Source: Heterodontus francisci (Eukaryota). Taken from it: a DNA stretch of 64,000 nucleotides. Shown one piece after another: positions 1 through 64,000 of the stretch. The position numbers and the translations under genes were made by a program. The notes under the pieces are model-generated. The model searched no databases, was not told where the DNA came from, and worked only from the letters and a program-made list of their open reading frames with translations. The DNA lies in assembly GCF_036365525.1 (NCBI RefSeq), contig NC_090416.1:17270945-17334944 (forward strand). The letters run 5' to 3'. How positions within the stretch are numbered: position 1 is the first letter of the stretch; every line of letters begins with the position of its first letter.

Positions 1-339
1 CTGGCTTCTTGCGCACCCCCCGATTTTAATCGCTCCACCATTGGCGGCCGTTCCTTCAGCTGCCTGATCCCCAAGCTCTAGAATTCCCTCCTCAAACCTC
101 TCCGCCTCTCTTGCCTCCTTTAAGTCACTCCTTAAAATCTACCTCTTTGACCGAGCTTTTAGTCACCTGTCCTAATATCTCCTTTTGTGACTCGGTGTCA
201 AATTTTTCTCTGATAGTACAACATCCCAAGGCGTTTCACAGGAGCACTATGTTAAAGACGCTATATAAATGGGAGCTGTTGTTGTAAAAGCAAAACATAA
301 AGGGTTTCCAACTCTCTACCACAGCTTCCGAGTCAGACA

Positions 340-660
340 GACCAGGAACGTTTCAGGTTCAATCCCTAGAGCTGTGCTAGCCTACTTCAGTCAAATAGCT
401 GTGGGGCATAGAAATGGCTGCAGAATCCCGGAGTTAACATAGGTAAAAATCAGCCAGTGCTCCTAACCACTATGCAGTGACGTCTGCTCAACGTGGGTGT
501 CAGGCGAAGACAAGGATCACGTTCGACTGCGTTGCCGCCCACAGTTGAACAACCCGGCACCCAACGTCTAGATCGGGACCTTGCACAGGTGGCCAAAGGG
601 CAGCAGTACCGCTAGAGTCCATAACACGCCAAGAGCCTGTGTCTTCAGAAGGGGAATGGA
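340..660 (+). repeat. Old multi-copy SINE-like family that I cannot name
   Basis: Shared motifs GGTTCAATCCCT..GCTGAG, AAAATCAGCCAG, CTCCTGATCACTAT and GAAGAATGGCCAC. They recur at ~10700-10890, 39780-40100, 40780-41110, 41690-41960, 43070-43340, 53690-53790, 54180-54400 and 63680-63940. Confidence 0.55.
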
Positions 661-745
661 TGCATGAAGACTAGAAGGAAAGTAAGTCAGAACACTTTTA
701 AAATTAATACATGGAAATTAGCAACAATACACAAGTTTGGATTAC

Positions 746-810
746 CTGTAAATTGTAGCCATTGGTGTCGTCACCTTGTCCTCGATAAATCGTAACTTAA
801 ACTTGTTGTA
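746..810 (-). CDS. TARS2: Threonyl-tRNA synthetase (TARS2-like) coding exon 7, YNKFKLRFIEDKVTTPMATIYR; the gene continues beyond the window start
   Basis: 65 bp with AG acceptor (811-812) and GT donor (744-745). Matches the eukaryotic ThrRS segment recalled as YNKFKCRILNEKVNTPTTTVYR in human TARS1. Confidence 0.9.
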
Positions 811-897
811 CTAAGAAGGAAAAACATTTTTCAACGAGATTCTCCCCTTCCACCGTCCAGAAATTTACAAATTTTCTCTTGCGTACCCAGACTGTAC

Positions 898-1015
898 CTT
901 GAAAAGTTCCAAGAGCTCCTCTCTACGCACCTCCACTCTCTCAAAAGGATGTCTCTCTTCCATCATCGACTTGCAGATGCTTTCCAGATCTGGAAAATCG
1001 CTATTAGGAACAGAC
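898..1015 (-). CDS. TARS2: TARS2-like coding exon 6, (R)SVPNSDFPDLESICKSMMEERHPFERVEVRREELLELFK
   Basis: 118 bp, AG/GT flanked, phase compatible with both neighbours; part of the N2 editing domain. The following intron is only 87 bp. Confidence 0.9.
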
Positions 1016-1791
1016 CTATTTGGAGGAGGGAAGAGACAGGAGGAGAGACAGATGAAGCTAGCTGAGCTAACCTGGCAGGGATACAGCCTGCACTTTAAAA
1101 GAATAAAAATAGGCATTAACACATCACAAAATCACATCCCCATTGATATCCCAAAGCCCTTTACAAATTACTTCTTTGAGGCTTAGTCGCTGTTGTGACA
1201 TAGGAAACGTAATAGCCAATTTGCACACAGCAAGCTCCCACAATCAGAACATTTAATGCATGACTGGTTCATCAATTTTTGGGTTGGGTTGAGACCAGGA
1301 CTGCAGGCAAACTCCCTTCTCTTCACCAAATACTGTCAATGTTTTTTGTTTTTACGTTCTACCTGTGCAGGCAGGCAATGACTCGACAACAATAGCAATC
1401 TGCATTTATATAGCGCCACTGATGTAGTCAAACCCAAGGCACTTCACTAAAACATCATCAGATAAAATTCAACACCAAGTCACATAAGGACAGGCAACCA
1501 AAAGCTCGGTCAAAAAGGTCGGTTTTCAGCAGCGTCTTAAAGGAGGAGAGGCAGAGAGGTTTAGGGAGGGAATTTCAGAGCTTACGGCCCAGGCAGCTGA
1601 AGGCACAAGCACTAATGGTGGAGCGATGGAAATCGGGGGGGAAACCAAACGAAGGTCTTCTCAACCCACCAGGTGAAGTGTCGGGGGAGAGGGCGGCCCT
1701 ACACAGCTGGGTGAGGGAGGTGGTCTCAGAATCAAACACAGACAGCACGACACTCAGCAGAGGGATGGGGAGGCGGGAAAATTGCGCTCAC

Positions 1792-1913
1792 CTGCCGCCC
1801 ATGTACATGTCGTAGAAGAATCCATGCTCTGTGTTTGGCCCATGGCACAGCAAGCCCGCATAGAGCCGCTCCATAGCAGCACCAAGCAGGTGGGCACTGG
1901 AATGCCAGTACAC
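1792..1913 (-). CDS. TARS2: TARS2-like coding exon 5, [40 protein letters not shown](R)
   Basis: 122 bp, tag| acceptor and |gtgag donor. Carries the ThrRS editing-domain HxxxH motif (WHSSAH) and the GP..E.GFxYD motif. Confidence 0.93.
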
Positions 1914-1989
1914 CTACAGGGAAAACAAAAGGGACATGAGGTTGAAAACATTAACACCTGAGCAAGGAGCAGCTCAAAGATTGACAAGA

Positions 1990-2420
1990 ACGAGACCAGA
2001 ACTGAGAGGTTATAATTACAGGAAAGACTGAACAAGATGGGGCTCTTTGCTCGAGAAAAAAGAAGGCTGAGGGGGTGACCTGACAGAGGTCTCAAAGATT
2101 ATCAAACGGTTCAACAGGGTCGGCATAGGGAAAGTGTTTCCACTTGTTAGGGCGCCCAGAATTAGGGGCCATAAACACAAGACTGTCACTAATAAATCCA
2201 ATAGGGAATTCAGGAGAAACTTCTTTCCCCAGAGAGTGGTGAGAATGTGGAACTCGCTACCACAGGGAGTGGTTGAGGGGAATAGCAGAGATACATTTAA
2301 GGGGAAGCTGGATAAACACACGAGGGAGAAAGGAATAGAAGGATATGGTGATTGGGTGAGATGAAGAGGGGGTGGGAGGAGGCTCTAGTACAGCTTTGGA
2401 GTGACTAGTTTCTGTAAATT
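1990..2420 (+). mobile_element. CR1-like LINE 3' fragment
   Basis: Translates to the CR1 ORF2 tail (RRLRGDL, RRNFFPQRVVRMWNSLP, FKGKLDK). Confidence 0.8.
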
Positions 2421-3041
2421 CTCTTGTATATAATTCCATGTCACAGTGCTTACTAACCGCAGTGTACTCAATCCCTGTGGTGCATGGCTCACACATCAGA
2501 CCACTTCACATGACACCCAAATAAATCGGAAAAGGAAGCCGCACTGTAACTGTTACCTACACAAATTGTCTGCAAGCTCTCGATGGACGGAGGGAATGGT
2601 AAAGATTTTCCCACAGGTATCGCAGGAATAAGATTCAAACTTGTTAATAAAACAGATCTTGGAAGTGCAGAACTCCTCTGTATCTTAATTTGATTTGCCT
2701 CAGACGGTAAATGCTAGAGAAAGGGTTAAGGAACCAAGGCAGGTAGGCAGAATGAAACTGCGGATCAGCCATGATCTAACTGAATGGCGGAATAGCCTTG
2801 AGGGACTGAATGACCTTGTCCCTCACCCTGGCGAGGCTATGGGAAGAGAGTGGGCATTGAGATTAGTTTGGATTAGGGGATGTAACAGGCTTGAGGGGCT
2901 GAATGGCCTCCTCCTGTTCCTACATGGAATGTGTAAGGGGGTTAAACAGCTTCCTCCTTTTCTTATACAGATTGCTCCATGCTTCTACTGTCCCCAGGGT
3001 AGTTACAATAGGCTCCGGTTTTGAGTTTTCACCTCACTCAC

Positions 3042-3165
3042 CGCTTTCGCTGCCTCGTTGTCAAATTTCAGAAGCTCCACAGTTGAGTCTCCCTCCAGGG
3101 GACGGTGAAGATCCCACAGTACTCCGTTTACACGGGCCACCACTGCACTGTCCGACAGTCCCTGA
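3042..3165 (-). CDS. TARS2: TARS2-like coding exon 4, (S)QGLSDSAVVARVNGVLWDLHRPLEGDSTVELLKFDNEAAKA
   Basis: 124 bp, cag| acceptor and |gtgag donor. TGS domain motif WDL.RPLE. Confidence 0.93.
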
Positions 3166-3269
3166 CTGACATTCCAAAAAACACAGAACGAAAGGAGGAA
3201 TTAAAACGCTTCTCCTCCTGGTCGGTTGGAAGATATCGCACAATCATCAAACAATACAGCACAATATTG

Positions 3270-4100
3270 TGCCAAGACTGACTGGCCCTTCAAAACAGGC
3301 ATCCAATTAACTCCACTCCCCTGCTCATTCTCCATAGCCCTGTCATTTTTTCCTTTACAAGTGTCTGACCAATTCCCTTTTGAAAGCTGCTATTGAATCA
3401 GCTTCCACTGCCCTTTCAAACAGCACATTGCAGATAATAACTAGCTGTGTAAGAAAGTGTTCCCCTCTGGATCTTTTGCCAATCACCTTAAATCTGTGTC
3501 CTCTGGTTACTGACCCTCCTGCCAATGGAAAACAGTTTATCTTTATTTACTCTATCAAACCATTCATGATTTTGAACACCTCCACTAAATCTCATCTTAA
3601 CCTTCTTTGGTCTTAGGAGAGCAACCCCAGTTTCTCCGCATGACTGAAGTCCCTCGTCCCCAGAACCATTCCATAGGGTTGTACCTCGGAGCAGGCTGGG
3701 GCTCTTTTCTCCAAATGAGAGAAGTCTGAGGAGTAACCTGAGAGAGGTCTTTAAGATTATGAAAGGATTCGATAGGGTCGATGTAGAGAAGATGTTTCCG
3801 AGCGTGAAGACGACCAGAACTAGGGGACCATCAATAAAAGAGTCACTAATAAATCCAAAGGGGAATTCAGGAGAAACTTCTTCACCCAGAGAGTGGTGAG
3901 AAGTGGAACTCACTACCACAGGGAGTGGTTGAGGTGAATAGCAGAGATACATTTATGAGGAAGCTGGATAAACACAAGGAATAGAAAGCTATGCTGATGG
4001 GTTGAGATGAACAGCGATGGGAGGAGCTCATGTGGAGCACAAACACCAGCAAAGATCTCTTGGGCTGAATAGTCTGTGGCCTGTTTCTGTGCCTTGAATA
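3270..4100. mobile_element. Two adjacent CR1-like 3' fragments in opposite orientation (~3270-3680 minus, ~3690-4100 plus)
   Basis: CR1 tail motifs present on both strands. Confidence 0.72.
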
Positions 4101-4117
4101 CTTTGTCATAGTCTGAC

Positions 4118-4308
4118 CTGATTGCTCTGGCGATCTGATACGGACTGGTTTTCCATGACTCTCCCTCCATGCATTTCCCATCTGGCAGGGTAACCCTGAT
4201 CGGCCGACTCGCTGTCAGAGCTCTTTCTCGAAGGATTTCCTCGTGAGTCACCTTCAGTTTCTCAAATTGCAGTAGTCGCTCTGTGACATACCGGGGCCAA
4301 GGCTTCCC
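4118..4308 (-). CDS. TARS2: TARS2-like coding exon 3, GKPWPRYVTERLLQFEKLK...IRVTLPDGKCMEGESWKTSPYQIARAI(S)
   Basis: 191 bp, cag| acceptor and |gtcag donor. Start of the TGS domain (VTLPDGK, WKTSPYQIA); lies inside ORF 3913..4398. Confidence 0.92.
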
Positions 4309-4556
4309 CTGGAGGATACAGAAGGAACTTACATCTCTAAGCAAGGAAAACAGGAGACACTGGAAAATGTGGGAAATACAACCCACTTCAATCAGCAAGG
4401 GAAAAAAATTGCAGGACTATAGCGAAAGAGCAGCGGAATGAGATTCATTGAATAGCTTTATCAAAGAGCTAGCACAGGCATAATGGGCCGAAGGACCTCA
4501 TTCGGTGCTGCATCATTCTACGAAAGGGAACAGACGGATTCAATGGTGTCTCTTAC

Positions 4557-4637
4557 CTCCATGCGGCCACCATACTCACAGCGTTTTCCGCCATGCTTGC
4601 CCACATGTTCATCAGTAAGTGCAGCTTCCGCTGTATT
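4557..4637 (-). CDS. TARS2: TARS2-like coding exon 2, NTAEAALTDEHVGKHGGKRCEYGGRME
   Basis: 81 bp, phase 0-0, polypyrimidine tract plus tag acceptor, GAG|gtaaga donor. Ends GGRME|GKPWP, resembling GGRAE|LNPWP of human TARS1 (recalled). Confidence 0.75.
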
Positions 4638-5094
4638 CTATCAATGAAAGTGAAAGGAGGTCATTCTGTGCGATCTGGAATATAATGTCTTTACTGTCCT
4701 GGAAGCAGATTTAATAGTAACTTTCAAAAGGAAACTAAATAGATACTTCAAGGGGGGAAAGAAAAACCTGTAGAGTTATGGGGAATGAGCCAGGGGAGTG
4801 GGATTAATTGGTTAGCTCTACCAAAGAGGCATGGTGGAGGCACAGGTACGATGGGCTGAAGAACCTCCCACTGTGCTGCACCATTCTATGATGTAATGAC
4901 TACAAAAGTTTAAATGCTCTTTATTCAAACCTTATCTCTCGAGACTCATAAAATGTTGAGGTTTTGCATTATTACAGACTTCTATCTTAGTGAGCTGCTG
5001 GGGATCCTCTATTAATGTAGAAGAGATCGATCATAAGAAATAGGAGCTGTCGGCCATTTGGCCCCTCGGGCCTGCTGCACCATTCAATAAGATC

Positions 5095-6545
5095 ACAGGT
5101 AAGGAGACCAAAATTGTATGCAGTGCTCTAGGTGCGGTCTCACCAATGCCCAGCACAGTTGCAGCAAGACTGCCCTACTTTTATACTCCATCCCCCCTTG
5201 CAATAAAGGCAAACATTCCATTTGCCTTCCTAATTACTTGCTGTACCTGCATGCTAACATTTTGTGATTCATGTACAAGGATACCCAGATCCCTCTGTAC
5301 TGCAGCATTCTGCAGTTTCTCTCCATGTTTAATAGTACTCTGATTTTCTGTTCTTCCTGCCAAAGTGGACAACCTCACATTTTCCCACATTATACTCCAT
5401 CTGCCAAATGTTTGCCCGCTCACTTAACCTATCTACACCTCCTCACAATTTGCTTACCTACCTATCTTTGCATCATCAGGAAATTTGGCCACAATACACT
5501 TGGTCCTTTCATCCAAGTCATTAATATATATCGTAAAATCACCGAGGCCCCAGTACTGATCCTTGTGGCACTCCCCAAGCTGCAAATGCCCCATTTAACC
5601 CGACTCTCTGTTTCCTATTAGTTAGCCAATCCTCTAGCAATGCTAATATATTACCTCCAACACCATGAGCTCTTATTTTGTGTCGGAACCTTTTATGTGG
5701 CACCTTATCGTATGGCTTTTGGAAATCCAAATACACTACATCTTCCCTTTATCCACCCTGCCTGTTACATCGTCAAAGAACTCTTTGTCAAGCACATAAA
5801 ACCATGTTGACTCTCCCTGATTTAGAAAATTATAATACAATGTCCTGCTACTACTTCCCTAATAATGGATTCTAGCATTTTCCCAATTAGATGCTAAGCT
5901 AACTGGCCTATAGTTTCCAGCTTTCCTTCAATGCACGCCCCTGCTTGGTTGAACAGAGGTGTTAAATTTGCAGTTTTCCAATGTGCTGGGACTTTTCCAG
6001 AAGCTAGGGAATTTTGGAAGATTACAACCAATGCATTCATTATCTCTGCAGCCACTTCTGTTAAGACCTGAGGATGTAGGCCATCAGATCCAGAGGGCTT
6101 GTCAGTCTTTAGTGCCATTAGTTTTCCTAGTACTTTTACTCTGGTGATAGTAATTGTTGTAAGTTCCTCCCTTCCTTCTACTATTTTTACTGCTATTCTT
6201 GGGATGCTTTTTGTGTCTTCTATGATGAGGAGAGATACAAGATATTTGTTCAAAATCTCTGCCATTTCCTTGCTTCCCATTATTAATTCCCCAGTCTCAT
6301 CCTCTAAGGGAGCAACACTTACTTTAGCTACTCTCTTCCTTTTTATATATTTGTAGAAGCTTTATATTTCTCACTAGCTTACTCCCATTCTCTAATTTCT
6401 CCCTCTTTTGTTTTTAAAGTCATCCTCTGTGGGTTTCTAAAATGTTCCCAATCTTCTGGCCTATCAGTAATTTTTGCAGCATTGTAGGTATTTTCTTTCA
6501 ATTTGATACCATCCTTAGTTAGCCACGGATGGTGCATCCTTCTCA
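5095..6545 (-). mobile_element. Degenerate CR1-like LINE ORF2 (RT) fragment
   Basis: ORF pieces YLDFQKPYDKVPHKR, GVPQGSVLGP, DKPSGSDGLHPQVL, VPAHWKTANLTPLF, and QRDLGILVH..QVIRKANGM. Confidence 0.88.
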
Positions 6546-6983
6546 GTCTCTTCAGAGTTGTTGACTTCCCACCCCTCTAACCCCCAGCACCCCAACTTCC
6601 TAACTTAATGGTGTTACTGCAGACTCCCCCTGAAGCAGAGGAAGACACATGGGTTTGGGGAGACAGCAGGGCAGTGGGATTATTCCAGTTAAGAGCCGAC
6701 TCCTGCTCCTAATTTGAGTGTTCGTATGTGCTCGACAGAGGCGCAATGGGCCGACTGGCATGCTTATCGACAGTAAAGACTGTGTTATTGCTAAAGATCA
6801 GACGTACAGCTAGAGATGGAATCTGGTGTTTTCTGACTGATGTGCCCCAGTTGCACAAAATGCACCCCCAACACATCAGGTAAGCGCAGAAAGTATATTT
6901 TTGCCATCAATATGAAAGGATTTAAACTATAAATAGAGTGCAGGATTCGCATTCAGTAAATAAAGCTGAAGAGTTGAACAGAC

Positions 6984-7088
6984 CCAGCAGCGTCGCAGGT
7001 AAGGCTCTGAGACAGTGGTGAAGCGGCTCAGCCCCAATCTCCTGGCAGACAGACTCCAAACAGCCACAGCCATTCTGTTCACCCTCAT
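6984..7088 (-). CDS. TARS2: Candidate first coding exon encoding a mitochondrial-presequence-like peptide, MRVNRMAVAVWSLSARRLGLSRFTTVSEPYLRRCW (alternative start at 7073)
   Basis: Arg/Ser/Leu/Ala-rich peptide with a single acidic residue, lying just downstream of the CCAAT/GC-box cluster. Its phase-0 donor TGG|gtctgt fits exon 2, but the donor is weak. Confidence 0.6.
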
Positions 7089-7129
7089 TCATAACCCAAC
7101 TCCCTGGGCGTCGCCATAACTGTCCCCGC

Positions 7130-7256
7130 AGAACCCGCCCCGTCCCCTATTGGCCCAAGCAATGTAGCAACTGCGGCAGCCCGTCACCCGATTGGTCACC
7201 GTCCCCATCAATCAAAGCCTGGTGCTTCCGTGTGTTACATCTAAATCATTCCGGGG
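7130..7256 (-). promoter_or_regulatory. Probable TATA-less promoter of the TARS2-like gene
   Basis: GC box (cccgcccc, 7134-7141), two CCAAT boxes on the minus strand (7149-7153, 7191-7195), ETS/GABP-like GGAA cores (~7225-7230, ~7249-7254), and local CpG enrichment. Confidence 0.6.
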
Positions 7257-7375
7257 GAATGCGAGCACAATACTGTTAGAATCAGAACTTACAGCACAGA
7301 AACGGGCCATTCGGCCCAGCTGGTGTTTCTGCTCCACATGAGCCTCCTTCCACCCTATCAACATTGTAACGTCAA

Positions 7376-7795
7376 CCATGACTCAGTGGGTAGCACTCTT
7401 TCCCGAGTTAAAAGGTTGTGGGTTCGAGACCCATTCAAGAGACTTGAGCCCACACTCCATGGTGACGTGCCCAGTGCAGTACTGAAGGAGCGCCGCACTG
7501 TCAGAGGTGCCGTCCTCCGATGAGACTTTAAACCGAGGCCCCGTCTACCCTCTCAGGCAGACGTAAAAGATCTCACGGCCGCTATTTGAAGAAGACGGGA
7601 GAGTTCTCTCCATTGGCCTTGCCAATATTCTCCCTCAACCAACATTACTAATAAAACAGATTATCCAGTCAACACAATGCTGTTTTTGGGAGCTTGCTGT
7701 GCACAATTTGACTGCTGTGTTCCCTGCATTAAAAGACTGACTACACTTGAAAACATACTTTATTGGCTGTCAAGCGCTTTGGGATATCCCGAGGT
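7376..7795 (+). mobile_element. DeuSINE (SacSINE1-like)
   Basis: tRNA-like head (CTCAGTGGGTAGCACTC..GGTTCGAG) and Deu-domain-like core GCAGTACTGAAGGAG..GAGGTGCCGTC..GATGAGAC.TTAAACCGAGGCCCCGTC. Confidence 0.7.
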
Positions 7796-10214
7796 TTTTT
7801 TGAAAAACCATATCCTTCTATTTCTTTCTCCCTTAACTAGCTTCCTCTGAAATGCATCCAGGCTATTCACTCAACCACTCCCTGCCAATTTCAATGTTAT
7901 ATCGTTTAGAAGTTTGGGGGAAATTACCTGTGCCGTGTCCCATCCCAAGCACTGTGACACTGTGGCGAGCTAAGGGGAGTAAAATAGAAATTATTAGCCT
8001 AAAATTTAAAATAAGGCCACATTACATCTGCACCCATTTCCTGTCAAGTTTTCCCATATAAATTTTACTGTCCACGTTCATAATGGACTAAGTAAAATAC
8101 TGGGTATGCTGGAAATTTGAATTTAGTAACAAAAAATGCACAGGTCAGGCAGCACTGTAGATACGAGAAACATGGGGTAATGTTTCAGGCCGATGACCTT
8201 TCATCAGAGTATTATAAATGTGAACATAGAAAATTAAAATGAAAGCATATAAATAAATACTGCATTTAATGTTAAGTGAGGGCTGCATTAATAACTGCAT
8301 ACCTTGGTCTGATTATCCCAAATCTGCTCCGCCTGCAGAGCACATTTGGGTCTTGATTCCGCCGTGTGCAACGCCACTCCAGATCAACTAGTATGTGATT
8401 CGTTCTTGGTCGTTCAGTGTTCTCCCTTTTTCTCCTGAAGACCGACTCCTGCTGGGGTAAGGTTCCATGTGGCCCTGGCCTCCTTTCGGTACCTCACCAT
8501 TCTTCACAAGAGCCTAGAGGTGGTGTGATCAGCTACTCAACTACAGGGGCATCACAGCTGAATTCGCACTTTGAAATACACCATTCAGCAGCGATCAAGA
8601 GTGGAAGTCCTGGCTGACTTTGCCAACTATGCACCCCACCCCCCTCCCCGCCCCCACCAACCATTATTGTTGCTCTAGCTGAGAGCAGTTAATTAAGCAC
8701 CATTTTTCAAAAGCAGCCTTGAAAAATGAGGATGGAAAGGTTAGCGGCACTGCTTGTAAACAAGAGATGCAGAGCACTTTCACAATACAATGAATTAGTT
8801 CAGGGGAAATTCATTATGGTTAATGAATGCACCAATTCTCTTCCATCCTCTCCGGACACAACTGGGTTCCTCTGAGGTGCTCACAGAAAACAAAATTGGA
8901 GGGGGAAATTGGGCAGAAACGTTGGGGCAAGTTGATCACCCCTCAGCTATAGGGGTTCATGGTCTGTCAGGATTAGAGTAAGGAAGTAATTCTATTAAAT
9001 ACCCTCAGACAGGGAGTCATAATAGCATTGGCATCCACTCAAACATAATGACAGACAGCTCTTCTGGACATTTTCCTTTCCAAAAGGAAGTAACAAATGG
9101 GAGTAGGTGTTGGCCATATCACCCCTCGTGCTTGCTCCACCATTATATACGATCATGGCTGATCTTCGACCTCAACACCACCTTCCCACCCCATTCCCAT
9201 ATCCACAGCCCTCTGGGTAAAGACATTTCTCCTCATCTCAGTCCTAAATGGCCAATCCCTTATCCCGAGTTTATGATCCCTAGTTTTAGACTCTCCAACC
9301 AGTTCCATACTTAGCATGGTACCTATCAACTGAGGCATTGGCGATGGGTCCCAAACTCTTGGCCTCCAACTACTAACACAAGGGCAGCAAGCACAAGTTC
9401 CCTTCCAAGTCTGTCTCACGCCATCCCAACTTGGACATACATCAACCGTTCCCTCATTGTTGCTGTATCAAAAGCCTGGAACTCCCTCCCCATCAGCACT
9501 ATGGGGACAGCTTCACCACATGGGCTGCAGCACCTCAAGGAGGAGGCTCACCACACCATCTCCAGGACAACCAATGGAGGGGCAATAAATGTCAGCCTAG
9601 CCAGTGACACCCACATCCCAAGAATGATTTTTCTTTTAAAAAACTGCTAATTTGGACAATTTGTCGTCAACTCACTTCCATGAGGATCCGAGTGAAACTA
9701 TTCCAGGTAAGACCGAGACTGAGGAAGAATGTTATTCCTCTGACTAGCTGAGGTTCAAACCAATCCAATGGCTAACCTCAGTGAGATTATTAGCAAGTCC
9801 TCCTTTAAAGCTTGCCTCACAAACTGCAAAACTGGAACTACTTCTGTCCCTCCATTCCGCAACTCTTCCAGAGCTTGCCTTATTGCTTATAAAAAGCTGA
9901 GACACAAATCTTATCCTACCACTCCCTCATGTGACTGGTACCAACAAAGATCCCGTCTTGCCATTATCCAGTGTGCGGCTGATAATGATGCCAAGATCCT
10001 GCACAAGGTGCCTGTCAGTAGCTGTGAGAAAGTTGAGAACACATTTTAGCTGGGGTAGAACCTATGGAAAATTAAATTTACATTTCATTTTTCCACATTC
10101 CGCTCCTGAAGGTGCTGACGAGAGGTCAAAACTGAGCCCCATCCTGTCCAGACTCAATAGTACAGGAGCCCTATTTCAGCAAGAGTCATTGGATAGCATT
10201 TCGCTGGCATCTTT

Positions 10215-10636
10215 CACCATCTCAGGATGTCTTAAAGTGCTTTACAGCCAACAAAGTACTTTTTCTGAAGTGCTATAATGTTGGAAATGCAGCAGCCAAA
10301 ATTGCACACAAGTTCCCATAAACAGCAATGCTCTCAATGAACAGGTAATTCTTTTGTAAAATGATGTTGGTTGAAGGATAAATATTGTCCAGGACACCAG
10401 GAGAACACCCTTGCTCTTCGAGTAGGGCCATGGGATATTTTATGTCCACTTCAGAAGGCAGACGGGACCTCGGTTTAATGTCTGGCCCAAAAGGCAGCAT
10501 CTCAGTCAGTGCAGCACTCCCTCAGTACAGCACTGGGAGTGTCAACTTGGATGTTGTGCTCATGACTCTAGAGTGGGACCTGAGCCAACAACCTCCTGAC
10601 TCAGAGGCATGAGTTCTGCACACTAAGCCATGGCTG
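10215..10636 (-). mobile_element. DeuSINE (SacSINE1-like)
   Basis: Reverse-complement match to 7376-7795. Confidence 0.7.
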
Positions 10637-10889
10637 ACACCTTTTGAGACAGCGATTCCTGGCTTGATTTCCCCCTTCCATATTCCAACTGCTACCACAG
10701 CCGAGATCAGCTAACTCAACACTCGGTTGCTTCCCAATCCTGATCACTATCATTTGCTGAAAAGTGTACACCTGAACGTCTGGCGAGGATAGGACTGGGC
10801 CCAACTGCAATGCATCCAGTCAAATACCACCTTGACACTCACTGTCCAAGCTCAGAGAAAGAATGGCCACTTTGGTGGGACACTGAAGA

Positions 10890-11280
10890 GCTGGGGCCAG
10901 TAGCATAGTGGCCATGTTACTGGACTAGTAATCCAGAGGCCCAGAATAATGCTCCAGAGACAGGAGTTCAAATCTCATCATGGCAGATGGGGGAATTTAA
11001 ATTCAATTAATTAATAAATCCGCAATAAAATGCTAGTCTCATTAATAATAAACGATGAAACTGGTTAAAAACCCATCTGGTTCCCTAACGTCCTTCGGGG
11101 AGGAAATCTGCCATCCTTACCCGGTCTGGCCTACATGTGACTCCAGACCCTCAAGAATGTGATTGACTCTTAACTGCTTTCTGAAATGGCATAGGAAGCC
11201 ACTCAGTCCAAGGGTAATTAGGGGTAGGGCAATAAATGCTGGCCTTGCCAACGAAGCCCACATCCCAAGAACAAATTTTT
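10890..11280 (+). mobile_element. tRNA-derived SINE sharing a LINE-type 3' tail (GGGCAATAAATGCTGGCCTTGCCA..CCCACATCCCAAGAA)
   Basis: A/B-box-like head. The same tail ends the LINE fragment at ~9330-9630 and short copies at ~12850-12920, ~28950-29030 and ~53210-53285. Confidence 0.6.
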
Positions 11281-12141
11281 TTAAAAACTGACGGCCCCCA
11301 TAGGACCACAACTTAGGAAAAGTCAGTACTTTCAGGAGAGGAGGTGAAAAACTTTTTAATATAAAAGGTCTTGAAAAAAAATAGCAGCAACTTACCACTC
11401 TCAGCCAGTGCATCTGAAACACTGCAGTCATCAGCAAAATTAAGGCTTGGAAACTAGAATCCCAAAAACAATAGCTACAATAGTTGCAAACATAGAAGGG
11501 AACAAAAGCAATTTGTTAGACATAAAAAGGAGACAATAAATTACAAATTTAAAGAATTGTAAACAAACATGTTTCTCTTCGTTCAGATAATTTTGATAGT
11601 CTAAGTGCAACAAAATCTGATATTTACGTCTAAACTGTGCCCCCCCCCCCCCAACCTCACCCCCAAGTACTTAATTCCCCTGTGTTCCTATAAAAGTCAC
11701 ATTACCACCTCACCTGGAGTCTTCCTGACTGCTCACAACCTCACAGTTTCAAAGGGAGCTGGACAAATAGGTGAAGGGGAAGTCTTTTTAGGGCTTTGGG
11801 GAAAAGAGCAGGGAAAGTGGGTTGAATTAGATCACTCTTTCAAAGAGCTATCACAAGCACGATGGGCCAAATGGTCACTTTCTGTGCTATATCATTCTAC
11901 GATAAGAGGTTAACATCCTTTGACATTGTTGCTGTTCTTAGACAGCAAGGAGGACATTCAGATTTGCATAAGTCACAGAACAATTATGCAGCACCACAAT
12001 TGGCACAAATTTACAAGGCCATATAATTTCCATCTTCTGGCGGAAAAACACAATTTTCAGCAAAATATGCAGACAAATTAAAGTAGAAGTTACATTGAAT
12101 ATAGACACACATCATTTATACATGTATATATAAAAATAAAT

Positions 12142-12147
12142 TTTATT
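12142..12147 (-). terminator. Candidate distal poly(A) signal (AATAAA) for RPRD2
   Basis: Minus-strand AATAAA followed by T/GT-rich sequence, at the edge where the repeat-poor block ends. Confidence 0.35.
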
Positions 12148-14117
12148 TCAATGTGAGAACAGAGCTACTTTGATCCAACATCAACACTGATATATATGCT
12201 CAAAGTGTATGTTCTGCTACTTCCAACTATCTTTTTCAAGAAAGTAAACATTTGCAATGGTATAAACGATGCAGTGGTGACTGCGACACAGGACATGCAG
12301 TTAGGAAAGTATCCCAGTCCTCAGTAACTCGTTGACTTAAATTACAAATATCAAACGTTCACAATTTATTCCCCCCTCCAAATTCTAACCAGCAATGGGA
12401 TTCCTTTATCAAAATTATAATTAATTTTGAACATATGCCAAGCTTTTTATTTTTGCTTTAGAACTGCAAAAAAATTAATTACACCTTTTTCTGTGACATT
12501 CATTCTCGATTATGACATCAGTTTTGCAGCCAGTATAAATTTCAGTTCTTTTTGAGCTGTCATTAACATCAGTATATCTTTGATTGAGGCTACAGGACAT
12601 ATAATTAAAAATATATAGACAGTAAGGAGCATTGAAAGACTGTAATATAACCTTGAAGCTCAGGTTCAGTAGTGCAATTGTTATGATACAGAACAAGAAA
12701 TGCACAGAAGTTGTGTGTTTAAATGCTACCATTACAAAATTGAATGTGATAAATCTGGTTTGTTCCAGAAAAGTAAACATGAAAGCTGGTGGATTGTTGT
12801 AAAAGCCCAATTGGTTCAATGATACCTGGCCAATATGTGGCTGATTCCCAATGCCCTTGGGAAAACTGGGGATAGGCAATAAATGTAGCCATGCTGGTGT
12901 TGTCCACATGCCAAGCATTTTACAAAAGAATGAAGGACCCAAGATTTGATCAAGTCATTTGCAATGTTGGAACCACAAGATTAAATTTCAGCTTTCTAAT
13001 GACCAACCATCCATACTTCACACTATATATCTACAAACATATAATATACATACATACACACACACACACAAAATTTTATTGCCAACATGTTAGATTATGG
13101 AAACACTGGATTATAGCCACATGTATTGTTCCATGTTGGTTGGGGGGGGGGGGGGGGGCTGCACATTTAAAACCAAAAAAAAGTTCCAAAATTCCCTTTT
13201 GCATAATAAACTGCAAATCAGGTTATTTCCCATGTGACCCTGTAATTTTGAACCTTCCCTATTGCCAAGAAAATTAAATGGAATATTTGTCAGATTTATT
13301 TTAAAAATTGCATGATAATGGCCAAGTGCAGAATTAAAAGCAACACACAATTCATCAAGATGGCTTGTGATAATGTATCTATGAAAATTACCTGATTTAC
13401 AGTAGTTGTACTTGAGCTATTTACCCTCTCCCTTCATTCCCAGTGATGGACAGTGGTCATGGTTATATTGGCAATTTAACTGTACAGCTGAGGGTATCTT
13501 TGGCCAACGCTCAGGGTCATTAAATACTGTTGGTGTTCCTATATGTTACAAACTTACTTCAAATTAACCTGCCACATGATAATGCCCATAAAATGCAGGG
13601 CAATGACAAAGCCAATGCAGACATTACCCGAGAGGGGTAGTGGACAGATTTTTAGATGAAAACATTTCTACCAAAGTCTCATGTTCCTGGGAACATAATC
13701 ATTCCACAGGTCAGGTGAAATTCTCATTTATTTCTTCTGGTAAGAGTTAAAATCCACTTTTCTTAGGAAGCATGGATTCATATAAATAAATAAATAACTT
13801 TGTGTTTGCACACATCTAACATTCTGAGGTCTTAATCTCAGTCCTTCCAACTAGAGGTCAGGCAAGTGCACAAAGTTGGTTTGGAAGGGGGCAATTAAGT
13901 CATCTCTAGGTTACTCATGCTCATTTAAGTCCAGAAGCAGGAATTAGTCTGTCCATCAGCAACTTGACCACAGGCACTAATGGTGCCTGGCATGAAGCAA
14001 TTGGGGAGGAAAATGAAAAGGGTGAAAGATAAAATGGAGAGCAAGGAGAAGAATTAAAACGAGATATAAGGGTAAAAATAACAAAAGTGAAAGGCGTGGG
14101 GGAGGCAGGAATGAGGC

Positions 14118-14456
14118 TTTTGATTTGATTTGATTTAGAGATACAGCACTGAAACAGGCCCTTTGGCCCACCGAGTCTGTGCTGATCATTAACCACCCAT
14201 TTATACTAATCCTACACTAATCCCATATTCCTACCACATCCCCACCTGTCTCTATATTCCCCTACCACCTACCTATACTAGGGGCAATTTATAATGGCCA
14301 ATTAACCTATCAACCTGCAAGTCTTTTGGCTGTGGGAGGAAACCCACGCAGACACAGGGAGAACTTGCAAACTCCACACAGGCAGTACCCAGAATTGAAC
14401 CCGGGTCGCTGGAGCTGTGAGGCTGCGGTGCTAACTACTGCGCCACTGTGCCGCCC
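14118..14456 (-). mobile_element. tRNA-derived V-SINE (HE1-like), full length, (AATCA)n tail
   Basis: Head GGGCGGCACAGTGG..AGTAGTTAGCAC with A/B boxes and central V-domain-like core; near-identical to three other copies in the window. Confidence 0.85.
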
Positions 14457-17400
14457 ATCTTGATGAATTGTTTTCTCAACAAAGCAGAAAGAGGAGCATC
14501 TTGGATTCTGTTCAGAACAATTTACCCCCGTCTGTTTTAATCTCCAATTTGGAAAATTGAATATTTTCACACAAGAAATGCATATACAACGTTGTCGCCC
14601 CAACCTGTTTCAAGTTCATACTGTTGGTCAGGAGCAGCCTAGGAGCACCTTTCCTGTTGAATGTGATTCTCTGAAGGGGGTGAGGGTAACAATATAGCCT
14701 TCATGTGTTTCTTAAAAATAACTTTAACAAGTCGGACATTCATAAAAAATGATTTACTTTTTTTTTCTTTTGAGCCGTTTCTCCGTTTACTAATAGCAGC
14801 ATAGGTTTGGAAAAATTAATAGTTAATTGCAGATGGTTAACTGTTCCTATTTTTTCTTTGTAAAACTAGGGAAACTTCCTCTAATTACTGTCCTGAGCAA
14901 GATCTTTTAGAAAGCTTTTACAATTTCACCAGAAATAGCAAACATAGGAAATGTTCCCATTGTATTTAAAAGTATATCCAACAACCAGAGAAAATCTCCT
15001 TAGTCCTGGCTTTGAATTTACTGACACCCATTCAATCCCAGAATAACTATTTAAAATGTTAACTATGTAATAATTTTTCAATAAAATATAAATCAACACT
15101 AAAAATGTTCTTTAAATATTCCGGTTTCCTTCACGATGCCTGGTCATTAGTTGGTCTGAAGCAATAGTGAGCTTCTCATCACCACCACATGGCAGGAGGC
15201 AGCTAACCACATTCCCAGCTTCTGCTAGCTTTCTCCCAGCATCATCTGGTTATCAAAAGTTTCTCCCTCTCTCTCCAAATCAATCAATTTTGGTGTCACA
15301 CAATTATCGAGTTGAAACTCCAGAACAGCAGATTTGACGAAACAGCTAAGGCCTGCCACCTGGTTAACAAACTGTAAAATATTTCAGTTGACAAATTTCA
15401 ATCTCCAACCTAATGGGTCTCCAATGAATTGTCAATGGTACCCAAATTAATTCTCAACTTCCTTAGGTACTTATGACCTCCTTAATACTTAAAATATAGT
15501 AAGCAATAATTCATATTTATTAAAGTGCCTTTCCTCCCCCAGTCATCATGCACAATCTTGTAGTCAAGAACACATAAGGAAATATGTTTCTAGGTCTTGG
15601 TGGAACTCTAAAATTAAGCATGACGAAGTGCATAAAACAGACAATGCTACCATACAGCTAATATCTGCTCCCTGCTAAGAAACACCAGGGCTTCCGATTG
15701 ACAACTCCTGTGACTGAGAAACACAACCGACCATACTGGGAATCAATAGAGCAATACTACACACTATGGTATGCTATGGTACTCTGCCAATATACCACCT
15801 ATAAGCAGTTATAAAACAAATTTAAAAAATACTATTTTGTAATAGCAAGTACATGAAAAGATGCTCCAACAATTAGAAAGTGACACACTGGACAGAGAAT
15901 CTCCCAGCGATCAACTGTATATTATTGATCAATAAACCTGAGGTAATAGTGTTGGCCACTGAACATCTTGCAAGACACGAAGGGCATCAACTGTTGCTGA
16001 CTGCACAAATGAATGCTGCATCAGAATTAGCTATGAAGAGTAGATGGATGTTATAGCTCTAATGCAGAGAAAAGGGTTTGTGATTCAAGCCTGGAATTTT
16101 CAATGTGGCGTGGAAAGAGAATGGAGGAAGTGTCACCCAAATCTTCATGACAGGTAGCAAGTGTCATTGGCAGAGAGGCTTCCAGGCTTCCCTGTGTTTC
16201 TGACCAGAAAAGGTGTGTGACATAGGAAGTGCACAGAAGGAAAAATCGAAAAAGAACAGGCACCGGGAAGTGATTTCCAGGCTTTAACTTAATATCATGG
16301 CTCTAATAGGGCAGGGAACAAGAAAAATGAGACCTAAACCCTCTGCCATCACTTTATACATATTCCCTCTACTCTTTTAGAAATTTAGCCCAAGCTACAT
16401 GCAAGAAAGTTGGGCAGTCTGTATGGTCACCTACAGCCATGATGAAGGAAGTAATCAAGATTATGTAAGATTTTATGAATATACTTGACTCAATTACTTG
16501 GGACTGTATGATAGATACAAGCAGACTGGTCAGATCAACCTCATTAAGGTTTCCGTATCAGTTTTAAAAACTTTAGTAGTTTAACATTTAAATGAACTGA
16601 AATTCTTAATTTCTGAATAGGTTTGATTTCTGCCACACAGACAGTTCTGACCTTAACTTGGCCTCAAGCAGCTCTATAGAAATTACAAGTTTGCAAAATA
16701 CCTCCCCATGGGTCAGACATCATCAGAATGTAAATCCTGCCTTCAACTCAGAGTTGGAGTGAAAACCAGGAAAATAGGGCATGTAAGATGAATTAGAGGG
16801 AAAGTGGGAAAACTGGAAAGGCTAGGCATTAAACAATTCTTCAGAGTTATAATAGTCACATTCATACCAATATCTGTGTGCAATTTATCGAGCAGCACTG
16901 AATTGTGATATGTTTAAAAAGTCAAAAGGAGGTCAAAGTATTGTAGAAAGGTAATTACACAGCTGTAACTAGTTCCAAGACTTTACTCTGAATGTGCCCT
17001 GCCTTGAAAGGTTAGCAGTCATGGCAGAAAAGATGCAAAACAGCATAGTTGTCCTATGCATTTGCTCTAATGGAAACATAGCCTTCAATAGACAGGAGTC
17101 ATTTGTCCAGTAACGCTTAATGCAGAATAGACCAGAAATGCAGTAAGATAAGAACTTATCACAAACCAATTTTGAGAGCCATTGTTCACGGATTCTGGTG
17201 GCCTAATTTATCTGCCTTATAGAAGAAGCAAAAAAAAAAAAACTGGCAGGTGATGAGAATTATCCTATTATCTAAACAAACAGTTTTGTGACAAGGGTTG
17301 AATATGCAAGTGAACATTATGGACTGTTGTAGCTGTAAGCCCTGATAAGAGAAATAAATACCCTCCTGCAACCATTCTTGCTTAGATCACTGGGCTCCTC

Positions 17401-20400
17401 CAAAGAATATTTCAGTCCATTCAAGGAGTGCATTCAAGTACACTCAAGATTTGGCACACATTAAGACAAAAATTCTGCAAGCTTGGGTGGCAATGTAAGC
17501 TGGATAAAAAGTGCTAAGATAAGGACAATCAGCTTCTGAAACATGATATAAAATTTGGGGTGAGGAAGAGAAAAATAAATGATTAGTCCATCTGGCAGGA
17601 AAATGCCTTTTCAACGGCAAACTTAATGTAGCTAATTCAAAACTTGTGGCATAGTTTCAACGCCATGTTGAAATGATGGGCTTAACTAAACAGCCTTAGC
17701 TGTTCTCATCCTTGTAAGAAATTGAATATCTGAACTAAGGTAGAGATCCAACTTTCCATCCCCATGCAGAAATGTCTGTTCATTATTTTGCTTCAACCAC
17801 TAATATAGCAAGGTCCAAGAACATTCTTCATCCTCCCACAATTCATGGATCATTCTCTTTGCAATCTAGAATTACCCTTGAACGTTATTGGTAGGTTTTG
17901 TCTACCAATTTTAAGTTGCTTGGAAACATAATTCACCAATACTTTCTTGTAAAGGTTAAAGCAGTGTGCCAATGAGTTGAAGATACAAGTAAAGATTATG
18001 AACTACCCTCAAGCACAGAAAAAGGAATACACCAACAGGCACACTTGCTGACATTATGAAGCTCTGGGAAAATAGATCAAACATCTGCCAAGAAAGTTAA
18101 AGGCTTCAACAGATTCCTTCATTCTCTTGGTAAAAGCTACACAAGATAGGAGTAAACAAAATGGGAGTTCAAAGCCCATTAAGATCTCGATTGAATGCTC
18201 GAGCCACAAGTATCAATCCAAAGGACTCCTTTGACTGTTAAGTTGCAGAAATTCATCTGGCTTTTTCAAATTAAAATGTAGCAGCATTTTTAAAAAGTCC
18301 TTCCAGAAGTTTCTATTTGCTTGCATGTTGGTAAGGCTGTATATTTTATTTAAATAACATTTATTTTTAAATGAACGCCATCTCCATTATTTTAGTGAAG
18401 CTCAAAAGGGTCATGAGTTCATCCCTGCAGGCAGATTTGTGCAAACATCTCAGGACAAGCCCTTTTCAACTTTAGTAAGGAGCCTTCTGAGGAGCAATCA
18501 CTTCTCAGGGCATACATTCTATGGCTCCTGATACTAGATCAGTTCCATTTTGTAGACAAACAATTGCCTGGAAAAGATACTGATGGGGACTATGAATTTT
18601 CAATTTCATGTAAAAATGAAGTTTAACTTTGTGATGTTTGAAGATCTACGACTCAAACACGCTAACTTTCCATTCTCCCAACAAATCCTGGCTGTCATGT
18701 TGATTTCAAATGCTCACCCTTTTTCAAGGATCTTTTCAAACGGTAGTCAAAGTATCAACCTGAAAATTGAAATGGATCTTCAGAAAGAAAGTGCGTGGGT
18801 CTATCACCCAAAAGGATGACAGATAATAGTTATAAATAATCCTTAATAAATACTTGAGGCCAAAGTTCTGATCAATTAGACGACCAGTTTTCTGAGCCTC
18901 TTGATAGGAATATGGCTCCTTTCAAAGTTCAGCCAGAGGTTACTTCACAAAAATAGATTTGACAGTGAACTCATAACTCCCGTATTCCATACTGAAAAAT
19001 TGTTGGCAAATAATCACAGCCAAGATGAAAGATCCAGACTTGATGTCAAAATACTTTTCAATCTCCCTTCATGGAGCATCGAACAAGCCTGGACAACATG
19101 CACAACCAACACGGTTGAAAGACCTATTATTGAAGATGTCATAGTGACCTGCAGTTCCATTATTAGTGCATTCCTCCAATATGGACTGAACCATTAATCT
19201 GTAGTCTGAGAATATAGATGTAGAGATAGGTAGGTAGATAACTAGCAATTTTGTGCAAGGTACTATGCCTCTACACCCCACTTTAAATTTGCAAGATTGC
19301 TAAGAGTGAACAGTTGTTCAATGAAACAGGATCAAATTTGGATAGCCCTTTTGATATGGGCAATTTGTATTATATTCAGAACAAGAGGCTGGGTCAAAAA
19401 AGTATAAGTTACAGAAAAGGGTACCCCAATTTTATAATGTAAAAAGGAAGACATTTGTTGTCAAGGGAACAAAACACTTTGAAACAAAATGGCTGGTCAA
19501 CCTATGGAGCAAGAGGACTGCAAATCTACAATGTCACTGAACCCAAAGCCCAAGTTGGTAAAGTTGAATACCTAGGCAGATAGTTGTGCAAAACATTTAC
19601 GAAATGGAGATCCACACTGCGATAAAGACGAGTTGGCATCAGAATACCAGCAGAAAGTCCAGGTGTTGCTGACAGATTGTTCTTTACATCTTGTAGGAAT
19701 TGATGAGGGAATTTTCTTTAGTGAAACTAATTCAGCCCAAAATTGTAAACCTCAGTGCTGGGGAAAATCAAAGTTCCACACTGGAGTGCTAAGTATGGGA
19801 CAGCAGGCATAAGGCGGGGAACTACTTGCAGGGAACCTTGTATCTTGTTAAAATGAGCACATCCATCCATCAGCAAGGTAACAATTACCTAGAGGACTTT
19901 ATGTGGGGTGGTGGGGGGTGGTCTCTGAGCAGCAGATTGCAAAAGAATGCCACACAAGTGCAACCCCCATCCCTTTGTTCACAGAACCAGATGGCACATC
20001 ATATTTCAGGGAAAATGACTGAAGTGTGAGAGCATTTTTAATTTGCCAGTCAAATTCAGCACATTAAATCTAAAGATAGATCAGCTTCAAAAGGAAATGG
20101 TAATTTGAACCCTTCTTAATTACAGCTTCACATTGGCTCCTTGGAGACATTAGTTGGAATCAAGTATTTTTAAGTTTCTTCTCCCATTCTTAAAATGCCA
20201 ACCACAAAAGGCAAATGGTAAAGCTTTGTTCAACCAAAGTTCACAGTGGCATGTTATGTATTATTTGATGAAGCAGCTGAATGTGTGCAGCAGCATGAAA
20301 ATAGAGTCAGTAAAACATAGATCATGTGCAACACTTTGGTTGGTTTCCTGAACAAATATGTAGTAGTGACTCTGATGTCAAGTTAGTACCAAATTTTTTT

Positions 20401-21495
20401 GATCACGTGCAGCAAAACATCAAAATGGTTTCTGCAGTTCTTACTGACCCCAATTACCCCATTATTCAGATCTTCAGCAAAGACCTTGCTACTGATTTCA
20501 ACCCAATGGGAGTTACTTCCAGAGTTCACAAAATGATTACTTATAATGCCCTGGTTACCCAGGTTCCTATTATCTGGTTCCCCCCCCCCCGCCACAAGCA
20601 ACTGTTTTCAGCGGTTGGACATGTATGAGCAGAAGAATGTTCCCATGCAGAAAATCTGTGATCTTGGGCTTCTTCGCAATGATTACATCACACCGCCCTC
20701 TCTCACTGCACAGTGCACTTTCTACCAGGTTAAACATGGGTTAACCTTTTGCCCACTTGAGGTGGGATGCTATTTCTCAGTTGAGAACTTTCAAAGATCC
20801 CAAACAAGCATATAATGTCACTGATGACATGACAGTAATGATTCAAATCAGTGGCCACAACCCTATTAAATGGATTGTAAAACAATTATGATGGTGCCTA
20901 GAATCTGAAGCCTTGATTTTTTTTTAAAGATTCTTTTCTGCTGTTAAATGTTGCTAAGCTTGTTCCTTCAGGCTGAAGGCCAATGCTAGCTGAGCATCTA
21001 GGCCACACATTTTTCACTGCTGTTACTCCATAACTGTAGAGCAGTGCTGCACTTGTTCAGCAGCATATGACCAACCTGGGCAATGGCATTTTGCTTTATC
21101 TTCCCCCACAACAATGGGCTGTACACTGTACTGTCACATGGAGTAGCAACTAGTGAGACCCAGTCAACAAATGGCAAACTTGCCCAATAAGGGCTGGTGG
21201 GCTCAAATTCAAGTCAAGGCTGCAAATCAACTCACAACCCTTGGATTAGGAACACTGTACTTCATTTTAAGATGTACCAGGATACCTCGTCAGTTTTAAT
21301 ATGTATCTGTACATTAGGCAGGGGGGAAAAAAAAAATACTACAACATTGAGCCAAATGCAGACAAAGCAAATTTATACAGATCTTCAGGAAACAGATTTC
21401 ACCGGCCTCTCCCACTCAAGTAACGTTCAAGGTTCATTGCTTGTGGCAAAATGCTGAATCCTTATTCATATCAAAAAAGAATTAGACTAGTTTTT

Positions 21496-21501
21496 TTTAT
21501 T
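21496..21501 (-). terminator. Candidate proximal poly(A) signal (AATAAA) for RPRD2
   Basis: tttatt on the plus strand about 2.4 kb after the stop codon, with T-rich downstream sequence on the minus strand. An ATTAAA also lies at 21905-21910. Confidence 0.4.
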
Positions 21502-23868
21502 AAAGTAATTACAGGTCATTTTCAAAAGCATTTCAGTTTTCTCTCTAAAAGCAGGCAAAACTCAGTTTGACTGTTTCCAACACATATAGTGAAGACATCT
21601 CAATCTAAGTGCGTTAACTAGACGACATATTTACAGAAGTATGGTTCTGTTTGGAAACCACTGGATCTATAAAGTTACCCTTTCCCTCCAGTGAAGTTAC
21701 ATTCACATGAAAAACAGCACAGAGAAGTGGTGACAGATCAGCACAGTTATACAACTTAGCTCCAGCAGCGCAACTTGAAAGGGATCTTCACAGCTTAAAC
21801 TTCACACTGCATCCAAATTTCATATCTATTGTGTAGAATTAATAAAAATTGCTAAATGCTTACAAACTCTTCAGAAAAATAAATGGAGAACTTGATCTTC
21901 ACTTTTTAATTCAGGAAACAAAAAAGGTTTTTTTCTTCGTTCTTGCTAGATACAACATTTTACATTTCATCTGGGAGCAACCATCAAGTAAGAGTGTTTG
22001 TGTGTGTGTGTATATCCACGTATAGATATATTTTTCAAAAAAAGTCAAAACTCAGTTACTAATAGCGATTCAGTCTTCAGTATCAGCATGAACTGGACTG
22101 TATGGAACCAAGTCTGGTTACACTGTATCCACCTCGATTCATTTTATTTCTTCAATTACCTTCAATTAAGCAAAAACAAGCTCTGAAACAGACTGCTTAT
22201 AAAAGTCACTGTTTTACAAAGCTGTTCCAGTCACTGCGTGGTGTTGTTTCTCCCTTCCCCAAACCCCCTCCCATTCCCTTTCCTCACTTCCCCTCTATTT
22301 CTTTAAATATATAAAGAGAACAAGTGTTATTCAGCAAGGCGCTTCTCCAGGTCAAGCAAGTCAGTTTGACAAAACACTTACTGGTACAGAATGAGTCAAA
22401 GAAAAGGGCAAACAGAAGCACACTAGGTAGCTTAACAGCTGATTAGCAGCCTTGGGATAGAAATAAGCAAATACTTTTAACAAGTTGCACAAAATTAGGT
22501 TTTATGTGACCTCCTAGTATCAGTGGTTGATCAGTCTATTATAAAAAGCCCATAATATGCCCAAGGAACATTCATTCAAAAGGAGTTACCATATTTTTGT
22601 AGACCAATGAAATGAATCAATTTTTTTTACTACACTGCCATTAGAAACACTGCAAATCTGAGGCCTGGTAGCGTAACAGTCCACAGGTTCCAGTCCTGCC
22701 CACTATGCTTTTAATCTTCTTGCCTTGATTGCTGGGAGTCTCGTTAGGTTCTCAGCCAGGTTACTAGATGGAGCATCTTCCACCATTCCCACTTCTGGGA
22801 AGGACAAAGAGGACAGTGCACCTCTCATTGAACCATAAGCTTGCCTGCCTTCTCCTTGGCCTCTTAACGAGCAGCACTGGTATTGCCAAGGGGAAGACGC
22901 TCCATCCTTGTGGCTGAAGGAGGTGCTGTGGAGAAAAAATTAAAATGGCGTGGGAGAAGCAGGGGAAGCTTACATTTTTTTTAAAAAAAACTTCCTACAT
23001 CAAAGAATCATACAATCCACCCAAGGACTGATTTCAATATTCAGCTAAGTAGCTGAAGCTGCACACATCCATGTATTTTATTTAAAAAAAAAAAGAGTAT
23101 TGGCACAAGGAACAATCCCCCACTGTGTAGGCAATGGATTGTAAACGTTAACACCTCCCTGGCCACACATGCCCGCTGAAGTCGTCTGATGCAAGCAACA
23201 TGCGACCCTCTACAAGTGGATGGCGATCATCACACAAACCAAAAACAGTGTGATGTCAGGTTTTTAGAAGTCTGGCAATGAAACGTGACTATACAGCAGT
23301 AATTAGGGGGCATTTTCGCAAACACTTTCAATGACGACAGAGACATTTGCCATTTGTGTTTAACCACATTTTTTCCTCCACAACTGGTACAAAAGTAAAA
23401 CTGTAATTAAAAACAACAAAACACAAAATAGCAAAGGGTCTGGAGAGAAGCTACAGCATCTTAAGACTGTATTTGTCGATTTTTGCATCAATATAAAAGT
23501 TTTTACTTTGTGTAAAAGTAGATGGTTGTCTAGCTCCAAGTAAGATTTCAATGCTTCACTGAAGTTTCAAAGCACTTTTGATGGAAACTTGTGCAGTAGT
23601 TTGTAATGACACTGTAGTGAAAAGTTAACCTTACATATACCTTTGACCTAGCACAGCAGGTCTGCTTTGGAAAGGGCAGATGGAAGAATGGGAGAGGAAC
23701 CAAGAGGGAGAACAGACTAGGACACAAAAGACATGTCAATGACCTATAAGCACCATGCTGAACTTCTGCTGCTACGACCACAGAGTTGCTCAGTGAGCAA
23801 GGGTCAGAGATGAAGTTTCAAATAACTCCCAATACAGAACATTCATGTTTGTCTACAGTTTCTCCTTT

Positions 23869-26800
23869 TCAGTACCGAGGCGGCATATATGGTCGTTTAG
23901 GAGCGGTGGAATAAGGAGGGCTTCCAAATGGCAGGCCAGGTCGTTTTCCACTTTGAAAAGATTCTCGAGGCCTGAAGGACCCTCTGAAGTCTCTCTGAAA
24001 GAATCTACCAGGACCACTGTAGTCTCGCTGGGGGGTATAGGAGTGCCCATAGTAATCTCTTGGCGACCTTTGCATTGGAGGCCTACTGGGTAAACCAAGG
24101 AAGTCTCTTGGAGGACATGGGAGTAAGCCAAGGAGCTCTCTTGGGGGTCCAGCTAATGGGCCAAGGAGGTCTCTTGGAGATCCAGGTAAAGGACCAAGCA
24201 CATCCTGTGGAGGATGGACAGGAGGTGGGCCAAGCTGATCCCTTGGAGGAGGGCCGGGAGGTGGGACGAGGTGATCCTGTGGAAGGGTGCCAGGAGGTGG
24301 TCCAAGAACATCCCGTGGAGGAGGACCAGGAGGAGGACCAGGAGGGGGAATAGGAGGGGGACCAGGAGGTGGACCAAGGTGATCCCGTGGAGGAGGGCCA
24401 GGAGGTGGCACAGGGGGACCAGGAGGAGGTCCAAGATGATCCAGTGGTGGGGGACCTAGGTGATCCCTTGGAGGGGGACCAGGTGGTAGACCAGGACCAA
24501 AGCGGTCAGGCGGAGGCCCAGAGGGTGGCCCAATGTGGTCAACTGGGGTTCCAGGTGGGGGTGGTGGTGGTCCAACGTGATCCCGTGGTGGCCCAATCTG
24601 CTCATGGGTAGAACCAGGAGGTGGACCACTGTGGTCTTGAGGAGGACCAGGGAATGAACCATGGTCTCTTAGAGAGCCTGATGAGACACCCATATGGTCC
24701 TGTGGTGGAACAGGAGGGCCTAAATGGTCGTGAGAAACAGGAGGCGGACCTGGCGGTAGACCTATGTGATCTCGTGGGGGTACAGGTGGAAGTCCAATAT
24801 CCCGCAAGGGAACAGGAGGAGGTCCGATGTGATCTTGTGGGGGGCATGGGGCAAGTACGTGATCTGGAGGAGGACCGGGTGGGTGACCAATGTGGTCTCG
24901 GGTTGGAACAGGGGGTGGCCCAATATGATCGTGCAGCGAACCAGGAGGAAGTCCAATCTGTTGAGTCTGCCTTTCAAAGGGGGTGTTAAAGCTGTTGGAT
25001 CTAAAGCTACTTGAAGTGTCTGGGAACTGGAGTCTGTGCTCTTCAAACTGGTTTCTAAAACTGGGAGGAACACCTTGATTCATCTCAGAAACATCAATAG
25101 AGGATGATTCATCTTCAAAGTCTGAAATGCTTTCACTCTGCTCAAACCAACTGCTCCTAGACCCCCCTCTCCCATTGCCTCTGCCTGACCCTCGGCTGGA
25201 GTCCAGGGTCTGAATGGGTTCCCCAAACATCAGCCTCCCAGCTGATGGGGTGCTGGAACCTAGTGTCTCTATGGGGGCTCCTTTTTCCTCTATGCTCTCA
25301 GTTAAATCGGATGTAGATATACGAGTCTCTATACAATGCTGTTCTTCATCCGCATTCTCCGCAATCCCAGATTGTCCAAAAACTGATAGGTTCCCTTTCT
25401 CACTCATGCCTCCTGTTGGAGCAGGACTAATGGGGCTTTCTAAAGGTTTGTCATCAGTAGGTCTACGAGAGGCATTTTTTAACATGTTTTTAAACTCTAT
25501 GGTTGAAGTGGCAGAGACAGGAGAGCCTAGCGATACAGCTTTTTCTATGCTGGTGACAGATGTGCGGCTAAAAGAAACAGGTGCAGCACTTTGTGATGAG
25601 GAAGGCTGTCGGGAAGGGACAGAACACAGAGAGTCAGAAAATACTTTCTGAAGTTGCCCTGTGTGAGATAAATCTGAGTAAGAGGGCTGTAATATGATGT
25701 TATTAGACTCTGAGCGGAAGAACTGATTGTTTTGACCAGGTGAAGGCAGGTTCTCATGCTCAACTCCCTGATCATCCCCATACCCTCTGCTACTATTTGA
25801 CCTACTGCCATAAGCTTCCTGCTTTTTAAGGATGGATTTCATGGGCTTGGAGAACACAGACTTTAGCCGACTGTAACTGGTGGAAATGGACTGGTATTCA
25901 TTGGGACTCTGTATCTGATCTGGTTTATTTGATTTGAGAATCGATTTCGGGGGCTGCTTCATCAAATTGGAAACGGAGGAAGGAGGTGGTCCAGCGTAGT
26001 CAAAGTCGGTGCAGGATTCACCTGGATAAAATTGTTCTTCAGGGGAATCTCTGTGGGGAGAAGATTCTTCCCACATCTCTGAGGATTTGAAGGAGGAAGG
26101 AAATGGACCCCTTCCACGGTTGTATGAAGCGTCGCTTTGGTAAGAAGGCACTGTATTGGAAATCTCTGAGTAACCAGAATCTCTGTTTTGTGGGAGTGAA
26201 AGTGGGGGGGAGATTGTGCTGCTGGTTGAAGAGGATGGTGGGCTGATTAGCTTAGACAGTAAGGACATTGGATCAATTGTGCCTGTGGTTGCTGGTTTGT
26301 CCATTATTTCATCCTGGGTCGGAGTTCCACCTCGCTCATCTCTGACTGGCGTGCCATCCTGGTTGTCTAGTATAGTACTGCTGGGATTACGATTTCCTTC
26401 TGATGGCTGCAGGAGACTCTTAGAGTCACTGGAGCCCAAATTGCTCAGAAGAGGGATATTAAGATCTAAAGCCTTAAATCCTGGATTAACCTTCAGAAAG
26501 TTGTGAATTTTCAACTCCAAACTTGATGGTGAGGATGGCTCTGCCTCTGTTTCAGCTGTGACTGCCTCAGTGGACGCCTTCTGACTGGTCAAGCTTTCCC
26601 TTGATCCAGAGGTGGTACTGCGAAGGGAGCTTTCGAGCACTGTAGTGTTGGCTGGTGCCTTCAGGCTTGTGTTGGACAGAGCAGGACTATGGTTTACTGG
26701 GGCTGAGTTCACTGAAGAACCAGAGGAAACTTCTGATGCAGGTGAATTTGGAGAGCAACCAATAAGCCCTTGGATCAAAGACTGAGTGCTGGCATTAATA

Positions 26801-26924
26801 ATGGGAACATTTTTGTCTATTGGACTGGTGACGTTCGTCACTGCTGGGGTAGAAATGTTTGAAGTTGCACTGCTGGATGGGGCAGAAGTATTTCCTGTCA
26901 CACTCTGAAGCAACGACGAAAGAC
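23869..26924 (-). CDS. RPRD2: RPRD2 terminal coding exon 11 (Ser/Pro-rich disordered region; ends ...APKRPYMPPRY-stop)
   Basis: Within the 1024-aa ORF; acceptor tattag|GT at 26925-26926. Contains RPRD2-type motifs GLSSLLQSVTG, SLELKIHNFLK, DGTPVRDERGGTPTQDE, STIEFKNMLKNASR, EKGAPIETLG and C-terminal PPRY. Confidence 0.95.
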
Positions 26925-27329
26925 CTAATATCAGAGGAGACAAAAAAAAAAGTATTTCAATTCATTTTTTTTGTAGACCTATAAATTATTTTTAAACATT
27001 TCACTCTGGCTCCAGAAAAAATAACAGGCAACAGGTTAAAATTATGTTAAAAAAAAAATGACACTTTAATTGCCCTTTGTTACTTTTTTGCTGTTCATCT
27101 CAAAAACTTGCACTTATACAGTACCTTTACCTTACCATAGCAAAACCAGCCCAAAGTGCTTCATAAAAAGGGGAGAGGCCAGATTCTAAGGGGGAGTTGG
27201 GAAGGTTCTTGAAAGCTTTGAAGATGGGAAAAGATGTCAGGTGGTTTTGGAAGCTTTGATGGCTTCCCCAACAATGGGAGGATGGGTGGAAAGAGACAGC
27301 GGAAGGCTTTATACATAGCAGAGTCAAGT

Positions 27330-27870
27330 CAGAAGAATGAGGGATACATTTATATGGTGTCTATAACACAGTGCAATGTTCAAGGTGCTTCACAGGAGCA
27401 GAATCAGACAATAAAAATAGACACCAAGTCAAAGGGGCTGATATTAGGACAGGTAACCAAAAGCTTGGTCAAAGCAATAGGTTTTAAGGAGTGTCTTAAA
27501 TGAGGAGAGGGAGGTGGTGAGGAGGAAGGGTTTTGGGAGGAAATTCCAGCGCTTAGGGCCTAGAGAGCCAATGGTTGGGCAAGGGGAGGCAGGGGTAGAC
27601 AAGAGGTCAAAATGGAAGAGTTCTCAGAGGGTTGCAGGCCTGGAAGAGGTTAAGATAGGGAGTGGCAAAGCCATGGAGTGGTTTGAGTACAAGGATGAGA
27701 ATATTCAATTTGAGGCATCGGTAGTTTGGGAGCCAATCTACGTCAGCAAGCACAGGGGTGATAGGCGAACAGAATGGCACGAGTTATGGAAGAGCTCAAC
27801 GTTATGGAGGGTGGAAGATAACAGGCCAGGAGAACATTGGACTACTCACATCTGGAGGTAACAGAAACAT
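27330..27870 (-). mobile_element. L2/CR1-group LINE 3' fragment
   Basis: Similar to fragments at 1-290 (plus) and ~1385-1640 (minus), with shared CTTAAA..CTCTTTGACCAAGCTTTT and GGAATTCCCTCCC motifs. Confidence 0.6.
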
Positions 27871-28665
27871 GATGTAGGACTGGAGGAAGTTTCAAAGGTA
27901 AGTGGGAACAAAGCTTTTGTGGGATTTGAAGGGGAACAGGTGAACAGATATGCTGCAGACTCCAACAGACAACTTCTTATGCTGAGGAGGCTCACTCACA
28001 CAAGAGGAGAATACTGCGATTATTCTTCAGTTGGATTTAAAAAGATTCCACTATCCTGAGCTGCACCATCTAGCGGATGGTTGACAACAGGCACCAGAAC
28101 TGATTAGAAGAGCAGCTAAAGCACTTCCAAGTAGCTTGGAACTATAGTGTAAATAAGCAAATCTTGACAGATTAGGGAAGTACTAAATTGAAAGCCTTTG
28201 ACCACAATTCTAGGGATTATTTCAAAGGCTACAATACAGCCAATTTAATTCTGTAATTTATTTTGTTAAACTGAGAAATGCAGAAAAAGGGCCAGGGCTC
28301 ATTATGCAGGAGATCACTGAGTTTCAAAAGGATAAGGGAGCAGCAAAATAAATCAAAGAAAGATAGCAATTAGCTAACACCAAATTTGGGTGTTAAAAAC
28401 CCACGGATTGTAGGTAGACAGTGGGAATTGAAGAGCCCAACAGATGAGAGGTCCTGGAAAAGAATGAGTTAAAAATAGGAAAAGGTGCAATGACCCTTGG
28501 ATGGTGTGTATTTGCAGCTTTAGAGGGACAATCTAAGGGTGGCCTGGGTTTGAAGTTACCAATCTCAGAGATTCAAGTGTCAAGAGGCGCCGAGTCTGGA
28601 CCATCTGGCGCAGGAAGAGAATCAGGGTCTGCTCAAATGGATTTTGTATGGTTCCCTAGTTTTAC

Positions 28666-28881
28666 CTTGCAGAGCTGGAGCAGAGGGCCCCTGTGTCTTG
28701 CTGAGTGCTGACAGGATGCTCTCTGGAGTTAATTCAACTTTTGACAGGATGCTTGCCAGAGGATTGGGAGGAACTGCAGAAGGCTTCTGAACGGGGCCCT
28801 TTAGACCGCTACTGAGTTGCACCCCAGAAGGAACCGCTGATGTTACTGCAAGCACAGGCGTTTGACCAACCATTGGGCTGA
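28666..28881 (-). CDS. RPRD2: RPRD2 exon 10, (V)SPMVGQTP...NPLASILSKVELTPESILSALSKTQGPSAPALQ(G)
   Basis: 216 bp, phase 1-1, cag| acceptor and |gtaaaa donor. Conserved NPLA.ILSKVE.TPESILSALSKTQ motif. Confidence 0.9.
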
Positions 28882-30464
28882 CTGCAGACAGAGGGAGAGA
28901 AAAGCAAAATCTGACAAGTTCAGTAATAGGTAAGCTGAGCAACATGTTTTTTATTATTCCTTCATGAGATGTGGGCGTCACTGGCTAGGACAGCTTTTAT
29001 TGCCCATCCCTAAATGCCCTTGAGAAGATGAACATGACGCAGCAACAAAAGTTTAAATAGTTAAACAAAGTTTCAGTATAATTCAGTCCTTTACAAGACA
29101 GTTCAAAAAAAATTCAACTGGTGCCATCTCATGCAAAACATTATCCTAAATTTGGATACTTGTGTTGACACTACCCAAATTTGCTGATAGTTGTTGAGTG
29201 GGGCAAGAGTAGGCTGGTTGCCCTCCTGCAAATGACCCATAGGGCCAGTCATGTGTGAATTTAAAAGGGTTACATTACTATGGAGAAGGGGTGGGGCATA
29301 AGGTGATGCCTGATCCTGTCCTCCCCGATCGTATTTTCCAGCAGAGGTCAATGGATAGTGACTAGGAGTGTGATGTTGCCTGATTAACACCCAATCCTCA
29401 ACCTCCCAGGAGCACCAAGGTCAGTTGTAGCTCCTCAACTGCTGCCTGCTGAGCTCAGCTCACGCAACACACACTGGTGTAACTAATTACCACATTGGTG
29501 TTAACAGAAGGGGAAGAAAAGTTGTGCACTGTGCTTCTTGTGTGATGATCTTAATTCATCCCCTCAAGTTGCTCCCAACTCCCCCAAACTTCACCTTACA
29601 GCTCCAGACACAATCAATGTTTGGAAACTCAAACCTGCAACTGTGTGTGTTACAGTTCAAGTGGACACAGTACAGACAGTTCACATGCTCAACATGACAC
29701 TTGGCTGAAATCCGACCCACGGCCCTGGAATGTTAGCATTTTTCGTCTGGTTCTGCAATGCTAGATTTATGGACTTCACTTTGTAGAATACTGGAAAGAA
29801 AAATTAGGCACATTTTTTAATTTTTGGATCTAAGTGCAGCAATAACTTTGAGATTTATCCAACCTACCTTACGCCGCCAATAACAGGACAAGAAACTGTA
29901 GAGTCTATCTACAGTCAGAGAAGTTTTTAACAATTGGACAGTCAGCTACGATTTAGTCAGTACAATCCATATCCGTTCACAACAAATTCAAGTCGCCAAG
30001 AAAAGAAAAAACACTCATTTATATCCTGACTCACTTCCTTCCCATTGGTACTAACTGATCAGATTCCTGTAAAGGACATAAGGGTAAACACTTGCAAACA
30101 ATAGGTGGTAACCTAAAAAGCACAGCAACTCTCAAAGACTTGGCTCTTAGAAATCAAACTTGACGCTGTCTGCTTCCTAGGAACACTCCCCGCCACTACC
30201 TTCCACATTTACTCCATCTCTTCTGAGGGCATTGATTCTTGCTGGGCGACAGGTGCTGACCACTCTCCACTATCGCGTTCACTTGACCATTTTTCCATGT
30301 GTGAACCTGGGTATCCTTTGACCCTGGAGGGGCAGGAGGGCCAAGCCCAGTCCTGGGTTCACCTTAAACCCACTCACCCTTCCCCAGCTATGGTCACTAT
30401 GGAAGTCCTGACTGATCTTTTCCCCTTCCTATGCCAGAAAGAACATATATTGGCACTTTTCAAG

Positions 30465-30895
30465 ATCATACAGCTTCCCAAAACGCTTCACAATCAATGA
30501 AGTACTTTTGAAGCGTGATCACAACAGTAATGCAGCGAAAAGCGGAAGCTAATTTGGGCATAGCAAGATCCCACAAAAAAAATCAATAAGACAAATAACC
30601 AGATATCTCTTTTTTAGGTCACGTTGGTTGAGGAATAAATGTTGGCCCAGGACACTAGAACACTACTGTTCTTCTTTAAAACAGTGCCATGGGATCGTTT
30701 ATGTCACCTGAGGGGGCAAATGGGGCCTTGCTTTAACACGTCATCCAAAAGACAACACCTCTGACCATGCAGTGCTCCCGCAGTACTTCACTGAAGCGTC
30801 AGCCTAAATTGCGTGTTCAAGTGTCTGGAGTGGGGCTTGAACCAACGGTCTTGAGCGCCGAGTCAATGGCAGCTATACCCGAGCTGACATCAGTT
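30465..30895 (-). mobile_element. DeuSINE (SacSINE1-like), diverged
   Basis: Reverse-complement similarity to 7376-7795. Further partial copies at ~1130-1370, ~32530-32850 and ~61530-61720. Confidence 0.62.
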
Positions 30896-31766
30896 AACCA
30901 AAAATGGATACTGGGACATTGTAGCTTGAATGGTTCAACAGTACACCAACAGCCACCAGGGAGCGTGGTAACCTGTATATCGGAACTGAAGAAACAAAAT
31001 TGCTCATAAAAGGAACATTTCACTCTGACAGAGAAGTATTTAGTCCATTTGAAATAAACTCTAGAGTCAGGCAATCTGTAGCTGGAGTAAATTGGAAATA
31101 AAACACTCTTTGATACTCTTACATGGAGTGGTTTATTGCCCTGTAACAAATACTATTTCAGAGGGCTCTTTCTCTCCCCTGGATCATTAACATATCATTA
31201 CTGTGGTGGATACCTGCTCAGACATCTTTTGTTAAGGGAAATCGCCAAAGAGACTTCTTCTAATCCAGGGTCCTTCTCGGGATCTTAGTCTTCTATTCAC
31301 CTAGCCTCTTTTTAGCAAGAATAGGAACTCTGTCACAAATCATTCCACGTCTGCGTTACTGAGATTGTGTTACAAAGCTGCAAGAATTATGGACACTGTC
31401 TTGGTTTCTAAAGTCTACCCAGTTTGTGTTGGAATACCTAACAGCAGCCTTAGCCTGTACACAGTGTCTTCCTACATTTCTGAGGTGATGAATTGCCATG
31501 CTGATCATCCCACATAATCACCAGTGAACGATTTGCTGTTATTCAGGGTTTGTTAGGCCTGGGCTTCACCAACACGCTCATGGCAGAAAGTAAAGACACA
31601 GGTTTCATTTTATATCCAACTTCAAATAAGAGAAAGAGGGGAGAAAATTCCAAACTAAAAAAGAATCCAGTGACATTGCTTAGCATTTTCCCATCAGGTA
31701 CAGCCCACACTAAGTACAGAATAAAGCTCCCTCCACTTTGCCCCAGTAATGTGACTCAGCTGTGCA

Positions 31767-32115
31767 GGGCGGCACAGCGGTGCAGTGGTTAGCACCGCAG
31801 CCTCACAGCTCCAGTGACCCGGGTTCAATTCTGGGTACTGTGTGGAGTTTGCAAGTTCTCCCTGTGTCTGCGTGGGTTTTCTCCGGGTGCTCCGGTTTCC
31901 TCCCACATGCCAAAGACTTGCAGGTTGATAGGTAAATTGGCCATTAGCAATTGCCCCTAGTATAGGTAGGTGGTAGGGAAATATAGGGACAGGTGGGGAT
32001 GTGGTAGGAATATGGAATTAGTGTAGGATTAGTATAAATGGGTGGTTGATGGTCGGCACAGACTCGGTGGGCCGAAGGGCCTGTTTCAGTGCTATATCTC
32101 TAAACTAAACTAAAC
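31767..32115 (+). mobile_element. tRNA-derived V-SINE (HE1-like), full length, (TAAAC)n tail
   Basis: GGGCGGCACAG..GTGGTTAGCAC..GGTTCAATTC head and core CTGCGTGGGTTTTCTCCGGGTGCTCCGGTTTCCTCCCAC. Confidence 0.87.
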
Positions 32116-33005
32116 AGAATTTTGGTCTGTCTGGGAATCAATGGATATGGACAGCGTGCAGGAAAGTGGAGTTGTGGCAGCTCCATGATTGTATTAAATG
32201 GCAGAGCAGGCTCAAGGGGCCAACTGATCTACTCCTGCTCCTATTCCTCATGTTATGTTCAGGAGAGAGCACAACGGTGTGACAATTTCCCATATCATCC
32301 TTTCTGTGCCCTCTCTCAGAGACTGACAACCTGATTAGTGCTAAATTAGGGCATCTATTTCCTGTAGATCAACAATACCCATTTCAAGGATGTTTTTCAT
32401 TTACTGTGACAAATAACTGAAGGATTTCTCTTCCCCGATTCCTGACAACCAAATGCAAAAAAAGACTATTTATGCCGCACCATATCTCAGCTCTCAAACC
32501 TATCAAAATTTATATTCGAAGAGTTGCTATTTTTCACAAAGCATGATCCCACAAATAACCAGATGCTAACCAGCTGATCCATTTTTAGGGGCATTAACCA
32601 AGGGTGGATTGATAGAAAGGGCACAAGAACTCCCTGCTTTTCTTCAAACAATGCCATGGCATCTTTAACGGCCACCTGAACCACCAGAAAAGGCCAATGT
32701 GGGCCACAATTTAATGTCTTACCCAAAGTACATTTATGCCATGCAGCACTCACTCACTACTGTACCGGAGTGTCAGTTCAGAATATGTGCTCAAGTCCCG
32801 GAACGGGGCTTAAAGATGCAAGTGTGCCACCGACTGAATCCGGCTGACACCTTTTGAATCCAGTAGTAGTCTTCCTGTTCAGTTCAATTATCAATACCTA
32901 TTTGCATGAAAAGATAATAAAAAGATACCTCTGACCCACCCCATTGAACAGATGCTGCGGCAATGTGTGTGTAGACTGACTCTGGCAAGCTCCTACACTT
33001 CTCAC

Positions 33006-33221
33006 CTGTGTTCTTCATCGCTGATGTCAGGCTGCTAAGGATGGAGCTGATTTTGCCCAAGTCAATGTTCGCCAGGTTTGGAAGGGCCAGGGGCGGTGTT
33101 ACGGCGTTGCTCTTTGCCTGTGTGGTCTCTGCCGGGGTAGATGCCTTTTCTGGTTGTGGGCTCATGCTTGCTGCGGTCACTGTGTTTGGACTGGACTCCT
33201 CCTTTTTCTCCTCACTCTCTA
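33006..33221 (-). CDS. RPRD2: RPRD2 exon 9, (V)ESEEKKEES...LALPNLANIDLGKISSILSSLTSAMKNT
   Basis: 216 bp (219 or 213 bp with the neighbouring tandem acceptors), |gtgag donor. Conserved LPNLAN.DL.KISSILSSLTS.MKNT motif. Confidence 0.88.
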
Positions 33222-34079
33222 CTGCTAAAGAGCAGCAATTAAAAGAAAAAAAAATTACTAAATTGGAATCACACTTTCCCCAATGGTCCACAGTTGATTT
33301 ATCTGCTAATTTTCTCCTGTCCCATTCTAGGTGCTTTCATGTCATTCATGTGCCCTGTTAAGTGTTAGGATGTCATGTGACATCACAATTAAAACCAATT
33401 CCGTCCCCTGCCAATTCTGAATATATTCAGTTTCCAGGATCAATCAGGAGTAAGAATCTTGTTCACTTCCCCCTCTCACTAGCACGCAGGCACTGAAGCC
33501 AAGTGTACCAGCCTCAGCTGATGGGTCAGTTAGATTAATTTATGGTCTGTATGCTCGGCTATTCATTGGATATATTCAGCATCACCAGGAGAGCCGTGGC
33601 TTGATTTCTGAATTCCAATTGTTGAGCAATGAGCGCGAGTGTTCACATGAAAGCACAGTTGACATCGTTCCCCAATGATTAGTAGGTGAAAACACCACAT
33701 GGTGTTGTGCCGAGCCACAAACACTGCAACGATTCCAGTAAATTCTTGCTTTGTACTGCGTTAACAGACTTAGTTGGGGGCAGCAGTAACAGCACTACGA
33801 GAAGCTTCTGTGCCCCGCGCTATTCCAGGATTCTCATTTCTATCAAATGACTCTTTCTGGAAGCCAGAAACCAGGCCTGTGATCTCTCCAACTGTCAAAT
33901 GGTATGGTTTCTATGCCAATACACAAACTACATCCATTCAGGTAGAGGTAGCGGAGAGTTTCCTGATCTAGGGAACTCAACCTTATATCAAAAGGTGTCT
34001 AAGTAAGAACTAAAGCTAATGGAATTGACGAACGCCACCAGTTAATTAGTGTAGGTAACAGAAGGAACATTTTGCACTG

Positions 34080-35165
34080 AAAATTGAAGCTTATGTTTGA
34101 ATTGAAGAAACATATAAAAAACAAAATCACAACTTATGATGGAATAAAATGATCTAGGGATGCAGGCCAACAAAAATCAGTAATGTAGGTCAGCAAAGCA
34201 ATTCAAAATATTGAAAAAGCACTGGGATTTATTTCAAGCGGTATGGAATTCAATAGTAGCTATTTTAAACTTATGAAGGACCCTGGTCAGGCAGCGCTAC
34301 TGCGCACAGTCCTAGTCTCCATCTATAAAAAGGACACAGAACACAGGGCGGCACAGTGGCGCAGTGGTTAGCACTGCAGCCTCACAGTTCCAGGGACCCG
34401 GGTTAGATTCTGGGTACTGCCTGTGCGGAGTTTGCAAGTTCTCCCTGTAACTGCGTGGGTTTTCTCCGGGTGCTCCGGTTTCCTCCCACCGCCAAAGACT
34501 TGCAGGTTGATAGGTAAATTGGCCATTGTAAATTGCCCCTAGTGTAGGTAGGTGATAGGGATTATGGGATTACTGCAGGGTTAGTATAAATGGGGGGTTG
34601 TTGGTCGGTACAGACCCGGTGGGCCTGTTTCAGTGCTGTATCTCTAAATAAATAAAAATAAATAAGAAGCACTGGAGAAAGTGCAAAAAAAAAAGATTTA
34701 CAAGGGTGGTGCCAGAACTCAGATATTACAGCTATTGAGAAAGATTGAACAGGTTGGGGCTTTTTCCTTGAGAAAAGAGACTTGGAGATGGCCCAATAGA
34801 GGTCTTTAAAATTATGAATGGGGTGGAGAGAGAAGATGAGCAGAGAATGTTTCCACTTGTGGGAGAATCCAAGACCATAATCCAAGGGGCCATAAATACC
34901 AGATAGTTACTAATAAATCCAATTGGGAGATCATGAGAAATCTAATTTACTGAGGGAGTGGTCAGTATATGGAAATCACTACCACAAGAAGTGGCTGAGG
35001 CAAATAGATTAGATGTTTTTTGAAGGACACTAGACAAGAATAGGAGAGAAAAGGGAACGGAAAACTATGCTGAAAAGCTGAGATAAGGTAGATGGAATTG
35101 GAGGAGTATATACACCAGCACAGACTAACTGGGTCGAATGGCCTGATTCTGTGCTGTGATTCTTT
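34080..35165 (+). mobile_element. CR1-like LINE 3' fragment interrupted by a V-SINE
   Basis: Degenerate RT C-terminus and CR1 tail. Confidence 0.72.
34346..34665 (+). mobile_element. V-SINE (HE1-like) nested inside a CR1 LINE fragment
   Basis: Same family as 31767-32115, with a (TAAA)n tail; CR1 sequence resumes on both sides. Confidence 0.85.
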
Positions 35166-35206
35166 GATTAGGAAGCACAACTTTCCGCTATTTCCAAGCC
35201 TGATAC

Positions 35207-35495
35207 CTATGATGTTTGCTGCTCCAATAGCTTCGTCATCTGAAAGCTCCATGTCCTCAACGTCACAGTTATCACCAGAGGCCTCAGGCGTTGGCGGCTC
35301 TGGACTCTCCTCCACCTTCTTTGACTCCGTAACAACCTCCTCTACTGGCCGAACGGGAGACTCGGAACCAGTTGGCGAAGGAGCGTCCATGCTGGGAGAT
35401 GGAATGGGAGACTCGTCTGGATCTGGAAGTGTGGTTTTCAGTTGGTCCAGCTTCTTCTTCAGGTTGTTGACTCTGTTGGCAAATGTCTTGTACGC
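35207..35495 (-). CDS. RPRD2: RPRD2 exon 8, AYKTFANRVNNLKKKLDQLKTTLPDPDESPIPSPSMDAPSPTGSESP...VEDMELSDDEAIGAANII
   Basis: 289 bp, cag| acceptor and |gtatc donor. End of the CREPT/RPRD coiled coil plus SPSMDAPSPTGSESP and EDMELSD motifs. Confidence 0.93.
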
Positions 35496-35628
35496 CTGAG
35501 ATAATAGCCAATAGCAACAGTGATAAAATCAAACAAATCAAACACACAGAATTACACCTTCCCTTTTGTTATCTCTTGCCCCAGCCTGCTTTATTTGTTT
35601 AAAACCTATTACATTTCTAACCTTTGCC

Positions 35629-35665
35629 AGTTCTGATGAAAGGTCACTGACCTGAAACGTTAACT
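35629..35665 (+). ncRNA. Minimal type-I hammerhead ribozyme motif in a Penelope-type terminal repeat
   Basis: AGUU-CUGAUGA-A-AGGUC(ACU)GACCU-GAAA-CGUU-AACU: core boxes intact, stem I AGUU/AACU, palindromic ACGU stem III. Confidence 0.72.
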
Positions 35666-35739
35666 CTGCTTCTCTCTCCACAGATGCTGCCAGAACTGCT
35701 GAGTATTTCCAGCACTTTTTGTTTTTATTATACACTGAA

Positions 35740-36280
35740 TTACATAGAATATACAGCACAGAAACAGGCCATTTGGCCCAACTAGTCCATGCCGGTGTTT
35801 TTGCTCCAATCAAGCCTCCTCATCTCACCCTATCAACACAACTCTCGATTTCCTTCTCCCGCATGTGTTTATCCAGCTTCTCTTTAAATGCATCTAAGCT
35901 ATTTGCCTCAATTCTCTGCGGCAGAGTGTTCATGTTCTCACCACGCTCCGGGTCAAGATGTTTCTGCTGAATTTCCTATTTAATTTCTTAGCTTATATTG
36001 AGGGCCTCTAGTTTTGCTCTTCCCCACAAGTAGAAACATACACTTTGTGTCTACTCTATCAAAGCCTTTCATAATTATGAAGACCTAATCATCTCTCAGC
36101 CTTCTCTTTGCAAGAGAAAAGAGATTCAGCCTGTTCATCCAGATAGGTATAACCTTGAATTTCTGGAATCACCTTTAGTAAATCTTCTTTGCTTCCTATC
36201 CAGCGCCTCTATATCATTTTATAATATGACGACCAGAACTATACACAGTATTCCAAGCGTGAGCTAACCAAGGTTCTCTA
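35740..36280 (-). mobile_element. CR1-like LINE 3' fragment
   Basis: Reverse complement of the CR1 tail seen at 1990-2420. Confidence 0.7.
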
Positions 36281-36293
36281 CAATAAAATAAAC

Positions 36294-36395
36294 AGTTCCG
36301 AAGAAGGGTCACTGACCCGAAACGTTAACTCTGCTTCTCTTTCCACAGATGCTGCCAGACCTGCTGAGTGGTTCCAGCATTTCTTGTTTTTATTT
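36294..36395 (+). mobile_element. Short Penelope terminal element with variant hammerhead motif (CCGAAGA core)
   Basis: AGTT-CCGAAGA-A-GGGTC(ACT)GACCC-GAAA-CGTT-AACT followed by CAGATGCTGCCAGACCTGCTGAG..TTCCAGCATTTCTTGTTTTTAT; nearly identical to 59622-59721. Confidence 0.72.
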
Positions 36396-36849
36396 TATAT
36401 TATATTATATTATAAATAAAAAGTCCTGCCTGGGTTACTCGTGAAAAGGTAGCATGCCAATTACAAACTATAATACTGGCCATTTTCCACAGATGAATAT
36501 CTTTAGTACACTGGCTGGAAAGACCATTTATGTATGACAAAATGCAGGTTACCTACACACTGGTGATGTCATTAAGCTTATGTTACTGTTGGAATCAACA
36601 TAATGTAGGAGAAATTGTATTTAAGCTAAATGCTTTCATGCTGTGTGATAGGTTCCCAAACCCAGTGACAAACCTGCATTACTAGTGCCTACTGTACAGT
36701 TCAAAGTGCTCTCTGCAGACACATATTGACTTTAGAAGGACAGATCCTTGCATTGTGCTATAGGGCTATTTGGGTTCACACTACACAGCACAAAGGTGTG
36801 GAGAACATTAGGGGAAAAAGTTACAAATCAGTCCCTATATTGGGGGAAG

Positions 36850-37655
36850 AAAAAAAAATGCTGGAAACACTCAGCAACTGTGGAGAGAGAAACACAGCTA
36901 ATATTTCAGTTCACAGACCTTTCATCAGAACTGAGGAAAGTTAAAAATGTAAACAAGTGAAAGGGAAGAGGGTGGGAAAAAGAACAAACGAGAAGGTCTG
37001 TGATAGGATAGAAGACAAGAGAAATTAAATGAGTCCATCAAGTGCCTACTTGAAAGATCAGGTGCTGTTCCTCGAGCTTCATTGGAACAATGGAGGAGAC
37101 TGAGGACCAGAGCGAAGCCAGCGTGAAAGCAAGGTGGAGAATTATAATGACAAGCAACCGGAAGCTTGGCGGTCACCCAGTCTGCATTTGTTCGCCTCAC
37201 TGTAGCTCAGATTGCACTGAGAGCAGCAAGTACAGTAAAGTAAATTGAAAGTACACACATATGTTGCTGTTTCACCTGGAAGGAGTGTTTGGGGTCTTGG
37301 ACGGTGAGAAGAGGTGAAAGGACAGGTGTTGCATCTCCTGCACTTGCATGGAAAGGGAAGGGGTGTTTACGGTGACTGAGGAGTGGACCAGGGTACCGTG
37401 GAGGGAATGGTCCCTTCAGAATGCTGAAAGGGTAGCGGAGGGGAGGGGAGGGGAAGATATGTTTGGTGATAGCGGAAATGGTGGCACATGGATGCTGGTG
37501 GGGTGGAAGGTGAGGACAAAGGGAACCCTATCATGGTTCTGATGAAAGAGTTAATATTTCAGGTCGATAACCTATTTCTCTCTCCAAAGATGCTGCCAGA
37601 CCCGAATATTTTCTGTTTTTCCTTCAAATTTCCAGCATCCGCAGTATTTTGCTTG
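36850..37655 (-). mobile_element. Penelope-like element relic with a GIY-YIG endonuclease remnant and inverted terminal (pLTR) pieces
   Basis: The minus strand at ~37170-37355 translates, with frameshifts, to FPCKCRRCNTCPF..PKHSFQVKQ..NLLYC..CSQC..KCRLGDR. Both ends carry the GATGCTG..TTCCAGCA terminal motif in opposite orientations. Confidence 0.78.
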
Positions 37656-37865
37656 TCTTAAATGTAAGAAACTCTGGAATAAGGCAGAACTAACTTTTGC
37701 ATAAAGGGTAATAGAGATGTGGGATAATTTACCAGGGAAGAACAATGGAGCAGACAGTAAATGGCCTCAAGAGGTAATTAGACATGTTTCAGGGAATTTG
37801 CTTTTACAGGGAATTCCCTAGCAGTACACAGAACTTTGAGTTTGAAGTAAGGTAAAGACACTTAC

Positions 37866-38041
37866 ATTTGCTACGATCTTCACCTCCTTGTACTGAGCCT
37901 CGTAAAATATCTCTGCATTCTCAAGAGCCTCGATCAGCGGTGGAGTCTTTTTCACCTCCCTCTCGAGCTCAGCGCAGAAATCTTCCAACTTAGAGCTGGA
38001 TTCCTCAAAGTCTTTGGAAAATCGTTTGCCTCCAGCACGAT
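37866..38041 (-). CDS. RPRD2: RPRD2 exon 7, (D)RAGGKRFSKDFEESSSKLEDFCAELEREVKKTPPLIEALENAEIFYEAQYKEVKIVAN
   Basis: 176 bp, tag| acceptor and |gtaagt donor; CREPT domain. Confidence 0.93.
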
Positions 38042-38815
38042 CTACAAAGAGAGAATGAAGCATTCCTACAAGTGAGCGTTCCGGTCCATACAAATTACCA
38101 GTGGGGGGCATGGAGCAGGGAATCACAGCAAGGTTAAAAGAAAAAGGACTGGATGAACTATTCTTAGAAAAGGAAATACAGGGCTAATAATTCCAGAATT
38201 ACTGTAAGGAAACCAACTGGCGGTTCATAAGGGTAGACTAGATGGACGAATGGTCTTTTCCCGCCGAAACATTGAGTTATAAAATCTCATTGATGCATTC
38301 AAGATGATTCCAAAAAACACGAGTGAAATTCAGGCAGAGTTTACAGATTCCAAGTAATTATATATGCAATTCTAAATAAATTAGATCTAAAATCTTGCAA
38401 AAGGCCACATTTATTGTCCACAACCTGCAGTTACAATTATGACTTTCAGTCATGCATATATTACCCTTTTTTCATGTTTCACACCATTATAACTGACTTC
38501 ACTTCAGCAGTACTGTGCTGACTGTGAATCACTCTGGAAAGTCCTGAGGTGATGTAAAGTGCTATTCTCCAAATTCTTTAAAAGGTCACAAAGGCAATGT
38601 AATTTCAGGTTTCAGCCACTGGGTACCACCACATCCCACTGTATCCTGACAGTGAGCAATGCCACAGGAGACAACTCATTATATATGAAAATCGAAAAAG
38701 GCACACATGTAGGTAGTAAGACAAGTAAGGTTCAAACCTTCTCCTCATAACGAATGTTCAACAAGTATTCAATAGATTAATTTACTGCAGCTGCGTGTAC
38801 ATTTCTGTGCTTTAC

Positions 38816-38942
38816 CTTTCAATCGTTTCAGCGTCTCTGTGCTGCAGACATCCACACGGAGGGCCCCAAGCTGCTTTTCTTTGAATTCTCGCTCATCCTC
38901 AGCTTGTTTGTATGACCCTAACTGATCAATCAGTGCCTGTGG
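38816..38942 (-). CDS. RPRD2: RPRD2 exon 6, PQALIDQLGSYKQAEDEREFKEKQLGALRVDVCSTETLKRLK
   Basis: 127 bp, cag| acceptor and |gtaaag donor; RVDVCSTETLK motif. Confidence 0.93.
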
Positions 38943-39174
38943 CTGCAGTGGAAAAAAGAGCATACGGTCAGGCTCTGAAAATTGTAATTAAACTCCCAGT
39001 TTCCCAGAACCAGTCCCTAGGGTCCTTTACGAGCAAGGCATACAGTAATGTACACTTTGTACACTAAATATAACGTGACAGTGAAATTAAATACAAGCAA
39101 AGAAAAATTACAAAGATAATAAACGCATGCTCCTGACAAAAGAAGGTGCCAAGTTTATTTTTTTTCCCTATCTG

Positions 39175-39715
39175 CCAGCCATGGCTCAGTGGGTAGAACT
39201 CGCATTTGCGTCAGCATGTCGTGGGTTCAAATCCCACTCCTGACAGTTGAGCATATAATCCAGACAGACAGGCCCAGTGCCAGTACTGAAGGAGTGCTGC
39301 CCTGTAGGAGGTGCCACCTTTCAGATGAGATGTTAAACTGAGGCCCCGTCTGCCCTCTTAGGTGGACAGAAAAGATCCTACATAGCTTATTTTTGAAGAG
39401 TTCACCTCCGGTGTACGAGGCCAATATTTATCCCTTAACCAGGCACTAAAAGAGTCTTTATCACATTGCTGTGGGATTAAGCTGTGTGTTAATTAGCAAA
39501 CAAAATCCTTCACTATAAAAAGTATTTTCATCAGCTTTGCTTTTCAAAAGGTATACCTGTATATCTGTGCCTAACAATGCTTCCAGAACAAAGTGCCAGC
39601 ATAGTTTGGCTGCCGTGTTTCCCACATAGTAACATTTCAAAAGTACTTAGTTGGCTGTAAAGCATTTTGGGACATCCAAAGATCACAAAAGGTGCTACAT
39701 AAATCCAAGTCTTTC
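39175..39715 (+). mobile_element. DeuSINE (SacSINE1-like), interrupted
   Basis: GCCATGGCTCAGTGGGTAG head and GATGAGATGTTAAACTGAGGCCCCGTCTGCCCTCT core. Confidence 0.68.
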
Positions 39716-41168
39716 TATTAGGGCCACCAGCTGCCAGTAAGCAGCTATAACTGTGGCTCAATTCCCTGCACAATGTGGTACTGTATCATACAGACCAAGG
39801 TGGTCAAGGCTCTCCCTACACTGAGTTTACTGAGCTAGTGCAAGTAACAGGACTTAATATCAGGCCTCGGGGTCACTGAGCTGTGGGAAAGAACATCAGT
39901 CACGTTTTCCATTCCTAATCCCTGTTGGAATGGAATTGGAATGATGCTCACATGTGGAGATGGTGGGTGAAGGCAGGATCAGGTTCTACTGGTAAACAGC
40001 CTGGCGAGATCCACTGCCTAGGCTCACCTGTCAAGTAAGAGAAGGTATGGTGGGCTGCCGGCACCCATGAATCTGTATCAAATTGAGTCATCAGAGGAGA
40101 GGTGCGCGCGCAGGTGAAGAAATGTTAATACCAAGCTGACCATACATTTGAAGCACTTGCTATCAACACTGCCCAGCATGATTTCAGACACACAAAAAAG
40201 CTAGGCTTCTGTTAACAAGGATAGTACAAAGACTAGCAGCCACAGATTTAAGGTTTTGAGCAAGCAATATAAGGGGAAATGTGAGGAAGAACTTTTTTTT
40301 TTAAATCAGCAAGTGGTAGTGACCTGGAACTCTCAGCCTATGAGAGAAGTGGAAGCAGAGAATGATCAATGATTTCAAAAGGAAATTGAATGGGCACTTG
40401 AGGGAAATGAACTTGCAGGGCTACAGGATGAAGTGGAGGAAGAGGACTGACTGGATTGCTCTACAGAGAGCCAACATGATTCAATGGGCCAAACGGCCTC
40501 CTACTGTGCCATCATGACTCTAAGGAAGTGGGGGGTGGGGTGGCAGGGGAAGGATGTTGCACTTCAGTGAATGTTTGCAGTGTTTGAGAGGAGTTAATTA
40601 TATCAAGTCTATTCTTAATTTCTACACGTAATTTTTTTTTAAAAAAAGGCTGTGACTTTTATGTTCACATCAAGGTGAGTGTTCAATTTCTTATTTCTTC
40701 AGTGTCTATGCAGATTTAAAACAAAGCAAAACCTTCACGTCACATTAAAACCACATGGCTGAGTAAATAATTGCACTGCCCAGTGAGAGATACTGGGCCA
40801 CACAGGCCAAGAAAACCTCATTTCCATCTCTGGTCTGTGCTACATTAATTGATCTGAGCCTGAATGGTGGTAAGGATATTACAAATCAATTTCCCTGCCC
40901 GTGGACTGAGGGAAGGGAAAAATTTAACCAGTCACTTTGACTGCTCCTAATCATTATTCAGTAATCCCACCCAGATAGCATGAATGTGTGGATTTCTGGT
41001 GAGGACAGGATTAGGCTCAGCTATGATGCCTCCCATAGCCCAATGCTGGCATTGGCCTTCTAGGTTTGCACATTTGGAATGGGCACTGCAGTGTGGTATC
41101 TGAAAAGCAGCTGTATTTGTGGAACCAACAGCTGGGAGAAAATTGGGAAATAAAACACAAACACTCAC

Positions 41169-41221
41169 CCTGAATTCAGCGAGTATCTTGGATTTCACAA
41201 CAACTCGTGTTTTATTGCTCA
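41169..41221 (-). CDS. RPRD2: RPRD2 exon 5, (V)SNKTRVVVKSKILAEFR
   Basis: 53 bp, cag| acceptor and |gtgagt donor; KSKI.AEFR motif; phase compatible. Confidence 0.85.
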
Positions 41222-42442
41222 CTGTAAAGGAAGGGAAAATGGAATTAGCAGTGTGAACAGCAGTCTCACCAGTGCACAATTCTGTAGGGCCATCACTAGG
41301 ATTTCAGTGAATCCTAATGGTGGAAATCTCAAAGTACAAGTGTTTATCTTTGGGTGTGCAGGTCATTCCCAACCACTCTCTGATATCTTTGGCAAGAAAT
41401 GCTGTCAACCAAAAATGAGAGCAAAGCTCTGAAAATGCTGAAAAATTAGGACTCGGAAGTGATTATAAAATCATCGATGACAGCTCAGTTCCTGTGGTTT
41501 GGATGTTAACTGAACCCATGGCAATACCACTGCTCTGTTAATGGCACTCTAGCACATCTTTACTATACATATAAAATTGTACACTACAGCATCAACGTCC
41601 TGTTGAAGCCATGATTTTGCAGAGAGTCACAGATTCAAGTCTCTTGGACCAAAGCCAAGGGAGCAGTACATGCGCTGCAACTGACCCCAACGGATTATAA
41701 AAGGAGGAAGCAAGTTAACCTGCCTTCCTGCTCCTGATCATCACCCAGCATCTCCTACAGAAAAGTGTCCATGTGAGGACGACAGGAGAGGACAGTTTCA
41801 AACACGGTACTGGAGGGCCCTCCCACATACCCCAAAAGAAATACCCTATCAACACTCATGGCTCTTGCATGAAGAATGGCCATTTGGCAAGGGTACCAGA
41901 GAGACTCGAAGTGCAACAGGCAGGAGTAGGTGTGATCTGGATACCAAGGATAAAAGCATGGAGCTGAGCGTCAACATTTGTGTTATTTCTGCTGACCAGT
42001 CAAAAAACTCTGCAGTAATAATACTGTTTTCCTTGGCTGGCTGACAACGTCTTTCGGGTATTAGGGCAATGGATTCCAGAAGCATGTCGATATCTTGTAA
42101 AGGATCCCTTACAAAGCTTGAAAACCATGTTAGACAGACACAGGTACACAGATATCAGATGACACAACTCAGACCTGAATACTCAACTAACTACCCACAG
42201 CCAAAGGGTTAAACACATATAGACACCTTACTGCCAGGTTACACTGTCGCAAGATAGAATAATAAGATCCCCAGTATACTTACAATGCCTAATATCTAAC
42301 TTCTGTTTTATCAGTGCTGTGAGTGCATGAGAACAGCACAAGTAAGATACCGTTTGAACGTCACAAAAGATTAAGAGGTGTTTTATTTAATAATCTGAGA
42401 TTCTGAACACATCTTCCCCACTGTCCAAAATTTGTTTCATAC

Positions 42443-42481
42443 CTGTTTTCACTTTTGTAAATTCAGCTGTCTTTCGTCCAA
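42443..42481 (-). CDS. RPRD2: RPRD2 candidate small exon 4, (V)GRKTAEFTKVKT
   Basis: 39 bp, phase 1-1, cattttag| acceptor and CAG|gtatga donor. Frame-neutral linker exon at the expected position; no recognisable homology. Confidence 0.6.
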
Positions 42482-44547
42482 CTAAAATGAATGGAAACAA
42501 GTGAAAAATAGTGAATTTCCTGTTCGCTTCGTCTGAAGTCTTTGTAACAATCGCTCCAGACTGTATGGTGATATGTTTTATTTGCATTTGTTCGTAAGGG
42601 AAGTGTTAACTATTAAAAACATTTTGTGTAAAGCATCTGGCCTCATGAAACGGTTTCAACTGTTGAAGACTGGCAGAAATAGGACCCAGCCCACATCTCC
42701 ATTCATTTGCAAATAAATTGCACTCTCTGTTTCTAGACAAAGGTTGCGCAGGTTGGTCTTCAAGTGCTCCTACCTGTGAGGAAGTGCTTTGTCTCTGCTT
42801 GGCACGTTCCCTGACTGAGATCGATAAATTGTCTCATGGGGAAACTGCAGACATGAACCCACTTTCCGCTCAGTCTGTGGTGTAAGGTGCACATCATTGG
42901 GCCAATCAGTGGTGCTTGATGTAAACTATTAGTTCATGTAATTCTGTTCAGTTTAATGCCCTCTGCAATCTTATATACTCAAACTGCAATATTTCTATTT
43001 TCATACAATTTCAAAAGAAACATGTTTGTTAATATAAGACACAGGTGCAGTCCCCTAACAGCACAGAGAGAAACCAGTATGTCCCAGAGGTCTGATCCAG
43101 GCAATCTCAACTACAGCGACAGTTACACGCTATAGTTGCCCCTCAGCTGTGTGGAGAAGAGGAGAAATTTTTCTCCTGATCAGGAACCTGCACACGAGTG
43201 GATGTTAGTTGAGCGTGGACTGGGATTGGCTGTTCGGTTCTTCATGGTTTAATAGCCTGTCAATGCTCACAGTCTAGGTCAGGCAAGAGAATGGCCCCTG
43301 GGTCAGTGGAGCCACTGCCCAGCCAGAATCAGCACCTTGAGGATAAAACAAAAATGCTTGAATTAACTCCAGTGTATAAACTGCACCCTTATTGGTGGCT
43401 GCTGTTTTGATGTAAATTGCACATCTTCAATAGATAAAATACACAGATGATGGGGTAAGGGACATACCAGAGCATTTTTCAGTTCACAGACAAGCACTGT
43501 TGGAAAGATACATAACTTGCTGTAGCTTGAATTTTCCCTCAAGTTAAAAGCCATCAGAACCTACTTCAGTAACTGTTGTAATAGCAGAGGAGGAGAGGAA
43601 TGCACACAGGCCACAGTCAGAGTAAAGAGTTCGGAGGTGGGGAGCCGGATATAGACCTTTAGGAAGCTACAAAGATAGAGAGCGATAAGGTGAAGTATGC
43701 ACCGTGTCAAGGATGGGAGCCCAGCCAGAAGTGCAATGGAGTATTTTACTTTGAGGGCATTTTTGAGATTTTCAGTGGCAGATGGGCTGAGGCAGGGGTA
43801 GAGATGGGAAATATTGAATATGTTGTCTTCATGATGGACTGCAATATCCCCAAGAGTGACTGTGACTACCAATGTGCTGGTCTTTGAGAATATACAATGT
43901 ATTATCACATGCATATCCAAGAGCACTGCAAGGGAGTTTGCAACAGATCAGCTGGTGTGCATACAACTTCGAATTGCTAGCTCCACTCCAGAACAGTAGC
44001 AATTCCGAAAGGCCAAGTTCCAAACATACAGGCACCCACAGCTTAGAGCTTTTGGTGTAGGATGGATCCAAAGTTCTTAAAAGCCCCTGAATCCAAAAAC
44101 AAAAGTGTGGTGTGCTACAATTCTACTCCATGACATTACTGAAAGACATGAAACTCTTGACCACAGCATCCTCCAGAATACAGCATCATACTGGAACTAT
44201 GTCCACGCAAAGCACCTGTTTATTAAGGTAACTGGACTGACAGTTCACAGGTGAATAGTAACGTACAACTTCTCTCAAACTGGTAAAATGCTTGCTTTGC
44301 CACATGGCATGAGATCACATGTGCCTTCTAGTGTCACTTTCCTGGGAAATTAGTTGTTACACAAGGAGAGGGATGGAACAGAAGACTATATAATGGGAGC
44401 ACAGCTTATAGTAATGCCTACCAGCTGACTTGAATAAGTGACACGTTACTGTTTAGGGTGAAGTAACCTGCTTTTAAAAAAAAATCTTCTCAATATTCTT
44501 AGAACAAACACTGTACAGTCCTTTTTCATTACACAAACTACCCTCAC

Positions 44548-44648
44548 CAAGAGCAGCACGCAGGTCCACAATCAATTCCTCTGGGTAGACGCTCCTCTGC
44601 TCCCATATTGTGAATATTCGCTCCACTGATTTGCGAATGGAAGGATCC
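44548..44648 (-). CDS. RPRD2: RPRD2 exon 3, (R)[33 protein letters not shown]
   Basis: 101 bp, tag| acceptor and |gtgagg donor; C-terminal helices of the CTD-interacting domain (CID). Confidence 0.93.
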
Positions 44649-46019
44649 CTAAAGAAAGCCAAAAGTTAAAAGGGTATTTGTGAATTGTTGTGAGCTTGGA
44701 ACCACAGAGCATTTTACTTAGCTTTTGAGATGTAAAGTTTGCTATTTGAGTTTTGTCATAGATTCATCCTGTGTTGTGTCCATGTTTGTTCTATGATGGG
44801 GACAAAGGGATCTGCACATTTTGTCTGTGTAGATCTCTCCTGCGTTGCCTCCCAATCCCCCATTTTCACATTCTTTTCTCCATTTTTATATCTCTGCACC
44901 TAATGATCTTTCACATCAAATTATTTTCTACTGTACACTTTGTAGATCAATTAATTCATCAACCTCCCTCTCCGTGAGTGGTGTATCTGATCATCTGCCG
45001 CTCCCCCATTTTCAATTCCTCCTCTTCCCCACCCCCACAATCTTCCTAAAATGCAAGCTTATCTTCAGGCTGCAGTTCTGATGAAGGGAACACACCCATT
45101 TTTTGCTCTTTACAGATGTTGCCTAACGCGCTGTGCATTTCTGGCACTTTGTTTTAATTTCAGAACATGTAGTTGGTCCAGTTTTGGATAACATTGTAAA
45201 ACTAGCCCATCTGTGCAAGTTCTTCTCATTACACTAATCTTCCCCCTTTAAAATCCAAGAACAGCAGTATCACTAGTTGGTTTCTGTCCCATTTTCTATG
45301 AAATAGGCTGCAGGAACTCAGTAAGTTATTGTCTATCAACTAAAAAGTAGCTGAGAACTTGCAGTTACAAAGTTTTGCCAATATCCCACGAGAAGGGAAC
45401 AAAAGTTTCCTTGCACTGGTTACATTCACCACTGTGGGACATTTTTGTACATTTGTTGGCACTACAGCATGTAGCTGGAGACAACTGTAACAAAGACAGG
45501 TATGTCAAAAACTTGTCAGGTTGCTGTGAGGAAGAGAGATCACCTGGGGAAACTGTGCTCCTGCATGACCAGAAAAGCCAGAGATTTCTCCTAACTTAAT
45601 TCATGCTTCAACAACTCTGCTCCATGTGATGGTTAAATTCTGAAAGAGCTTCACACACAGTACAAACAGCATGTGAAATTGCAGCCTGGCACTCACTGCA
45701 AGGCATTTTTATATATGCAGAGCTACATTAAAGTTTAGCAGCTGCCAGCACTTTGTATGGTGGACATGTTCAGTGAAAATTTAAAATATCTAAAATTTAT
45801 CTTTGCTAATATTCTATGTTTGGTCCAATTCCCATCAAGCTGATTTAAAAAAATATAGTTATGCAATGTGCAGTTTCAATTTTCCACAACTGCCATGAAT
45901 CATTGAAATTTATTTACGATTTGCCTGTATGCTTCTTCAGATTCAGGCCACTCCATCTCCACACAGAGCTCCTTTTTACGCCTTAACTTCTGTCAGCAAA
46001 AACTGAAAAGTAACAAATG

Positions 46020-46480
46020 TTACACCCAATTCAAAGAGGGGAAAGGGACGTGTCGGGAAATTATAAGCCAGTTATTCCTTCCTGGGTTGTGGGTAAACTT
46101 CTAGATACCATTATTACATAGTAGAATGAATGACTTTTTAAAGAGAAATGGGGTAATCAGGGACAGTTGGCATAGATTTGTAAAGGACCACTTGACTAAT
46201 GGAATTTTTAAGTGAATAAGACTGCACAGACAAAAGGGAAAGCAGTGGATTTTAAGAAAGCATTTAATAAGGTGCTACTTAAAAGACTTGTTACAAAAAT
46301 TAAGGTGCATAGTATTAAAAGGGAACGTAGCCACATGGGTAGAGACAGCTACTGGACAAAAGATAGCATGTCCCATGTCGGGATCTTCTTGCTGCCTATT
46401 TACAAACATAAGCTGGACATAGATACAAAAGGAATCATATACAAGTTTGCTAACTATGATGAATTTAGGGAGGCACGGCA
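46020..46480 (+). mobile_element. Degenerate CR1-like RT fragment
   Basis: Residual motifs GNYKPV, DFKKAFNKV and KFANY(DD). Confidence 0.65.
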
Positions 46481-47971
46481 AACTGAGAAAATTTTGAGAA
46501 CACATCAGTTTAGCATAATGCGCAATGAACAAACAGGTGACCACAGTCCAATAGAAGATACTTGATGCTGATATTTCACCCCTGAATTTTCAAGGTATTT
46601 ACCAGTTCAATACAGGAAAAAAGGTGCTTTCATAATTCATTTCTATTATCTGCTGGCTGCAGGATTCAGGCTGGTCCTTATCTTCTTGAATCATAGAACT
46701 CATAGCACAGAAAAAGACCATTCAGCTCATGGTACACCATCTGTCATATTGTGCAGGTGTCTTTAACAGGAACTTTCTCAATCTTCATTATACAATTGGC
46801 AAGTTTGGGGTGGACATATACAGACATGCAAAAGCAAACAAATTTCTCAAATGGAATTTAAATAAACATGGCTTATTGAGATAACATTTAAACATATTGC
46901 AATATTGTAAGCCTCATCACGTAACAGCTTATTACATAAACCAGTCCTCATCTATTCCCCAAGTACATTTAATTGCCCTTTTATAGATATGAAATGAATT
47001 TATAAATAGATTTTCTTTAAGTGAACATTTAATGAAATCTTGTAGGTCTCTAGTCTACCAGAACCCCAAATTTCTTCATCAGAAAAGTGACTCCACTTTA
47101 AAAATACTTCATCAGCTGTAAAGCAGGCAGGGACAGCCCGAGGTCTTGAAAGGCACTACGCAAGTGCAAGCTTGCTTTCTTGGGCTTGGACTGTTCAATG
47201 TGTCAACTGGTTTACGTCATGACACAAGAACATGGATGCGACGGACTAGCAGTCAAATTCATAGCCACGAATGCAGATTGCTGAAAGGGTCATACTACCA
47301 ACTCAAAGCACCCCTGCATGCAGACAAGTTTTTTGGAGGGAACAGCCTGCATGGAAGCTGAAATCAGTGAAGTACATGAACACAGTAGGCCAGCAGTACA
47401 TCCCCCTTTAAGATCCAGAACGTGCAGTAATTTAAAAGCACTAGTATCCAGCTTTCAATGCCCCTCTTCAGACAGAGCTAATGCTTGAAAAGTCAAAAAC
47501 TATCACTGGATATTTTTCACACATCATTACACTTCACTGAAAACCCAGTGACATGGTTAGATTGATAATATAGATTTCAACTTGACATGTAGAAGAAAGG
47601 CAGCAATTAAAGATGCAAGAAAACAGCTTTCAAGAAACACTGTTGAATTTTACCTAGTTCAGTTCCTCATTAAATTACCATTCCCAAGATACTTAACCTT
47701 CCCAAACACCTAGGATTCTAATTTTAAACTAACTGAACTAATCCCATTCTGACTTAAGCTCTTGAAAACAAGTCATTTTTGCTCTCTGTAGTAATACAAT
47801 CTACAATCTCTACTTGATTTCATTAAATTCAATTGACAGATTCCAGCTTACTAGAGTCAAATAAAAACTGCCATCACTACAGTCAAGAAACAGAAATGAC
47901 AGCAAAATGTATATTCAATGAACAGACTGGTTTAAAATATTCAGTAATTTATCCAAATGTAGTGCTTCAAA

Positions 47972-48971
47972 GGGGATGCTGCTAATGATGTTATGGAGTT
48001 GTTCATAGAACTGGTCTTTAGCTTCAGGTGCGGAACAGAGTGTTGGAGCATAGATGCTGAGTAGGTGTACTGGACCAGAGGTGGTGAGCAGTCGGATGGA
48101 CAGTATGCGTTCCGAGCCATTTGAGGGAGGCTCTATCATGCTGAGCAAGGAGTTTCTGATGGCGAAGCCCACTCCATGCTGTCTTGGTTCTTCAGGATCC
48201 CTGCCCTGCCAGAAGAAGGTGTAGTCTTGCTCTGCTAGAGAGCCACTCGCGGGGAGGCGAGTCTCCTGAAGTGCTGCAATGTCCACATTGAGTCTACTGA
48301 GCTCGTTGTTAATGATGGCAGTCTTCCGAGAATCGTTGATTTGTGTAAGGTCTTCCGACAGGCCAGGACACATAGTTCTGACGTTCCAGCTTGCAAAGCG
48401 AAGGGCTGGTACCTTCTTTCCTTTTTTCATGTTGTTTGGTGCGGTGTATCAGTCCACCTTTCGGGCAATGACCCTGAGCTCCAAGCACCCATTGAAGCAG
48501 GCAGACTGTGGCGGGACAGAACCTTATTGACCGGGGGCTGCCCGGTTTGAGGCGGGCGGTAGCTGTCCAGTGAGGTGCAATGACCTCTCCCACCGACAAA
48601 GGCAACCCGTGGCGCCCAGTTTCTACGCCAATTTATCTGGACTTATAACCCGTAACTGCTGCCTTCCGTGTTGTTTCAGTCGCTGTGAGGCAACTATGGA
48701 GTGACCTCTCCATGGCGCATGCCTGGGCAAATTTATGGAGGTTGAGAGTTGCCCAGTCGTCAAAACCCCCCTCTCGGCCTTTCTGGTGGGGTCCAAAGGA
48801 GTGCAGGACACGACGTTTGGCACCAGTATGGCTGCAGGAACTGCCGGAAACATGCCAAAGGTGACACATGACCGCCTACGGGGTTCCGCTCCGGATTTTC
48901 TGTTAGGGTTTACTCCCTTAGCCTTGGTCTCTCCCGAGACGCCCACAAGGCAGTGGGGTTGTTGGGGCCCC
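47972..48971 (-). mobile_element. Inverted 5' part of the RTE element: 5' UTR plus ORF start (ATG at 48430) encoding the N-terminal APE endonuclease
   Basis: ORF 47915..48430 has APE motifs SWNVRT, DIAALQETR, HGVGFAI and SIYAPT. Its end, FYEQLHNIISSIP, is repeated at the start of the sense part. Confidence 0.92.
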
Positions 48972-48994
48972 TACACAGGTGTAGGATGGTGCCG

Positions 48995-49192
48995 GTGGGA
49001 GGAGGGGATGCAAGGGGGAGGGGTAGAGGGAGGGGGTGGGTGCAGGGGAAGGGGGTGCGGGGTGAAGATGGTGCGAGGGGGGGGCGGGCTGGGACGGGGT
49101 TGTGAGGGGGTGAGCTGAGAGGGTGGAGCAGGGAAGGGGACGGGGGTGGGGGGGTGTGGAAGGGGGGTAAAGGGGGGGGGGAGGGGGGGTGG
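48995..49192 (+). repeat. G-rich low-complexity tract (many G4-G9 runs; G-quadruplex-capable)
   Basis: Directly visible; lies inside the DNA captured by the RTE insertion. Confidence 0.85.
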
Positions 49193-49868
49193 AATCTGGT
49201 GCAGGTAATAAGCCATTTCCTCAGTGCCCACCATCGACGTCCGGAAAGCTCATCCACGTCCTTCGGGAGGTGAAGCATCATTTGGCAGACTTAGAGGTGA
49301 TTACATTTGCTAAGGGTTTTTTTTTTGCAGTGGTTTAAATAAAGGCATGCAGCATTGCCGACAGTGCGCTGCAGATGCTCTCCGAGCCATCTCCCGCGGG
49401 CGCTTTGAAGTTGCGGCCGGGGGGGCCGTTCGTGGATGTTTTGGGTGTTCGGGGCACCTTTTCACAGGACTTCTCTCGGGTCCCGCGGCTCCTTCTTCAC
49501 CTCAATGGACTTACCGCATGCCGTGGCTGCAGACACTCTGGACTGTGAAGACAGCAGGATCGGAGATTAAAGTATCGGCAGCTGTTCTCGTCAGTTTCAT
49601 CCGGATCAATTTCATTGAGAAAACAAAGAGCAGGTGTGGCTGGGGGAGGGCAGTGGGCCCAGGTAACATACACTAAACTAACTGTTAACTTTTAGATAGG
49701 GCTAAAATGAACTGATTTAAAGAGCCAGGGGAATTTAAACAGTTTAAGAGGGCAGATTGGGGGAGAAAACGTTAGGGATGGGAGCAGATGGCCATGGATA
49801 GAGTTGAACAGCAAGGGAGCTTCCTAGGGAGCTTCCAGCCCAGGAGCCATCTTGAACCCTTTGGAGTT

Positions 49869-52705
49869 GTTCTATGAACAACTCCATAACATCATTAGCA
49901 GCATCCCCAACACCGAACACCTATTCCTGCTGGGGGACTTTAATGCCAGGGTTGGGGCCGACCATGACTCATGGCCCTCCTGCCTTGGGCGCTATGGCGT
50001 TGGAAGGATGAATGAGAACGGGCAGAGACTGCTTGAGTTGTGTACCTATCATAACCTCTGCATCACCAACTCGTTCTTTCACACTAAACCCTGTCACCAG
50101 GTTTCATGGAGGCACCCAAGATCACGTCGTTGGCACCAGCTAGACCTCATTGTCACAAGGCGAGCCGCCTTAAACAGTGTTCAAATCACACGCAGCTTCC
50201 ACAGTGCGGACTGCGACACCGACCACTCCCTGGTGTGCAGCAAGGTTAGACTCAGACCAAAGAAGTTGCATCATTCCAAGCAGAAGGGCCACCCGCGCAT
50301 CAACACGAGCAGAATTTCTCACCCACAGCTGTTACAAAAATTTCTAAATTCACTTGTAACAGCCCTTCAAAACACTCCCACAGGGGATGCTGAGACCAAG
50401 TGGGCCCACATCAGAGATGCCATCTATGAGTCAGCTTTGACCACCTACGGCAAAAGTGCGAAGAGAAATGCAGACTGGTTTCAATCTCATAATGAAGAGC
50501 TGGAACCTGTCATAGCCGCTAAGCGCATTGCACTTTTGAACTACAAGAAAGCCCCCAGCGATTTAACATCCGCAGCACTTAAAGCAGCCAGAAGTACTGC
50601 ACAAAGAACAGCTAGGCGTTGCGCAAACGACTACTGGCAACACCTATGCAGTCATATTCAGCTGGCCTCAGACACCGGAAACATCAGAGGAATGTATGAT
50701 GGCATGAAGAGAGCTCTTGGGCCAACCATCAAGAAGATCACCCCCCTCAAATCTAAATCGGGGGACATAATCACTGACCAACGCAAACAGATGGACCGCT
50801 GGGTTGAGCACTACCTAGAACTGTACTCCAGGGAGAATGCTGTCACTGAGACTGCCCTCAATGCAGCCCAGCCTCTACCAGTCATGGATGAGCTGGACAT
50901 ACAGCCAACCAAATCGGAACTCAGTGATGCCATTGATTCCCTAGCCAGCGGAAAAGCCCCTGGGAAGGACAGCATTACCCCTGAAATAATCAAGAGTGCC
51001 AAGCCTGCTATACTCTCAGCACTACATGAACTGCTATGCCTGTGCTGAGACGAGGGAGCAGTACCCCAGGACATGCGCGATGCCAACATCATCACCCTCT
51101 ATAAAAACAAAAGGTGACCGCGGTGACTGCAACAACTACCGTGGAATCTCCCTGCTCAGCATAGTGGGGAAAGTCTTTGCTCGAGTCGCTCTGAACAGGC
51201 TCCAGAAGCTGGCCGAGCGCGTCTACCCTGAGGCACAGTGTGGCTTTCGTGCAGAGAGATCGACTATTGACATGCTGTTCTCCCTTCGTCAGATACAGGA
51301 GAAATGCCGTGAACAACAGATGCCCCTCTACATTGCTTTCATTGATCTCACCAAAGCCTTTGACCTCGTCAGCAGACGTGGTCTCTTCAGACTACTAGAA
51401 AAGATCGGATGTCCACCAAAGCTACTAAGTATCATCACCTCATTCCATGACAATATGAAAGGCACAATTCAACATGGTGGCTCCTCATCAGAGCCCTTTC
51501 CTATCCTGAGTGGTGTGAAACAGGGCTGTGTTCTCGCACCCACACTTTTTGGGATTTTCTTCTCCCTGCTGCTTTCACATGCGTTCAAATCCTCTGAAGA
51601 AGGAATTTTCCTCCACACAAGATCAGGGGGCAGGTTGTTCAACCTTGCCCGTCTAAGAGCGAAGTCCAAAGTACGGAAAGTCCTCATCAGAGAACTCCTC
51701 TTTGCTGACGATGCTGCTTTAACATCTCACACTGAAGAATGCCTGCAGAGTCTCATCGACAGGTTTGCGTCTGCCTGCAATGAATTTGGCCTAACCATCA
51801 GCCTCAAGAAAACGAACATCATGGGGCAGGATGTCAGAAATGCTCCATCCATCAATATTGGCGACCACGCTCTGGAAGTGGTTCAAGAGTTCACCTACCT
51901 AGGCTCAACTATCACCAGTAAATTGTCTCTAGATGCAGAAATCAACAAGCGCATGGGTAAGGCTTCCACTGCTATGTTCAGACTGGCCAAGAGAGTGTGG
52001 GAAAATGGCGCACTGACACGGAACACAAAAGTCCGAGTGTATCAGGCCTGTGTCCTCAGTACCTTGCTCTACGGCAGCGAGGCCTGGACAACGTATGCCA
52101 GCCAAGAGCGACGTCTCAATTCATTCCATCTTCGCTGCCTTCGGAGAATACTTGGCATCAGGTGGCAGGACTATATCTCCAACACAGAAGTCCTTGAAGC
52201 GGCCAACATCCCCAGCTTATACACACTACTGAGTCAGCGGCGCTTGAGATGGCTTGGCCATGTGAGCCGCATGGAAGATGGCAGGATCCCCAAAGACACA
52301 TTGTACAGCGAGCTCGCCACTGGTATCAGACCCACCGGCCGTCCATGTCTCCGTTATAAAGACGTCTGCAAACGCGACATGAAATCGTGTGACATTGATC
52401 ACAAGTCGTGGGAGTCAGTTGCCAGCATTCGCCAGAGCTGGCGGGCAGCCATAAAGACAGGGCTAAATTGTGGCGAGTCGAAGAGACTTAGTAGTTGGCA
52501 GGAAAAAAGACAGAGGCGCAAGGGGAGAGCCAACTGTGCAACAGCCCCGACAAACAAATTTCTCTGCAGCACCTGTGGAAGAGCCTGTCACTCCAGAATT
52601 GGCCTTTATAGCCACTCCAGGCGCTGCTTCACAAACCACTGACCACCTCCAGGCGCGTATCCATTGTCTCTCGAGATAAGGAGGCCCAAAAGAAGAAAGA
52701 AAAGA
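49869..52705 (+). pseudogene. Sense 3' part of the RTE ORF (endonuclease C-terminus, RT, C-terminal Cys/His finger), disrupted by one nonsense codon and one +1 frameshift
   Basis: Motifs LLGDFNARVG, TDHSLV, GKAPGKD, NYRGISLL, FIDLTKAFD, GVKQGCVLAP, LFADD, YLGS, and CSTCGRACHSRIGLYSH. TGA at 51046-51048 (expected Trp codon), extra A in the A-run at ~51103-51112, stop at 52640-52642. Confidence 0.92.
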
Positions 52706-54484
52706 AGTGCTTCAAAGTTCAACTGTGCATGGCAGCTGGATTAACATACATAGTTGGTCTCGCCTCACTCCAATTTTCTCTCCTAAAGGTGCTGATTCAT
52801 ACCAAGCTACATGTGCACAGAAAGCATAGAAATTACACCTTAACCAACTGGCCATTCTTAAACTGCGAGTCTAGATGGCAAGTGCTGACAGGCCACTCAC
52901 CATGGTCACATTTGAGCACAATATTATTTTCAACTAATGTTTACATACACACACTTTTCCAGCAAGAAGTCATTGGAAAATGATCACCAGCGTTTTATGC
53001 AAATCCTTCCTATCCCAGGGTGGTGAGGTCAAGTGTAGTATCCAACTGCTACGCCAGCCAAGATCAGCAAACACTGAGAATCAAACTTGGACCCTTAGGT
53101 TTGTCCTGTTGCATACAAAGTAATAACTGGTGAGAAAGTGTGTGTGTAGGGGGGGGTGGAGAACATCAGTCACTAACTTTCTATCCAAAGACCCTTACTT
53201 GAGCCAGCGACCTTCTCAAGAGTAATAAGGGATGGGCAATAAATACAGAGCTTGCCAGTGATGCTCACATCCCAAGAATGAAGGAAAAAAATGGCATACC
53301 AGGGACTGTACCCGTCAGATTTCAACATCTTCAGGAGAGGAGGCAAGAAAACTGACAAAAGGTAAAAAAAAAACTAAACAGCACTATATAATGTTACCAC
53401 TGTACTCCAAGGGCATGCAAACTTAAAGCATGCCCACAGGATGCAAAATAACCTCAAACAAACAAATAGCCTTTGCACAGGATATCTTGTAAACTCCAAA
53501 TGCCAATCCACTCTACTCTTTATAATGTCCCAATCGGTTATGGTTTCCAATATCCAGTATAACAACAGTTCTACTCACTTCGTAAGTTCAGAAACACTTC
53601 ACGTTTTACAAGTTGCCCGAGAAAACAAATTAATTCCAAATAACACCCTTCTCTAATTTCTCAGCAATTAACTGCACTGTCCAGGGCTATGCTAAGCTGT
53701 ACAAACCAAGGAGGCCCCAACTTCAATCCCTTATCTCTGCTGAGTTAGATTATCAGACAGTAGGAATGCTACAATTGGCATCAGCATCTCTGCATTTATT
53801 TTGTTTTTAGGATGTAGGTAACACTGGCAATACCTCATTTATTATCTGTAGATGCCTTGAGGTAGTGGGCCATCTTCCTAAATTGCCGCAGTCTTTGTAA
53901 TGATGGCTCCCTTCCGAGAACCCAGCATATTGACTCATTTACAATGAAGGAATAGCAACGGTTGGCCAAGTTAGGATGGTGTGAAATTTGGAGGGGAATT
54001 TAGAGGTGATGGTGTTCCTCAGTGGTGGAGGCTGAGCTGCAAGGAAATGCAATGGAAGTGACCTTGGCGAGTTGCTGCAGGGCATGCTGTAGATAGTAAA
54101 TACTGCAGTCACAGTGTGCTGGTGAGAGGCAGCAGATTCTGAATCCAGTGGCAGGGACAGCATTATGCAGAAGAGAGACAAAACATTCAAGATTCCTGCT
54201 ACCAATCCCTATCCAGTCAGTGATGGTGGAAAGTGAACAAATTTAGGTCTGTCTGTGAAGCCCCCGATGGTTAAATAACTTGCCAACATTAACTGCTTAG
54301 ACTGATTCACATGAATGAAGGTGACTTGGGTGAAGTACTAAAGAGTGGTCGGTACCTCAAACTGTACACCAGCAACACTCACCACCTTCATGAGGTGAGA
54401 GAAAACAGGAAAAAAACCTTACAAGAAAATAATCTATAGACTAAAGATGCCTCCCTTCACATAGCAAAATGAATCAAACAACAT

Positions 54485-55035
54485 TGCGTCCAATTCTGGT
54501 CACCAAACTTTAGGAAGGATGTGAGGGTCCTTGAGAGGGTGCAGAGGAGATTTACCAGAATGGTTCCAGGGATGGGGGATTTTAGCTATAAGGTTAGGTT
54601 GGAGAAGCTGGGCTTGTTCCCAGGAGCAAATGAGATTGAGGGGAGATTTGATCGAGGTGTACAAGATTATGACAGGTTTAGATAATGCAGACAAAGAAAA
54701 GCTGTTCCCATTAGCTGATGGCACAACAACTGTGGGGGGGGGGGGGGGGGGGGGAAAGAGGGGGGACACAGATTGAAGGTTTTGAGTGAGAGACGAGTGG
54801 GGGTTTGTGGGGCGGGGGGGGGGGGGAAATGTGAGGAAGAACTTTTTTTATGCAGCGTGTGTTAACAGCCTATGAGGGCGGGTGGAAGCAGAGTCAATGA
54901 ATGATTTCAAAAGGAAATTAGATGGGCATTTGAGGGAAATAGACTTGCAGGGCTATGGGGATAGAGCGGGGGTGTGGGACTGATTGGATTGCTCTACAGA
55001 GCCGGCATGGCCTCGATGGGCCCAATGGCCTCCTT
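54485..55035 (+). mobile_element. CR1-like LINE 3' fragment with expanded G-runs
   Basis: RLRGDLIEVYKIMTGLD and the CR1 tail; related pieces at ~40210-40520 and ~57130-57340. Confidence 0.78.
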
Positions 55036-55128
55036 CTGTGCTGCAATGACTATGACTCCAAATGACTGGGAAGAAATTTCAAATTATATCCCAGTTATAA
55101 AAACACCCTTTAAAAACACTTCACCTAC

Positions 55129-55258
55129 CTCACCAACGTGCCTGCTTCAACCAGAACCTCTGAAAAAGCATCTCGAAAAATAATCGCGTTCTTCCTTTTA
55201 CAGTTCTGAATAACATCGTTGGCAACATAGAAAAGGTTCAGTCGATGAGGGATTGAAG
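55129..55258 (-). CDS. RPRD2: RPRD2 exon 2, [42 protein letters not shown](R)
   Basis: 130 bp, tag| acceptor and |gtaggt donor; CID signature L.LFY.ANDVIQN. Exon 1 was not found and is presumably beyond 64000. Confidence 0.94.
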
Positions 55259-58200
55259 CTAAGAGAAAGCAAAAAGCTTTATTAATTTGTGAAAGTACCT
55301 GTAAGGAGGCAGATTAGCAATACAATTCTGCAATTTACCAAAAACAAGTACTCTACAATGCACCAGCACAAGAGTGAAACATGAAAGGCCTGTGGCATAA
55401 GTAATAAATGTCTGGTGGTTGCAGAACATTTTCAATCTTAGAATACACGCACAAAATTCATTCCGTTTATGCCTATAAGAGGCTTTGTTTTTTGGCTGCA
55501 TTTGCTGATAACGCAATCACTAGGTGGCGCAGTACTTGCCTCATGCACAAACGTCACTGTCTGCGACGCTTTTGGCAGCTGCCAGTAGCAAAGATGGTGC
55601 TGCTCAATTTATCACAAAAACAAATCAAACCAAAATGGCTACAGTAGCTGCAATCGCCACCTCCATCCCACCCTTAACAGTACCCTGCTCCCTCCTGCCA
55701 TTGCGCTTCTCTTCGCTGCTGCCTCCCATGCCCATCTGCTCGGCGCTTGCTCCCCGCCTCGGCCACTCGCTCCCCATACCACCCCCCCACCTTCACCTGT
55801 GGGCCCTCACTCGCGGCCTCGCCACTTCCTTCCCTCTGCTCTGCCTCTGCTCCCCGCTCCCTCCAGATTCTGCTCCTTGCAATGGGCTGGTTAATGAATT
55901 TTATTGACAATTATTTCAGGACACAAACCCAAATTTTAAACCAATGAACATTTTAAAAAGAGATTTCTAACATTTTGGAAGTTGGAACAGATAAATCCTG
56001 GGAGCTTGTGTTCAGCATGAACATCAGCAGGGAGCTGCTTCTGTGCTGTAATAAGAGCCAAATCCACAACTTGATCCAGGATCGCTTCAGTGAACTTTGT
56101 GTTTACACATGACCCAATATAAAACCAACTAGCTTGGTTTTTCGTCTAGTTGTTGTTTCATAAACCTAAATCCAACAGACATTTTGTTTTAATATGAGAA
56201 TTTTAAATGGATCTGGCTGGAAATGGAATCCTTGGGTCATTACTAAGTCTGTGAAACACGCTGGGACCTCTCCAATCTCTACCAGACCAAGAGAGTAGCT
56301 TCGGAATAGCTGCATGTGCGGGATTGTGCGCGCAATTCAACAGAATCCGTGGCCTCGCCACTTCTTCCCCCTCGGCCACTTGCTCAATGCTCCCTCCCCT
56401 CCCTATCTTGTCACCTGCTCTTCCCTGCTTCCCCGATGCGGGGAGCAGAACCGGCAGGGAGCAGGGGCAGAGGGGAGGAATTGGCGAGGTTGCAAGCGAG
56501 GGGCCCACAAGTGGGGGGGGGAAGCGAAGCAGCCGAGTGGGGAGATGTGGCTAGGCCGTGAGCAACGAGCGTGCGCAAATTAGTCCTGGCAAGCCATGTG
56601 CTGATGTAGGCTGCGCATGCGCAGCATCATACTGACAGCAAGAGTCTGTTCTGCACAGGTGCGAAGCTGGGAGCGCTCTGATGACGTTGGCGCTGGGCTG
56701 CATTTTCAAGGAGTCACTTTTGTTGTTTGATGTGATTTCAAGCTCAAGATTTGCAGTAGAGCCATAACAAAGCTCTGGTGCTTTGCTACACAAACAAATT
56801 TTCACAATTAACTCTCAGCGCTCCCACCAACAATATGATGAAAATTGCACCTGTCTTTCAGGAAGATTCTGGTTTGTGTCTCTCATGGGCACAGAGGCGC
56901 TTATATGCGCAATCCATGGGTGACAATCACAGCCACAATACATTCACAGGAATTACTGTGCAAGCTGCTCAATTTAACTAATTACATTCTTTCCCTTAGC
57001 TAGCTATGTATTAATTTAAATTTACAAGTGCTTGCCATTTTAGACTTCCATTTGTGTTTTGGGCTCACTCTTCCCACGAATCAGAGAGTTAATGCATTCC
57101 ACAAGGAAAGGCTTCAAAATCCCACAACACATTTCATAGAATCATGCAGCAGAGGAAGAGGCTATTCGGCCCATCCTGCCTGTGCATGGTCTTCTGAAAA
57201 GTTATCCAATTAGCCCCACTCCCTTGTTCTTTGCTCATAGCCCTGCAAATTTCCCCCTTTCAAGTAATTATCCAATTCCCTTCTGAAAGTTATTGTTGAA
57301 TCTGCTTCCACTACCCTTTCAGTGCATTCCCAATCATAACTCGTTTCAGTTTTAGCTTTAAGGCTTTGTTACCTATCCCAAATCCTCCCATCTGACTTTG
57401 GGCATGATTCTTCTGGCCAGATCACCATTGATTTTAAATGCGCACGTGACAAAAAGCTATTGCTGCAAAAGATGCACTTATTATAGCTCTAATGTTCAGC
57501 AGCTGCAAAGCACCATTAACCCCAGATAAAGAAATGGAAAACTGTGGCATACTCAATAAATGAAAATGAAAAATAGGACACCTGTGTGGAACCCACTTAA
57601 AAGCAGGCTGCTTTTCTAGATTTTTTAAAAATTGAAGACTCCGTCCAATGTAAAGGGGGCAAAACAACTGAAATCCAAGCCCTACCACAATGACCACTCT
57701 AAGGCATGAGCAAGACTGACAGTCACCTACTTGGAAACAGCTTTGAATTCCAATTCTAACAGCTTCAGTATAAGAGAGAGACCATAAGATTACAATGTGA
57801 ACTGGACCGATCAACCAGCAACTGGAATTTTAAAACACCACGCTCAAGTCACCAGCTGTAAACCAGAGGAGTAGCAACCACCATCACTCAAACTAAAAGC
57901 AATTAGTTATTGCAATCTCTTTAAAGCTAGTTAAATGATTGAGGTATTTGTATTAAATTAAACCTTTTGTTCCCTAATTCCTTTTTAAAATATTTTCCTT
58001 CCCTTTTAGCTGCAGCTCAGTATACAATAAGCAACTGCTTGCCTGTGGAGGTTGGAAGGGTTGAGGAAGACAGAGAGGGGAACAGTTGAGAACAGTTTTA
58101 AAAGAAAACTGGAAGCAGCAGGGAGGAGGAGAGAGAATCTACAGCCTAACTATGTAAACCACAAACTAAAAATCTATGATCCATCAGTAATTGCAGGACT

Positions 58201-58597
58201 GAGAGAGAAATTTGATATTAATGTGAAAAGACTTTTCACAGACGCCAAGAAACGGGGAGCAAGATACTGGAAGCTAGAAAATATAAAGTGATGTTCCAGA
58301 ATTCAAAAAAGTGGAACCAGACCAGTCGTAGGTAGTTTCCCAGATTGAACCACAGTATAGCTACCAACATGATTCACCTACAAGACCTCCCCCTACTTTC
58401 AATACCCCCCCCAACTCCCCCCAAATGTCTAATCTTATATCTGTGAATACACACAATTAAGCTGCGTTTTATGGTCTAGATATAGCCAAATAAGGTAGAT
58501 TTTAAAAATTAGGTTATCTCACAGTAACTAGTTTATCACAAAACATTACTGACCAGAAATTCAAAACAGTATATTAGTGAAACTGCTGTAATCAAAC

Positions 58598-58910
58598 TAT
58601 TTATTTTATTTAGAGATACAGCACTGAAACAGGCCCTTCAGCCCACCGAGTCTGTGCCGACCAACAACCACCCATTTTATACTAACCCTACAGTAATCCC
58701 ATATTCCCTACCACCGACCTACACTAGGGGCAATTAACAATGGCCAATTTACCCATCACCTGCAAGTCTTTGGCTGTGGGAGGAAACCGGAGCACCCGGG
58801 GAAAACCCACGCAGTCACAGGGAGAACTTGCAAACTCCGCACAGGCAGTACCCAGGATCAAACCCAGGTCCCTGGAGCTGTGAGGCTGCAGTGCTAATCA
58901 CTGCGCCACT
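58598..58910 (-). mobile_element. V-SINE (HE1-like), slightly 5'-truncated
   Basis: Reverse complement of the same family; lacks the first ~9 nt. Confidence 0.85.
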
Positions 58911-59400
58911 ATCTTTGCATTCTTTCAATTGTAAATGCACAATTTCTAAAATTAAAAATTATTTCTGTATTACATTCTGATTACAGAAATAAGCACGAAG
59001 TGCCTGCTGAGTATTGTAGCATCCTGGAAAGAGTCACACCATAACAGGATGAGATGCAGAATTGCACCCAAAAATTCACATGGTGAAAAATTCTTAAATC
59101 CAGCAAAGCCGCTGTTGAAGTGACACTTAAAAGCTAAGTACTACACTGAGTCCAAGGGAAAGGAGAAAAATTAAGAAAGCAAGTCATCAAGCTGCTACTG
59201 TGTACTTAATAGGACATAGACCAGCACCAGTGGAACACTGGTGAGTAGGTGGCATAGCAGCAACATGGTGCATCACAGATTGAAGAGTAAAGAGGGAGAA
59301 AAAAATATAGATTTAAGAACCGCTTAAGCAGCTTGCCCCATAGCTTAGTGAGTAAAGGAATCACCGAGTATAGTACTAAGTCAAAGACCAAAACATCCCA

Positions 59401-60162
59401 GCTTTTGGGCTTCTATTCATAATAATTCATGGCTACAGGTTGCTGTGTTCTGTGTTTGTTGTTGTTCCCTCTCCTTTTCATGCTGCCTGGCAAAAGGCGG
59501 CAAGTAACGTCTTAAGAAGGCAGGGCTTCCATGCAAGTGAAAGGGCACAATTAAAATTGAAGTCAAATAAAATTTCCTATAGTTTAGTTTGCTTTTTGTA
59601 GAAGCATTTCTACAATTTTTATTTCCGAAGAAGGGTCACTGACCCGAAACGTTAACCCTGCTTCTCTTTTCACAGATGCTGACAGACCTGCTGAGTGGTT
59701 CCAGCATTTCTTGTTTTTATTCCATTCCCAGACTGTGCTGCTACAGCATTATTTGACATAATCCAAAAGTACTAAAGCAATATTACTCATTAATTTTTCG
59801 GCAAGGACCAGAGTCGCAACCAATAAACAATATCTTGGGTCAAGTCCCACTCAGAAATGAAGCAACACTCCATTAGGAGAGATGGGTTTTAGGCCTGCAC
59901 CTGCGATTTTCCACACCATGAGATCCTGATTTAAATGTCACTGTGGGTAGTTGCTAAGCACCTTCCACAAAAAGCAAACTAAACTATAGGAAATTTTATT
60001 TGACTTCAATTTTAATTGTGCCCTTTCACTTGCATGGAAGCCCTGCCTTAAGACGTTACTTGCCTTCTTTTGCCAGGCAGCATGAAAAGGAGAGGGAACA
60101 ACAACAAACACAGAACACAGCAACCTGCAGCCATGAATTATTATGAATAGAAGCCCAAAGGC
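59401..60162. repeat. ~200-bp inverted duplication (arms 59401-59604 and 59962-60162, 357-bp spacer)
   Basis: The arms are reverse complements apart from about five substitutions and one 3-nt indel, read by eye. Confidence 0.92.
59622..59721 (+). mobile_element. Short Penelope terminal element with variant hammerhead motif
   Basis: Near-identical to 36296-36395. Confidence 0.72.
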
Positions 60163-60948
60163 ATGTACAGCTGCAAGTCTGCTGAGGGTCAAAGGTGAAA
60201 AGGAGGCTGCAAACAGTATGAAATTCACCACTGAACATGACACTTCCGGGCAAACTCGTTGGAAATTATTTGCAACACGAATGGTGAAGCACTATTGGTA
60301 TAATGTTCCATCCCCAGTTTCAACCAACAGTTATATTGCTTTAGTAAACTGTAGACTGTGCTCAGGATAAACCTAAACAAGATCCACAGGACTACTGTGC
60401 CCAGTTTGCGCATGGGGAAAAAAAAGAGCTTACCATCATCACTGGGCAAAACGAACCAGTGGTCTAACCAGGCTGCAGTGCTGACCAGAATAATCTTTGG
60501 AATGGGGAGAACACTTACCAAATGTTTTTCTGGGGGTGTAACATTAACTGTTTTTACACAACTGGAGTGCAGCCGACTGCGGGTGTGTCACTTTTCCACC
60601 ATTGGTTGCACTCAAGAATGTCGACCAGACAGCTTAGAGTAAACTGATGACACTGTGGACCCACAAAAATGTTGCTTACTTAGAATAAATGCAGGAACCC
60701 AGATGCAAATTTTCTTAAGAATCCCCATATGAACAGTGGAATCCTACAATGCTATAGCAGCACCCCAACAAGGTGTGAGAAAGCAGAGAATGATGCAAGT
60801 AGGTCATATTCCCAGAACAAGATTAAAAGTTCTATAAAATACACCCATCTAATGACAAGGTTTTGAGACCTGAGAATTATGACCCACAGTGAGCAAGACT
60901 GCTGAGGCAAAGTTAGATTACAGCTGCATAAAAATAAACTAAGGCCAA

Positions 60949-61274
60949 TAAAATTGAAATGGAAAGTGAACCACTGCAGATGCTAGAAATTTGAAATAAA
61001 CACACAACATTCTGGAAACACAGGAGGTCAGGCATCATCTGTGAAGAGAGGGAGGTAGAGCGAACATTTCAGGTCGGTGATTTTTAAAATCAGAACTAAA
61101 TATGTTACAGACGAATAGCTCACAAGAAGGAACAGAAAAGGGAGTGGTACAGAGAGAGAATGGTCTGATTAGGCAAGAGATAATTAAGTGACAGGACTTA
61201 ACCTACCCCCCCTTCACAGAGTACAATCTGACCTGCTGTGTTTCCAGCATTTTCTGTTAAAATTGAAATGGAAA
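60949..61274. mobile_element. Degenerate Penelope-type terminal element with inverted ends and a 17-bp flanking direct repeat
   Basis: TAAAATTGAAATGGAAA at 60949-60965 and 61258-61274; internal inverted CTGGAAACAC..GGTCAG / CTGACC..GTGTTTCCAG. Confidence 0.6.
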
Positions 61275-64000
61275 TGATGCCAAAAATAGGCACAGCACTG
61301 TTTAGATGCTGGCTTTTCACCGGGTTAAATCCAGCTCAGTGTGATGGATAAGTCTCCTCTGTCTGCTGGCTGCAAGAGTCCTCTTAATCCAGATCCTGGT
61401 GGGTATAAGATTTTCACACAGGACACACAATAACTGGCAATTTTATTCCAAGTGGCAACAGATAAGTGAAATGAAAAAAATGTTCACAGGTACAGTAGGG
61501 GACTTTCTGAAGGAGGAAAGGCTTACATTTAGATAAAGTCTGTCACAACCTTAGGACGTCCCAAAGCATCTTACAGCCAATGACGTAGAAAACACAACTG
61601 CCAGTTTGCAGACAGTAAAGTCTCACAAACAGCAATGAGATAATGACCTGATAATTTTTTTCTTAAAAGCAATATTAGTTGAGAGATAAGTATGGACCAG
61701 GACATGAGGAAGACAATTTGCCTCTATCTGATTATGCTACAACTCCCAAAAAAGAAATACTTACACTCCAAATGGTCTTAACTGTCCAGTCAGAACAAAA
61801 ACCACAAAGAACTTTACTGTGCTATATTCAGCTTCTATAAATTCACTTAAATATTATTTTAACTCATTCACTGCTTTTGCTCTGCTACAAGCTACATCAC
61901 TGCTGTATCTCATGTCAAGACATCATCTGGCTAACTTCCAGGACTAAGACTACAATGGGGATGCTGGAGAGAAAACTGAAGCAAGTATTAATCCAATTTT
62001 AGTAAGGGAACACATTTGGCACAAATTCTGTTTGCTACCCATACTGTAATTAGCAAAATTAAGACCAGCACCAACGGAGAAAAGATCACCCAGCGCCTAA
62101 TGTATTAATGGAACAACTCCACTAGAATCACCAAGTGTCAACATTAATGTTGTCACTAGATAGTCAGTAAAACAGAATACTGAGTCTGTTATATTTTCAC
62201 ACTGTGCCTACTTGAACTGTGAATACCCCAGCAGTAGATTTAAACTGCATCCTTCCAAACTAGGATTATGTCCAGAGACAGCATTTTGAACTGTGCAGCA
62301 ATAATGTGAAATGCTTCTGGTTACAGCTCTGTTATTGGTGGTGGCATTAGTGGAATCAATTTAATGTGATAGATTTAAATGTTACACAAGAAGTACATGA
62401 CAAATAAAAGCATGTTGGTTGAAGAGCAATTTTTCTTAGTGTGCTAGCATCAATATGTTATCTTAAACATACATACGCTGAACATACAGAATTCTAAAAC
62501 CACTATGCTGGGCTCAAATGTAAAACTGCACTGATTGTGTTTAACTGCACATCATTTTCAGAACATTTTTTTCCCGCTCCAGTAACCTTGAACTAAGAAC
62601 ATGCTTTTGACCTGAGCAGATATCATCCGTTCTGCTTGAGAGTTTGAAAATCTTCAGTAGGGGAAGAAATAAGGTGCTTTCTACAAACAGCCTGGTACAG
62701 AATTACAATTAATTGCATCTGCTTCAACCTTTTCCCCTCCAATTCTATTGTCGACTCAGTAATGACACAATTTAGCCACTCATTTCTGTTCTGCAGCAGA
62801 CTGGAAACATGGTAGCAATAAACACAAATATATTTCATCTGTGTGTGTACACAATGGTCAATTAATAACAGTGCCAAAGGCATGTAATCTAAGGGAATTA
62901 GATAACTTATTACAATGCAAGATTCTAATCAATCAGTTTTGTGAAATTTGACCTGGAAACTAGCCAAGAGATAGGTTTCTGCCCTTCAGTTTTCCCCTCT
63001 TCCCAAGGGGATATGTTAGGATGCAATTCAATGGATACTCGTCACCCTCGAGTACTCCACCCAAGTGGGCGGGTGAGAGTCACCTGGCTGCTCTGCCACA
63101 CAGGGCGTTTCTTTTGAGGCCAATTCTGACCTGCCTCAACATCCTTAGATACATGAATTTTCTAACATGTGCAACTAGAAAACATTGGAGGTACTCTGGC
63201 TGATTTTTGCACTGGACAGCACAGGGAAAGGCCAAATGTAACATATACTACTGCTCCAGGTGATATCTGTAAACTCAAGGAGATAAAATTTTGTATCTTA
63301 GTATGTATGGTTCAACACCATGCTAGTCAATGTATTTGCTCAGGCATTGATATCCAAGGGGGAGTTGCTCACTCATCAGCTTTCATAAGCAGAAAAACCA
63401 AGCAACTTGCTAAAATACATGCAACAATAGGAATTATTCTTCAAATCTGCAATCCTTTCCAGCTCAGTTTACTTGCTATGTCTGTATTTTGTGACTGTTT
63501 TCTGCTCCATGGACCAGCTCTATCTCCACAGTGCAACTGCATTCCATTCCTTTGTACGGGTAGTATTGTCTCATTATATATTTTACTGGTAAATCAATAG
63601 TAAAATCAAAGAATCACATTTTCAAAGTTCAACCTCCATGAACTCCCCCAATGTAGGGGGCAAATGCAGCTAATCAGACCAAGATGGTGCCAGGTTCAAT
63701 CCCTAGGTTGAGCTGAACTGTCAGCCCGTGGCCAGCTTGGGCAAAAATCAGAAAAAGGGCCTCCTGACCACAATTACAAAGATCTACTCGCACCTGTGGG
63801 ATCATGCCCCAAGACATTGTCAGAACTCAAGAGAAGCACTACCTAAAACGCAAACAGTAACTTATCTTACAGCATCACCTGAATTCTCAATCAGAGGCCA
63901 TTCTTAGCCAGACTGGTGATCGTGGTACTTGAACTGAAGAAAGCTATTTGCTTGCTGATCCAAGACTTGGAAATTCTTGGCAATTGCACTTATGCACTAT

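Follow-up and report, generated by a model that had tools for sequence, protein, structure and literature searches.

A full-length RTE-type LINE of Heterodontus francisci with an inverted 5' part between intact TSDs, probably made by twin priming on a single RNA

In L1, twin priming leaves a TSD, an inverted 5' part, a sense 3' part, a tail and a second TSD, with discrete TSDs and breakpoints close to each other, and 30.9% of L1 copies are inverted (PMC2912911). Outside mammalian L1 and its host cells, 5' inversion is regarded as all but absent (PMC4245944). In that study of cultured cells, inversions came from human L1 when placed in human cells, the sole exception being one zebrafish Nimb-2 insert; they are tied there to L1 features and host factors, an overhang of at least 10 nt is proposed to be needed, and no RTE element was among those tested, as far as the accessible text goes. 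For RTE elements, inversions have no mention in the accessible text of PMC13295347 and one, in a reference title, in that of PMC6007223, and in the corresponding parts of PMC5389967 and PMC2718515 the terms inversion or twin priming occur in the references only. Our literature search found no account of 5' inversions in RTE elements. In 2008, Ichiyanagi and Okada reportedly examined vertebrate RTE junctions, and they may already have some.

We analysed a stretch of 64,000 nt of the H. francisci genome (hereafter, the window), in which a full-length, 4.7-kb, single-ORF RTE-type LINE occupies positions 47961-52717. By comparison within the window sequence, the 12-bp TSD AGTGCTTCAAAG is found both at 47961-47972 and at 52706-52717, and between the two copies the 5' 1.89 kb of the LINE is inverted, with 40 nt duplicated at the inversion point. 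As a ruler we used a natural uninverted full-length copy, L051, of 4,672 nt, and element positions are given as r. Relative to it, the window copy is made up, in order, of the TSD, r1888 to r1 inverted, a 3-nt 5' extension, 7 extra nt, r1849 to r4672 in sense, the tail and the TSD, which in outline is the layout that the original prediction had described.

Precisely, the left TSD (plus strand) has its last base in common with the inverted piece and is present as a single copy in the empty allele. A T run lies 11-13 nt upstream of it (47948-47950, plus strand), position -1 is T and position +1 is A; this is the Tn-TA type of target signature found in the target profile of the family and known from Bov-B (PMC13295347). 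The inverted part, which would be the product of the second primer, extends on the minus strand over 47972-49861 in the alignment to L051. It contains the first 153 codons of the ORF, i.e. the front of the APE endonuclease (47972-48430; PF03372, E 3e-5), and a 1.4-kb 5' leader with a C-rich tract (48431-49861), without Pfam or Rfam match and contiguous in uninverted copies. After the 7-nt junction insert (49862-49868, plus strand), the sense part r1849-r4672 (49869-52693, plus strand) carries the rest of the endonuclease and the RT (matches to PF14529 and PF00078), a C-terminal C2H2-like motif and the 3' UTR, followed by an A/G microsatellite-like tail (52694-52705) and by the right TSD, all on the plus strand. 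The outer copy of the internal duplication (47972-48011, minus strand) and the inner one (49869-49908, plus strand) are exact reverse complements at 40/40 positions, as predicted, and only these 40 of the 1,888 inverted nt are found in both parts, the other 1,848 being missing from the sense part. The three reading frames of the region are pieces of one endonuclease-RT protein, with the front on the minus strand and the remainder on the plus strand.

The original prediction had left 48972-49861 open; the inversion is not confined to 47972-48971 and goes on to 49861, since 48972-49861 is the 5' leader of the element. Searches of the genome returned copies 98-100% identical to both halves of the inverted region, and in most of them the halves are contiguous and oriented as the 3' part, so that we considered 48972-49861 as the element's own leader and rejected its reading as a foreign repeat. 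The C15 copy, once a candidate for a second inverted copy, was also rejected, being an uninverted full-length copy.

Copies of the family were located by pattern searches of the 6.0-Gb genome, and the exact pattern counts were 29,067 for the 3' end, 8,193 near r2370, 4,522 near r1460 and 1,001 for the 5' end: the family is large, young and mostly 5'-truncated. The uninverted L051 has a single ORF of 1,063 aa from r1430, with matches to PF03372/PF14529 and PF00078. An ORF1 was sought in the 5' leader, and none of 25 frames gave a Pfam match at E 0.5, the longest ATG frames being 52-105 aa and of low complexity; the same frames held no match to a host-gene fragment, for which a DNA search returned only family copies. 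No ribozyme or RNA family was found in the element, apart from one chance match (E 0.59). TSDs of the family have a median of 10-11 bp, start with A in 75/85 cases and show an excess of T at -12/-13 and at -1, and the 3' tails are A/G microsatellite-like and not poly(A).

Judged on these sequence features (single ORF, no ORF1, TSD length and target signature), the family fits the descriptions of the RTE clade given by PMC6007223 and PMC13295347, in agreement with the type of element predicted. Like the family, the Bov-B-like RTE elements of those papers have a single APE and RT ORF, no ORF1, a TSD peak at 10-12 bp, an A-rich microsatellite-like tail and a T run about 10 nt upstream of a TSD whose first letter is A; unlike it, they lack a 5' leader of 1.4 kb in which a putative YY1 motif resembles that of L1. 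As regards L1, a search for an ORF1, a poly(A) tail, a TSD of about 15 bp and similarity to L1 ORF2 found no sign of membership in that clade. The 120 homologues listed for the RT region, at 65-74% identity, include none that is named as an RTE; the structures of L1 and R2 lie at the same distance from the element (E about 1e-15), and the family may be RTE or RTEX. One member of the homologue cluster bears the name 'craniofacial development protein 2-like', a name that marks RTE endonucleases. The closest named homologues of the RT region (65-74% identity, among P0001-P0120) belong to coral, snail, sea star and lancelet, and a marine horizontal transfer of the family is possible on these similarities.

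Several side observations concern the family. Its copies start with CAAGATGGC (49846-49854, minus strand, in the window copy), which matches 9 of 11 letters in the YY1 site that opens human L1 (motif as in PMC2912911), and their 5' ends are ragged a few bases upstream; this putative site could be part of a convergent internal promoter. Four copies (L318, L319, L335 and L338) have the 5' 1.2 kb fused to the last 60-210 nt (r1165-1258 to r4463-4615), with similar left breakpoints, and are internally deleted derivatives; they may form a non-autonomous subfamily or have arisen repeatedly by splicing or by template jumps. Very short copies of about 57 nt (L072, L080, L086, L117, L332, L338) start at r4615-4616, probably because this 3' tail is common to a SINE or another partner element. 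At the 5' junction of L273, 16 extra bases with TTAGGG repeats, a telomere-like filler, lie between the TSD and the element's 5' end. The TSDs of four independent copies (L252, L259, L281, L307) open with the same 11 letters, which suggests repeated insertion into one site of another repeat.

In its surroundings, the LINE is flanked by exons of a CID-domain gene on the minus strand (PF04818 match; exons at 23869-26961, 34962-35528, 37821-38987, where they lie near 38.0 and 38.9 kb, and 55131-55259), with a proline-rich repeat in the long last exon. By its sequence, this gene is probably RPRD2-like. The inversion puts the LINE leader in the direction of the host gene. A 204-nt inverted pair with 96% identity and a short repeat in between (59401-59604 and 59962-60162) is MITE-like.

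The original prediction had proposed a search for the empty allele, and we found it in read-derived contigs, with one TSD and without 48972-49861, whose presence there would have refuted the prediction. Contigs from all four runs, made on one sample from which the assembly itself may derive, go from 47960 directly to 52706 and omit 4,745 nt, with 12 letters in common, and the left flank is single-copy in the genome (1 match). Hence the TSD is a true duplication and nothing stood between the repeats beforehand; as one TSD encloses both parts and the empty site holds one TSD, the insertion is a single event, as had been claimed. The site is likely polymorphic, with a heterozygous recent insertion at 47961-52717. 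The window copy has 7 internal differences in 4.7 kb from its nearest sibling, L051, including a stop and a frameshift, and its ORF is broken by the in-frame stop at 51046-51048 and by the frameshift near 51110: it is a very young and dead copy. Two of six differences checked are absent from all the other retrieved loci and one is present in a single other locus, and the 3-nt 5' extension recurs, among the retrieved loci, only in L051. The stretch at the inversion junction, 49861-49868, is bridged by no contig of the four runs (depth 0 in two runs, only a contig of another flank in the other two). Since only 62 joints were kept in the contigs against about 1,400 inversion junctions expected, most such junctions were lost and the missing contig counts neither way. 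Among the 15 joints listed, seven connect a coordinate in the inverted part with one in the sense part; they are inversion junctions of other copies, weak ones with short sides of 23-30 nt.

Inverted copies were also counted in the family, as the original prediction had proposed. We considered two cohorts in position order, from which alone the rates are taken and which both cover the first 52 Mb of one contig: 4/84 copies were 5'-inverted among the first 84 3'-end matches on contig C1, and 9/100 among the first 100 matches to the r2370 motif. Three inverted copies are in both cohorts, which leaves 10 distinct unselected ones, and inversions under about 20 nt are missed. About one in twenty of the sampled copies is flipped (about 5% overall, and 9% where the copy is long); in human and chimpanzee L1 the share is about 30% (PMC2912911). 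Extrapolated to the about 29,000 exact 3'-end matches, this gives roughly 1,400 inverted copies. In all lists there were 23 inverted-looking copies, 22 of them with a TSD, and 12 of the 22 had been picked as inverted or from best-score lists; an older inverted-looking copy without TSD (L094) was dropped from the inverted set, and L234 and L230 were rejected as 5' inversions. The geometry of twin priming that had been recognised in the window copy is thus the layout of 21 other TSD-bounded copies.

In all 22 inverted copies the TSDs are 9-14 bp long. With a finder that requires a perfect repeat and a purine tail, and on rows not fully de-duplicated, a TSD of at least 9 bp was found in 22/23 inverted-looking copies vs 49/127 truncated rows (Fisher p 2e-7), and in 14/31 full-length rows. 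TSDs start with A in 19/22 inverted and 44/49 truncated copies, and T is at -1 in 82% and 88%, respectively; by this common target signature, the same endonuclease made both classes. The outer breakpoint adjoins the TSD without any extra base in 20/22 inverted copies, the other two having 1 and 6 extra bases. Microhomology at this point, the second priming site, has a mean of 2.18 nt vs 0.69 nt in simulations in which the same target ends were joined to random element positions, and none of 20,000 simulations reached either the observed mean or the observed number of copies with at least 2 nt (14/22, with 3.6/22 expected by chance). The remark in the original prediction that only about 1 nt of microhomology is visible in the window copy is borne out by the alignment to L051, where the outer junction has 1 nt, a chance-level value; the worry that it raised is answered at the level of the family by the 14 copies, even though microhomology is absent in 5/22. 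Truncated copies carry microhomology of at least 2 nt too (26/71), so microhomology alone cannot separate RNA priming from DNA repair.

The two breakpoints lie at most 50 nt apart on the element in 16/22 copies (chance 1.9% each; p 1e-23), which points to one RNA molecule. In a sample biased to long copies, the inverted piece ends at the element's 5' end in 11/22, as expected for copying to an RNA end. At the inversion point there are 14/22 duplications (median 17.5 nt; 13 after subtracting ambiguous bases) and 8/22 deletions, and extra bases are found at the inner junction in 11/22. Three inverted copies (L312, L314, L310) have extra inserts or gaps within the inverted stretch or, where it meets the sense part, an insert derived from the element; these oddities are template jumps in the second synthesis.

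Compared with L1, the share of copies with at least 2 nt at the second priming site (64% here, 71% in L1; PMC11702581) and the median duplication (17.5 nt here, 22 nt in L1; tumour preprint bioRxiv 10.1101/2024.08.27.596794) are similar. The family differs in that it is RTE-type without ORF1, with TSDs of 9-14 bp vs about 15 bp in L1, and in that half of its inverted pieces, in a sample biased to long copies, reach the 5' end, unlike in L1. Duplications outnumber deletions (14/22; 8/10 in the unselected copies), whereas L1 has 17% duplications and 66% deletions in tumours and duplications in 10/32 cases in cells; for the unselected copies this gives p 8e-5 vs 283/1,403 (bioRxiv 10.1101/2024.08.27.596794) and Fisher p 0.01 vs 10/32 (PMC11702581), between sets that differ in methods and with small n. 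As for the non-L1 LINEs in cultured cells, the proposed overhang of at least 10 nt (PMC4245944) agrees with the 9-14-bp TSDs of the family. The mechanism is one known from L1; our search turned up no account of it for this clade, and one quantity, the duplication bias, sets the family apart from L1.

The 7 nt at 49862-49868 lengthen a natural 4-bp hairpin at the 3' end of the first cDNA to 11 bp, which in the folding test changes its energy from -1.0 to -10.6 kcal/mol (p 0.007 vs random element positions), and from these letters we read them as the result of the first cDNA end folding back on itself. In the whole genome, this hairpin pattern is present at two places. The second occurrence, L327 (G000:C33:35780400-35784700), is an uninverted copy, 98.3% like L051, truncated at the same r1849 and with the same hairpin-extending letters, of which 5-6 may belong to the TSD, so that its reading is ambiguous and it is weaker evidence. 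These two copies suggest that the r1849 end point may be set by the sequence and not by collision with the second cDNA, which would favour an order in which the first cDNA stalls and priming follows behind it, or a trimming back to the hairpin. A truncated copy, L246, has a fold-back insert of 17 nt. Snap-back as a general rule was rejected: of the 16 junction inserts with at least 4 nt, no more than three reach significance (window, L246, L264).

We consider it probable, with good though not complete confidence, that one full-length RTE-type LINE insertion, with the 5' 1.89 kb inverted between intact 12-bp TSDs, originated by twin priming on one RNA molecule. The element endonuclease would nick the two target strands about 11-12 nt apart, and the first DNA end would prime on the RNA tail and be copied to r1849. 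The second (top-strand) 3' end would then prime within the same RNA at r1888, 40 nt behind r1849, and be copied to the RNA 5' end; the free end of the first cDNA would fold back on the 4-bp hairpin and gain 7 nt, and finally the two cDNA ends would be joined and filled in. The weakest step is the order, a stall first and then re-priming just behind it, which the excess of short duplications suggests. Twin priming explains the retention of TSDs, the common endonuclease signature, the paired breakpoints, the microhomology and the inverted pieces that end at the RNA 5' end, and the enzyme extending the second primer would be the RTE reverse transcriptase itself rather than a repair polymerase of the host. 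Against twin priming stand the single nt of microhomology of the window copy, the five inverted copies with none, the microhomology of truncated copies and the read contigs, which show the empty form only.

Among the alternatives, a repair route has the most in its favour, but we hold it unlikely. Here synthesis of the first cDNA would have reached, or almost reached, its end, and before the ends were sealed a host polymerase or an end-joining pathway would have built the inverted front on DNA, the template being a cDNA that was broken or folded back, or the second strand. Fold-back synthesis at the window junction, in the truncated L246 and in L327, and the extra bases at half of the inner junctions would agree with it. 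R2 proteins in human cells are known to give snap-back with antisense junctions (PMC11371274), where, as in the 7-nt insert, the 3' end of the cDNA primes on itself before the 5' junction forms. Snap-back, however, copies sequence already in the first cDNA, and so accounts for 7 nt but not for the 1.89-kb inversion, of which 1,848/1,888 nt are absent from the sense part and were therefore not copied from the first cDNA. Moreover, a hairpin would link r1 to r1, not r1 to r1849, and TSD retention is higher in inverted than in truncated copies, the opposite of what end processing would give.

The remaining explanations are far less probable. Two RNAs or two head-to-head insertions, with an antisense 5' copy and a sense 3' copy from different molecules, have a precedent in L1 chimeras formed by twin priming on a second RNA (PMC4476161), and the large-gap copies L308, L310 and L307 could be of this kind; at the window locus, both parts lie within a single TSD, one sibling copy is their common closest match at 99.8-99.9%, and the breakpoints are only 40 nt apart, which makes this origin very improbable. 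We give the same slight weight to an assembly artefact, in which the inverted insertion would be absent from real DNA. The read contigs do show only the empty form, joined straight over the site in 4/4 runs, but a heterozygous insertion accounts for the empty allele, the same layout recurs in 21 other copies, and an artefact would have had to produce a 12-bp TSD that fits the empty site, together with the target signature of the family, a tail, the 3-nt 5' extension that one sibling shares, and private changes. Staggered breaks can leave inverted duplications, and a normal full-length copy could have been broken later by such cuts and its front flipped, L300 and L316 showing later rearrangement or nested inserts. 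This is the least credible account of all, since one breakpoint would have to hit the TSD boundary in 22/22 copies and there was little time for it, with 7 differences from the nearest sibling in 4.7 kb and the site still empty in read contigs.

The inversion at 47961-52717 is real, well-formed and part of a family-wide pattern. Returning to twin priming, a more tentative and rather doubtful generalisation is that it may be open to all LINE enzymes leaving an overhang of at least 10 nt, ORF1 being unneeded, and that in this RTE family it may be sequential: the first cDNA would stall and fray off the RNA, and the second DNA end would capture the RNA 5-45 nt behind the stall, hence the dominance of short duplications, the reverse of L1. 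Taken alone, the window copy is dead and, once the family is known, ordinary. The duplication bias is a testable difference between this RTE family and L1. If the reading is true, inversions in a young ORF1-less RTE family mean that neither ORF1 nor mammalian factors are required, and the inverted copies of the family, roughly 1,400 by extrapolation, are a large natural data set on second-strand cutting and priming, the least understood step of LINE insertion.
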